Assembly: GCF_963921235.1 (NCBI RefSeq) | Contig: NC_086097.1 | Coordinates: 56,050,001-56,114,000 of the forward strand | DNA from: Mobula hypostoma | Taxonomy: Eukaryota | DNA length: 64,000 nucleotides | Direction: 5' to 3' | Part shown: piece by piece, positions 1 to 64,000 of the stretch | Layout of the letters: every line of letters starts with the position of its first letter | Numbering within the stretch: the first letter of the stretch is position 1 | The notes under the pieces: generated by a model | Seen by the model: the letters and a program-made list of their open reading frames with translations, nothing else | What the model was told of the DNA's origin: nothing | The model's database searches: none | Program-made: the position numbers and the translations under genes

Positions 1-171
1 TTCCTTCTTCTTGCACCACAACTTCATTGCACCACAGAATTTCATCTGTTTTGTAAACTGCCGATTACAGCATCATGTGCCAGTTACTTGCTCCGCCTCT
101 CTTCCCTACAGTTCTAAAATATTGTCCCGTTACCCTTTTAGAGAGCCAACTTTAACCGGTCCAGGAGGTGG

Positions 172-621
172 ATGAAGAACAAAACGAGTAGAGATAAAAG
201 CACACCAACCCACAGAATGGCCCACAGTGTCCTGCGTAGCTTTGCCTTGGTACGAGAGGGAAAGCAACCAGAAGTCATGATACATGTTGGGACCAACAAC
301 ATAGGCAAGAAGAAAGATGAGGTCCTGAAGTGTGAGTTTCGGGAACTAGGCAGAAGGCTGAAGAACAGGACCTCAAGGGTGACGTTCTCAGGATTGCTGC
401 CAGTGCTACGTGACAGTGATGGTAAGAATTGGAGGAGATGGCAGTTGAATGCGTGGCTGAGGAGTTTGTGCATGGAGCAGGGTTTTAGATTTTTAGATCA
501 TTGGGATCTCTTCTGGGGAAGGTGGGACCTTTACAGATTGGATGGGTTGCACCTAAACTCGAGGGGGAGCAATATCCTTGCAGGTAGGTTTGCTAGCATG
601 GTTCGGGAGGGTTTAAACTAA
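172..621 (+). pseudogene. CR1 ORF1 remnant, SGNH/GDSL esterase domain (first ~27 aa are flank read-through)
   Basis: VMIHVGTNNIG (block III GxND-like) and DGLHLN (block V DxxH) directly upstream of ORF2, as in CR1 ORF1. Confidence 0.85.
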
Positions 622-3606
622 TTTGCAAGGGGGATGGGACCCGGAGCAACAGAGCAGTGAAAGAAGTGCATAGAGTAAAGCCAGATCTAACATATAGGGA
701 GGCTTTGAGGAAAGAGAAGCAGAATAAAACGTGTAAAGGTAGTAAGGTAGAAGGGCTGAAGTGTGTGTACCTCAATGCAAGAAGCATCAGGGACAAAGGT
801 GATGAACTGAGAACACACATGGAATTATGATGTAGTGGCCATTACAGAGACTTGGCTGGCACCAGGGCAGGAATGGATTCTCAACATTCCTGGATTTCAG
901 TGCTTTAAAAGGGATGGGGGGGGGCGGAAGGGGAGGAGGGGTGGCATTACTGGTCAGGGGTACTATTACAGCTACAGAAAGGATGGGTAATGTAGCAGGA
1001 TCCTCTTTTGAGTCAGTATGGGTGGAAGTCAGGAACAGGAAGGGAGCAGTTACTCTATTGGGGGTATTCTATAGGCCCCCTGGTAGCAGCAGAGATACAG
1101 AGGATTAGATTGGGAGGCAGATTTTGGAAAGGTGCAGAAATAACAGGGTTGTTATCATGGGTGACTTTAACTTCCCTAATATTGATTGGCACCTGATTAG
1201 TTCCAAGGGTTTAGATGGAGCAGAGTTTGTTAGTGTGTCCAGGACGGATTCCTGTCACAGTATGTGGACAGTCCGACTAGGGGGAATGCCATACTAGATC
1301 TAGTACTAGGTAATGAACCGGGTCAGGTCACAGACCTCTCAGTGGGTGAGCATCTGGGGGACAGTGACCACCGCTCCCTGGACTTTAGCATTACCATGGA
1401 AAAGGATAGAATCAGAGAGGACAGGAAAATTTTTAATTGGGGAAGGGCAAATTATGAGGCTATAAGGCTAGAACTTGTGGGTGTGAATTGGGATGATGTT
1501 TTTGCAGGGAAATGTACTATGGACATGTGGTCGATGTTTAGAGATCTCTTGCAGGATGTTAAGGATAAATTTTTCCCGGTGAGGAAGATAAAGAATGGTA
1601 GGGTGAAGGAATCATGGGTGACAAGTGAGGTGGAAAATCTAATCAGGTGGAAGAAGGCAGCATACATGAGGTTTAGGAAGCAAGGATCAGATGGGTCTAT
1701 TGAGGAATATAGGGAAGCAAGAAAGGAGCTTAAGAAGGGGCTGAGAAGAACAAGAACGGGGCATGAGAAGGCCTTGGTGAGTAGGATAAAGGAAAACCCC
1801 AAGGCATTCTTCAGTTATGTGAAGGAAAAAAGGATGACAGGAGTGAAGGTAGGACCGATTAGAGATAAAGGTGGGAAGATGTGCCTGGAGGCTGTGGAAG
1901 TGAGCGAGGTCCACAATGAATACTTCTCTTCGGTATTCACCAATGAGAGGGAACTTGATGATGGTGAGGACAATATGAGTGAGGTTAATGTTCTGGAGCA
2001 CGTTGATATTAAGGGGGAGGAGGTATTGGAGTTGTTAAAATACATTAAGACGGATAAGTCCCCGGGGCCTGACGGAATATTCCCCAGGCTGCTCCACGAG
2101 GTGAGGGAAGAGATTGCTGAGCCTCTGGCTAGGATCTTTATGTCCTCGTTGTCCACGAGAATGGTACCGGAGGATTGGAGGGAGGCGAATGTTGTCCCCT
2201 TGTTCAAAAAAGGTAGTAAGGATAGTCTGGGTAATTATAGACCAGTGAGCCTTACATCTGTGGTGGGAAAGCTGTTGGAAAAGATTCTTAGAGATAGGAT
2301 CTGTGGGCATTTAGAGAATCATGGTCTGATCAGGGACAGTCAGCATGGCTTTGTGAAGGGCAGATCGTGTCTATAAAGCCTGATAGAGTTCTTTGAGGAG
2401 GTGACCAGGCATATAGATGAGAGTAGTGTAGTGGATGTGATCTATATGGATTTTAGTAAGGCATTTGGCAAGGTTCCACACGGTAGGCTAATTCAGAAAG
2501 TCAGAAGGCATGGGATCCAGGGAAGTGTGGCCAGGTGGATTCAGAATTGGCTTGCCTGCAGAAGGCAGAGGGTGGTGGTGGAGGGAGTACATTCAGATTG
2601 GAGGATTGTGACTAGTGGTGTCCCACAAGGATCTGTTCTGGGACCTCTACTTTTCGTGATTTTTATTAACGACCTGGATGTGGGGGTAGAAGGGTGGGTT
2701 GGCAAGTTTGAAGATGACGCAAAGGTTGGTGGTGTTGTGGATAGTGTAGAGGATTGTCCAAGATTGCAGAGAGACATTGATAGGATGCAGAAGTGGCCTG
2801 AGAAGTGGCAGATGGAGTTCAACCCAGAGAAGTGTGAGGTGGTACACTTTGGAAGGACAAACTCCAAGGCAGAGTACAAAGTAAATGGCAGGATACTTGG
2901 TAGTGTGGAGGAGCAGAGGGATCTCGGGGTACATGTCCACAAATCCCTGAAAGTTGCCTCACAGGTGGATAGGGTAGTTAAGAAAGCTTATGGGGTGTTA
3001 GCTTTCATAAGTTGAGAGACAGAGTTTAAGAGTCGCAATGTAATGATGCAGCTCTATAAAACTCTGGTTAGGCCACACTTGGAGTACTGTGTCCAGTTCT
3101 GGTCGCCTCACTATAGGAAGGATGTGGAAGCATTGGAAAGGGTACAGAGGAGATTTACCAGGATGCTGCCTGGTTTAGAGAGTATGCATTATGATCAGAG
3201 ATTAAGGGAGCTAGGGCTTTAGTCTTTGGAGAGAAGGAGGATGAAAGGAGACATGATAGAGGTGTACAAGATAATAAGAGGAATAGATAGAGTGGATAGC
3301 CAGTGCCTTTTCCCCAGGGCACCACTGCTCAATACAAGAGGACATGGCTTTAAGGTAAGGGGTGGGAAGTTCAAGGGGGATATTAGAGGAAGGTTTTTGA
3401 CTCAGAGAGTGGTTGGTGTGTGGAATGCACTGCCTGAGTCAGTGGTGGAGGCAGATACACTCGTGAAGTTTAGGAGACTACTAGACAGGTATATGGAGGA
3501 ATTTAAGGTAGGGGGTTATATGGGAGGCAGTGTTTGAGGGTCGGCACAACATTGTGGGCCGAAGGGCCTGTACTGTACTGTGCTGTACTATTCTATGTTC
3601 TATGTC
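250..3606 (+). mobile_element. CR1-clade LINE, 5'-truncated within ORF1, inactivated (family A)
   Basis: ORF1 esterase C-terminus, then APE endonuclease and RT frames, then 3' UTR with GGGCCGAAGGGCCTGT hairpin and (TTCTATG)n tail ending ~3606. Confidence 0.95.
740..3537 (+). pseudogene. CR1 ORF2 (APE endonuclease + reverse transcriptase), disrupted
   Basis: [58 protein letters not shown]; catalytic motif reads FEDD instead of FADD; stops at ~1106, ~2374, ~3013, ~3220 and frameshifts. Confidence 0.93.
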
Positions 3607-3679
3607 CTATTGGTATTTGGAGCCGCATGTGTTGAAGCCCGGAGCACAAGTGCCCAGAGACAGGGTGAGGAAGAAGGAG

Positions 3680-4263
3680 CACCAGCTTCCTGCTCACCAG
3701 AGAGCAAGTTATTCTGCAGAAAAGTCAGAGGAGATCAAATTGAGGCCAGGACACAGACTAGAGGAACAGCACTTTATATTCTGCCGTTGTAGTCTCAACC
3801 TGGGGTATGAACATTGATTTCTCCCACCACCAGTGACCACTTCCTTCAGTCCCCTTTTGTTTCTGCTTATTCCACCAGCCCCTCTATCCCTTCTCTTTCC
3901 CTTCCCCTACTCTCTTGATCTGCGCAACACCCACAAATTCTTCCATCCAATTCCCCTCCCCACCCTTTCCCTTTATTCCAAGGCTTCACTGTCCTCCCCA
4001 ATCAGATTCCACCTTCTTCAGCCCTTTGTCACTTCTACCAATGACCTCTGAGCTTCTTACATCATGTCCAGGTCCCCCTTCCTGCCTATCTTACCCCCCA
4101 CTTGATTCATCAGTCCACCATCACCCAACCCCACACTGTTGTATTGACTGTCTCCCCTCTTTCTTTCCAGTCCAGAGGAAGAGGCTTGAGCCGAAACGTT
4201 GACTATCCATTTCCCTCCACAGATGCTGCCTGATGTGCTGAGTTACTCCAGCATGTTGTGTGT
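3680..4263 (+). mobile_element. Penelope-like element 3' relic (GIY-YIG C-terminus + pLTR, decayed hammerhead)
   Basis: RLEEQHFIF then ATGAACATTGATTTC; pyrimidine-rich UTR; CCGAAACGTTGACT; GATGCTGCCTGA..GCTGAGTTACTCCAGCA terminus. Confidence 0.8.
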
Positions 4264-7049
4264 CACTCCAGTGCAGAATTACTATGAGCCCTTCTCAGTG
4301 AAGTGCTTGCTGCAGCAGCAGGTCTGCCTGAAAGACCACCTGCAGTCCCAGGGCCATTGTGATGATTAAAGATTGCCAGGGTGGAAGCAATCCTACGGTG
4401 GCTGTGATTGCCAGCTCTGAGGCAGTACTTGCAGGTAATGCAGTGCCTGATGTTTGACACTCCTATTACAGCACAGGCAGAATCATCTGGCATCTCTGCA
4501 CTGTCGTGGAAGCTGGTAAAGCCCTCCTCACTGAACCAAAGTTGCCTCATCGTTGCTTCACACTTAAGTGAACCTAGAAGAATTATTCTCCAATGGAACT
4601 TCATGATGAGAGACCTTCTCCTCCTCCTCCCTGTTCTACAGCTTATTTGTTCTGTGGCCTTCCTTCTCATTCATCCTGTCCTGTTGCACTCTAGGAGGAT
4701 GACACCAAAACATCAAAACACAGTTGGGATTGGCAAAAACCTTGCCTTTGGCTCTGCACTGATAGATCTCACAAACTGAAATGAGATCTGGAACAGCTAG
4801 CTTATTACAATGAATGTTCTGCATAAATTTATTAACAGCAACTCTGCAAGTAATTGATGATACGTCTAAATATTGCAGGAGAGTTAGTTCTTCTTCAGGC
4901 ATCCAAGGTTAACATATGGCAGTAGCTGCTTCATTGAAGTTCAGTTTGCCTGTGTTGGCGTCACATCAGCACCACACTGACTGAGGTCATAATCTACTAA
5001 TTCTTCCAGTAAGCATTGGTGTCCCACAAATGAGCATGCATGCATATGTATCGACTAGCAACTTGGCAATTGTAGAGCCCAAGTCACAGGCACTGATGGC
5101 CAACGTCTCAATAAATCATAAAGTTTCCAAAGTAGTTTCTTGAGGGTTTTGAAAGGAGACCTCTAAATCCTAGCACAACACAGAATCAAATAGAATCACT
5201 CAATCAATGTTAGCTTCCTATCAGCTTTGGGTAAGTGTGTAGTTAAGATGAATGGAGTATTCTTATATTTCTATGCTGCCTATTGGACATATACATTGAA
5301 AAACGACCACTATAGTCTCTTCATTGTAGCTGTTCAGAAAGCTCATGTTCTGCCCATGAGCAAAACTTCTGTTGGCTGTGGAGGTTCTCACAAATGCTGC
5401 TCAAGTGCCAACAGTTTACAGTCAACAATTACTTCCAGTCTATTTAGAGCATATCTGGATTTCTAAGATCCTCTAACAGTCTTCAACTGAACAATACTGT
5501 AAAATGTGAGCTAGGTTCCAAATTTCCACTTGGTAAACATTCTCATTAACCATTTCTTTTGACCTAGGTCTGCACACTTGGATTTTATGTCTGGATTTGC
5601 AATCAGCTTGGTAGCAGAACTCACACAAACAGATTGTGCTCTTTGCTATGAAGCATCTGTTGTATCTCACATTAAAATTGGACAAAATTCTTCCCTTTGT
5701 TCCCTTGGGGGAAAAATAGGCATACTGTAGGTGAATTTCCATCCTTATAAATTAAACACACATTAAGTTATTGAATTGACAATGCAATTTTAAAATAAAC
5801 ACTGTGCCAATTTGATCTGAATGTTATGAATATTTATATATTTAAATTTGCATGAATGAAGTCTAGGTAAGTCATTATGAGACATTGTTTAATAAAACTG
5901 CTCATTTTGTTTGTCAATTAAAATTGATTAGCTTATTACTGTGCCATGTAATTAGTTAGATATATCTTATTTAGCAATGTTCTTTTCTCACTGGAGATTA
6001 ATTAACATATTGTAAAAAATGTGCATTGCTCTTGCGAGTTAACCTTGCAGCAATTTTGTTTGTAATGAACAAACTACGGTCCTGTCTTTTGGAGCAATAT
6101 TGCCCTGGTTCCTGGACTTTCTACTTCAATTGCAGATAGCTCAACAATGATTGGCACAAAGCAGATTTTAAAAAATTTAATTTTTTTTTGACGGGCACTC
6201 GTCCTTTGTTGTAATAAAGAAAGATAATTCAGTTTTGATGAGGAGAGATAGCTATGAACCAAAAATAGAAATAGCACTTCCCAAACCAATCGTTAGCACT
6301 ACCAGTGTACAGAAGTAAATCATTAATTGGAAGTACAAAAGTAAACGTAAGTATTATTTCATAGCATATGCCTCGGCATATGTTAAGAAGTAACATTTCC
6401 CAAAAATATTGATTACTAAACATGGCCTAAAAGAGAAACATTAGCAAGAATAGAATCAGTAAAGTAAGTGAAATAATAGGGCTTTATTTGGCATTATATC
6501 TGACTTGAAAATGAGAGTGTGTGTTTCAGGAAGAAATCTCCCAGCACCAATTAGACTGTTTCAAAGGCTTGATAATTCCCAAGATGCACCAAAATGCATG
6601 GAGTAGATAAACAATACCCAAATGAATGAGCAAGTTTATTCAAAAATACTTCCTGATCCAGTAGATTGCAGCACCAACCATCACGATCTCCATTTGTATC
6701 ACGTTTCACTATCACACAAAGGAAGAACTAAATAATGATATTCATGAAAAATCATAATGTAAGATGTCAGGAACTATTGTGTGAAAGTTGAGATCTGATC
6801 ATGAATGGTGAGTAAGTGTGCTTTCTGGAAGGTCGGGTGAGCAATGGGGGCTGCTGCTAAATTGGAAAGAAGCACAGTGGGACTTGGTCTCTTGTAGGTA
6901 GAAATGGTCTGAGTGGAGCTGAAAACTTCCATATGAGCACTGGTACCTCTGAAGTGAATAAGGCAGATCAGGCAGTAGTTGTAGAGAGAGAAAAACTGAG
7001 TTAATATTACAGATGGAAAAACTTTACAGCCAGTTTTGACTGAAAAGGT

Positions 7050-7160
7050 TTATCAAAATTGTTGAATTCAATTTTAAGTCCTGATGGCTGTAAAGTGCCC
7101 AGAGGGAAGATGAGGTGCTATTTCTCAAAGTTTACACTGGCCCTCATAAGAACAGTTAAG
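7050..7160 (-). mobile_element. Old Penelope-like GIY-YIG tail relic
   Basis: Minus strand resembles KLEKxHLIFPLGTLQPSGLKIEFNNF, matching the better-preserved PLE copies. Confidence 0.55.
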
Positions 7161-7589
7161 ACTCATTGATCTGTGGTCTTTATGTTTCATCAACTGTGCT
7201 GATCTACATTTCAATGTTTTAGCATGCTCCCTTGATTGTTTTAATTTTTGTTCTGGATGCCCCCTTTAATCTATCAATCAGGTGGCTCTGTAAACATCGG
7301 GGTCATCTGGACAACTCAAGCTCACTCTTCCAGAGATATCCCCTTTTTTCCTATCCATTACCCTGTTACATTCTCTGCATTTTAAAAATAACTTCCATTT
7401 CATCAACCTTTCATGTTAACTCTGACTCTCTCTCTATTATAGTACCTGGGTCACTCAGGTGTCCTGTTTTACATTGAAGTGAGATTCAAAATACAGCTTT
7501 CCCCAAATTCTGTCAAACTTTCCTTCAAATTCTCATCTGTATCTTCACTGATAATTTTTCCAAGCCTCTTTCCATACTTTCCCCAAAAG

Positions 7590-8240
7590 ATTTCTGGATC
7601 ATTGGAATCTCTTCTGGGGAAGGTATGACCTGTACAAAAAGGACGGGTTATATCTGAACTCCAAGGGGACAAATATCCTTGCAGGCAGGTTTGATGGAGC
7701 TTTTGAGGAGGGTTTAAAGTAATTTGGCAGGGGTCTGGGAATCAGGCCGATAGGACAGAGGATAGAACAGTTGGTATATGTAAATGCAGCATGCGGTTTA
7801 GAATTTAACTTCTGGTAACATGGGGGCAAAATTGAAAAGGGTGATGAATACAGGAGTGAAGGTGTTATATTTGAACAATATTACAATGGAGTAAAGGGAG
7901 CTGGTATACAAAATCATAGGAAGGTATAGATAGGGTAAATACAAGCAGACTTTTACCACAGAGATTGGGTGAGACTTGAACTAGAGGTCATGGGTTAAGG
8001 GTGAAAGGTGAAATATTTAAGGGGACTGTGAGGGGGAACTTCCTCACTCAGATGGTGTTGAGAATGTGGAACAAGTTGCCAGTGGATATGATGGATACAG
8101 GTTTGATTTCAACATTTCAGAGAAATTTGAGTAGGTACATTGATGGGAGGGTATGGACTGGATGCAGATCGATGGGACTGGGTAGAATAATGGTTTGGAA
8201 TGAACTGGACAGGGCGAAGGGCCTGTTTCTGTGCTGTAGT
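7590..8240 (+). mobile_element. CR1 fragments: ORF1 end joined to a 3'-terminal fragment
   Basis: 7590-7740 parallels 490-640 (FLDHWNLFWGRYDLYKKDG); 7900-8240 is a CR1 3' end ending GGGCGAAGGGCCTGTTTCTGTGCTGTA. Confidence 0.8.
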
Positions 8241-8624
8241 TCAATGAGTTTTGTCCAGCTGCATAAAGTTGATGTGTTCTTTGTCCCACACATCAGTCTT
8301 CTGTGGTAGATGAGTTCTATCTTCTGTCCTACACATCAATCACTTTTGTTTTTACTGATCCATTGCCTCCCATCTCTTAATATAGTGACTTCAAAATCAT
8401 GAATAATATTTTAGTTCCTTCTGGAGTGAAATGTGGAATGCAGCTATAATTCTACCACAGAAAAATCTTCAATACATTTCTCCCATTTCTCATTTTCCTT
8501 CATGTGCTGAGACGTTGCTTGGAGATTGGAAAATTGTAAAATTAGCAAGGAAGGTAAAATATATTGACATTTGCTATCAATTTTACACATATCAGGGAGA
8601 AGAGGCACAGGCTGAGATCATTAT

Positions 8625-8720
8625 ATGACTATATGATATATATGTACAGTATCTGAAATACATCTTATGGAAATGTTTGTTTGATGATGAACTTCAATAA
8701 AAAATAAATTACAAAAAAAA
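8625..8720 (+). mobile_element. Poly(A)-tailed retroelement 3' tip (L1/Tx1-like)
   Basis: AATAAA followed by an A-rich tail; no coding sequence, so family is uncertain. Confidence 0.4.
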
Positions 8721-10094
8721 TCACTAATAACTGAGTTCAAAATGAAATGCCAAGGGAAAAATAGAAAAAGCCAAAAAACAGGTAAAGGATGGAACAACTG
8801 AGTTGATAAAATAAAATGACAGGCTTAAACAGTGCTATAAAAGCAAACACTTTCTGATATTTACATTTCTCTTATGAAGCTGAGTGATACATCAGTTTTA
8901 TGAATGATATATTAAAGAGCTAACTAAACTTGCAAATCTTATTAACTTTATTTCAGTTGGTGTCTGTTTTCTTAGCCTGAAGCTATCATATTTCCTGAAT
9001 AGCTTAAGTGATCAAATATCAGCAAAATCCTCAGCAGACATTTATGTCATAATTTTATGCCTACCATGTCTGTTAAAATACGCCTTTGAGAAACTCTCAA
9101 ACAAAATCCATGTGGTGGTTGGAAGCAAATGGAAAACACACTAACGATTCACTTGCTCATGACTTCACATTTTAAACTCACGTCATTCACATAACAAACT
9201 GGCGACTTACAGGATATCAATGGGAAATTAGCAGGAAGTGGGTGAGGTATGGAAGGTTAAAGAAGGTTGGGTGGGTTTTCAGATAGCAAGATGGAGGAGT
9301 GTGGAGAGAGGATTTCAGAGGAATAATTCTGGATGACTGAAGTTCTTGCATCCCATGGTGGAGTGAGGGAAGTATACAGAACAACAGAACAGGGTTAGAA
9401 AAACTCAGAGTATGTAAAAACATGGGCCTGGAGAAAATGGCAGAAATGAACTGTAGCAAAGCCATTGAACAATTTTAAAATACTGAGGAACTCATTGAGA
9501 AATAGGGAAGCAAAGAAGGTGGGATTGATTTACCGGACTCATCATGCATTCAGATACACGGAATGGAATTGATTAGAAATTGATGCCAGAGGAGATCATT
9601 GGCCAAAGCATTGAAAAAACTGATGCTGAATACATAACAGAGAATTATAAGGCAAGAGTGGGAGAGTTGTGGGAATAGATTGGCTTTGAATCTCAGCTCA
9701 GAGTCAAACAAGAAGTATATCTAAGTGATCAAGGAACGAAAGAGGATGTTAAGTTGGACTTAAAACAGTGGAGGAGGCTATTTGCCTAAACAGACTGTGT
9801 GTAGGAACTATCTATTTTAATTCCATTTCCCAAAATTACACACTGTTAATTCTTCCAATTATAAACGTTCCCAATTGAAATTTCCCATGAACTTTCCTTC
9901 CTGCACGCCTTCAGATAGTGCATCACAAATCATAAAAACACTGCATGAGCAAAGAACTTATCGTCCTTCTTCCAGAATGTTTGTAAATTATTTTAAATCG
10001 ATGATCTTTGTTTATTGCCCAATTTGCCAGTCAAGGAAATGTCTTGCTACTTGCTGGATCAAAACCTTATATAATTTCAAATTTCACTCAGCCA

Positions 10095-10281
10095 TGCCTG
10101 TACGTGGAATGGGCTGCCGGCGGCGGTGGAGGCAGAAATGATAGGGTCTTTTAAGAGACTCCTGGATGGCTACATGGAGCTTAGAAAAATAGAGGGCTAT
10201 GGGTAAAGCCAAGGTAGTTCTAAGGCAGGGACATGTTCAGCACAGTTTTGTCGGCCGAAGGGCCTGTACTATGCTGTAGGT
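10095..10281 (+). mobile_element. CR1 3' terminal fragment
   Basis: TGGAATGGGCTGCCGG..TTTAAGAGACTCCTGGAT..GGCCGAAGGGCCTGTA with (TTTCTATG)n-type tail continuing to ~10301. Confidence 0.85.
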
Positions 10282-10644
10282 TTTCCATGTTTCTATGTTT
10301 CTAATAATCCCACACAGTCCAATTTCTCCACAAAACTGAAGTTCTTCACTCCTTCTATCATCCTGATAAACCTTCTCCTCAAATCCTCCCAAAGATCTTT
10401 GCATCCTTCTTAACATAAGAAGTTCAAAGTTCACACGAGTCTTGAACTAAGGTTTAAATATATTTTTAAAGGTCCAATGTGACTTCAGTTCTCAAATTAA
10501 CAACACCAAGTATATCATACTTTGTTTCTTAACTACCTTTTCAATGTGCCTGGCCACGTCTGTGAATATGCAGCTGAGGTACCAATGACCTTGAAGAACT
10601 GATAAATTTACAACAGAGCTGCCAATTCTGATTGAAACGGAAGC

Positions 10645-11030
10645 AGCAAATTACCTGAAATATTTGAATCCAATTGATGTAAGATGAGATGGGCTTCTGA
10701 AGCTTACTTTAATCCTTGTTGAAACAGTACAAGAGACTACAAGCAAAAAGGTCAGAGTGGAAATGCAAAGGCAAATTAAATTTACAGGCATTTGAAAGGT
10801 TGGAATCGTTCCATGAACTGAATGGAGGTGTTCTGCAAAAAGGTCTCGTATGTGGCAATTTATCAAATATCTTTGACGATGTAGAGGAAACTCCATCCTG
10901 ACTACTGATGTAATATTCTAGATTGGTAGAAGGGTAAGTGAATTGTTGCTTTATCTGGAAGGACTTGTTTGGGACCATGGATCATCATAAGGGAAGAGAT
11001 GAAAAGACAGGTGTTGCATAACTGTGGTTG
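10645..11030 (-). mobile_element. Penelope-like GIY-YIG endonuclease relic
   Basis: Minus-strand VPNKSFQIKQQFTYPSTNLEYYIS and RDLFAEHLHSV match the PLE endonuclease region seen at 29.7-29.9 kb and 31.4 kb. Confidence 0.75.
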
Positions 11031-11429
11031 GTGGTTTGGAAGAGTGAACCCGGAAGCTGCATAGGAAATGAACACTACTGCGCATTTAGAATCTATTAAG
11101 TATGTAGCAATTTACATATTCATTGTTTTAGTATTAAATATAATGACATGGCCATTATTGTGAGGAACATATCAGAGAGTAACCAATCACGTTTCTTTCA
11201 CTCCACTGCTATCATGTGTCAGAGATTAAGGATGATTTTATAACCAGATAAAAAAGGGCTGTGGTCTATTCATCTAAAATTGTGGAGTTACCCAGCGTGC
11301 CAATACGTAATTTTAATTAGAGAGAGTATGCTGCTGTATCTTGGGTATAGTCAGCCTTAATGAAAAATAAATCACATAATTACACTTTCCACGTGTTAGT
11401 TTACAGGCAGCAATGTGGTGATTATATAC

Positions 11430-11620
11430 ACGAGTGAGAGTGTGGAAGGAGCTGTCAGCACAAGTGGTCGATGTGGGCTTGATTTCAACATTGAAGAGCA
11501 ATTTGGATTGGTATATGGATGGTAGGGGTATGGAGGGCTATGGTTCAGGTTAGTAGATTGACATGGACTAGTTGGGCTGAAGGGCCTGATTCTGTGCTGT
11601 AGTGTTTTATGACTCGATGA
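11430..11620 (+). mobile_element. CR1 3' terminal fragment (old)
   Basis: GTGAGAGTGTGGAAGGAGCTG..GGGCTGAAGGGCCTGATTCTGTGCTGTA. Confidence 0.75.
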
Positions 11621-14600
11621 CTCTGTATGTGTATTAAAATTTAATAATAAAAAACTTTTTGTAAATGAAACATACCGTCTTTTGATAATTTCTTGATTTG
11701 TGGCAATATAATATGATTTTGCCTTTTAGTATAAATATTTTGCTTTTTACCATTTAATATATTTTTAACAGTTTGATATGCATCAATATTATTCATCAAC
11801 TGAAAGAACTAAAGGTAAAGATTCAGGGAAATTTATCTTTCTATTATGAAGTCAGACAGTCTTGTATCAATATGTGACCCTGACAAAACTTTTATACTAA
11901 TGCAGGGTTGCTCTGGCAGAGCCTAAAGATCTCTAAAAGCAAAGTCCATTCTCCAGAATTAAAAAAAAGTAGCACGAATAATTCTCTTTCATCTCCGGAT
12001 CCCTATTGGGCTTTCATTTTTTACTTTATTTGTTTAATGGAGACTGCACACCGTGAGAACTTCATCATCATACAGGCCAGAATTGTTTAGTTGGACTTAT
12101 TCCAGATATGTCTATAAGTTTAAATTCTTATTAGGTAGATCTACAATTTATCAAATGGAGCATCTCAATCCCTACCCCTCCATTCAGCTTCACATCTCTT
12201 ATACTTCCTTGTGCATTTCCTTAAAGTTATTTTATCTCTAGTAATTTTAATTAAATCTGCACTACTAAGCCTTGCAATTTTAATAAGACTATTTTTAATA
12301 CGTTAAGTAAAAAGGAAACTCTTGGAGGTTGTTTATAATGGTGTCCTTTTATCCAATACAAATATGCTCCAATTTTTGCAGGCTCGCTTTGCTATTATTA
12401 AAACACTGTCATCTAGAGACCTAAGGAACAACAAATTTGCATCTCCCGAGAAATCTGATGATTCTCAAAATAAATAGCCATATGCACATTGTACAGTTCA
12501 GCCTGATAATCCCCAATATCCAACTGCTTAAAATACAGAATCCTAGTAAACACAATTGAAAAGCTACACAGAATTAAAATTATTTGGAAAAATGAAACAG
12601 TACATCAAAATGGAAAATAAACGTATTTGCTTTACAATTCAGTACATCGGAAATCAATTAAAACCAATTGAAATGAAAAATATCACAGCTTATCTAAGCA
12701 GGTTCTTGCGTTTCGGCTTAGAAAAAGAAAACCATCTACTATAATTATTAGGTATAATAAAAGTCTAAATGAGTGCCAAGTGATAATCTTTTTGAAATTA
12801 ATCTCAAAATTTCTGTTTAAGAAAGAAAGATATTTTCTAAGAAAATCATCTAAACCACCCCCTACATTATTAGATGGAATTTTGGGTGGAGAATTCTGAG
12901 TTATATCAGGCATTCTTTTCTTATGCTGTAACCTGACAAGATCAGAATGCCAGAAAGACGAAAGCTGTTTCCCTAGATACCAGTTTAGAAATACTAAAAT
13001 CAAGGGGTGTGGGGAGATGAGGGTGGGGCAACACACTAGAGGCTGGAATTATATCTGATGGGGAAGGAGATGCTGTGGCTAATGGAGGCCTGTTATTGCA
13101 GCCCTGAGGGATCACTGCAGGAGTTCTGCAGGGAATTATCCTTGGCCCAAACATCTTCAGCTGCTACATCAATTAGCTTTCATTCATCTGCTTATTTCTG
13201 ATTCCACAGAGTTTAGGTCCACTCGTAAGTCCACCATTAATGATACAGCACCTGTGAACCTACAGGGCAAGTAAATAATTTTTTAGCCTTGATTTGACTA
13301 GTGACAGTTAACATATACAAGGAATGAATGTCCAGAAATTATCTCACCCAAAATAAAGCAAACTAATTTCTCCTTTAATCTCAAATGCAGTCATACTTGC
13401 CCAATCTCTGAGCATTAATATCTCTGGAATGCTTCATTCCTCAGATCTGTCTTTATGTTGTTTACTTAAAATGTTCAATAAGACATAAAAGAAAATGTTG
13501 TAGAAGCTTTTGAAACACGTGCCTAAACTTCATTCATGGAAGTACATATCATAATAAATGTAAATAGGCAATAGTTTGATAAACATAAAGTTTCATTATA
13601 TCAGCCGATAGTTTCTTGTATTTTTCTGTTACTTGTTTATAATAAATAATTTTCAATTATGTCTTTGAATAAAATATTCAGGAAAGACTAATTTTAACAG
13701 AACATTATTTTCCAAGTATCTCAAAAATAAAATGTCTTCTTTTATCAGCAAAATTAAATATTATTTTGCATTTTTTCTGCTTGTGTCTGGATTTCACAAA
13801 TTGCAGCATTTCTATTAGTGACAGTAAATCAACAAAACTAATCACATGCAGCAACACCGAGTGACTACATTTATCTCTGACATTAGCATTCTGTGTTGGT
13901 CTGAGACATTAACTGCATTTAGACGACACCAACAAGATGATACAACAGGAAAGATCATACCTCGTTCAGAACTCACTTTTTTTAAATTTGTCAGATATCA
14001 TGCCTCAGACTAAAGGTTTCTCCAAAATGTATCTTTATTGGTTTTGAAATGAACAAAGGTTTCTCTGCACAGAACTGCCATGGGGCCAATTATCCAATCC
14101 TTCAGCTGCAACAGCTCTTTTATGCTAAATGTATTTCTCTTTAATATCTGAGCCAATTCACTCCTTACTACAACCACAGAACATCTGCAGCTGAATATGC
14201 AATCAGTTCCTTCGCATAGTGACAGAGCGTATCACCTTAAACTCAACAACCGTAAGCTAGAGACAGGGGAATGGTTGGGGGGGGGGGGTGGTTTACAATG
14301 TGTGTGGGTGTGGGGGCAAAGCGGGATAGGATCTGGGAGGTACGTACATTTTTCACACAAAGAGTAGCTGGTATCTGGAATCAGGAGGTGGTGAGGGCAG
14401 GAGCAGTAACAACATTGAAGATGCAAATAGATAGGGTATTTGAAGAGAGAAGGGAATAGAGGGGCATGGAATTAATGCAGAATCTGGTTTATTATTACTG
14501 TTTTATGGGACACGAAATTCGTTGTTTTGTAGCAGCAGTACCATGCAATAATATACAATAACTATACATTACAAAATAGATAAATAGTTCAAGAGTTCAA

Positions 14601-14798
14601 AGTAAAATTTATTATCAGAATACATACATGTCACCACATACAATCCTGAGATCCTTTTCTTCTGTGGGCATACTTAGCAAATATGCGAAAATAATTGTGA
14701 GTAACACTGAGGGGAAGATGATGTGAAAATAAAATGAATAGTGAGGTAGTGTTCATGTGTTCACGGGCCATTCGGAAATCCACAGGTGAAGGGGAAGA

Positions 14799-14930
14799 CG
14801 CACAAAATGCTGGAGGAACTCAGCAGGCCAGGCAGCTTCCAAGGAAAAGGATAGACAGTCCGCCTGCTGAGTTACTCCAGCATTTTGTGTGTGTTGCTTG
14901 GATTTCTAGCAACTGCAGATTTTCTCGTGC
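14799..14930. mobile_element. Miniature foldback of Penelope-like termini inserted in the Rex1 3' region
   Basis: CACAAAATGCTGGAGGAACTCAGCAGGC is inverted as GCCTGCTGAGTTACTCCAGCATTTTGTG; right arm has an extra ~40-nt tail. Confidence 0.8.
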
Positions 14931-15691
14931 TGACAAAGGGGTAGAAGATGTTTCAGAATCACCGAGTGTGGATAAGATGGTGACGATGAGAAGAGGGTCA
15001 CTAATCGAGGATGCTGCCTTCTTGAGGCACTGGCTCTTGAACACATCCTGAATGGAAAGGACGGTTGTGCCTGTGATCGAGCTGGCTGAGCCTGCAACCT
15101 TCCGTAGACAGCAGTGATCCTACGCATTGGAGTTTCCATACGAGACTGTGATGCAACTGGTTAGAATGTTCTCCACCATGCATCTATAGACATTTGCAAG
15201 AAACTTTGGAGGTATACCAAATCCCCTCGAACTCCTAACAAAGTAGAGCTGCTGACATGCTTTCTTCACGACTGCATCAATGTGGTGGCTAAGAATAGAT
15301 CCTCCGAAACGTTAACAGCCAGGAACATAAAGCGGCTCACCCTTCCCACTGCTGACCCTTCAATGAGGACTGGTGTGTGTATTCCTGACTTTCCCTTCCT
15401 CAAGCCCACAATCAATTACTCGGTCTTGTTGACGGTGAGCGTGAAGTTATTGCGAAACCGCTCAGCCAGCTGATCTGACTCAGCCCTGTATGCTTCCTTG
15501 TTGCCATCTGAGATGTTACCAATAAGAGTGGTATCTGTGAATTTACAGCTGGTGTTTGAGCTGCGCTCAGCCACATGGTAATGTGCGTAGACAGAGTGGA
15601 GCAATGGGCTAAGCAGACATCCTTGAAGTGTGCCTGTGTTGATTGTCAGTGAGGAGGGGCTACGGACTGGCTGCCTTCGCCACAGTGCTGA

Positions 15692-15754
15692 GCAATGAAT
15701 CTCAAGGTCGTAGATGGTATACACACTTTGATACTAAATGTACTTTGAACTTTG
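15692..15754 (+). mobile_element. Retroelement 3' tip with (TTTGAAC)n tail, inserted antisense in the Rex1 RT
   Basis: AATGAATCTCAAGG..TAAATGTACTTTGAACTTTGA; same tail at 17350-17377 and inverted at ~14586-14610. Confidence 0.65.
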
Positions 15755-17109
15755 AGATGTTACCACTGATCAGTACTGATTATGGTCCCCTGACGAGCAA
15801 GTCAAGGATCCAGCTGTATGGGAGATACAGAGACCCAGCTGGGTGAGTAATACTGAGGGGCAGATGATAGTGGATGCTCAACTGCAATGAATAAGCAGCG
15901 GTCTGATATATGTCTAGCTGTTGGCTCTATGCTCTGAAGCAGAGCAGAGAACCGGTGAGACTGTATGCACTGTAGCCCTGTTGTGGCAGTATACAAATCG
16001 CAATGGGTCCAGGTCCTTGCTCAGGCAGGAGTTAATTCTAGTTATAACCAACACTTCATTATGGTAGACGGTAGTGCTTCTGGTCAACAGTTACTGAGGC
16101 AGCTCACCCTGTTCTTCTTGGGCACCAGTAGGGATGCTGCCCTTTCAAAGCAGGTGGGAACTTTCCACTGCAGCAGTGAGCGGTTGAAAACTCCAACCAG
16201 TTGGCCAACACATGTTTTCAGTACACGGCCAGGTGCACCACTGGGGCTTGAGGCCTTGCAAGCATTCACTCTCGAAGGATGCTCTGCCATCGACCTCTGA
16301 GTCAAAGATCACAGGATTGCCAGAAGCTGTGGGGATTTGCACGGTTGTAGTTTTATTCTTCCTATAAAAGTGTGCATAAAAGACATTGAGCTCATCAGGG
16401 AGTGAAACATCACTGCCATTTATGCTGGTGGGTTTTGCCTCATAGGAAGTAATGGCATGCAAACCCTGCCACAGCTGTTTTGCATCTGATTGTGTCTCTA
16501 ACTTCATACAGAATTGCCTTTTCACTCACAATAGCCTTACGTAGGTTGTACATGGTATTCTTGTAGAATTCTGGATTGCTGGTCTTGAACGCCACAGATC
16601 TAACCCTCAGTACATGGCAAAGCTCCTGATTCATTCAGGGCTTCTGGTCTTGGGAAGCTCCGTATATTCTTGAAGGCCCACACTCATCCACACAGGTCTT
16701 GGTGAAGTCAGTGGCGACAGTGGCACATTCATTCAGATCCAGAGATGAATCCCTGAATATGGTCCAGTCCACCGATTCAAAGCAGTCTTGTAAATGCTCC
16801 TTCATCTCCCTTGAACATATGTTCACAGTCCTCACCACTGGTGAGTGGAAAGTGAGATTACTATAGATAGGCATGATGGTTGACCTAGACACAGTGTGTA
16901 ATAAGTTGCTATACTGTACAGACTTGATTCAATAACCTTGCAAAATAGTTGAAGAGAATTGCTTTATGTGACATATCTACATTCGTTGTTTTACTTGCAA
17001 CATCATACCAACTAATTTGCATATGTAAGTGACACAAACTACACTGTTCATTGGTTACTTTCCTCAGAAAGGGCCAATATCATGAGTGCAAAGCACCAAC
17101 TAAAACTAA

Positions 17110-17377
17110 TGCAACACTTTCGACTCACTTTCAAGGACTCTACAACTCATGCTCTCAATATTTGTTTCTTACTTCTTTATTGTTATTATTTTGTTTTTTT
17201 TTCTTTTTGTAATTACACAAGTTGCCTTTTGCACATTGGTTGCTTGTCTGCTTGGGTGCAGTTTTTTTCCATTCGTTCTATTGTATTTCTTTGCATTTAC
17301 TGTGAATTCCTGCAAGAAAATTAATCTCAGGGTGGCGTATATGTGTTTTGATGATAAATTTACTTTGAACTTTGAAC
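17110..17377 (+). mobile_element. Rex1-type 3' terminal fragment
   Basis: Ends AATCTCAGGG..GATAAATTTACTTTGAACTTTGAAC. Confidence 0.65.
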
Positions 17378-17646
17378 TAAAAGGCCAGCTGCATAGCAGA
17401 TGCAGTGGGCACGAGCTAGCATTGGACAACTGTGGCTCATCTGAACGCAGGAGATAGTGAGCTTGAAAGTTTTCTGATGCGACGTTGGAGGCCTGGAGGA
17501 CAGGATTAATCTACATACAGGGGCTGGGAGATCTTCTCGAAAAACTCTGTGGCCAGTAAAATAGCTGTGACAACCAATGCCAAGTCATACTCAGGACTTT
17601 AGTGATCTCACTTGCACAATTATGATCATCTTGACAGGTCAAAACT

Positions 17647-17965
17647 GGGGTGGCCAAGTGGCAGTACTAGCAGAGCTTCTGTCTCACGGTTTCCATGACT
17701 CAGGTTCAATCCTGACTCTGGTGATGTCAGTGAATCTACATGTTCTCCTCGTGACTACATGAATTTCCTCTGAATGGCCTGGTTTCCTTCCATGTCCCAA
17801 ATTCATACAGAATGATTGGGTGGAGTAAATAATCTCTAGGTGAGTGATAGATTCTGGGGCTGACTTGATGGGTAAACTGGAGAATAAAATGGATTAGTGT
17901 AGGATTAATGTAAATGAAGGCGTATTAGTTGGTTCAGAGTCGGGTCTGTTTTTGCATTATATTAC
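17647..17965 (+). mobile_element. tRNA-derived V-SINE (HE1-like), degenerate
   Basis: B box GGTTCAATCC, V-domain-like CATGTTCTCCTCGTGACT..GGTTTCCTTCCATGTCCCAAA, CR1-like tail. Confidence 0.75.
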
Positions 17966-19914
17966 TCTTTTTGCCTCTGTACCTGATCAGAAGGAATCGG
18001 AACTCTTAGTCAAAGTCCATATCCCTCACACCTGGCACTGCTGCTCCCTCATTGCAAAAGTTCACTCTGCCTCATCACCCCAACATATTGTGCTCCCATT
18101 TACCCACCTTATTCCCAGTAGGACAAGGTGGCGCAGCAACTCAATGGAATGGCTGCGTGAGTCTGAATGATTAAAGTGCTCACTGTAGTTGATTGGTCTT
18201 TGCCAAAACTGCATCTGAAATGATGGAAGTTGACCGTTCCTCAAATGTAATACTCTCACCTTCCATTCACTCCTCATTCCACAGTCTTTGCAAGGGCAGG
18301 TTGTGCGAGCCAACACTCATTTCTGATTGTCTGGTCAGGTTGCATTTCTTGGTTGTGGTTAAAGCGCCAGAAGACAGTCAAAATGGAAATGCACCATCAC
18401 TTGATTTCATATTCGCTGCCTCCAAAACAGGCGCCAGCACTATGTTTAAATTAAAGATCAGCTTAAGGGCAATATCTGCACTTGCTGAGATACAGGGGCA
18501 TGAGCAACCTGCAGCCAAGGTAGAGGGAAAGAATAGCCCTGGTGCCAATTCCCCAAAGGGCAACGTTGGATATAGGTTTCACTGCAGAGGACTCAGATGT
18601 GAACTTCAAAGGGGCGGCCTGTGAAATGCTTTAACACATTGCCAGACCTGCTGGAAATAGTGTGTGCAATAGCAAGATTTACAGTGAAGTCCGGAAATAT
18701 TCTTGCTTTGGGCAACACTCAGAGGCTACCCTCCCCACAAGGAAGTGAAAACAACTTCCACTTGCATCCTTCTGGGCTCAACAACAGTGAGGGTTGAGCA
18801 AATAGCCAACATCCGGGTACCAACTTCCAACAAGCAAAGGCATATGAAAGGCAGACAGCAGAGGAGTTCACAAGTATGATTAGTTGATACTTAGGGGATG
18901 AGAAAGTAATATGGGATGATTTGATTTGGATATTAATTGTGCATTTTTGTTCTTATTTTAAACTGTGGCCAAGCTGATGGAGCAATGATTGCTCTGCAAC
19001 AGTAGGAAAACTTTCTGTATTGTAGGATTGTGAGAAAGCAAACAAGAGTTCCAGTGAATGGAAGTTGGAATTGCATTTACTGGCATCCCAGTCAAGTGCA
19101 TTGCTCGTAGACAACTCGACCAGGAAGGACATTTTTTTCCTGCTTCTGTTCTCCTCAGCTGTGGTCACACCTACCTCACCTCCAGCTACAAATGTGCAGC
19201 GGGCATCGTAGTGAGACTGATTAACCTCAGCACACGAGGAAGTGGGAACATCACTCTTAAATTTTAAGTCCATTGCATTAAATATATATTATTCAGAAGG
19301 AAAATAATAATGTCTGGTCTGGTACTGGTCAAGTGGTTTCATATAACTTCTCTTAATTCCTTATTGTTGCTTAAAATATCATTAACAAACTGATAGTGCA
19401 TCTAATCATAGCAAGAAGGCAATTTCCTCACTCCAATCCATCTTGAGCTGGTTGATTTTAATTTTAAATTGCAGATAGCTAGAGCAACAGCTGCCTTTTA
19501 AAGCATGCAGCTCAAGCTCCAGTGAAGTCATTGGATCCTAAAAGTTATTTTTACCTGAAGCCTGAGCAGGGCAGCAGTGATAACTTTCTGTTAGGAACAG
19601 GAGCAAAGACTCCATGCAAAATTGAGTGAATGCAGGTCATCCGAAGTAAAAACAGAAATTTTCTGGTGACACTCAGCAGGTCAGACATCGTTTGCAGAGA
19701 GAGAAGGCAGGGTTATTACTTCAGGATGAAAATAATGAAAATATTTCATTAGAGCTTAAAGATTTCAGAGGCGTGTCAGGTTCTAAGGTACAGAAAGAAG
19801 CAAAGGTCAATAGGGAATGTCTGTTGTGGGCAGAATGCAGGAGAGTCAAAAGGAATAATAATTTGAAAAAAGGAACATTAACAGTCCAGTTAGAAAGGGA
19901 ACACATCGGGGTAC

Positions 19915-20100
19915 CACTTCTCAGCACCTGAGCACGTTCCAAGGCACTCATCAGCCCAATAAAGTTCTTTGTCACGTAACTACTGTTGTAAAGCAGGAAG
20001 TGCAACAACCAATTTTGCACACAAAAGATCCCGTTAACAGCACTGAAACAGTAGATTGATGAATGAAGATTGACAAAGACACCCGGGAGTATCCTGCTTT
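19915..20100 (-). mobile_element. Deu-domain SINE relic (AmnSINE/SacSINE-like)
   Basis: ACTGTTGTAAAGCAGGAAGTGCAACAACCAATTTTGCACACAAAAGATCCC resembles the recalled reverse strand of the Deu domain/tail. Confidence 0.5.
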
Positions 20101-20397
20101 TCTACTGCTGCTGCCGTCTGCATCTGTTTCTGGAGGCAATTCAGGCCTTCTTAAAAACTCAGCAAATCACTCTCTACCTCTTAAATAAATTAATTAAACT
20201 GGTGATTATAGGAGACAAGAGAAAGCAGATGCTGGAATCTGGAGCAACACAAAATCTACCTACCAATGCTACTCAACTCACTGAGTTTTTCCAACAGATT
20301 ATGTGTTGAACTAGTCATTAAACTGCACTATGGTACAGATTGCCAAAGACTATTTCAAAATATAACTAATTTATTAAATTATGCTGTAAATACCTAC

Positions 20398-20485
20398 AAC
20401 ACACACAAAAAATGCTGGTGAACACAGCAGGCCAGGCAGCATTTATAAGAAGAAGTACAGTCGACATTTCGGGCCGGGACCCTTC
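20398..20485 (-). mobile_element. Penelope-like terminus truncated inside the hammerhead core
   Basis: Same terminus as 44847-44930; stops at GACCCTTC before the TCAG of the core. Confidence 0.8.
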
Positions 20486-21491
20486 TAAGTACCTAATTGA
20501 GTTGGTACATGGGAGATAGCACACTTAATACCAAGTGAATTTGAGATCAATAGAAAAGAAAAAGCTTTTATAGTTTTGGGTGCACTTGGTGCACAATAGA
20601 CCACTGAGCTCAAAGGCAGAAACTCGGTGCCTTTCCCTTTATAATACTCCCAGAAATACACTAGCACATTACCACATTTATCAACACCCCATCTTTGTTG
20701 TTCCACCTAATCAATATCACATAATGTTAAGTGATAAATTATTTTTAAGCTTGGCCATTGTGCAAATTAAAAGTCTTCATCAAGGCAGCCACATCTCTGG
20801 ATATTTAAAATAGAAGAAAGCATGGAAGGTGGGCAAAGTATTTGTTCTGAACAGTCAATCTACCATATAATGCAAATTAAAAATACAAGGATGCCCCAAT
20901 TCTTGAAATTCCAGTTTCAGACAAATGATCCCAGCTTTAGGATATCATCTGAAGTCATTAGATTTTCATGAAATGTCAGGCGTCATAGAATGTTATATTA
21001 AACAATGAGAAAGTATTACACAGGTACACTGATGCTGAGGGCTAACTGCGTCAACGGGCTGTTCTGATACATTGTTGGAAAATCATGAATTCACATCCGA
21101 TGGAAGCCATGCTTTAGGATAATAAACTGATTGGGGACCTTTTTGCGTGATTGAGTGCTTGGGTGATGCTTCTCGATTAAGTGTGTTTTTTTAAAAAATT
21201 CTCATGTCTTGCTGCTTGACTCTCTTAGAAACAAGATGTGGTGAAGCACATGAATCCAGAGAAAATTGAAGTTCCTTACACACCAATGCTCAATTGTGCT
21301 GTGCTGTAGCTTTCAAATGTACTTTGCCAGGACACACCTTCCACTAAAGCAGTGACCATAATTCATCTTACTATGTGTGTTAACCATTTAAAGTCTGTGT
21401 CTTCCATATTATTTCATTTGAATATGAAAAGGTAGTAAGATTATTAAAATAACAAAATAATATAAATGGAATTCCAATTCTTTTTGGATTT

Positions 21492-21781
21492 GGGGGCCAC
21501 GGTAGCATAGTGGTTAGCACGACCCTATGGCACGGCAGGGTGTTCTGCAGTTCGGAGTCCAGTTCCGACGTTGTCTGGAAGGAGACTGTATGTCCTCCCC
21601 GTGGAATGCACAGGTTTTTCCCGGGTGCTCGGTTTCCTCCCCCAGTCCAAAGATATACCGAGCAGGTTAACTGGTCGTGGTAAGCTGACCTGTGATTAGG
21701 TTAGGATTAATCAGTTTCTCAGGGGTGCTGGCTCAAAGGGCCAGAAGGGCCTATCCACACTATATTACTAAATAAATAAAT
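21492..21781 (+). mobile_element. tRNA-derived V-SINE with CR1-derived 3' tail
   Basis: A box GGTAGCATAGTGG; core CCCGGGTGCTCGGTTTCCTCCCCCAGTCCAAAGA; tail GGGCCAGAAGGGCCT..(TAAA)n. Confidence 0.85.
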
Positions 21782-22171
21782 GTTCTCGCGGTATCTATTC
21801 ATCTACAATATTTTCCTTAGCAACTGTAGATAATGATTCTGCTTTTGTCATTTATACCTTTCCAGCTTGATATTTTTGCCCAGAAACTTCTTTGTTTTTG
21901 CCTTCACCATCATCTATTTAATTGCTCCTTATCACAAAAACTTTCATTTCATTCTCTAGGGCATCTTCCCAGCCCTAGAAAGCCTGTATATCTTTAGCTT
22001 TCTTAGGTCTGCTGTAATACCATTGACCTGCATATTTCCATAAATACTGCTGGATACATTGTGCATTTTATGTTTTTTTATGTTTGTTTTCCACGTTAGC
22101 AATGAGCATCTATTGCTTTGAAACATTAAATCAATGATCAACAATTCTAGACAAATTTCCTGGTTATTTTA

Positions 22172-22737
22172 TGAAGAAAAACAGTTCCACCAGCCTTAGT
22201 AGCTAAGCCACACATGAAGGCCAGGAGCTGGACTTGGTTTTCAGAAGCTATTTGAGGTGCAGGCCATTGGGAGCATTCAGTAGGAGTTTAGTGGGAAGCT
22301 TATCCCCTCCCCCAACTATGACAACCTTCAGAAACCATTTCTACTGGCAGGAGAAGGAGCAAAGGCAGGTTAGTGGCTTCTTAAAGCCAGTCACTTCAGG
22401 CAGATGGGGCTCGTCAGCCATGATTGGCAGCTCATCCAGGAGAAGGAAAATTCTGATCTCAAACCTCCACTGCCTTGCAGCTACACCCACTCATGGGGAA
22501 TGGTGGAGTCCCTAAGGCAGTCCTACGTTGAGTTCAACGCTGATTGGCAACTCCTGCGACACCGCTGGTGCCGAGACGTATGAGTCTCTGCTGTTCCATC
22601 AGCTGCATGGAGAGGGGAAGCCTACTGCATGGGCAATAGCTCGCTCTCCACATTGTACGGCCCTGACTTGTGTATCGACTGATCTTAGACAGCTAGGATG
22701 CAACATCCATGGTCGACCCCGACTATTGGCGGCCACA
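22172..22737 (+). mobile_element. RTE-derived short non-autonomous element with inverted 5' segment
   Basis: Colinear with the reverse complement of 35315-35905 except that 22172-22331 is in the opposite orientation. Confidence 0.8.
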
Positions 22738-22774
22738 ATTTATACAGCTCCACTTTTGTATTTTCTGTACAGTA

Positions 22775-23303
22775 TACGAGGGGTGATTGATAGGTTCATG
22801 GCCTAAGGTAGAAGCAGTCAATTTTAGAAATCCTAGCAAATTTATTTTTCAACATTGTCCCCTCCTACATTTACACACTTAGTCCAGCTGCCATGGAACA
22901 TACGGATCCCTACTTTGTAGAAGTCGGCATCTTGGACTTCCAGAAAGTGGTCCACAGCAGGGGTGATTGATAAGTTCGTGGCCTAAGGAAAAAAAGGAGA
23001 TGTTATTAACTTCAAACTTTGTGCACAATCACTCAAAGAGTTGAACTGCACATGCATATAACGAGAGCTGTATAACTTATCTCCCTCTACCTTAGGCCAC
23101 GAACTTATCAATCATCCCTGCTGTGAACCACTTTCTGGAGGTCCAAGATGCCGACTTCTACAAAGTAGGGATCTATATGCTCCATGACCGCTGGACTAAG
23201 TGTGTAAATGTAGGAGGGGACAATGTTGAAAAATAAATGTGCTAGGTTTTCTAAAATTGACTCCTTCTACCTTAGGCCACAAAATTATCAATCACCCCTC
23301 ATA
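22775..23303. mobile_element. Mariner-derived foldback MITE
   Basis: TA-flanked TIR CGAGGGGTGATTGATA; ~215-230 bp inverted arms; arm encodes FYKVGIYMLHDRWTKCVNVGGDNVEK* (mariner transposase C-terminus). Confidence 0.92.
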
Positions 23304-26300
23304 TGTATACATTACAGCGCACATTTCCCGTGTTCTTTTTCCTTAAAGTATGACAACTTTGAATCCTCTTGGAATACAGTTAATACCCATGCATCAGCAT
23401 CTTCAGGACTTCGTCACATGGAACTGAAAGGAATGAACTGATTTAATGGTCTGAAACAAACTCAGTGATATGCACCAAATTTTAGAAAATTATTAAAGTT
23501 TTAAAATTTTCACTCACAGCACCTTAGAACTGTTACATAAAAATGTTAGCAACTTCATAGAATATTTGTCAAGCAATATCACTTCAGAGCAACAGCTGCC
23601 TTACCCCTGTTTAGAATATCTATTGTTAAACTTTTCTAAGTTCCTGCTTGAAATTTGCCATTAGTGTTTTCATTTGAAATAATTGTAGTTTAAGAGGAAT
23701 TAGTTTCTTAAACAATTGAAAATATACCTGAGCAAACATGGGTTTTTACAAATATCATTTTAAACGATGATGATTCTGTAGTTGCATCTCCGAAGGTAAG
23801 CATAACTTTGCACAACTCCTATTTTACTAGATTATATTCAAATTAGGTTAAGCCCTTTACTTACAATCACACATCTAAAGAATGATAATTCAGTTTACCA
23901 AAAAACTGCTTCAACATTGAACATAACAAGAGCACTTATAATCTACACGTGCAATTATTGATTATTATTAATCACTTAAAATCTGCAGAAAAAGAAGCAA
24001 TACTTATTTAAAAGTTAGTACTTGTTTCAGTTACCTGTCACCAAATTAAGCAGAGTATGTAGAGAATTATGAAAAGCCTAGTATTGTTAATTCTCTTATT
24101 AGCTGAGAAAAGGTTGAAAATGTACAAAGATAACCATAACAAGAAAACAATAATAAATATTTGAAAGAACTAATTCAAGCCCTTGTTTGTGGGAACCTTT
24201 AATGAAAATACAATTATAACAGGTTGTTGAGAGGAATGTATTAATCTGGAATAGTAATTGGTATGTTTTGATCTTGCCTGGTTCCTTTATTCACTCACAA
24301 TAGAAATATTATCAGATTACTTGTTCAAAAAGAATGTAGATTTAAAATATTATTTGCTTTTAACTTTACATAGCACAGTGATGATATTGTCACCTCATTG
24401 TTATTCGAAATACATTAATGATGCCAGTACTTCTGAATGGCATCCACAAAGCCTGTGGGAAACATTTCAGGCAGCCACTAGAGAACACCCCCACCTGCAA
24501 ATGGATGACAGCCAATTTGTTGGCTAATATTATAGCCTTCTGTCCCGTTTTCCCCCTCACTGTCTAAAGCACTGTAAGTACAACTGACAGGCCTGCCGTA
24601 CTACACAGCCAGATACTAGCATATAATGAACTTGTTGTTTGGGTACGAACAAGTCCAACCAATAGAAACCTGCATCTCAAGGCTGTCAATCACAGAGAGG
24701 GCAAGGGGCAGAGAGTTTTTTTTTTGTGACTGAGAGATGCTGCTTAGGGTGCAGGAATCTGATCTTGCTGACAAGATGCCCCTCTAAGGGATCCCTACAT
24801 TACCTAGAGCCAACAGAAAGCTTAAGTCCTGGACATGAATCTAAAACTGCTGTCAGGGAAGCCCTGTCAAAAAGCTGGCAGCTCTCCATGAAGCACAGGC
24901 CAGTCTTCCAAACCAATTCGAGTGCAGGAGGCAAAAAAATGTTTGTCACCCTTTTCACTGTATTTCCACCTTTGCCATAAAATAAAGGACTTACTTCTAA
25001 GCAGAATGTTTTCCACAGGTAAGATCAAATTTGTACATTTTATTCAAGTACATTTCATTGTATGAGTCAAAACATACATCCTTGAACATGACATTTCTCT
25101 CAACAGAAAACAGTATGAAAATTATGCAAAAAGTGTAAACCAAACAACTTCTTGGTGTTTGGGCAGAAAACTGGACATTGTAAGTGATCCTGTTGGGGAA
25201 AGTACAACCTTATCCAGTTATCCTAATTAAACAGTGGGACTTGCATATATTTGCCTTGTTTAGGAGCGTGGCCAATGTCTCCATAAATAGTGCCTTCAAT
25301 TTGTTAGCAGTTACCATTGTACAGAAAGTTATGCAAGATCTTTATAAGGGACCACAGAGAATTCAAAGACATTATTTCATTATCTAAATACTTAGGAATA
25401 CATCACATTAAGAACATTTATGGTACAGGTGTAAAGGATTAAAATTTTATGATGGTGAGGTGATAAATCTGATGAAGAAATGGGATTTACAGTATTGCTA
25501 AATTCCTGTTAATTCCACTAAAATAGATGGAGAGGGTTAAATTCATATGACATTGTACTTTTCCAGATGCAGTGTATATCATCAACCATGTATAATATGC
25601 CGTGATATTATGCAATTTAATATTTGCAGCAGACTTCAGCAATGCTAAATGCTGAGAACATATCTTTTGAGTCTTTAAAGTCTTCACAGTATCATTGTTT
25701 GTGCAGCTTTGAGATACGGCTATGCTTGTTTAAAATGTAAAAAAACTTCCATTCTGCCATGGATGTCATTCCAGTTGGATCATCTTGAATGAATCTGCTT
25801 TAATTAGAATTTTCTGCATAAAGTAAGCTCTGATTGGTGACTGCGATCATCTGTTGACACTGAAGGAGCCGACACAGCAGTCAAGCACATCTGTTACCCA
25901 GGAACCCAAGTGATCCGTTAGTGTTCAAAGAGTAGACTTGATAGTACTGCAACGGAAGAATTCTGGTTATCTTGCTTCTCGCCTGTTTGCATCATCTTTA
26001 ATTTGCCTGTTATCTACATGCACACTTTCCTTTGTATTCTTGGTTGTTTAACCCTACCAGAGAAGTTGTAATTTTTCAAAACCACGAAATTATCAAGGAC
26101 AAGATATCCTGTTAACATTAAAGGTATTTCCAAAACCAGTGGCATTTCTTGATAATGCGAATAAAAATGAGTCTGCATACATATGAGAAACATTGCCAAA
26201 TACTTCAGTGTCCAAGAACAATCTTAACCACCAGCCAAACAATGGCCATGAAAGGAATAGATTAGCACACAATCCGATGGATGTGTTCCAACTGTTCCTT

Positions 26301-27199
26301 CACGTGATGAAAATATTCAGGGAGCTTTTGCGGTCTAGAGCTACAGGACCATTACATTTACACTATTTGGTTTTGGTTGTGATTCTTTAAAATTATTCAA
26401 AATTCAGGAAATCCTATTATTCACAAAGCTATTTATTGTTATTATTCATTATAACTGCTTAAAAAGTAAAAAAGCAAAGTAATTTTTCAAGATGTAAAGT
26501 ATGCTCAATACTAATGTGAAAGGTTGTTTGTAATCTTATAAGTCCATTGAGCACTTGGTAGGTTTATTCATCTGATCACTGGGATATTTTTGACATACTA
26601 CATCATGTTGGAAAAATGTACGTATTGAATTGTGTTTTTTTTTAAAAAGTACTTAGCTATACAGGTCACAGTAAGCTTTGATTCTCTACCCTAGACATTT
26701 TCAACAAAATACTGCAAAATATTTGGTTGAGTTTATAAATAACAAATTTCCCTTGCAATATCTTTCTGACCAAATGAGTTGCCATCATAAATATTCAATA
26801 CTGTACTTGGGCCTTTGGATTTATTTTCACTGATCATGTTCTATATTCTTCTAATCCTAGTAATTTGAGACCTACAGTTCCTACATTTCACTCATACATG
26901 AATATTCAATTATATGTTACCTGACAACTAATGCTTACTTACACGCTGTGAAAAAAATACCCTTCGTGTCTTTGAATAGAGTTGGTGGTGGGAATTCTTT
27001 AATGAAATACAATCTGCATGAGTTTTGAATAGAATCACACAACAAAGTTTGAAGAGTTACAAAAGGTTTTGGAACAAGGAAACTGAGCCATTTGGATGCA
27101 GCCTCACCACTGTCAATGGATTGTCTGGTTTGCTACAGGTTTTGTGAAATGAACAAATTATGCAAGGAGTGAATGCAAAATAAAGAAATAATTGCATGT

Positions 27200-27565
27200 A
27201 TTTCATAACCTCAAGAACGCTCTGAGATGTTGTATAGCCACAGAAGAAAAAACTGCAAATGTCATCATGTACAATTCTAGGCTAATTTCTCCAAATAAAG
27301 GTTCTACAATTATGAAATAATTATGACCAGATTTTCTGTGTTGTTGAGGGTTTGGTAATGGCCAGGACCAACGTCAGTATTTTTATTTTTACATTCCTCT
27401 GAGAGGGAAGGCATTGGTGCAGTATCTTAATTAATGGTGCAGTATTCCCTCTATATTATGCAAAAAACAAATGTAGATTTTTCCCTTAAGACCTCAGAAC
27501 TAGACTTCAACCCACAACCTTCTAACCCTGAGACAAGAGACCCACCAGAGAGGCAAAGCTGACTT
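27200..27565 (-). mobile_element. Deu-domain SINE relic
   Basis: TGACCAGAT..GTTGAGGG..TGGCCAGGAC, GTGCAGTATTCCCTC and CTTCAACCCACAACCTTCT (reverse B-box region) occur in the expected order. Confidence 0.6.
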
Positions 27566-28799
27566 CTTAGGAACAGTTTGCACTGGTAAGAATTAAGAAG
27601 CTAACTTGGCAATAATAAGCATTGTTTTCTGAGCAATTAACTTTCAGAAAATGCAAGGAGAAAAAGAATTACTGACATAGAATTTGTACAACTTTAAACA
27701 TTTTTTACAACAGCAATTATTCATGACTATATAAAACATGGTTCAACATTTTTAGATCAGAAACATGAGAATTTTAATTTTCCTACAAATCTCATTTAAT
27801 TTTACTTTTACTGACATCAGTTAATCTGTATTGATAAAGTGATTTAGAATTCCAAGGTGTAATGCAGTCACCACTATCACTGATGCTGTTTTGTCACAAT
27901 TAAGTGATAGTTTAGTGTAGTCAGTAGCTCAAAGGCTAGTATATGGAGTATTTATTGCAAACTGATTAACATAAGCATTTTATCTGTACATAGTGAATCA
28001 ATGTAATTTCGCTGGCTTACATTATTATAATAATTTGCCATGATCCCAGCATGACCCAAAATCTTTGTTTTCACATATCAGGGAATGATGTAATTTATTA
28101 CAATCTTGCTGCCCATTTTCTCATGAAAACTCTCTGATTCCTTAAAGATAGTGAGAGAAAATTAGCTAATGTTGTCAATGCAACTTAAGTAGAACTTAAA
28201 GCAATTTACCTTACAGTGCATATTGCACTTAAACTAAAAACATTTTGAAGGCCTGTAATATTAGTGTACACCAGTTCAGTCGCAGTTCAAATAATGGAAG
28301 GAAAGTAAATGTTGAAGTCCCAAGAGTTAGTGATGTCATCAAGCTTTTATGTGGGTTCATTCCCTTCATGACGTGTAAGCTCAGGGAAGGCATTTGCATT
28401 GTGATGACTGATTTCACCTTCACTGCATTGGCAGTTCAGTGAAATTGTGATGTCCTATTAATTCCATGAACAGGAGTACCTTACAAGGGCTCTCTAAATC
28501 CAGTTCCATGCAGTCCAATATTTACAATGCAGATGGAAAATCAGATGCCTGTTGAAATGCAGAAGACTGATAACCCCATTTTAGTTTGACATCAATGCTG
28601 CAGGTCAGATCTTGCATTATCAGCTTCAGCTTCTAGACCATTGGTGAAAGGGTCCTATGACTTATGCCTACATTTTAATTGGTGGATAATGTTTTCATGT
28701 AGCAGATCAACCATCACCTTTTTCTATCCTTGAAGTGCAACAAAATCTCTTCAGTGCAAGAAACTGTGTTGAAAGCATGATATTGAATGGCTTGCATTT

Positions 28800-28985
28800 A
28801 AGGTAGAGCGGTGAATTCAAGGGAGATGTGCAAGGCAAGTTTGCTCACACTGAGAGTGATGGGTATCTGGGATGCACTGCTTGGGGTGGCAGAGGAGGCA
28901 ACTGCGATAGAGGGATTCAAGAGGCTCTTAGATAGACACATGGATGTGCATGAGGTGGAAGCATATAGACATCGTGCAGGCAGAA
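28800..28985 (+). mobile_element. CR1 3' fragment (old)
   Basis: RVMGIWDAL..FKRLLDRHM. Confidence 0.75.
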
Positions 28986-29206
28986 ATAATTCGTTCATTT
29001 CATTAGCTTGCAACAACATTGCAGCTACCTTTTCCTCACCCGAGTGAGAGACCTGGAAGAACTGCTCTTCTGCTAAAGGGTACAAAGGTACTATTTACTG
29101 TTTGAAAGAGTAACAAACAGTGAGAAAGAAGGAGACAGAGATTGAGAGACAAAGGGTGCATGGAGGCGAGATGTGAAAACAGAACAGCCAAGGCTGAGCA
29201 AAATTT

Positions 29207-30925
29207 AAACAGAGGAGGTTCTGCAGATCCTGGAAATCCAGGGCAACACACAAAATGCTGGAGGAACTCAGCAGATCAGGCAGCATCTATGGAAATTAAG
29301 TTGGCATTTCAGCCTGAGACCCTTCATCAGGACTGGAAAGGAAGGGGAGAGATGCCAGGATTTAAGGGGTGGAGTAGGGGAAGAAGGACAAATTAAAAGG
29401 TGATCGGTAAACCCAGGTGGGTGGCGGGGAGGGGGTGGAAGAAGAACGTCTGGGTCGTGATAGGTGAAACTGGCAAAGGGCTGCAGAGGAAGGAATCTGA
29501 TAGAAGAGGAAAGGGAACCATGAGAGTAAGGGAAGGAGGAGGGGCACCAGGGGGAGGTGATAGGCAGGTGAGGAGAGAAGAGATAAGAGGACGGAGTGGT
29601 GAGTTGAAGAAGGAAGGGGAGGGAAAAAAATTACCAGAAGAAGAAATTAACACTCATGCCATCAGGTTGGAGATTAGACAGAATATGAGGTGTTTTGCTC
29701 CACCCTGAGAGTGGCTTCATCATGGCAGAAGAGGACCAACATGTCCAGAAGGGAATGGGTAAAGGAATTAGAATGGTTGGCTACTGGGAAATTGGGATCA
29801 TTGCAGATGAATCAGAGGTATTTGAGAGAGCGGTCCCCAATTTACGTTGGGTTCAGCAATGTAGAGGAGGCCACATCAAGAGCACTGGATACAGTAGTCA
29901 ATCCCAACAGGTTTGAAGGTGAAAAATTGCCTTACCTGGAAGGACTGTTTGAGGCCCTGAATGGAGGTGAGGAAGTAGGTGAATGGGCAGGTGTAGCATT
30001 TTTGCCACTTGCAGAGATACTTGCCAGGAAGGAGATTAGTGGGGAGGGATGAATGGACAAGGGGATCATGGAGGGAACAATCCCTGCAGAGAGTGGAGAC
30101 TGGAGAAGGGGAGGTAAAGATCTGTTTGGTGGCAGGATCCCATAGAAGATGGCAGAAGTTGTGGAGAACGATGTGTGGATATGGATGTTCACGGGGTCAT
30201 AGGTGAGGATAAGAGGAATTCTATTCCTGTTAAGGCGGGTGGGGGGGGGGCAAGTAGGGTGAGCATGGATGTCTGGGAAATGGAGGAGATGCAGGTGAGG
30301 ACAGCATTAATTGTGGAGGAAGGGAAACTCCATTTCATGGAAGAAGGAGGACATCTCTGACATCCTGGGAAGGAAACCTTCATCCTGAGAACAGATGTGG
30401 CAGAGATGATGGAACTGAGAAAAGGGAATAGCATTTTTAAAGGAGGCAGGCTGGAAAGAGGTATAGTCAAGATGGCTATGGTAACCAGTAGATTTATAAA
30501 AAGATATTGGTAGACAGATTGTTTCCAGAGATGGAGACAGGGAGATTGTGAAAAGTTAGAGGAGTCATATCAGAAATGGACCAAGTAAATTTAAGAGCAG
30601 GGTGGAAGATGGAGGCAAAATTAATGAAATTGATGAACTCAGCATGGATGCATGGATCAGCACCAAAGCAGTCATCAACGTAGCACAGAAAGAGTTGGGA
30701 AGCATTAACAGAGAAGGCTTGGAACATTGACTGTTCCACATAGCCACTGAGAAGACAAGCATAGCTGGGTCCCATGCAGATGCCCATGACTGCAACTTGA
30801 GATCGGAGAAACTGGGAGGAACCGAAGGAGAAATTGTTGACGGTGAGGACCAGTTCCGCCAGACAGAGGAGGGTGATGGTGGAGGGAAACTGGTCGGGAT
30901 TTTTGTCAAGAAAGAAATGGAGAGC
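29207..30925 (-). mobile_element. Penelope-like element, 5'-truncated (RT + GIY-YIG + pLTR), degenerate
   Basis: MGICMGPSYACL..LCYVDDCFG..FHPALKFTWS RT motifs; GIY-YIG relic ~29630-29960; decayed hammerhead at ~29299-29336. Confidence 0.9.
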
Positions 30926-31379
30926 TTTAACAAAGTGAGAAAAGTTTGGATGATCAGAATAGGAACTTCATTTTCTAGAGCTGAGAGAATGAATCCAAGC
31001 TGGAACACAGTCAGGAGTTCCAAAAATCTGCAGCATTTCCGGGGTTAACTATCTGGTCTAGCAAGAGATGCACGAGTAAATTTTCTGCTTGAGTCCTTAC
31101 TGTACACTTTATTCATTAGGAACACAAGGTCACACAAACTCTACAAGTCTTGATATTAGCAGATATGACAGGAAGAGCTTGGCTGGCATGACTTTGTGAT
31201 GTGCACACTCATGCAGGTGAGAATCCAGGCCTAGAGCATGACAATTGAACACTTCCCTATAAAGGACTATTCATGTTCTGAAATAGCAGAACTGAATTTA
31301 TTACAAGTTTCTCTACAGAAATGTCACTCATGCTGCTTCAAAGGGCTGATGATTGTCTAAAAGAGTGCCATGTTGAAAG

Positions 31380-32006
31380 AACTGCCAGACTGGGAGACTG
31401 TCTTGCCGAGCACCTACACTCCATCTGCCAGAGAAAGCAGAATCTCCCAGTGGCCACCCATTTTAATTCTACTTCCTGTTCCCATATGTCAGTCCACTGC
31501 CTCCTCTACTGCCGCGATGAGGCCACACTCAGGTTGGAAGAGCAACACCTTATATACTTTCTGAGTAGCCTCCAACCCGATGACATGAACATCGATTTCT
31601 TGAAGTTCCGATAATTGCCTCCCCCCCCACCCCACCCCTTTACCACTCCCCATTCTCATTGCCCTCTCTCACCTTATCTTCCCATCACCTCCATTTGGTG
31701 CTCCTTCCCCTTCTCTTTCTTCCTCTCCTTCTGTCCTCTCCTGTCACATTCCCTTTCTCCAGCCTTGTATTTCTTTCATCTATTGACTTCCCAGCTCTTT
31801 ACTTTACCTTCCCCTTCTCCCAATTTCACCTATCACCTACTAGCTTGTGCTTCTCTCCTCCCCCCAAACCCCCCAGCATTCTTTCACTGTCTTCTCATCT
31901 TTTTTCTCCAGTCCTGATGAAGGATCTTGGCCCAAAACTTAGATTGTTTACGCTTTTCCATAGATGCTACCTGGCCGGCTGAGTTCCTCCAGAATTTTGT
32001 GTGTTG
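31380..32006 (+). mobile_element. Penelope-like 3' fragment (GIY-YIG C-terminus + pLTR)
   Basis: RLGDCLAEHL..PVATHFNS..EATLRLEEQHLIY..LQPDDMNIDF; CAGTCCTGATGAAGG decayed hammerhead at ~31909-31945. Confidence 0.88.
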
Positions 32007-33021
32007 CCAGATTGGGATCTCCTCAAAAGAGGGCTGTTATTGGTGGAGCAACCTTTCTACAGGTCAGGAAAGCCTGCTGCTTTTAAGGAGATGACAGAAT
32101 AGCTGAGGACTGCAACATGAGTGAAATGTTTATCAAATACTATTCTAAGAATTTTTAAAAATTGATTTGTCAATAAAACATGAATATCATTGGTAAAACC
32201 AGATCTATAGTCAATTTGAATTGCCCCTGAAATATACAGAAGCTAATCGGTGGAGCTCAAAAAACTGCAGAAGCTGTAAATCTGAAATAAAAACAGAAAA
32301 CATTCAAAACATGCAATAGGTCAGGTAGCATTTGTAGAAAGAGAACCAGTTAACTTTTCAGATTTGAGGTCCTTTGTCAGAACTGAGATATAGTCCTTCC
32401 TATTTCTGGAGAAAGCCTTCCACCTGAGATTTTAATTCTGTGGCTCTGGAGTCACATGCAGGCCTCACACAGTAGATTTCCTTCGTTGAAGATATTTAAT
32501 TGCAAGTTTTTATTGCAATAATTTTATAATTACTATTGCTGATTCCAGATTGTTGTGTCAGAGCTATTCAAGTACTGAAATTCAATTTCCTATCTGTCTT
32601 TAATGGTATTTGAAATCTCACCCCCAGGCGAACAGCTCAAGCCACAAAATGCTAGACCAGTAACATGTCCATTATGTTTCACATGTGGTGTTCCTCTTTT
32701 AGCTGGAACAACAGTTTTAATTTTGACCTTGACAAAGGTCATTGGGTCTTTTTCACCCAAATAGTTGGCAACCAATTCTTATACCCAGAGTGCTTCCAAG
32801 AAATCTTTCCTAGGACATGCCTGCTTATCAGCTGTAAAACTGAGCAGGGGTTTTGACTCTTCACGGGGTTTAATAACCAAACCAAATGGCAAAATATAAA
32901 CCCATATCCTGAGTGTGGAAGAGTGACCTATGAGATCCAATGTAAGAAAGAAAACCAGGGAACTCAGATATAATTGTCACTGATGTAGTATTCTCAACGT
33001 ATAGAATGTTTCAATGTATGG

Positions 33022-34870
33022 ATACATAGAACATAGAATAGAATAGTACAGCACAGTACAGGCCCTTTGGTCCTCAATGTTGTGCCGACCCTCAAACCCT
33101 GCCTCCCACATAATGCCCCCACCTTAAATTCCTCCATATACCTGTCTAGTAGTCTCTTAAATTTCACTAGTGTATCTGACTCCACCGCTGACTCAGGCAG
33201 TGCATTCCACACACCAACCACTCTCTGAGTCAAAAACCTTCCTCTAATATCCCCCTTGAACTTCCCACCCCTTACCTTAAAGCCACGTCCTCTTGTATTG
33301 AGCAGTGATGCCCTGGGGAAGAGGCACTGGCTATCCACTCTATCTATTCCTCTTAATATCTTGTACACCTCTATCATGTCTCCTTTCATCCTCCTTCTCT
33401 CCAAAGACTAAAGCCCTAGCTCCCATAATCTCTGATCATAATGCATACTCTCTAAACCAGGCAGCATTCTGGTAAATCTCCTCTGTACCCTTTCCAATGC
33501 TTCCACATCCTTCCTATAGTGAGGCGATCAGAACTGGACACAGTACTCCAAGTGTGGCATAACCGGAGTTTTATAGAGCTGCATCATTACCTCGCAACTC
33601 TTAAACTCTATCCCTCGATTTATGAGAGCTAACACCCCATAGACTTTCTTAACTACCCTATCTACCTGTGAGGCAACTTTCAGGGAACTGTGGACACGTA
33701 CCCCAGATCCCTCTGCTCCTCCACACTACCAAGTATCCTGCCATTTACTTTGTACTCTGCCTTGGAGTTTGTCCTTCCAAAGTGTACCACCTCACACTTC
33801 TCAGGGTTGAACTCCATCTGCCATTTCTCAGCCCACTTCTGCATCCTATCAATGTCTCTCTGCGATCTTTGACAATCTTTACACTATCTACAACACCACC
33901 AACCTTTGTGTCGTCTGCAAACTTGCTAACCCACCCTTCTACCCCCACATCCAGGTCGTTAATAAAAATCACGAAAAGTAGAGGTCCCAGAACAGATCCT
34001 TGTGGGACACCACTAGTCACAATCCTCCAATCTGAATGTACTCTCTCCACCACCACCCTCTGCCTTCTGCAGGCAAGCCAATTCTGAATCCACCTGGCCA
34101 AACTTCCCTGGATCCCATGCCTTCTGACTTTCTGAATAAGCCTACCATGTGGAACCTTGTCAAATGCCTTACTAAATCCATATAGATCACATCCACTGCA
34201 CTACCCTCATCTATATGCCTGGTCACCTCCTCAAAGAACTCTATTAGGCTTGTAGACACGATCTGCCCTTCACAAAGCCATGCTGACTGTCCCTGATCAG
34301 ACCATGATTCTCTAAATGCCCACAGATCCTATCTCTAAGAATCTTTTCCAACAGCTTTCCCACCATAGACGTAAGGCTCACTGGTCTATAATTACCCGGA
34401 CTATCCCCACTACCTTTTTTGAACAAGGGGACAACGTTTGCCTCCCTCCAATCCTCCGATACCATTCCCGTAGACAACAAAGACATAAAGATCCTAGCCA
34501 AAGGCTCAGCAATCTCTTCCCTCGCCTCGTGGAGCAGCCTGGGGAATATTCCATCAGGCCCCGGGGACTTATCCATCCTAATTTATTTTAACAACTCCAA
34601 CACCTCCTCTCCCTTAATATCAACATGCTCCAGAATATCAACCTTACTCATATTGTCCTCACCATCATCAAGTTCCCTCTCATTGGTGAATACCGAAGAG
34701 AAGTATTCATTGTGGACCTCGCTCACTTCCACAGCCTCCAGGCACATCTTCCCACCCTTATCTCTAATTGGCCCTACCTTCACTCCTGTCATCCTTTTGT
34801 TCTCCACATAATTGAAGAATGCCTTGGGGTTTTCCTTTACCTTACTCGCCAAGGCCTTCTCATGCCCCCT
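33022..34870 (-). mobile_element. CR1 LINE family A, 5'-truncated, frameshifted
   Basis: Near-identical reverse complement of ~1760-3606; FADD intact here; (CATAGAA)n tail at left end. Confidence 0.95.
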
Positions 34871-35314
34871 CCTTGGGAAAGACAAAGAAATATTATCAGA
34901 GAACACATAACCTTCATAAAGGGAAAGTCAGGAAAGATGACAAAACTTTCGTGAAAAGTTGAGTTCAGAAACATCTGGAGTAAAAGCAGGCCACTAAATT
35001 AGATAACGACAGATCTGCACATTTAATCAATTTCCCTTTTTAGATCTATATTGTTTGACAAAGTTACCTCATGAAAATCTTAGTCCCAAAATTCTATCTG
35101 TCTAACAATCAGCCTCTAGTCAATCAACCGCAGATCTGCTACTTTTGAAATCAAACATGAAGATATGTGTAATTTCTCACATAATCATTCTGAAATAAAT
35201 CCTTAGTCAAATACTCCAGAATGACAATCCTATCTATTTGGTGAAACAGCACTGTAGTAGCAGTTAATCTTTGTCAATAGTTATATTAGTATTGTCTAAT
35301 TCATTGTTACATAC

Positions 35315-35905
35315 AGTAGCAGTAGGCAGCCGTCAATCCCAGGGGAACATGGGTTTGTGCTGCTGGTGGACTGTGTCCTCTCCAGGGCGCAAGCCTGGGC
35401 GGGAAGATTTGAAGAACCGACTGTTGCCCATTGCAGCATGTTCCCCCTCTCAACGTCACTGATGTAGTCCAAGGGAAGGGCAAGCACCGATACAGCTTGG
35501 CACCAGTGTCGTCACAGAGACTGCCAGAGTGAAGTTGTAAACAATATCAAACTGCCTTAGGGACCCCGGCTTGGATTCCTTCCTCGAGGTTTACTCCCGA
35601 AGCCTTTCCCATGGTGGGTATGGTCGCAAGGCAGCGGAGGGTTAAAATCAGAGTGTTCCTTTTACTAGGCGGGCTGCCGTCCAAGGCTGACAAGCCCCAC
35701 CTGTCCAAAGCAACTGGTTTTGAGGCGCCAGTGGTCCGCCTTTGCCCCTTCTCTTGTCAGTAAAAACAGTTCCTTCAGGCCGAGTAGCTAAGTCACATGT
35801 GAAGGCCAAGAACTGGACTTGGTTGTCACAGGCTGTTAGTGACACACTTTATAGGTAGTGGGAGCTTATCCCCACTACCACCCCGGCTCTGACAACCTTC
35901 GGAAG
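35315..35905 (-). mobile_element. RTE-derived short non-autonomous element with structured 5' head
   Basis: No coding homology; related to 22172-22737; shares GGAGTAAACC..AATCC..CCC(T/C)AAGG block with 61545-62101; short tandem tail. Confidence 0.75.
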
Positions 35906-36615
35906 CAACATCGAGTAAGATTTATACTATTCTATCAATGCTAGGCACCAAGCTGACCTCATTTTTTTCAGTTGAAATACTTCCATTGATATTGTCTCAC
36001 AATATTTTATATAATGGGATAAAGTCTTTATGTTATCTAACTACTAAAATATAAAGTGTGTAGGACTACCAAAAAGATGTAGTTCATATACAAAGCAATT
36101 TTTCTTCCAATCCACATGGTTAGAAGTTGGCAGGCGATGATCTTAAACTTATTGAGCAAAGAGTCTTGTTTAAAGCACAAAATACCAATCAATCATTGCT
36201 TAAAACAGATTATCACTGGATATGTTCATGTGAGCTTAACTAAGCAGAATAACCTAAGCTTTCAATGCAAATATATGTTTAAACTTTGACAGCTATCATG
36301 CTGTTCCCCTTGAATAAATAACTTGCTAAGCTCTCTGTTTCCTCTTGTGTCTGCAATGTGGAAGTTAGCGCAGATTATTGGGACATCTGTCTTCAGCTCC
36401 AGTGCAACCTTGTCTGAAACCTAGAGCCTCCCAAACTCAGCTCACTTGCTTTTTTCTTCTTCCAGCAACCTTTTAAAAGATGACAAAAAGATGTCCCTAA
36501 TCATTAGTTTTTGGTTTATCTCAATTTTACTCTGGTCTAGATTGATGGTTCTAAGATTCAGACCCAACACCACTGAAGGACTGGTGATATATTTCCAAGT
36601 CAGGATGGTGTGTAA

Positions 36616-37228
36616 TTTTTTTTAGATTATGAAGACACACAATCCTCTTTTATTGTCATTTAGTAATGCATGCTTTAAGAAATGATACATTATTTCCTCC
36701 GGTGTGATATCACAAAACACAGGACAGACCAAGACTGAAAAAACTGACAAAACCACGTAATTATAACATATAGTTACAAAGAGTGCAACAATACCATAAC
36801 TTGATGAAGAAGTTCATGAGCACAGTCAAAGTTCAAAGTTTCTCAAATGTCCCACATCTCATGCAGACGGGAAAAGGAAGAAACACTCTCCCTACCATGC
36901 TGACCACAATCCGACTCTGAGTCATCCGAAAACTTCGGGCTCTGGACAGCTCTACGACACCGAGTACTGAGCGTCATCTCTGTCCGAACGATTCGACCCC
37001 CTTCTCGGTCACGAAAAGCAGGCAAGGCCGGGGATTTTGAGGCCTACCTCCGAAAGATTCCCGACCACACAGTAACGACAGCAGCGAACGGGCATTTCAG
37101 AAATTTCTCCAGATGTTCCTCTGTGCTTGCACGTCCATTCTCCATCAAATCAGAGTTGTCCACGGCCCCTATTTAACAGATACGATATCATTTTTCACCG
37201 GAGGGCTGCAATATCATTTTTCACCGGA
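36616..37228 (-). mobile_element. Young non-autonomous retroelement, family unassigned
   Basis: T-run and TTTATT at left (3' end on minus strand), CpG-rich body, 18-bp duplication at right junction; appears to interrupt an older relic. Confidence 0.6.
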
Positions 37229-38554
37229 TGGGGTATCTAAAGCCATTGTTCCCATACGCTGCTGATTTCGTCTTCCTTGGAGGTTTGGGATGTGTTGTCA
37301 GAGTAGCTACGCAAATAAGCACAGAGCATTTTATAAATTGTGCCCATTGCGGCTCCTGTGCAGCAACCATGGAGGGAATAAACATCTGGGGTGAAGGATA
37401 GGGGGGCCAGTCATCCAGACTACTTAGTTTTAGAGGAGACATAAGATCTTTTGGGTTTAAACCCTACATTAGTGTCAATTCATTGGGAGTGGTTGAAACT
37501 GCACTTACCTGGGTGAGAGAAGAGTATCGTATCATAATTCTGACTGGTGCCTTGTGGATGCTGGAAAGTCTTTGGGATGTCCCAGAGTGCCTATGGTGCT
37601 TAATTCTGAAGGAGACTTATCTATGGACACTGGTCTCACAGATGAGATAGACAGATGACATGGTATCAAACACTTCTTTAGGTTTGTCACATCCCAGCAT
37701 TATGTAGATAAAAATTCTTCATCGTATAGATGAATAACACTTCAGAAAGACCTTTTGAAGCCTCAGATCAATTCCCTCTTATTAACTGAATGTCTATTCT
37801 CAAGTACATGAATATCTCTTTTAGGAGATTTTCATTGTCATTTCTCACCCCACAGATTCCAACTATAAGGATGTGGATTAAAACACAATTTGAGGAAAAT
37901 TCACTTGTTTACATTTTTAAAGCATTTTGGTGTGTCCACCACCTTAAAATATGCTATTTAATAGTATTAAATTTAGTATTTTTTCCATTGAGTACAACTG
38001 CAGTCAATATACTTCATTTCATTTATTGCTGCTTCATGAGAAGAGTGTATCCCGTTACTGCTGGGCTTTTGAAAATTATTCTGTAAAGATCTAGATCTCT
38101 TGTCAGTTTTCATTTCGTCCACAATGTCCTGTTTTGTCTTGCTCTGTGGCCTTGGTGAATGGCAGGTGACTGCCCTGAACTATTAAAAATACTGTCTTTT
38201 GCTGAACACAGTATCACCTATCGCTTTCATGTTCCTGTCAGCGAACTCAGCTTCACCTATGCAGCAAAGTTCTGTTCCTTCTTGCTCCCTCCACAGCTGG
38301 CTGTCTGCTTTCCTCACCATTTGTATCAGCAGGATGACCGAGCAGCTGACTGAAAAGGATAAAAGGTGTTACTGCAAACATGTCAGCATTGACTTGTTTT
38401 TTAACATTCCCGATTCCATATTCATTCCCCCTACTAAATAGACTTTTCTGCAAAAATGTAGCTGCCAAACTTTTGAAACTGATTGGTGGAGCAAGAAAAT
38501 AGTCAAACGTGGAAGAACATCCCCTTTTTAGCACTGGAAGACTGTCAAAATTAG

Positions 38555-38580
38555 CACACACACACACACACACACACACA
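38555..38580. repeat. (CA)13 microsatellite
   Basis: Read directly. Confidence 0.97.
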
Positions 38581-38610
38581 AAATTCTGATTAAAAAGGTA
38601 CATTTCTCCA

Positions 38611-38950
38611 TGAGGACCACAACCTTGTCGTGGTTTGGAGGCTTGCATGCCTCATTGACCCGGAGAGCCTTGCTGGCTGGAGTCAGAGCTTTATGCCTTG
38701 GCTCTTGGTAGGATCACCCATGTCAAACAGGTCAAAGGGTTGAAACCAGACTAAGAATGGTCCACCAGTCCTGCAGGTTTGGAGGTTCAGCTCAGAGCTA
38801 ACAATCCTGACAGGTCAAACAAAACTGTTATGGAACCAGCAGTGGAGAATCCTTCTACATCTGAGTGTAATGGTATGAAATGAGGACCTTGAATCTTCAT
38901 TGCTGCCCTGAACACCAACAAAGGCGTAATGGTCAGTAAATAAATAAGTA
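38611..38950 (+). mobile_element. RTE-type short element (5' UTR resembling Rex3/BovB/Sauria-SINE heads fused to RTE-like 3' tail)
   Basis: GGACCACAACCTTGTCGTGG..GGTAGGATCACCCATG..CAGGTCA..CCAGACTAAG; 3' TTGCTGCCCT..GGTCAGTAAATAAATAAGTA. Confidence 0.7.
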
Positions 38951-41900
38951 CAGGGGTATTATTATGAGGGCTATCTTCAATAAACCCTTCAGTCTAAAAA
39001 CCAAGCCTTACTTCTGTTATAATTTTCTTATGCATAATGCAAAGGTTTTATCTTTCCATTCCAATCAACAGCTATATGACCCACAAGCAATAAGTGTGTA
39101 TTACCCATTTTGCTAATTTCCTGATGTATTTTCAAGGAACTTCACATACAGAGTACACAAATCATTTAGGAAAAATGATCAATATTTATACACATTTGGA
39201 CAGCAGAATCTGTCCCTCAATTCATCTGCTGGTCTCCTGCAGCCAGAAGCTGTGACCAGCAGTTGCATGTTTCCTTGTCAATTAGAAAGCTCACATGCTC
39301 TGTTAAGTAGAAAGGTTGAAATATTTGAGCCACTGGCAAGTGTATTGCCTTACATTTACAGTGGTTGCTGCCCAGAATGTGGGTAGCGCCCTTTCAGATT
39401 TTTATTTTAAACATTACTTGTCCAGTTGGTTTATATGTACTAATGCTATGTCTTTAAATAAGTTCTTGTAGTTTATAATGCTTTATGAATTATAACATTT
39501 GTTCTGTGAGTTTCAGTTCAGAAAAACCCAGTTAGCTGCAATATTACATTTACAAATGCTGAATTTGTTACTGTCATTCTCAATTCAAGTAAATAATACC
39601 GGCCTGTTAAAAATAAGTCTAGTCTGCATTTCATGCTCAGGATTATTTCAAATGAAACTCATATTGTTTTGCCTTCATCATTGCAAATTATCATTATAAA
39701 GGAGAAAGGTCAAATCTTTAGGCTCTGGGTACTTGATAGTTTAATCAGTCGCATTTAAAAATCATTACCTCATCAAGCCTGCAAGGCACTAAAAGATGCA
39801 TTCAAATTTACATAATATACTCTGCAACTTAGTACGAAATCCTTTAGGGTACTTAGAACAAATGTGTACAAAGATATACCTAATCCAATCTCATTTCAGC
39901 CTTTGCTCTTTTAAATCTGTAACATTAATGAATCATGATACTTTAAATTACTGTGAGCTTCATGGCCATAATTTTGTTACTTTTAACCTATTTTTTTTTC
40001 AAAACTGCCTATCGGCATATGTGCTAATGAACGAGCAATAATAAAAAAGTTGAAAAGATGTCCTACTTTACAAGGAAATGTAAAATCCTATTAGTGAGAT
40101 CAAATACATGTTCAGACATTCTTAAGAAATGGATAATTCAAATAAAGGAGAAACTGTGAGGCTAACAAATCAATTGACAATGCATTGAATGTAATCACCA
40201 TTGTACTTCAGGTCAGTACATGGAATTAAACGCATCTGTTCAGAAAATAGAACAAGTAAGACATTTAAAAGTAACAGAAATATTACAAAAATGGTTACCT
40301 TACATCAATGATTTTCATAGTTATTCAAGCTGATTTAGTTGCTCTTCCATTTATTAGATAACCATGTAGTTGTGTTTCGGTAAGATATTGTCAGGACTGT
40401 ATAAATTAATGGGATTCCTGGCAATAATTCAGCAGATAGGTTTTGAACATCCTTTCCTGGGCATTTTCTTCAAAGAATCACATGTTGAAGTAAAAATTAC
40501 ATGTGCTTTTTTAAAAATAAAATTGACATTGGACTTTTAAAATCCACAGCTGCTGCTGTATCAGGTCACTCAGAAAGTAGAGCATCTTCAAAAGAATGTA
40601 TAATTTGTGATTTCTCCTTTAATCGTGCAATAATAATATTATGTTAGCATTCACAATTTATGGGTTTTCTGGAGGCAGCTTTAATTTTCAGTCAATAAAA
40701 CAGTACTATTACGATTTCTAAAGCGTGGTTTCATATTTTAAACAAATTATCCTATGTATTGGAACTGGAAAGCTACAGATGTATATGAAACATGTTTAAA
40801 AAGCTGCAAAAGTTAGAAACTGGAAACAAAAACACAGAAAGTGCTGGAAGTACTCAGCAGGTCAGGCAGTGTCCGTGGAGACAGAAAATTAATCTTTCCG
40901 GTCAATGACCTACCTTTACTGCTTCTCTTCCAGGAATGCCTAATTTGAAGTTTGTTTTTCTCTCCAGTAGGACATCAGTTATCTCTTTTGCCTTGCTCAT
41001 CTATTTATTTCCATCTTAAAAGGTCATTTACCCAAAACATTGATGTTTCTCTTTCCATTTTCTCCTGGAGATCCAGTTCCCAGAAAGTCTCCTGTGTTAT
41101 TTTAAGTACAGCAAGTCAGAAAGGGGAAATGTCAAAGCGATCCAACATTTGACTTTTGCTTGATTACAAGGATCCAAGGAGTTCCCAGTATGGACTTCTT
41201 TCTAGCAACAGTCCATCTTTTATTTTCATGACTTTTCAGCACTTCAGCCCCATTTTTTGTGACTCCTTCTTTCTCTCTCTCACCTTCTGTCCCTTTAAAA
41301 ATCTTTTCAAAACTTGCCAGGTCTTTAATGCTTAGTGACTACAAATCCACTTGTGATTTGCCTTGGAAATCAAGACACCTATTTATATGAACTGAATCAG
41401 TGCAAGATCCTGCTGAAATTGAGCTGTATTAAAATTTGATACCACACAAGATAGCCTTGTATAAAGCCAATAGCTGTTTGCAGTGATCAAAGGAAACTGT
41501 AAAACCCGAAAAAAGAATTACTTCAGCTTCTTCCATTACAAGGAACATTGCAGGCTATCAAAACAGACACCAGAATACCGAGCCTTGGTATTTTTAAGTG
41601 TGCACCAATAGTACATCAGTTAGATGACAGGAGGTAGACAGAAGTACCAAAGGTTTTATTACTAATAGGGGCAGATACTGGCCACTGATAAAGTCAAAAA
41701 GAAAGAGCATTACGACTCAAATATTCTCATTAATCCATCGAGTCGTGAGATCTTTGGATAACTCACTCGTGTTATTTCTCTGTACTTCACTATCCTTTCC
41801 CCCCGACTTAGCACTCACTCCTTACGCTTCAACTAATGTCCCCATTCCTCATTCCAGGAGTAAAAGCACGGAATACGTCCTAACTTATTTTTAGACCAGG

Positions 41901-43692
41901 AACAAGTCGCGTCCATAATCAAGTGAGTCCATTCAGCTGGACTGATAAATATGTTAGGGAATTTTACACGTCAGTCATTCTCAAAAATAAGATTAAGCAG
42001 CGGGTTTAAAGAGCAGAAACTGCTGCCAGCAGCTGAACCAAAATGGAGTGTTCAGTGAGGTAAATGGGGTATTTTTAATTGCATATTTTGTATTAGTTGT
42101 TCAAATGAAATGCTAGTATGTGACAGCAATGACAGGGTGAGTTACTCAGAGTGACGTCCATTGAAATAATGTTTAATGAAATCTTACCCTCGCTCACTCA
42201 GACCTCTCTATTCGTACATATATTCTACTCCACACACATGAAAGGTTATCAGCTGCACAGAGAACAGCACCAATGCAAATTTTGTCAGAAGTTTGTGTCA
42301 CCCTGGAGGTAATTATTCAAATCTATACATAGGATTTCAACGTAAAAGGATTAGAGGGGCAAAGAAAATTGACCATGTCTCTAGTTTACAGGGACGGCAG
42401 CAGATTCTGGAAGAAAAAAAAACACTTGATTGTTTTATGCCTCCACTGAGCCACTGCTAGATATTTTTTTCTCAGATACAAACACCATATGCATCACAGC
42501 TAGAGCAATGGCAAGAGCTTCACATTGCGTCACGATGTGTGTCATTCCACAGACTCTCCCTGCATCCATATCGCCTAGACCATCCCAGAGTACTGAAAAT
42601 GCAAATAAAGCAGTACATAAAAACCTCAGTAAAACTGCATTGTTTGAACATTACTTTTAGTATTAGGAAAAGTACAATATATGTTCCATGCCATGAACCT
42701 GAGCAATATTTGTGAACAATTAACTGAGAAGTCACCACACCCCAAACCAGAAGAAATATTGGAAGTCCGAAAGTCGGTCCAGAGGCAATACATCCAGCTG
42801 TTTATGTAAATCAGCAGCTAGCATTTGTCACTGCTAACTCATATTTTCTGCATGCTTTTCACCGAACTACCTGCGTGATATGCAGTTTAACGAAACACTG
42901 CGTTACGATATAAAAAAATCAATCAATACTAAAAGAGAGACCCCTCCCCTTTAAGACAAAATTACTGGAACAGCTGAAAAGCATTTTTATCTCCAGAAAG
43001 AAGATAAAAAGGTTTTTAGCTGCTTTGCATCGCTGCTGCCAAAATCTTTCACAAAATAGAAAGGAAAATGACCCGATAATGAATTAAATCAATGAGGAGT
43101 AATAGTTAGATGTTTTCTAATGTATAGGAACTGGTCAACTCCATTAATATTGGGTAAGTCATAGCCCGCCAGTTGTATGTAAGTCATTGCCCAGATGCTG
43201 TCAACCAGGATGATGAAAGCAATGAAAGATGCCTGTGCTCTTTACCCAGGTGATTTTGAAGCACGCAAATAAATTGAGACATGAGTTGCAGGGCCTCCAC
43301 AGGAGGAGTTGTCAGTGCTGCAGTCTGGAATGTATACTGCTTTACACCCATCACAGCATGGGGTGAGAAATATTGGATTTTATTTTTTGCCCTGCGCAAA
43401 TAAAAATTAGGAAGACAGAAAGCTGGAATGAGGCCCTTGTTTTGTCCTGGTGACTCACAAAGAGTCAGTGGCACAAGTGTTTGGAACTGCTGTCTCTCTA
43501 CAGAGGCTGCCATTCATTTCTGTGGGAAAAGGACCACTTAACGCGATGATTGTTTCTGCTCAAATTAACAAGACATGAATAATAACAAAAACTAATGCCC
43601 TGCTAAGTGTTTGAACTTTTACGCTGATTGCTAATACAGCAGTCACCTATGAGCCTTTTGCTGCCTAAAGGAAAGTGATTGGGGCAACAGCA

Positions 43693-43696
<4 letters not shown>

Positions 43697-43733
<37 letters not shown>
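43697..43733. repeat. (AG)18 microsatellite
   Basis: Read directly. Confidence 0.97.
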
Positions 43734-43736
<3 letters not shown>

Positions 43737-44807
43737 GTAGCAATCTTCACCTTCTCCGATAGCAGTTTAGATTTGAGCTCTACATCTGTGTAAACGCAGG
43801 GATGGTGCACTGGTGCCCAGCTGAAGGCAGGATTTCTCGCTAGTGGACTTTTCATGACTCAGACCCCAAAACTGATCACTGATCAGCATTCTGGCTGAAT
43901 GTTCATTTTCCCCAGTTTAAGAAAAAAAAGTAAAGGAAGCAAAATCCCTTCATTCCCTTCTTCTGCACCTTTGACACAACATATGCCAGCAGTTTAGAAC
44001 ACAAAAAGACACCACTTCATACCCTGCATTTTCAGTTGCTATTGTAATGCTATTCCAAACATCATAAAGAAAATAGTCAAATTTTGGTATTCTGCCTTTT
44101 GACTAAAGTACTCAAAATTATTAAGAACTGCTTTTTTTAAAAAAAGAATGCTTCAAATTATCACTGCAGGCAATTTGCGTACAACTCGCCAAATGCAGAA
44201 GGGTATTTTTTAACAGTTTCCAATTATAAACTAGTATCTTGTTGCTACAAAAGGTGTGCAGTGCATCGACATGCAGTTTCAAAGCTGCACTAAAGCAGAA
44301 TACCTCCTTTACACACACTATTCTGTAAGGAATCATTGGACCTGGACCGGGCAAGATCTGCTGATGCACAGCCTGAAATGTTTTTCCTGTTACTGGTTGT
44401 TCTTGAGCTACTGGAATCTACAGTTCTTCCAAATATTGACTTTACCCTCAGAGGATCATGAGAAGTTAAGCAGGTTGGTCAGTTTTCCATTGCTTTTCAA
44501 TCTCATCAAAGAGACTCTTTTACTCCAAGGTCCCATTCTGAACTTTACTGTACCACATGGCAGTCTATTCTATGTGGCAATTGCCAAAGATTTTAATGTT
44601 TGCTTGACTCTGAGGTAGGAGGACCCAGTCTCGAACTTCTGAACTGATAACTTTGATGATGTGACCTCCAGGTCCCTAACAGACCTTCCTGAGCATCTCA
44701 AGTAATTCAGGACTATGCTGGACGACTTTAGCGAGCTGCGATAGAAGATGAGAGGGACTCAGTTACCAAAGATGAGAGTACCAAGGTGAAGGAGGCTGAA
44801 AAAATGC

Positions 44808-45022
44808 AAACACAAGGAAATCTGCAGATGCTGGAATTTCAAGCAACACACGTAAAAGTTGCTGGTGAACGCAGCAAGCCAGGCAGCATCTCTAGGAATA
44901 GGTACAGTCCACGTTTCGGGCCGAGACCCTCCTGATGAACAGTCTCAGCCTGAAACGTTGACTGTACGCCTTCCTAGATATGCTGCCTGGCCTGCTGCAT
45001 TCACCAGCAACTTTTATGTGTG
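44808..45022. mobile_element. Miniature Penelope-like foldback centred on the hammerhead core
   Basis: Arms ~44847-44930 and ~44938-45022 are inverted; CTGATGA at 44932-44938; left arm has a ~40-nt tail. Confidence 0.88.
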
Positions 45023-45084
45023 AGGTTTAAATAATCGTGTAAGGCTTAAATAATCATTGTCAGTTGAAATTCCTGGCTTCTGGA

Positions 45085-45491
45085 ATCAGAGATTAAGGGA
45101 GCTAGGGCTTTACTCTTTGGAGAGAAGGAGGATGAGAGGAGACATGATAGAGGTATACAAGATATTAAGAGGAATAGACAGAGTGGATAGCCAGCACCTC
45201 TTCCCCAGGGCACCACTGCTCAATACAAGAGGACATGGCTTTAAGGTAAGGAATGGGAAGTTCAAGGGGGATATTAGAGGAAGGTTTTTTACTCAGAGAG
45301 TGGTTGGTGCGTGGAATACACTGCCTGAGTCTGTGGTGGAGGCAGATACACTAGTGAAATTTAAGAGACTACTAGACAGGTATATGGAGGAATTTAAGGT
45401 GGGGGGTTATATGGGAGGCAGGGTTTGAGGGTCGGCACAACAATGTGGGCCAAAGGGTCTGTACTGTGCTGTACTATTCTATGTTCTATGT
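45085..45491 (+). mobile_element. CR1 family A 3' fragment
   Basis: Near-identical to 3194-3605; TTCTATGTTCTATGT tail. Confidence 0.95.
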
Positions 45492-45799
45492 AACCAACCA
45501 GGCCTCCAAAAGATGAAGGATTTACAAAATCGTAAAACCTGCCATATCCTCACCAGTGTCTGGTCATGGCTGCAGAGACTACTGGATATAACTTCTGAGA
45601 AAACCTTTCCTCCACACTGTGGATTAAGCCAACATTAAGAGCAAATACAGTTCATAACTGCAAAACTAGACATCCAAGAGGCATCGCACACCAGCAGAAG
45701 CAACAAAATCTTATCCACAAATCCAGATCCAGAAATTCAGAAGCTGAGGACAATGGTCACCCTGACAGTGGTATGGATCATCACCTCCTCTACTGTGAC

Positions 45800-46610
45800 A
45801 CTGACGCTGCTGCAGCAAGTAGTACTGGGGCCTCTCAACTCCAGGGACCTGGGTTGATCTTGACATTGGGCGATGCCTGTGTGGATTTGCACACTTTCCT
45901 GCAAATGAAAGATGCTTTGGTTTATTCCCACATTACTAGCATGTGCAGGTGAGGTAACTGGCTGCTGTGAATTACTTCAGCAAAGGTAGATGATGGAAAT
46001 AATCAAAGGGGAAACTTTATGGCTGGCAAGGAAGATGATGCAGGACTACAGCATTAGGGGGAATGAGATGGACGGGCTTTGTTCTGCTGTGACTGGCATA
46101 GATCTCATGAGCAGAATTGCCTCCTGTGTTGCAATAAGTAGGAAAGATGTTTGCCGACACTGGGAACGACGCACTAAATATCTTCTCTCAAGGATGTACA
46201 GCCTCGGACTGTAGCTCCTGCTTTTCAGATACAGCTTCCATGCTTCCCAACTCTGCTGTCCTAAGACTGCTCTCTGAGGGGCAGGCTGTTCTAAATGCTC
46301 TTCATGTTGGTCTTTCCCCAGTGACCAATCCAAGGTTTAAAGTGGACTGTAAGTATTGCCTCTCTGGTCCAGCGATCTGTCCTCAGCCCCGACCTCTGGT
46401 ACGGTCTGTCTGGAGCTGGCACATCCTCCCTGTGACCATGAGGACTTAGTCTGGATTTTCTGGTTTCTTTCCATATGCACATTTCTAAATCGCCCCTGGT
46501 GGTAGAATCTGGGGGTGGGTGCGGGGTTTGACAGGAATACGGACAGCATAAAATGCAATGAATGTAAAAGGCCACTCAGAGTTAATGGGCCAAAAGCTTG
46601 TTTCAATACT
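45800..46610 (+). mobile_element. Two old V-SINE relics (~45800-46130 and ~46345-46610)
   Basis: GACCTGGGTTGATCTTGAC..TGTGTGGATTTGCAC and GGAGCTGGCACATCCTCCCTGTGACCATG..GGTTTCTTTCC cores. Confidence 0.55.
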
Positions 46611-47119
46611 GCACGAATCAATAGCTCTATCCTGATGTGATTTGGAACTTGTCCATATTCAGACTGATTATGAACAAATCTTCTGCCACCAACAGGTAAG
46701 AAGGCAGCTGTACATACACGAAGGGTTTTTTGCAATATTTTTGTGGGATTGAATCAACATTCATCCTCTTCAGTTACCATTTGTGATCTCATGTTGCTTT
46801 CAAGTATGTCAGGAAGCACTAGAAATGCACCTTTAAGTATGGAAGCAGGTTAAAATTTTGCTTAATTTGATTGATCAGCATTTCTGTTAATAGGGCTAGA
46901 AAAACATAACACTTAAAATCCTTCAATCAATCTGCATGTACATAAACCGAAGAAGGCATCAGATCAGATATGTTAGTTATATGTTATTTACAACTACAGC
47001 AGAAATATCATGTATACGTTCTCAAATAGCCAATACAAGTTAGTAAGGTTTCTGTGTGGCTGTGTTTATTCTTCCAATTAATTCCTAACCAAGTATGACA
47101 AATCTTGTCTACATATCTT

Positions 47120-47850
47120 GGCAACAAACAGAGTCAGAATCTTGTTTATTATCACTGACATATGTCGTGAAATTTGTTGTTTCAGACCATAAGACACAGG
47201 AGCAGAATTAGGCCATTCAGCCCATCGAGTCTGCTCCACCATTCCATCACGGCAGATCTCGGATCCCACTCAACCCCTGCGCCGGCCTTCTTGCCATATC
47301 CTTTGATGCCCTGACTGATCAGGAAACTATTTACTTCTGCCATAAGTATACCCATGGACTTGGCCTCCACCACAGTTTGCAGCAGTGCATTCCACAGATT
47401 CACTACTCTCTGGCTTACCTTTGTTCTACAAGGTCGCTTCCCCCCCCCCCAATTTTGAGGGTGTGCCCTCTAGTTCTGGATACTCCCAGCACAGGAAACA
47501 TCCTCTCCACATCCACCTTATCCAGCAGCAGATTTCTGGCAGCATTACAGAGCAATACATAAAAATACAATAAGTTAGAATAGATAGGCAGATGGATAGA
47601 TAGATAAATAAATAGCCCAAAAGGTGAATAGTGAGGTAGTGTTCATGGGCTCATGGAACCTGATGGCAGAGCTGTTCCTAAAACATTAAGTATGTGTCCT
47701 CAGGCTCTCTGAAGGTAGAAATGAGAAGATGGCGTGTCCTTGGTGGTGAGTGTCATTAATGGTGCCACATTTGAAAATGTCTTCCATGGCGGGATGGCTT
47801 GTGGCTGTGATAGAACGGCCTGTGTCTGCAACCCTCTGCAGCCTCCACAC
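47120..47850 (-). mobile_element. Rex1 3' relic interrupted by a CR1 3' fragment (47185-47520)
   Basis: CR1: NLWNAL.QTVVEAKS and GACCATAAGAC tail; flanks parallel 14489-15110 (GTGAGGTAGTGTTCATG). Confidence 0.75.
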
Positions 47851-49109
47851 CAGGCATTCTACATAAACAGATATACGTTTCTGAATTTGGTGACGTGAGG
47901 TAGATACTGCTGGAGAGGTCATTTATTGTTTAGCTTTAATTTTTGACAGAACTGAGCAGTTTGCTGAGACATTTTATACAGAGTTGAGAATCTTTGATGA
48001 TTTTGAAGTTACAGATGAACAGGCTTTGTAAGAATGGCAAATACCCTTTCTGAAAATATATTAGTGAAACAGGTAGTTTATCCAGTAGTTGCATGATTAA
48101 AATAGTTCCATTAAAAAATGTATATTTGAAGTTAAGTGTCCCTGTTGTCATGGCAGGACTTCATTGTATCTCTTTGAATCAGAAGTCCAAACTTTTCAAT
48201 ACTAGTCCAATAATTTTCTTGATATGCTGCTGTACCATGATCTATGTCAATGATCTGTGAATATCTACAAATGTAAATCAATTACATTAAACATACTTAG
48301 ATTGATTAATCCTTTATCCAAGAGTAATATTAGACATCTTATACAGTGACAGAATCCTGTCGGTAATGGAAAATGTGAAAACTGAACCACATTTATATAC
48401 TAAAGCCCATCATCATGATAATTAGGATTCAATGTCTTAAATTATGTGCTAATTATTTTTAATTGCAAAATATCATGGGAGGATTATGTGTAACCACCTC
48501 TAACCTTGGACACTGTAATGTCATACAATATGTAACATCTGTGACTCCTCCCTTAATTATTTGTATAATGAGTTTGAACTGTTTCATGCAGCTTCAGCTG
48601 GGAACAAGCGTCAACCAGTCAAATAACCCAGAATATGGCTAAATAGTATCAAGAAAAAAAATAACAAGGCATTGGACTGAAATGGTGATTGTGATTTTTC
48701 AATGGTACCCCTGTAAATCAATGTGCCACTGAGTGGAATAGTTCTGTCTGAAAGTAGAAGTAATGTATAGACAGGGTGAGCTGTGCAGCATTTATTGGTT
48801 AAACACACTTGCTTGTGCATAGACTTTGGTTATCAACGTTCCTTCATATTCCCCAGGCTCTGAGGGGTAGGTGGTGCTACGAGTTGGAGAATATAGCAGC
48901 AAAATGCAAGTTCTAATTGCTTAGATTTCCAGCTGCACACTGTGGTGAGTTTACAAGCTCTCTAAACACAGAAAAAAAGGAACAAAATGACAAACAATCT
49001 TCTGGTATACAAAACAACAGGAATTCTGCAGATGCTGGAAATTCAAGCAACACACATCAAAGTTGCTGGTGAACGCAGCAGGCCAAGCAGCATCTGTAGG
49101 AAGAGGTGC

Positions 49110-49145
49110 AGTCGACGTTTCAGGCCGAGACCCTTCGTCAGGACT
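49110..49145 (-). ncRNA. Minimal type I hammerhead ribozyme (PLE type), core intact
   Basis: AGUC-CUGACGA-AGG(GUCUCGG)CCU-GAA-ACGU-C^GACU: stem I AGUC/GACU, stem II AGG/CCU, palindromic ACGU in place of stem III. Confidence 0.85.
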
Positions 49146-49903
49146 AACTGAAGGAAGAGTGAGTAAGGGATTTGAAAGTTGGAGGGGGAGGGGGAGATCC
49201 AAAATGATAGGAGAAGACAGGAGGGGGAGGGATGGAGCTAAGAGCTGGACAGGTGATAGGCAAAAGGGGATACGAGAGGATCATGGGACAGGAGGTCCGG
49301 GAAGAAAGACAGGCGGGGGGGTGGAGGACCCAGAGGATGGGCAAGAGGTATATTCAGAGGGACAGAGGGAGAAAAAGGAGAGTGAGAGAAAGAATGTGTG
49401 CATAAAAATGAGTAACAGATGGGGTACGAGGGGGAGGTGGGGCCTTAGCAGAAGTTAGAGAAGTCGATGTTCATGCCATCAGGTTGGAGGCTACCCAGAC
49501 GGAAGATAAGGTGTTGTTCCTCCAACCTGAGTGTGGCTTCATCTTTGCAGTAGAGGAGGCCGTGGATAGACATGTCAGAATGGGAATGGGATGTGGAATT
49601 AAAATGTGTGGCCACTGGGAGATCCTCGTACCCCATCTGTTACTCATTTTTATGCACACATTCTTTCTCTCACTCTCCTTTTTCTCCCTCTGTCCCTCTG
49701 AATATACCTCTTGCCCATCCTCTGGGGCCCCCCCCCTTGTCTTTCTTCCCGGACCTCCTGTCCCATTATCCTCTCGTATCCCGTTTTGCCTATCACCTGT
49801 CCAGCTCTTGGCTCTATCCCTCCCCCTCCTGTCTTCTCCTATCATTTTGGATCTCCCCCTCCCCCTCCAACTTTCAAATCCCTTACTCACTCTTCCTTCA
49901 GTT

Positions 49904-49939
49904 AGTCCTGACGAAGGGTCTCGGCCTGAAATGTCAACT
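49904..49939 (+). ncRNA. Hammerhead ribozyme copy with two CpG-type substitutions
   Basis: AGTCCTGACGAAGGGTCTCGGCCTGAAATGTCAACT (ACGT>ATGT, GACT>AACT). Confidence 0.7.
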
Positions 49940-50709
49940 GCACCTCTTCCTACAGATGCTGCTTGGCCTGCTGCGTTCACCAGCAACTTTGATGTGTGTT
50001 TCTGGTATACAAACCATTTTGCCTCTCACACTGTTGAAAATAACAATATAATTTGCATTTATGTAGCACATTCACTATGGTAATATTTCCAAAGAGCATT
50101 ATTGTCACTGAACCACAGAATGAACGAACAGGACAAACAACCAAAGGTTTTAGTCAGAGGTCAATTTCAATGAGCTCTTCCAAAGAGGAGAAGGAATTAG
50201 TTGTAAAGGAATACAGAGAGAATCCTAGAGCTTAGGAGGCCAAGAAGCTGAAAACACGTTGCTAAAGATGTACGGAATAAACCCGGAGATGCAAAGATGG
50301 AAGAATTTGATAAACAGAAGGATCATAAATGTTTACAGAGGTGGAGAAGATTACAGAGATTAAATCAGATCTCTGTCAATTTTTGCCTTTGATCCATAAC
50401 CACGATACCCTTAACAGGCTATTTTCCAGTGACCTCAGCTTTAAATTGTTAAATTGACTCTCAATTGATACAGCCACCTGAGGGAGAGAGGTCCATATTT
50501 CTACTATCCATTGTGCGAAAAGCAATCATTCTCAATTGTGTACCTTGATGGCCTAACTCTAAGTGATGTATTAAGACAGATCTTCATCCATTTGCTGTTG
50601 AGTCGTGTTCTTACTTCTAGTGTGGAGCTGGGAAAAACTTTGTAAACTACTACCTGTGCAAGTTGAATCTGGCGCCCAGGCATCACAGCTTGAATCTGGC
50701 AGTGGGGAC

Positions 50710-50915
50710 AGAAGAGAAGAAATTATAGGCCAGGTAGCCTGACATCAGTGGTTGGGAAGATGTTGGAGATCATTATTAAGGGTTCTTGGAGGTACATGAT
50801 AAATAGGCCAAAGTCAGCTTGGTTTCCTTAAGGGCAAAATCTTGCCTGACAAATCTGTTGGGATTCTTTGAGGAAGTAACAGGGAAGTCAGACCAAGGAA
50901 ATCAGCGGAAGTTTG
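50710..50915 (+). mobile_element. CR1 RT fragment (family B-like)
   Basis: NYRPGSLTSVVGKMLE..KSCLTNLLGFFEEVT; parallels 53755-53970. Confidence 0.75.
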
Positions 50916-51244
50916 CACTGTCCTATTAGACCACTGACCTGTCTTTTTGTTATCAGCCAACACCTTTACTATCTGCTTTCACCTGTCTCCATCACCACTT
51001 CCAATATCTAGTCTCTCGCCCTCAAATCTCACCCCTCGTCTACATCTTAAAATTCTTTTCATCTCCAACTTTCCCCAACTCTGATGAATGTTCATCAATG
51101 GGAAAGGTTAGCTCAGTTTTGATACAATTTTTCAGGTCCACTGTTGACACCACACTAAGATAACTGTAAGCAGATTTAATCTCCATATTTAAGAAAAGAT
51201 AAACTTGCTTTGGAAAATGTTCATCAAAAGCAAATTCTTAGAAA

Positions 51245-52820
51245 GACCATAAGACATAGGAGCAGTATTAGGCCATTTGGCCCATCGAGTCTGCTCCGCC
51301 ATTCAATCATGGCCGATACTTTTTTCCCCTCTACACCCCACTCCCCAGTCTTCTCCCCGTATCCTTTGATGCCATGTCCAATCAAGAACCTATCAAGCTC
51401 TGCCTTAAATACACCCAACGACTTGGCCTCCACAGCTGCCTATGATAACAAATTCCACAAATTCACCACCCTCTGGCTAAAGAAATTTCTCTGCATCTCT
51501 GTTTTAAATGGATGCCCCTCTATCCTGAGGCTGTGCCCTCTTGTCCTAGACTCCCCCACCATGGGAAAGCAACACTCACAACATGCTGGAGGAACTCAGC
51601 AGGTCGGGCAGCATCCGTGGAAAAGATCAGTTGATGTTTTGGGCTGGAACCCTTTGTCAGGACTGTAGAGGGAAGGGGCAGAGGCCCTATAAAGGAGGTG
51701 GGGGGAGGGTGGGAAGGAGAAGGCTGGTAGGCTCCAGGTGAAAAACCAGTAAGGGAAAAGATAAAGGGGTGGGGGAGCGGAAGCAGGGAGGGGATAGGCA
51801 GGAAAGGTGAAGAAGGAATAGGGGAAAACCCAATGGGTAGTAGAAGGAGGCGGAACCATGAGGGAGGTGGTAGGCAGCTGGGAGAGGGGGCAAAGTGACA
51901 TAGGGATAGGGGAAGGGAGGGGGAGGGAATTACCAGAAGTTGGAGAATTCTATGTTTATAAATTCTATGTTGTGAGTGTTGCTTTGACCCCAGCGTCTGC
52001 AGATTAATTTGTGCCCACCATGGGAAACATCCTTTCCACATCAACTCTGTCTAGGCCTTTTAACATTCAAAAGGTTTCAATGAGATCCCCCCTCATCCTT
52101 CTGAATTCCAGCAAGTACAGACCCAGAGCCATCAAACATTCCTCATATGATAACCCTTTCATTCCTGGAATCATCCTTGTGAACCTCCTCTGAACCCTCT
52201 CCATTGCTAGCACACCTTTTCTTCGATGAGGAGCTCAAAACTGTTCACAATACTCAAGGTGAGGCCTCACCAATGCCTTAAAAAGCCTCAGCCTCACATC
52301 CCTGCTCTTGTATTCTAGACCTCTTGAAATGAATGCTAACATTGCACTTTTCTTCCTCACCACCAACTCTATATGCAAGTTAACCTTTAAGGTGTTCTGC
52401 ACAAGGACTCCCAAGTCCCTTTGCATCTCAGATTTTTGGATTTTCTTCCCATTTAGAAAATAGTCCACACATTTATTTCTTCTACCAAAGTGCATGACCA
52501 TGCATTTTCCAACATTGTATTTCATTTGCTACTTTCTTACCAATTCTCCTAATCTGTCTAAATCCTTCTTCAGTCTACCTGTTTCCTCAACACTATCAAC
52601 CCCTCCACCAATTTTCATATCATCTGCAAACATGGTAACAAAGCCATCTACTTCACCATCTAAATCAATGATACACAGCATAAGAAGAAGCGGTTCCAAC
52701 ACTGACCTGTGTGGAACACCACTAGTCACTGGTAGCCAAGCAGAAAAGGATCCTCTTATTCCCACTTGCTGACTCCTACTAATCAGTCAATGCTCTAACC
52801 ATGCCAGTAACTTTCCTGTA
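51245..52820 (-). mobile_element. CR1 LINE family B, 5'-truncated
   Basis: VTSGVPHRSVL, FADDMKIGG, LVRPHLEYC; GACCATAAGACATAGG tail; split by PLE insertion. Confidence 0.92.
51569..52013 (-). mobile_element. Penelope-like pLTR insertion with 14-bp TSD inside CR1
   Basis: TSD CCCACCATGGGAAA at 51555-51568 and 52014-52027; decayed hammerhead ~51628-51665; short inverted terminus at right. Confidence 0.9.
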
Positions 52821-55117
52821 GAAAGAAGTGACATCGGATCAGAAGATGCAGAATCCCTGTGGGTAAGGTTAAGAAACTGCAAGGGTAAAAAGACCCTGAT
52901 GGGAGTTGTATACAGGCCTCCAAATAGTAGCCAGATATGGGATACAAATTACAACAAGAGCTAGAAAAGGCATGTAAAAGGGGAAGTGTTACGATAGTCA
53001 GGGGAGAGTTTGATATTCAGGTAGATTGAGAAAATCAGGTTGGTGCTGGACCCCAAGAGAGGGAATTTGTAGAATGCCTTTTTAGAGGAAGGAGAAAAAG
53101 TCAGATGTGTCAGTATTACAGTGGAGTAAATGGAGTTAGAGAGAGAAGCCTGTTAAAGTTAACTGTAAGGGGACACTAGCAGGGATGACAGCAGAAGAAC
53201 AATGGCTGAAGTTTCTGGGGACAATTCAGAAGGTGCAGCTTAGATACACCCCAAAGATGAAGAAGTATTCTATATGGAGGTTAAGGCAACTGTGGCTGAC
53301 AAGGGAAATCAAAGACAGCACAAAAGCAAAGGAGAGAGCATGCAATATAGCAAAAGTTAATGGGAAGTTAGAGGACTGGGAAGCTTTAAAAAACCAATGG
53401 AAGGCAACTTAAAAATCTGTAAGGAGAAAAAAAGATGAAATATGAAGGGAAGTTAGCCAATATATAAAAGAGGATACCAGAAGTTCTTTTCAAGTATATA
53501 AAGAATAAAAGAGAGGTAAGAGTGGATATCAGACCACTGGAAAATTATGATTGGGAAGGTGAAAGATCTGAAGGTAAATAAATCACCTGGACCAGGTGGA
53601 CTATGCCCCAGGTTTCTGAAGGCGGTAGCTGAAGAGATTGTGGAGGCATTAGTAATGTTCTTTTAGGAATCACTAGATTTTGGAATGGTTCCAGAGAAAT
53701 GGAAAACTGCATATGTCAATCCATTCTTTAAGAAAGTTGGGAGAATAGAATAGAGGAAATTATAGGCCAGATAGTCCAACATTAATGGTTGGAGGAAGAT
53801 TTTGGAGTTCATTATTAAGGATTAGATTTTGGGGTACTTGGAGGCACATGATAAAACAGGCCAAAGTCATCACGATTTCCTTAAGGGGAATCTTGCCTGA
53901 CAAATCAGTTGGAATGCTTTGAGGAAATAACAGGGAAGATAGACAAAGGAGTCAGTGGCTGTTGTTTACTTGGATTTTCAGAAGATCTTTGACAAGGTGC
54001 CACACATGAGGCTGCTTAGCAAGATAAGAGCACATGGAATTACAGGAAAGATACTTGCATGGGTAGAGCATTGGTTGATTGGCAGGAGGCAAAGTTAGGG
54101 AATAAAGGGGGCCTTTTCTGGTTGGCTACCAGTTACTAGAGGAGTTCTGCGGAGGTCACTGTAGGCGCCGTTTCTTTTCATGTTAAATGTAAATGATTTG
54201 GATGACTGAATTGATGGTTTTGTGGCCAAACTTGTAGACAATCAAAAGATAGCTGGAGGGGCAGGTCATGTTGAGGAAGTAGGGAGTCTGCAAAAGGACT
54301 TAGACAGATTGGGAGAATGGACAAAGAAGTGGCAGATGGAATAGATTTTAGGGAAGTGTATGGTCATGCACTTTGGTAGAAAGAATAAAGGTGCAGACTT
54401 TTCTAAATGGGGAGAAAATTCTAAAATCGGAGTGGCAAAGGGCCATTGGTCCTTGTGCATGTTTCCTTAAGGTTAGCTTGCAGGTTGAGTTGGTGGTGAT
54501 GGAAGTAAATGCAATGTTAGAATTCATTTTGAGAGGACTAGAATATAAGGGCGAGGGTGTAATGCAGTACTTTATAAAGTACTGGTTAGACCACACATGG
54601 AGTATTGTGAGCGTTTTGGGCCCCTTATCTAAGAAAAGATGTACTGGCAATAGAGAGGATCCAGAGAAAGTTCACGAGAATAATTCTGGGAATTAAAAGG
54701 TTAACATATGAGGAGCGTTTGATGGTGCTGAGCCTGTACTCACTGGAGTTTAGAAGAATGAGGGGGCATTTCAATGAAACCAATCAAATATTGGAAGGTC
54801 TATATAGGGTAGGAAGCATCCTTTCGATATCTATAGTGGGTGAGTCTAGGACCAGAGTGCACAGCCTCAGAACAGAGGGACATATATTCAGAACAGTAGT
54901 GAATCAATGGAATTTATTACCACAGGTGACTGTAGAGGCCAAGTCATTGGTATATTTAAAGCGGAAGTCAATAGGTTTTTGATTTGTTAGGACATCAAAG
55001 GTTAGAAGGAGAAGGCAGGGGAATGGGATTGAGAGGGATAATAAGTCAGCCATAATGGAATGACAGGGCAGATTCGGTGGGGCAAATGGCCCTATTCTGC
55101 TCCCATGTTCTATGGTC
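52821..55117 (+). mobile_element. CR1 LINE, degenerate with internal deletions
   Basis: ESLWVRLRN..GVVYRPP, KSPGPGG, NYRP, VYLDFQK.FDKVPH; 3' AATGGCCCTATTCTGCTCCCATGTTCTATGGTC. Confidence 0.88.
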
Positions 55118-55769
55118 ACCAAGTAGATTCCTCAGTTGAAAGGACTGGAGTGAAGAAAAATTGAGCAATTCAGGCCTATTCTCACTGGAAACTGAAAAAA
55201 AACATGGAGATATTTTTGAATTATTGAAGATTCTGAGAGGACTGAGGTTGGATGCTGGGTTACTTTCCCTATTCAGATATCTGGGAGCATGACAGGATTG
55301 GCCATGATGTTAATGAATGGCAAAGAAGGCTCACAAGGTTGATCAGCCTCCTTCAGCCCCTGGTTCTTATTTATATTTTCATACAGATGAAGATAGAGTG
55401 CAATATTCCAGAATGAGGTTCCAACTAAGGATTTGTACAATCAGTGCATAAACCCATCAACACCAATGGTTAAATTCAACACCGTTTGAAATAAAGTCCA
55501 TATTTATCATTTGGAATATTTAGTGCAAATTTACAGGTACAAATTTGGTAGGTGGATGTGAATTCCAGCCTTTCTCCATAGCTCTTGGTCTGTTATCCTT
55601 AAGAATATATTATAATTTTCATTTTGAGATTCACAATATATGCCTTTGCGTTTCTCCACTGCATCGAATCTGAGAGTAAGTGACTGCAGGGTAAGCAACC
55701 CTGCTTATTGACCAGTTCAGCAAAGAAGCAGAAACTTCTTTAAAGAAGTTCTTCAGGGACTTTTTCAAA

Positions 55770-55890
55770 GCAGCAGAAACGTCGACTGTTTATTCATTTC
55801 CCTGGATGCTGCCTGACCTGCTGAGTTTCTCCAGCATCATGTGCCAGTTGCTTTGGATTTCCAACAACTGCAGAATTTCTTGTGTTTAGA
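55770..55890 (+). mobile_element. Penelope-like terminus starting at the 3' half of the hammerhead
   Basis: GAAACGTCGACTG..GATGCTGCCTGACCTGCTGAG..CTGCAGAATTTCTTGTGTTT. Confidence 0.75.
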
Positions 55891-58439
55891 AACTCGCCTA
55901 TCTCGGCTCAAAAGGTACCCTGCTGATTTCAAAATACTTTCTTTCAACTGTTTTGAATACCTTTAAAGTCAGCATGTCATCCTACCCAACCTGCAATCAA
56001 TTTCTATTTCATCTGTCTATTTCTAACACATATAGCACAAATTTGAAAAATTGATTTTTTGTTTAAGTCGCTTCAGATCTAGGTAAATGCTCAAAGCCAT
56101 TCAAGTTTTATTTTGGTTATTGATTCTCTTCGATAAGCAGCGTTTGGCAACAGTGAAATTTGATTCCATTCAATAAATCTGTTGTGTGAATCGATTGCAT
56201 TCTTACTCAACTGACTAAATCTTGCAGGCTCCATTCCCTGACAAATACCTGTTTTGATGGAGTGCAGACTGCAGCGGTGAGGAGCTACTGAACCTCCAGC
56301 CCTGGATTTCCAATAATTAAAATAAACTAGTAGGAATATGAAAGAGTCTGAACTGCATAAGTTAGTTCCATTTACACAGTGAAACACATGTTTCAGCATT
56401 TCAAGATTCAACTTGCCACTCAATTGACATTTCAGGGGGTCTAGAGGGACGGCTGATGTGGGAAACAACAGTACTGAAGGGCTGCAGTAGGGGGCAGTAA
56501 TCTGGATTGGAATTAAAGCAGTGAGCTGCCAAAGACAGAAAAGGATGGCATTACTTCACATCTGATCATACTTTATCTGACCTGCTATACCTAACATTGG
56601 ATGACACAAGTGATTCCAAGTGCTCTTTAAATCAGTTTCCTACTGTTTTTCAGCACACCACATTAGTATTAAGCAGTTAGCCATAAATGCAGTGAAATGG
56701 CATGCAATTTAAATATGTTTTTACAGAAAGCCTTATCCTTGACTAAGATTGCCATTTACCTTTACTGAGTGGGATGCTAAACAATATGCAAATAAAATCA
56801 TGGAGGCTTTTCAAGATTAGACAGGGATTCTGTACACACTAAGTCATGATTATCAATCACTGGCCAGAATTAAGGAATACAATTATAAGTCTTAAAAAGC
56901 AACATTTCCCTCTAGCTCTCACTGATTAAGGTTAGAATTTTTATTCAAAACAAGCATACATCAAAACAAGGCTGCCTCCAGCCTGCTGTCATGTGTAAGT
57001 ACAAGTAGATTCAAATACAGTTCTCATGAACATAAAATGGGTACAATACTTAATAATTTACCAATGTCAGTAAAAGCTTAAAATAACACAGCAGAAGCAA
57101 TATTTCACCTGGAATTATTTGTATTGCTCAAATTTAATATATGATCAACCATAGGTAGGTAAAAAAAAATCATCATCCTCACCTCACCTCTTGAATACGA
57201 GCCATACCTCAAAATGACAGCCAGGTGCACAAGATTGGAACTCAATCATTCTCCTTGTAAGAGGAATCCAGGGAGACAGCAGAAAGGTTGAGGAAGCTTA
57301 CTACAATATTATAATGAAGGTGTTAACCTGGAACTACCCTAAAGAGGTAGTGTAGATAGCAAACATAATATAGAGCAGAAGAAAAAAAAACGGTGGAAGG
57401 AACTTCTAGGACACTCTCTCACTAGAGGGTCCTGATTATCAGTCTATTGCCCATTTGGCAGAAACCTTTGTTATGATTGGTCACCTTGCATCTCACAATT
57501 CTTATGTTCCTTTGCAAGCAGATAACTTTATGTATCACAGGATTTTTAAAAGTTTATTGTACTTATACATTTTTGAAGTGCAGGTCAACATATGAAACAC
57601 GGTAAGACAAAAAAAATGTAGATGAATTCTGTGCCTCCGGAGTAGCATCAATCTAAATGATCTACCTAGCATGGGAGGTAGTGCTCTTCACTCCCTGGAG
57701 AGGACAGTCAACCAGAACATTCACCTCTGCCATCTGGGTAACACACAAAAAGAGCTCTGTACTAAAGTTCAAAAATTAAGTGCTGTACTGACTAAATTAA
57801 AAACATGGTGATAAGGAAATGTAAGAATGCCATTGTTACATAGAAAGTAAATAATATTAATTATGCTTGCATATATTTTTTTCCCAGACTTAAAAATGAT
57901 TTTGATAAGGCTTACTGTTATTTATTCAAGGGACATGGATGTCACCACCAATGCCAGAGAATGCTGCGCATCCTAATTGTTGATAAACCAAGGCAACCAT
58001 GTTGGTCAGGTTGGAGTCACATGAGGACAGTAGAATCCTGATGTAGTGTTTTGACCCAAAGTAATTATAATCCCTCTCTCTCCCATAGATACTGCTCAGC
58101 CCACTGAGTTTGTTCAGCACGACGCGGGTTGCCTAGAAGAGCAGACGGGTGCCTGAATGACACAGAAGTTGGTAAATTGGTTTAGTATTGTCATGTTTAC
58201 CATGGTACAGTGAAAACTCTGTTTTCCAAGCTATCCACACAGATCATTTCATTGCATCTGTACATTCTGGTAGTACAAAGCAAAAAGCAATGACAGAAAG
58301 CAGAATAAAGTGTTACAGAGAAAGTGCAGTGCAGGTAAACATAAGCCACAAGTCCATAATGAGGTTAAGAATCCATTTTATCATACTAGGGGCCATTCAA
58401 TAGTCTCATTACAATGCCATATCTAACAACAATGCATAT

Positions 58440-58817
58440 AACATTAGTGAACAAAATAATCTAAGTGACTTTGACTGTGGAATGATTGTTGGTGCCATAC
58501 GGGGTGGTTTAAGTATCTCAGAAACTGCTGATTTCCTGGGATTTTCATGCACAGCAGTTTCTAGAGTTTACACTCATCTCTAGGCAGTTCAGTGGCTGAA
58601 AATGCCTTGTAAATGAGAGAGATTTGAGGAGAAGGGTCAGACTGGTTCAAACTGACAGGAAGGTGACAGTTACAACAGTGGTGTACATAAGACCATATCT
58701 GAATTGGCAACATGTCAATCCTTAAAGTGGATGGGCTACAGCAGCAGAAGTCCACATACACTCAGTGGCCACTTTATTAGGTACAGGAGACTCCTGGTAA
58801 AGTGGCCACTGAGTGTA
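58440..58817 (+). mobile_element. Tc1-like transposon relic with doubled terminal inverted repeat
   Basis: 58461-58571 encodes LSDFDCGMIVGAIRGGLSISETADFLGFSCTAVSRVY (paired-like HTH); TACACTCAGTGGCCACTTTA / TAAAGTGGCCACTGAGTGTA at 58757-58817. Confidence 0.85.
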
Positions 58818-59784
58818 CATCTGAATACTTTCTGTTCCCTTTCAAACTTAGTCACATCCTTCCTATAGCATAATGACCAGAAATGCACACAACCTGTACC
58901 TGTACCTGTACCCTTATGTTTCGCTGTTCACTAGCACTCCCCGAGGACCTGCCAGTCACTGCATATGTCCTTCCCTGGTTTAACTTTTCCCAAAGTGCAT
59001 CACCTTGCACTATTTTCACTTATTTTCACTGCCTCATCCAAAAATCCCATACTTCAAATAATGCAGCATTCCCTCAATACTACACTGAAATATGAGCAAA
59101 GTAAGATGCCCAAGTCCATGAGAGAAACTAAATCCACAACCCTCTGACTCAATAGTAAAATGGTACCACTTGGCCATACTATTGATTGTATAACTGTTTT
59201 CCATAGATAGGTTAAAATCAGCTGAATGAATACATTTTTGGTGAAAATCCCCAAAATAAAAGATAACCTTTTAAATCACATTCCCTTTTTTCCTCAATGC
59301 CTGGCAATGCTGAATATCTGAATATTATGGTTGAGATTGACACCCCATGTTAATGAGATAGTAATGACAGTCAAAGGTACAAATTACACCAACAGGTCAC
59401 TACTGTGTCATCCACCTCACTGCAGGCATTTCCTTTGCAAAGCTGGTTGGTGTAACAATTAATGGGAATCAAAAAGATCACCTAGCATCTTTGTCCAAAG
59501 ATTGAGGATAACCGGACACCTGTGTGTTTTTTGATTAGATGTAGTTAGATCCTGCCAACTGTACATGCCAACCCATACTTATGATTCCATGAAGAGAGTT
59601 AATAAAAACGCTGTTAGATTTTAAATAAATCTCAGGAGTAGCTTTGGCATTATGAAGGTACGGGGTTATTCTTTCAAATAAGATTTACAGAGATCATATA
59701 AATGCTCATAAGTACTGTATATATACTCATAGCAATCTTAGTTCAGTCCTATTAAATTCCTTTATCAAGGTGAGCAAATATCAA

Positions 59785-60400
59785 AGGATTCAAAGTACAT
59801 TTATTTTTGATGTATGTATGTATGCAGTATACAACCGCGAGATTCAGCTTCTCCACAGACAGCCACAAAACAAAGAAAGCCATGGAATCCATTCAAAGAT
59901 AAACATCAACACCCCCTCCCCACGTGCAAAACAAATTGCACAAACTGCAACAAGAAAAAATTAACAAAATCACAAAATATTAAATGCAAAATCAAAAACG
60001 CCTATTTTCGGTTCAGCTCGGTTTTCTTTATCTGTAGGCTGCCCCGATTCAAAGACACCCAAAATAGCAACAGAAATTGTAGCAACCAGGAACTACAGTC
60101 AAATCCACAAACCGCAGACCCAGAATTTTGGTACCATCCTCTGAAAGCGTCGAGGGGGAGAGAGGCTATTCAAATGCAGGGACCTTCCCTTGGGAGCAGC
60201 AAATAAGAAGGAAAGAGAGATCGTCACACTCAAACACTTTTCTCTGGCAGCAGCGAGCAAGAGGCTGGTAGATGGTGCTGGACACTCACTCACCTTCCAC
60301 ACTCGCCTCGATGTTTCAATCTTCCTCAATGCTTTAATCCGCAAGAAATAGAGTCGATCATGGGCTGCCACCCCATCTCTAAGCCACCATCTATTACGCA
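59785..60400 (-). mobile_element. Non-autonomous retroelement with Rex1-type 3' tail
   Basis: TTCAAAGTACATTTATT..TACAACCGCGAGATTC is the reverse of the tail at 15692-15754; body non-coding. Confidence 0.5.
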
Positions 60401-60859
60401 CTGCAAGAGTTCCTGTTAAAAATGAATATGATAAGAACTAAGCATCCAGCATTTCTAGTGACTAACTTAATTACTCTGGACAACCAAATTAAATTTAAAA
60501 TTCTAATAGTGCTAGAGGCAGATACATTAAGGATATTTAAAAGACTCTTGGATAGGCACATGGATGAAAGAAAAATGGAGGGCTATGTGGCGTTGGTTAA
60601 AAGGTCAGCACAACACAATGGGCAGAAGGGCCTGTACTGTGCTTCACTGTTCTAGTTTCTAAGACAGAACCATATATTTCCATTAATAGCACAATTAAAA
60701 CTGACTCATTTTGCTTGTACAATGATTTAACACTGTAATTTACTACAGCAATAAAAATAAATTGCTCTACTGGCCCATTGCAACTTACGTAATATTTTAT
60801 GAAGTTTGGAAACTCACAAGATGAATATTTCTCATTTAGAACAAAGAGCAAAGACTAAC

Positions 60860-61520
60860 GGACACGGAACAGGTGGCCCATCCCAAACTGACTATGCTGA
60901 CCATAATGCCAAACTAATTCCATCTGCTTGCACGTGGTCTACACCCCATAAATCCTTGCCTGTTCACATGCCTGCCTAAATGCTCTTAAAATTGCTATCA
61001 TTTCTGCTTCAACTACTTTTCCTGGCAGCAGATTCCAGGGACCTTCCATTCTCCATAAAAAATCTAGCCTCATAAATCTCCTTTATATTTTATCCCTCTT
61101 ACTTCCAATATCTGATATATATCCATCCTGGTAAGAAGACTCTATCTACCATATCTATGCCTCTCATAATTTTACTAGAGTTCTCTCAGGTCATCCCTTA
61201 GCGGTGGAGAGAAAACAATCTAAGTTTGTCTAACCTCTCCTTAGATTAGTCTCTAATCCAGATAACATCCTGATAAGTCTCTTCTACACTCTTTCCAAAG
61301 CCTCCACAGCCTTCCTGTAATGCAGTGACGAGAATTAGGCACAATATTCCAAATGCCGCATAACTAGATTTTTATGCACTTGCAACATAAATTCTTGGCA
61401 TTAATACTCAGCATCTCAACCAATGAAGGCAAGTATACCACCCAATCTACTTGTGTTGCCACTTTCAAGGAAATATGGACTTGCACCCCAAGCTCTTCTG
61501 TACATCCTCCCATTTACTGT
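60860..61520 (-). mobile_element. Old CR1 3' fragment
   Basis: CTATCTACCATATCTATGCCTCTCATAATTTT, CTTTCCAAAGCCTCCACAGCCTTCCT and CACAATATTCCAAATG parallel 33330-33750. Confidence 0.75.
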
Positions 61521-61544
61521 AGATTTGGTTTGTTGTTACATTAT

Positions 61545-62101
61545 GAATGGTGTGGTAGTGCTTGTCGCTCTCACTTTCTGCTTCCACCACTGGCTAGCAG
61601 TTTTGCAAAAAGGAGAGCTGAATGTGGAAGTCTCTCCCTGCCAGTATATAGCCTCTCCAACAGCAAGCCTCGTGTAGTGCCTCCTTGCTGGCGACACACA
61701 GAAACTGAACTCCTTTCAGACTCGGGCTGAACTACAGAGGATGGAGAGGAGAGGAGATCTGGCTCCTGCACATGTAGCACGCAGGCCCACAGGTGTTTGG
61801 ACATACCCTGGTGCTTGTCAGCCAGATCCCCAGCTATGGGTAAATACCCCAGTGCCTTGTGGGCAGCCTTGGGAGAGATGAAGGCTACAGGAGTAAACCC
61901 AGACAGAAAATCCAGAGTGGAGCCCCCAAGGTGGCTGGACATCACTGAACATCCTTCTAGCATATCCTGCAGCCAAGCTGGTGTCAAACATATTGTTTCA
62001 TAAGCTTTCCTTTGGACTACACTGGTGAGGCTGAGAGGGGGGTCTTGATGTCCGGGCAGCTCAGGATCTCCTTACCTTCCACCCAGGCTTGTGATGATGA
62101 T
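61545..62101 (+). mobile_element. RTE-derived short non-autonomous element with (TGA)n tail
   Basis: Non-coding; shares internal block with 35315-35905; ends GCTTGTGATGATGAT. Confidence 0.7.
61550..61740 (+). ncRNA. HDV-like self-cleaving ribozyme fold (partly decayed)
   Basis: P2 CCTC-G-TGTAGT (61668-78)/ACTACAGAGG (61731-40); P3 GCC/GGC around L3 TCCTTGCT; P1 3' GACACAC; P4 CTGA/TCGG; J4/2 CTGA with C at 61727. Confidence 0.75.
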
Positions 62102-64000
62102 TTTTAGAGATTTTTTTTAATGTTCAAAATATTTCTCAGTTAGGAAGAATATCTTTCTGGATGTTGAGAAGTTAAATTGGTAAGGACCCTTCTCCACTGC
62201 GTGGACCACTAATTTGCTTCTGTACATCAAATTTACATGAGCATTAAATTTAATCATCTGCTCGTTTATTCTGAACACTTGAAGATAAACAGGACAAAAA
62301 GGACAACCTTGCCAAAAGGTGGACTTTTCTTATGTGTAAATTTAATTTAATTTGAATGTACAAAAATCAGAATTTGGAAATACAATGAATCCCAATGCTT
62401 TGGAAGGTATTTTCAGTGAGTTTTTGCTATTAGAAAGCAACAGTGAGGTAATCTGGCAGTTTTATGAATGATTGCTTGATATCAGACAGCGTGCAAGAGG
62501 TTCATATCTCAGGAACACTCATCACCTGAACTGGTTTCTTTAATGTTGTTGGAACAAGTTTTGTCTACACTTGGCTTGACTACTTTTAGTGTCCCTCATA
62601 GTCCCTTTGATAATTGGTTGAAGTAAAGGGCTATTCTTTTTAATAAAGAGAATTCCCTCAGATTGCCTGTACAGAATTTCACTTCTATTAATTTCAAAAT
62701 ACCAATCGATTTTGAACTGTCCAAATCCATGTACTGTTGGGGACAGTTTAAAAAGAGCAAAGGAAACTAAATATACAGATGAAAATAAGCTTAGATTTAA
62801 AGTGTTTGGAGGGTGGAAGTTCTAGTCCAAACAATCCATTCTATAAAGTTGATATAAGAAGACTTGAATAGCATTGCTGCAGCATGAACAAAATCTGATT
62901 AAAATGCAAAATGTTCACTCTGTGATTCCATTCGATTGCAATAACATGGTCTTTGAGTACTTTCTGCAAATACTTTCAAAAGGGCTTTTTCCTTTATATT
63001 CATTTAACATTGCTAGAATGCACAAGGTATGGTGAGAATGTTAATTTGTGAAATTTTGAAAATATCAAACTAATGAGAAGATTACAGCAGGATTCTTTGT
63101 TATATTAAAAAGACATTTAGCATTCCTGAAAGCTCTATAAGAGTAAATGAATGCTGACCCATACAGCAGGTTTTCAATGCACACAGCTTAAAATTCAATA
63201 GCCACTTTGTCGAGGCATCCAAAATTTAAAGTTAATTAATAAGCTTGCTTCTGGTTTCCATAGATTCCTTTCAAATGCAAGTGCCATGATAGATGAACAG
63301 TAACTTATGCAAAGTTCTCATTAAGCAGCCACTGAAAAGGACAACTAAAAGCAAATGCTGTGACCACCATTTATATTATCCTTTTGCCAATTTTATTTGG
63401 GACTTTTACTTTTAGAACAGTAATAACTGTTTAACTGCAGCAGTGCTATTGATGTATAGGAATATAATAGAACAGCACAGAAAGCATTGACTATGAATGC
63501 AAAGTATAAAAAGGCAATGCATGGTTTATTCTTGTAAATATTTTTTATTATGAATAAGGTCTATTTGATAATTAATAAAAATAACTGGTTAACTGAAGGG
63601 AAAATAAAATGTCTTCTGATAAAATAATTCTAAACAAGATAAATAGGTAATTTATAGAAATCCATACAAATCAGAACTGTTTAGCCTTATTAATATAGAT
63701 ACTAGCTGCATATAATAAAACACACATATTTTTGCTTAAATTATAGAGTATTAAAGAGTCTATGTAGTTTGTGTACCACTTACAAAATATCAAAGTTTTA
63801 TCTTCAGATTTGAATTATATTCAATATTTTCATTGAAAAATAGATTTGCAACTAAAAGAACATAAGAAGCAGGAGAGGAATAGCCAATTAAGCCCATTGA
63901 ACATGGGTGATTCTTTACCTCTGCGCCATTCCCTTAATGTTCACGTGGATTGTTCTTAATATTTAATATGTATAATCAGTTGTTATATCGAAACTGGGCA

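Follow-up and report, generated by a model that had tools for sequence, protein, structure and literature searches.

What kind of RNA stands at the head of the repeated element on the minus strand of a 64,000-nucleotide stretch of the Mobula hypostoma genome (the window), and where in its fold does an unusual extra hairpin lie? The original prediction for this locus was of an HDV-like fold heading an RTE-type element, with a hairpin placed as a linker between P3 and P1. The fold, the kind of element and the oddity of the inserted hairpin are upheld, but the position given to the hairpin and the strands given to P1 are not. We propose that the first ~170 nt form an HDV-like double pseudoknot with the hairpin inside L3, and that this RNA would probably self-cleave at its first base, freeing the element RNA (we put the probability at about 0.72). 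That ribozymes define the 5′ ends of RTE elements is general biology which is already known.

A very common element with a worn copy in the window

35316-35906, minus strand: whole element, subfamily A; ORF-less, about 590-600 nt, with a (TAC)n tail
22179-22336, minus strand: the other copy (subfamily B), 5′ portion in inverted orientation (element nt 1-159)
22333-22734, plus strand: the other copy (subfamily B), portion in forward orientation (element nt 152-587), containing J4/2 and the 3′ strand of P2

The window element is a worn front-end copy of a very common jumping element. Searching its own genome (3.48 Gb) with it gave 3,752 first-look candidates; an 18-mer taken from the element has 3,582 exact occurrences, which sets a lower bound on copy number. 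The window copy belongs to subfamily A (73 distinct loci, median 92% identity to the majority) and the copy at 22.2 kb to subfamily B (94 distinct loci, median 84%); subfamily C (27 distinct loci, median 96%) is ~73-80% related to A and B. A more distant family, E (30 loci, 87% identity; L139:1146-1790, L218-L246 and L322-L351), is a ~580-nt element with a (CAT)n tail. A putative ‘subfamily D’ of 2 loci looks like decayed A/B and was set aside. Copies decay neutrally, chiefly at CpG, so that only contrasts between family majorities are informative about selection. Contigs of four other organisms (X1, X2, X5, X7) carry elements related along their whole length, ribozyme region included. Separately, a metagenome scan gave 15 matches, all 15 of them rejected as GC-rich chance hits that have no P1 5′ strand upstream.

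The window copy (35906-35316, minus) is ~90% identical to its own family majority, and its lesions are G2>C, G25>A, two mismatches in the extra hairpin, P3′ GGC>GAA and a 14-nt deletion in J1/2. As P3′, G25 and one P1 pair are lost, it is likely dead as a ribozyme. The Rfam models of the HDV clan matched nothing in the window or in a better-preserved copy; the long J1/2, the L3 insert and the missing P4 are expected to defeat such models.

The letters on which the prediction was built are found exactly as quoted, on the minus strand at 35812-35751. Its comparison with the 22.2-kb copy does not hold, as the string quoted there spans opposite strands: ‘CTGG CAGGAG’ lies on the strand opposite to that copy's P2 5′ side because the copy is 5′-inverted. 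Within this copy (22179-22734) there is an 8-nt overlap where the inverted 5′ part breaks, and we take the shape of the break to be that of L1 twin priming, here in an RTE-type element. A long inverted repeat (22774-23304; arms of 233 nt at 90%) follows directly, and another is found at 49041-50008 (arms of 281+113 nt at 96-97%). Young LINE fragments at 33024-34875, 1751-3605 and 45085-45488, presumably CR1-like, are 94-97% alike and in inverted orientation, one of them lying 440 nt downstream of the element.

P1 begins at the first base of the element

35901-35906, minus strand: P1 5′ strand, the element's first six bases; second base G>C in the window copy
35768-35773, minus strand: P1 3′ strand (GGAACT), directly after the 3′ strand of P3

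The motif GCCGGG, previously proposed as the 5′ strand of P1, is present at 35887-35882 (minus), but full-length copies start at GGYUCC, 19-20 nt upstream of it, and from the sequence P1 is a 6-bp helix of nt 1-6 with GGARCY. For mapping of 5′ ends, 88 loci were chosen by their 3′ end or a middle motif and one family-E locus was set aside, leaving 87 unselected A/B copies (one pair among them, L162/L167, looks duplicated). Forty-four of these start at nt 1-5, 19 near nt 212 and 24 elsewhere, and none of the 87 starts within 3 nt of nt 20, the start of GCCGGG. In family E, 17 of the 30 copies selected through their 3′ end begin at nt 1-3. Of 67 copies whose starts are intact, 9 have strict target-site duplications (TSDs), six adjoining G1 and three being one base off; a swapped-flank control gave 0/67. 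The base at -1 is G in 4 of these 67 copies; lack of an extra G is what is expected of uncapped RNA. The predicted cleavage site is just 5′ of 35906.

The first six bases and GGARCY do form a consensus P1, with covariation across the subfamilies. Pair 3 is U-A in 50/55 A and 57/73 B copies, and in C (n=26) is C-G in 18 and U.G in 6; pair 1, mostly G-C in B, is G.U in the other two subfamilies; and P1 of family E has three further two-sided changes. A P1 of 6-7 bp starting from G1, with such covariation behind it, is as expected of HDV-like ribozymes. Nested folding of the majorities gives this P1 a probability of 0.62-0.97 in A and B, and 0.2 in C. The helix built on GCCGGG was 77% paired, with no two-sided change, in 24 A and C copies (18 cells falling on gaps), and it has A.C at pair 5 in 25/27 and at pair 6 in 23/27 C copies. 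Its weakness in both window copies, remarked on at the outset, is partly CpG decay, but the fault at the family level is that of subfamily C. An extension of P1 through the insert and J1/2 was dropped after P1 had been reassigned.

The extra hairpin probably lies in L3

35804-35806, minus strand: P3 5′ strand (GCC)
35797-35803, minus strand: conserved L3 heptamer, UUCACGU in the family; G25 is A in the window copy
35777-35796, minus strand: 20-nt L3 insertion, absent from family E: a 7-bp hairpin closed by a 3-nt loop (35794-35778), with two bases before it and one after
35774-35776, minus strand: P3 3′ strand, GGC in the family; GAA in the window copy

The inserted hairpin runs from the first GGC to GCC and has 7 bp, not the 4-5 bp first described. 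P3′ is the second GGC, immediately before GGARCY, and P3 and P1 are therefore adjacent, as in canonical folds. L3 is UUCACGU plus 20 nt, or 27 nt, in A, B and C, and 7 nt in E; the L3 of 7-8 nt found in CPEB3 and HDV is thus not that of A, B and C, in which the long loop is a variant feature. It is family E that fixes the register, as it holds the same core without the insert: its 5′-end GGGGAC pairs with GUCCCU, which stands after GCC-UUCACGU-GGY and before GU-N5-CUGA. A genome search for an insert-free form keeping the A/B downstream bases had a deletion copy as its sole match. A core pattern in which the L3 gap was left free gave 712 exact genome matches, against 25 for the reversed control, and recovers both the insert-bearing and the insert-free forms.

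Pairs were counted in 24 copies, the 12 best A of 33 and the 12 best C of 16 full-head copies, subfamily B being left out because its 5′ ends are displaced by one column in the alignment. Under the new structure 98.5% of cells pair, compared with 92.5% under the structure first proposed and 37-52% under slid controls, and three pairs show two-sided change. All 22 pairs form in the majorities of A, B and C. Between the subfamilies there is one two-sided change each in P1, P2 and the extra hairpin, pair 4 of which is U.G in 55/58 A, U-A in 81/86 B and A-U in 31/32 C copies; as copy counts are not independent, the covariation amounts to three events (not 32) among A, B and C, together with one distant family. 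Placing the hairpin as a P3-P1 linker fails on covariation, 5′-end mapping, folding and the insert-free relative E. We hold it as very probable, from these pairings, that the core register is canonical and that the hairpin is inside L3.

No covariation was found in P3, P1.1, L3 or J4/2, which are invariant in the copies compared, and nested folding gives P3 a probability of 0.01 or less in either register. As they are invariant, and P3 is unpredicted by nested folding, P3, P1.1 and J4/2 are assigned from where they lie and from their resemblance to known cores.

P2, J1/2 and the predicted catalytic region

35807-35812, minus strand: P2 5′ strand
35813-35900, minus strand: J1/2 structured domain; closing helix 35897-35890 with 35828-35821 (P1.2-like), predicted pairing
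35879-35854, minus strand: J1/2 inner hairpin, predicted
35761-35767, minus strand: G-U plus a 5-nt joiner replacing P4; the G-U are predicted P1.1 partners of C22 and U21 of L3
35757-35760, minus strand: J4/2 CUGA, predicted catalytic C at 35760
35751-35756, minus strand: P2 3′ strand

The earlier report of a compensatory switch in P2 describes a real subfamily difference, the pair being U-A in 52/56 A and C-G in 77/85 B and 31/32 C copies, but one that is a single evolutionary event. Family E needs a one-base bulge in P2. The strands of the stem closing J1/2, GGTTGTCA (35897-35890) and TGACAACC (35828-35821), are present as claimed; GCCGGG sits inside J1/2 and, on folding, pairs within J1/2 in subfamily C.

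P2, the strand on the 5′ side of P3, the point where L3 begins and the predicted catalytic C at 35760 keep the places first assigned to them. The core order is the same in A, B, C and E and is that of the HDV-like double pseudoknot, P1-P2-P3-L3-P3′-P1′-P1.1-(P4)-J4/2-P2′, with P3′ adjoining P1′, and family E has it without the insert. The J4/2 C is kept in 55/55 A, 71/75 B, 26/27 C and 28/30 E copies, and both CUGA (C then N-R-A) and UUCACG (with U20 and G25) are in the majority in all four families, as is looked for in HDV-like ribozymes. P1.1 could form as C-G plus U.U in all four families, its bases being invariant; it would be a one-pair, CPEB3-like P1.1, and P4 appears to be absent.

A partner LINE for subfamily C

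A search for LINE partners, covering subfamily C, began from one C copy that keeps a short C-terminal Cys/His motif before its 3′ end. Of 15 stretches fetched with this motif, two are full-length 4.03-kb elements; both are flanked by TSDs and share the G1 start, and they are 93-94% identical to C across nt 1-548. Their endonuclease (PF14529, 1e-07) and RT (PF00078, 8e-27) domains lie in broken frames. Both also carry U.G at P1 pair 3, the expected intermediate. Subfamily C thus shares both its 5′ 548 nt and its 3′ end with a 4-kb LINE and has the make-up of a bipartite element: the two ends of an APE+RT LINE, TSDs and a short-repeat tail. We assume the RTE label from the single APE-RT frame, the C-terminal Cys/His motif and the 5′-UTR domain described below. 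An extension of locus L106, considered as a partner ORF, proved to be unrelated repeat sequence. Some C copies (L107:990-1300, L099, L109) join the LINE 5′ and 3′ parts at differing points, one of them keeping the Cys/His motif, and these varied joins suggest repeated internal deletion.

A second 5′ end

35709-35740, minus strand: predicted H-type pseudoknot (35740-35713) and, 3 nt on, 5′-end hot spot at 35709 (nt 212); stems invariant
35635-35706, minus strand: conserved structured 5′-UTR domain common to all four families and present twice in E

In subfamilies A and B there is, besides the long form, a short one with a precise start and no ribozyme: it is this that starts at the hot spot in 19 of the 87 unselected copies. 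The start lies no more than about two bases from nt 212 in thirteen inspected A copies, and a few bases from it at most in nine B copies (loci with this start include L062, L066, L072, L081, L083-L086, L158, L160, L161 and L177). Nearly all differences between the majority sequences of the two forms are at CpG sites. The pseudoknot, read from the sequence, is predicted in A, B and C and not in E; in E a start of this type was seen in 1/30 copies, even though the downstream conserved domain is there twice. A pseudoknot 3 nt upstream of nt 212 would fit a block to reverse transcription; the ends may instead come from a second cleavage or an internal start. Comparison with hatchet-, pistol- and hammerhead-like ribozymes gave no convincing match for a second ribozyme at nt 212.

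The domain that follows (35706-35635) is probably, we assume, the RTE domain of Kojima 2018. Two of its stems, a long one and a short one that has tandem G.A pairs at its flanks, show two-sided subfamily changes, and a pseudoknot of 3 bp may also form.

Proposed mechanism and alternatives

We propose that the source elements would self-cleave 5′ of G1, a reading to which the probability given at the start also applies. C75, acting as general acid with Mg2+, would make the cut, freeing an uncapped element RNA from read-through host transcripts, and this RNA would be copied by the partner LINE through target-primed reverse transcription. The ~100-nt J1/2 domain may pinch P1 and P2 together, as in drz-Agam-2, and the 7-bp hairpin would leave L3 on its 3′ side, just past G25-U26, project outwards from the core and be tolerated. 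Against this, an internal promoter at nt 1 would yield the same 5′ ends; a 20-nt insertion beside G25.U20 could slow or kill the reaction; and so could each of the one-pair P1.1, the lack of P4 and the 8-nt linker before P2.

These points feed an unlikely alternative, that the fold is right and the RNA slow or inactive (owing to the L3 insert, weak P1.1 and lack of P4). An internal Pol II promoter would then give the nt-1 ends, and the pairs would be kept for protein binding, RNA protection or translation. That P3 is unpredicted absent tertiary contacts is in keeping with it, and the L1Tc first 77 nt are described in PMC3383444 as promoter and ribozyme at once. However, the catalytic C and CUGA are identical in four families while neighbouring bases change, and non-canonical P1.1 pairs are compatible with fast cleavage in other members (PMC13635239). 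A cap-derived G at -1 in just 4/67 copies also speaks against a promoter, weakly, as RT may not copy caps.

It seems improbable, considerably more so than an inactive fold, that the insertion is a folding switch, in which the first GGC would hold the P3 5′ strand in an inactive state until the hairpin formed and P3 passed to the second GGC, and would in this way set how fast cleavage runs. Neither GGC triplet varies in A, B and C, each can pair with GCC, and four pairs of the GCCGGG helix are still possible in all three. Invariance across three close subfamilies is weak evidence, however; a local duplication would likewise leave a duplicated GGC; and nested folding gives the hairpin 0.68 in C and 0.99 in the two other subfamilies, against 0.0 for the alternative P3. 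The model first proposed, of GCCGGG (nt 20-25) pairing with CCCGGC, a hairpin linking P3 to P1 and a cut at nt 20, can be discounted almost entirely, as although the A and B majorities give it six perfect pairs followed by GG, it meets the A.C oppositions in C and the lack of starts at nt 20 given above, a P1 probability of 0.0 in all three subfamilies, a penalty of 7.5-9.4 kcal/mol when folds are constrained to it, and a family E with no such helix at that place.

Implications

Known HDV-like ribozymes vary in J1/2 and P4, and L3, which is part of the active site, has been treated as short. Beyond the proposed self-cleaving double pseudoknot itself, we would tentatively suggest a wider picture, for which the odds are somewhat short of even: an active HDV-like ribozyme with a covarying L3 helix and no P4, having a plain-loop sister family, such that L3 is an unrecognised insertion site missed by fixed-length searches; and a pseudoknot that sets a second sharp 5′ end, so that one source RNA gives rise to both ribozyme-headed and headless copies. 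If true, a natural L3 helix kept by compensatory change in a LINE that had not yet stopped transposing would widen the definition of the family and would explain why covariance models miss such elements. It would also offer, near the active site, a new graft site for aptamers or protein-binding tags. Family E is a natural control for the core with and without the insert.

Comparison with known systems

Non-LTR retrotransposons, RTE elements among them, are known to carry HDV-like ribozymes at their 5′ ends (Ruminski et al. 2011, as cited in PMC5786205, PMC6765202 and PMC3774820), and promoter-independent release is the role proposed for them. According to PMC3774820, P1 is 6-7 bp in R2, P4 may be too short to form, and RTE ribozymes cut at the 5′ junction. 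As in these retrotransposon ribozymes, our fold runs from the element's first base, and its 6-bp P1 is within the R2 range; it differs in having a 20-nt helical L3 insertion and no P4, and its activity is a prediction. In the literature available in part to us we found no natural HDV-like ribozyme with an L3 helix, and the figures of Ruminski 2011 and of Webb and Luptak 2011 could show one.

Our elements and drz-Agam-2-1 (PMC4908430) both have a large, structured J1/2 in which a P1.2 helix, lying between P1 and P2, closes the domain; Agam-2 has a P2 of 12 bp, whereas here P2 is 6 bp (a short extension being possible) and the L3 helix is extra. The minimal HDV-like and theta ribozymes also lack a P4 domain (PMC10879173), but these are small phage RNAs with a short J1/2, whereas ours is ~170 nt and from an animal retroelement.

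As regards the elements as a whole, PMC5786205 describes bipartite RTE elements, RTE ribozymes and a conserved 5′-UTR domain; the RTE-N families, RTESINE and Bov-A there join a LINE 5′ part to a 3′ end with no tRNA head, as is found here. The difference is that A and B have a precise short form that lacks the ribozyme.

The core also resembles that of CPEB3 (10.1101/2022.09.22.508989), which has the same L3 start (U20-U21-C22-A23-C24-G25-U26) with its ACGU palindrome, known to drive dimer formation in CPEB3 crystals, and whose P1.1 consists of a single G-C pair plus a putative U-U. In our elements the palindrome falls within L3 (window positions 35801-35797), and the inserted helix might block or alter CPEB3-like dimers. 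CPEB3 differs in that it has P4, its J1/2 is short, its L3 carries no insertion and it is a single intronic copy; the 7-nt loop of family E matches its L3 exactly.

Follow-up and report, generated by a model that had tools for sequence, protein, structure and literature searches.

The interval 61550-62101 on the plus strand of the window, which is the whole analysed stretch of 64,000 nucleotides from Mobula hypostoma, raises the question whether a self-cleaving RNA stands at the head of a short mobile element. In the preliminary description an HDV-like ribozyme was placed at the head of a short non-coding element derived from an RTE retrotransposon. This placement stands for the family to which the interval belongs, where it is supported by covariation, by the 5′ ends of the copies and by RTE homology, but not for the copy in the window, which is predicted to be inactive. 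We consider it probable that 61550-62101 represents a mutated copy, truncated and likely no longer active, of a non-coding retroposon of ~630 nt, composed of the 5′ UTR of an RTE LINE and an RTE-type tail, and that the first base of the complete copies of this retroposon is also the first base of a predicted HDV-like ribozyme, which would cut the element RNA from longer host transcripts. The features of the interval are as follows.

61516-61549, plus strand: expected place of the family head (P1 5′ strand, nt 1-6), unalignable or heavily decayed, with 2 of 5 P1 pairs possible
61550-62101, plus strand: copy of the ~630-nt RTE-derived family with the subfamily A junction, corresponding to family nt ~31-590; head and tail missing
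61550-61556, plus strand: GTGTGGT, the P1 candidate of the preliminary description, equal to family nt 31-37 and lying within J1/2
61556-61667, plus strand: rest of the long J1/2 insert, with a conserved helix at ~61589-94/61640-45 (RNAalifold; both sides change at 3 of 6 pairs)
61668-61678, plus strand: P2 5′ strand, intact, 4 bp + bulge + 6 bp
61679-61692, plus strand: P3 (3 bp, intact; 61679-81/61690-92) and L3 (61682-89)
61693-61699, plus strand: P1 3′ strand (P1′), same as the family majority
61700-61701, plus strand: P1.1 3′ strand, AG where the family has GG
61705-61725, plus strand: P4 stem-loop, strands 61705-08/61722-25
61726-61730, plus strand: J4/2 with the putative catalytic C at 61727 and the conserved A at 61730, neither of which varies among the 12 aligned heads
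61731-61740, plus strand: P2 3′ strand
61741-62093, plus strand: remaining RTE 5′ UTR, with the conserved RTE 5′-UTR motif at 61828-61848
62094-62101, plus strand: GAT repeat, where the 5′ part joins the 3′ part; other copies continue with a tail of ~42 nt, which is absent here

A core in HDV order had been described for 61668-61740, and every motif listed for it could be located at its coordinates. The likeness of L3 was judged against what we take to be the L3 sequence of genomic HDV.

Searching the genome (3.48 Gb) yielded 2,785 first-look candidates. The best 40 were scored; besides the copy in the window, they comprise 39 further ones with 85-87% identity. Exact words from the head, the core and the tail were found 180, 259 and 176 times, respectively, whereas their reversed controls gave 0, 1 and 0 matches. 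The core word comprises the 14 nt of P3-L3-P3′; because of its excess over the reversed control, and because 88 of the 90 fetched core-word places belong to this family, the core is not a chance occurrence. Among the fetched head-selected places, 4 of 30 also hold the exact core word, for which reason the copy number is likely to be roughly 1,000-3,000, with a wide error.

The family majority has a length of ~632 nt and was derived from 91 near-full copies among 117 non-redundant ones, with a median divergence of 9.6%; it carries GG at P1.1. Other copies reach ~45 nt beyond the copy in the window at both ends, and the unit, which had been put at ~550 bp, has to be extended to ~630 nt, of which this copy covers nt ~31-590 only. 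The family contains no ATG frame of more than 40 codons, and ARAGORN detected no tRNA gene in five of five family loci. The earlier statement that Pol III boxes are missing agrees with the absence of a B box from the family; one loose A-box-like word is present. Target-site duplications with a score of at least 7 were found in 14 of 30 end-anchorable copies, compared to 1.1 in shuffled pairings, and the duplications stop within a few bases of the head. All tested ribozyme features are kept in 2 of 91 copies and the core in 19 of 91, and most family copies are predicted to be dead, like the one in the window.

The origin of the family from an RTE is apparent from its 5′ UTR. A conserved RTE 5′-UTR motif printed in PMC5786205 matches positions 61828-48, and scanning metagenomes with this motif gave at least 117 loci. 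In one of these, L211 (metagenome contig Ga0302173_10009466), the 5′ UTR corresponds to the whole body of the family, with 78.5% identity over nt 8-580, and is followed by an open frame of 1020 aa with endonuclease and reverse transcriptase (RT) domains. With UTR homology to an autonomous RTE, an RTE-like 3′ end with a microsatellite tail, no ORF, multiple copies and duplications, the family shows these features of a bipartite non-autonomous RTE element.

The comparison of the L211 protein with the genome of the window revealed an abundant autonomous RTE with ~66% identity (24,045 candidates). Its tail and that of the family are identical at 27 of 37 aligned bases. As its head is different and its UTR reaches no more than 68-73% identity, this abundant RTE is a candidate driver of the family, and the most likely one, but not its parent. 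No autonomous copy of LINE length with the family head was found among the best 30 tail-selected, 30 core-selected and 20 junction-selected loci and 30 loci of subfamily B (see below). The junction predicted for a parent gave 26 matches, and the 20 that were fetched are short elements or fragments, none of them followed by an RT frame. RTEs of the DUF6451 type were rejected as parent, since none of 37 loci matched the head or the tail, and three places where core and tail lie far apart, considered as LINEs, turned out to be short copies with secondary insertions. Viral and prokaryote collections yielded no ribozyme-bearing relative. Related sequence is present in sequencing runs of nine organisms, in three of them at a share of at least 0.25; among the run matches listed for a query of the first ~365 nt of the copy plus 265 nt of flank, there was no RNA run. 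Contigs from four presumed RNA runs cover the family and are uninformative on starts, strand and cleavage.

Several observations on other elements were made along with these searches. Horizontal transfer or a slow rate of change could account for the 78.5% identity over ~570 nt of non-coding UTR between the family and L211, an intact RTE from a eukaryote. The abundant autonomous RTE (L312, L314, L319, L320, L323, L327) starts with a GG hexamer ~840 nt upstream of the endonuclease match, and a 6-bp P1 is possible there; by eye, its HDV-like core has a hairpin apparently inserted in L3 and almost no P4. Two RTE copies with long open frames, L081 (G000:C36 ~131.60 Mb, minus strand; 1018 aa) and L320 (G000:C5 ~117.31 Mb; 1048 aa), are possibly recent and belong to two different RTE families; the 5′ UTR of the L081 family contains a conserved, structured-looking motif. 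Within the window, a second short RTE-derived element is located on the minus strand at ~35370-35900. Its part 35390-35606 is 68% identical to the downstream UTR of the family, and its head, by eye, resembles that of the abundant autonomous RTE and not that of the 61550-62101 family. Two LINE fragments at 1751-3605 and 33024-34875, presumably CR1/L2-like, are 94.6% identical, lie in inverted orientation and contain RT-like frames. Among contigs of bacterial metagenome-assembled genomes (L405, L406, L407), L406 is close to the start of the cephalopod element Sepioth-SINE2B given in the supplement of PMC5786205, and is likely animal DNA within bins labelled bacterial.

The predicted fold was compared across relatives in an alignment of 12 heads, comprising two family copies and 10 heads from metagenome contigs; the near-duplicates L242 and L280 and the short-P4 variants L206, L243 and L244 were left out. 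With the HDV structure, 87% of the cells are paired, compared to 28-45% in slid-partner controls. Both sides change at 14 of 29 pairs (34 cells), a value reached by none of 500 shuffles, although this figure is not a probability, as the structure string was written from the same sequences and the shuffles ignore shared ancestry. The pairs changing on both sides are distributed over P1 (3, scored on 7-9 of the 12 rows only), P2 (8), P3 (1) and P4 (2). We take this covariation as a strong indication of the predicted fold, not as a p-value. RNAalifold, when run without a given structure, recovered P2, P3 and P4 and a covarying helix in J1/2.

The family thus has the nested double pseudoknot of P1, P1.1, P2, P3 and P4 in HDV order; the features of the HDV-like fold were taken from PMC4908430 and PMC13635239, as far as these sources describe them. 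The putative catalytic C and the A that follows three bases later, which do not vary among the 12 heads, are kept in 78 and 88 of the 91 genomic copies, respectively. In L3, the equivalent of U20 is invariant among the 12 heads and that of G25 is present in 11. The first P1.1 pair is formed in all 12 heads and the second in 9; the second pair likewise tolerates change in the solved nematode ribozyme, according to the part of PMC13635239 that deals with it. Of 194 loci with the motif, 9 were matched upstream of it by a generic HDV descriptor and none on the reverse strand; this descriptor is a loose one and also gave two chance matches elsewhere in the 64-kb window. In the metagenome contigs L206, L243 and L244, this RTE motif is likewise preceded by an HDV-like head, with a P4 of few bases and a shorter J1/2. 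The P2-P3 junction is normally direct; L214, L216 and L164 carry 11-12 extra nt at this place.

The 5′ strand of P1 is formed by the first 6-7 bases of the family, which lie ~155 nt upstream across J1/2. The strands proposed in the preliminary description, GTGTGGT (61550-56) and GCTTGTC (61560-66), correspond to family nt 31-37 and 53-59 and are both part of J1/2, whose length had accordingly been underestimated at ~100 nt. The starts were determined for 88 copies, obtained by fetching 90 core-word places and dropping two non-family ones, without any selection on the head. The start falls at nt 1-3 in 51 of these copies and at nt 4-10 in another 20, so that 71 of 88 begin within nt 1-10, in line with the predicted G1; the remaining starts lie at nt 11-24 (2), 25-33 (5), 34-60 (6) and beyond (4). 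At the three positions immediately preceding the search word, 30 head-selected copies carry G (15 copies), G (25) and T (25), and nothing is conserved above them.

Out of 314 upstream 7-mers, none pairs better with P1′ than the first bases of the element; GTGTGG follows in second place. The same ranking in eight relatives, for which the anchors were picked by eye, put the predicted P1 strand first in five and third in two; it failed in L211, whose P1 requires a bulge. A P1 of 7 bp is present in subfamily B, L260, L241, L190, L164 and L244, and the 5′ and 3′ strands differ between relatives: GTGTGTC/GACACAC (L260), GTCTACC/GGTAGAT (L164), GTGGTGT/ACACCAC (L190) and GTGGGGC/GCCCCAT (L244).

The sister subfamily B was met via the search for the predicted junction; its UTR is longer by ~26 nt, and it has an ATC tail. 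Its head GTGTGTC is a perfect 7-bp partner of GACACAC; the exact heptamer is found in 10 of 30 copies, and 17 of 30 have a G at its first position, with background before it. With a median divergence of 12.3% from its own majority (some broken rows included), compared to 9.6% in subfamily A, subfamily B is apparently the older one. It also seems to be the rarer one, with 53 exact head matches compared to 180 for subfamily A. The heads of subfamily A are one base short, with GGTGTC in 27 of 66 and the perfect heptamer in 0 of 66, and their P1 closes only as 5 bp, a bulged A and G1-C, the bulge lying beside the cut site. For R2 ribozymes, the relevant part of PMC3774820 describes P1 as 6 or 7 bp with much flexibility, and P1 mismatches as uncommon and tied to a loss of activity. 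Due to this link between mismatches and poor cleavage (PMC3774820), the bulged-A P1 of subfamily A is a real weak point of the ribozyme reading.

A P1 strand of 8 nt containing a bulged G was rejected as well, the upstream G being at background level (3 of 30 and 3 of 35). A T directly precedes G1 in 18 of 27 complete subfamily A heads and in 6 of 10 subfamily B heads; it was taken as an integration feature, since it is common to both subfamilies. Furthermore, several target-site duplications overlap the first G or GG of the element. Together with the T preference, this could point to a target preference, to microhomology or to an untemplated base.

With these results, the spread of the family can be outlined. 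A source copy would be read through from a host promoter, consistent with the lack of a tRNA head and a B box in the loci searched. The first ~233 nt of the RNA would fold into the nested double pseudoknot, in which P1 closes over the structured J1/2 of ~155 nt, as suggested by the covariation. The C of J4/2 would catalyse the cut 5′ of G1 and thereby fix the 5′ end, which the fold and the starts of the copies point to. The protein of an autonomous RTE, probably the abundant one, would then bind the tail and insert the RNA by target-primed reverse transcription, leaving the short duplications that are observed. Inserted copies decay, as the copy at 61550-62101 did.

The two subfamilies bear directly on the cleavage step. 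Tentatively, and with some doubt, subfamily A may have out-spread its ancestor after the loss of one base in P1, with the bulged-A ribozyme and its structured 155-nt J1/2 still cleaving enough for retroposition and with a second P1 strand at nt 31 giving a minor 5′ end. If so, the subfamily pair would be a natural experiment on how much of a ribozyme an RTE parasite needs, and A and B together offer a simple test of P1 tolerance.

Another explanation, favoured by the higher count of exact head matches in subfamily A despite its imperfect P1, is that RNA polymerase II uses an internal promoter within the RTE 5′ UTR. Such a promoter would set the 5′ end, subfamily A would have spread without need of cleavage, and the ribozyme fold would be a relic of the parent LINE or have a second function, as in Pr77 of L1Tc. 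In L1Tc and NARTc, the first 77 nt reportedly act as both promoter and ribozyme (PMC3383444), and in the present family the sequence of the long J1/2 is conserved beyond its sole supported helix. However, the majority core of subfamily A is otherwise canonical, its copies still begin at a G that is able to close P1, and among the relatives P1 covaries with the precise 5′ end. We consider this explanation improbable and prefer processing of the 5′ end by the ribozyme.

The copy in the window itself is in poor condition. From 61554 to 62101 it is 90% identical to the family majority; in total it is 14% diverged, among the worst of the 91 near-full copies, and it has a 12-nt deletion near the start of J1/2. 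In L3, the equivalents of U20 and G25 are retained, with a single C-to-T change at 61686. The AG in place of GG had been ascribed to CpG decay, and the genomic copies bear this out: of the 91 copies, 56 have G and 31 have A at this position, while the preceding C is kept in 66 and replaced by T in 23. The G lost at 61700-01 is a member of the P1.1 pair formed as C-G by all 12 aligned heads, which leaves one of two P1.1 pairs, besides two of five P1 pairs at the family position. No significant target-site duplication could be assigned to this copy, the best shared words being 6 nt long. An Rfam search with the copy, eight better loci and the isolated core returned no HDV-type match, and neither the copy nor the better loci matched any other Rfam family; this places the sequences outside the curated Rfam families and has no bearing on the fold. 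The folding stability of the stretch is not unusual (z = 0.68, in a model that does not include pseudoknots). As head, tail and the invariant P1.1 pair are all lost, the copy is predicted to be decayed and likely inactive, and a function of its own is unlikely.

That this copy is nevertheless active, with GTGTGGT at 61550-56 as an alternative P1 strand and host RNA being cut before 61550, was the version of the preliminary description. This strand is the sole P1 strand left and the best remaining partner of P1′ in the copy, as it is the second best in the family, and P2, P3, the G25 equivalent and the C at the catalytic position are intact. Furthermore, 5 of the 88 starts lie at nt 25-33, compared to 2 at nt 11-24 and 6 at nt 34-60, and the clear homology of the copy begins at nt 31. 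This bump is small and was spotted post hoc, however, with ~2 starts expected from the neighbouring rates; GTGTGGT is not conserved as a partner where the P1′ of relatives differs, and the broken invariant P1.1 pair and the high divergence of the copy argue in the same direction. Activity of the copy is very unlikely, and only a slim chance is left for the strand to act as a second P1. That the HDV likeness is accidental, the element being an ordinary SINE-like repeat with a head conserved for other reasons, would agree with the missing Rfam match, the z-score and the two chance descriptor matches, but is hardly credible in view of the compensatory changes in P1, P2, P3 and P4, the invariant putative catalytic residues and the 5′ ends at G1.

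HDV-like ribozymes at the 5′ ends of RTEs were described by Ruminski et al. (2011), as reported in passages of PMC6765202, PMC5786205, PMC3774820 and PMC7761336. According to these passages, the present family resembles them in the order of the fold, the location at the first base of the RTE 5′ UTR, the long J1/2 and the proposed release from co-transcripts. It differs from them in its nature as a non-coding derivative with an internal deletion, in its location in a large vertebrate genome, in the J1/2 of ~155 nt with its own covarying helix and in the bulged A at the base of P1 in subfamily A. A search of freely accessible papers, which took in neither the Repbase and Dfam databases nor the supplement of Ruminski et al. 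(2011), turned up no description of such an element from a cartilaginous fish.

SINEs headed by tRNA, 5S or 7SL sequences are likewise short, non-coding and of high copy number, with a LINE-type tail and target-site duplications, whereas the head of the present family is derived from a LINE, with no small-RNA head and no B box. ORF-less bipartite derivatives of RTEs are common, and those treated in PMC5786205 include RTE-N1/N2_Lch, RTESINE1/2, WALLSI3, MAR4_MD and Bov-A. As described there, they share with this family the composition of an RTE 5′ UTR and a short RTE 3′ end, the lack of an ORF, the kept 5′ end of the LINE and a 5′-UTR motif; in contrast to the present case, the link to a ribozyme is only proposed in that text. 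In the supplement of PMC5786205, 4 of 5 and 3 of 4 element motifs of the family were absent, and no family is named there with its sequence.

Internally deleted LINEs headed by a ribozyme are known from R2 SIDEs of Drosophila and from NARTc, RIME and SIDER of trypanosomatids, and in vitro activity is given for several of them in the sections of PMC3774820 and PMC4035085 on these elements. Going by these sections, they too are short non-autonomous deletion derivatives of LINEs that keep the 5′ HDV-like ribozyme and the 3′ recognition sequence. In contrast, the present family belongs to the RTE clade, is inserted at dispersed sites and has kept ~580 nt of 5′ UTR, and its ribozyme activity is predicted. 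The reading of the family as a further case of this already known type of ribozyme-headed short retroposon is well supported by the sequence comparisons. It adds a vertebrate case from the RTE clade, in which promoter-less short retroposons would bring their own 5′ scissors, and it points to a ribozyme lineage that is common to RTEs in metagenome contigs and was missed by Rfam. It also lends direct sequence support to the suggestion of Kojima, as worded in the part of PMC5786205 concerned, that RTE, Ingi and R2 give rise to bipartite non-autonomous elements owing to their ribozymes.
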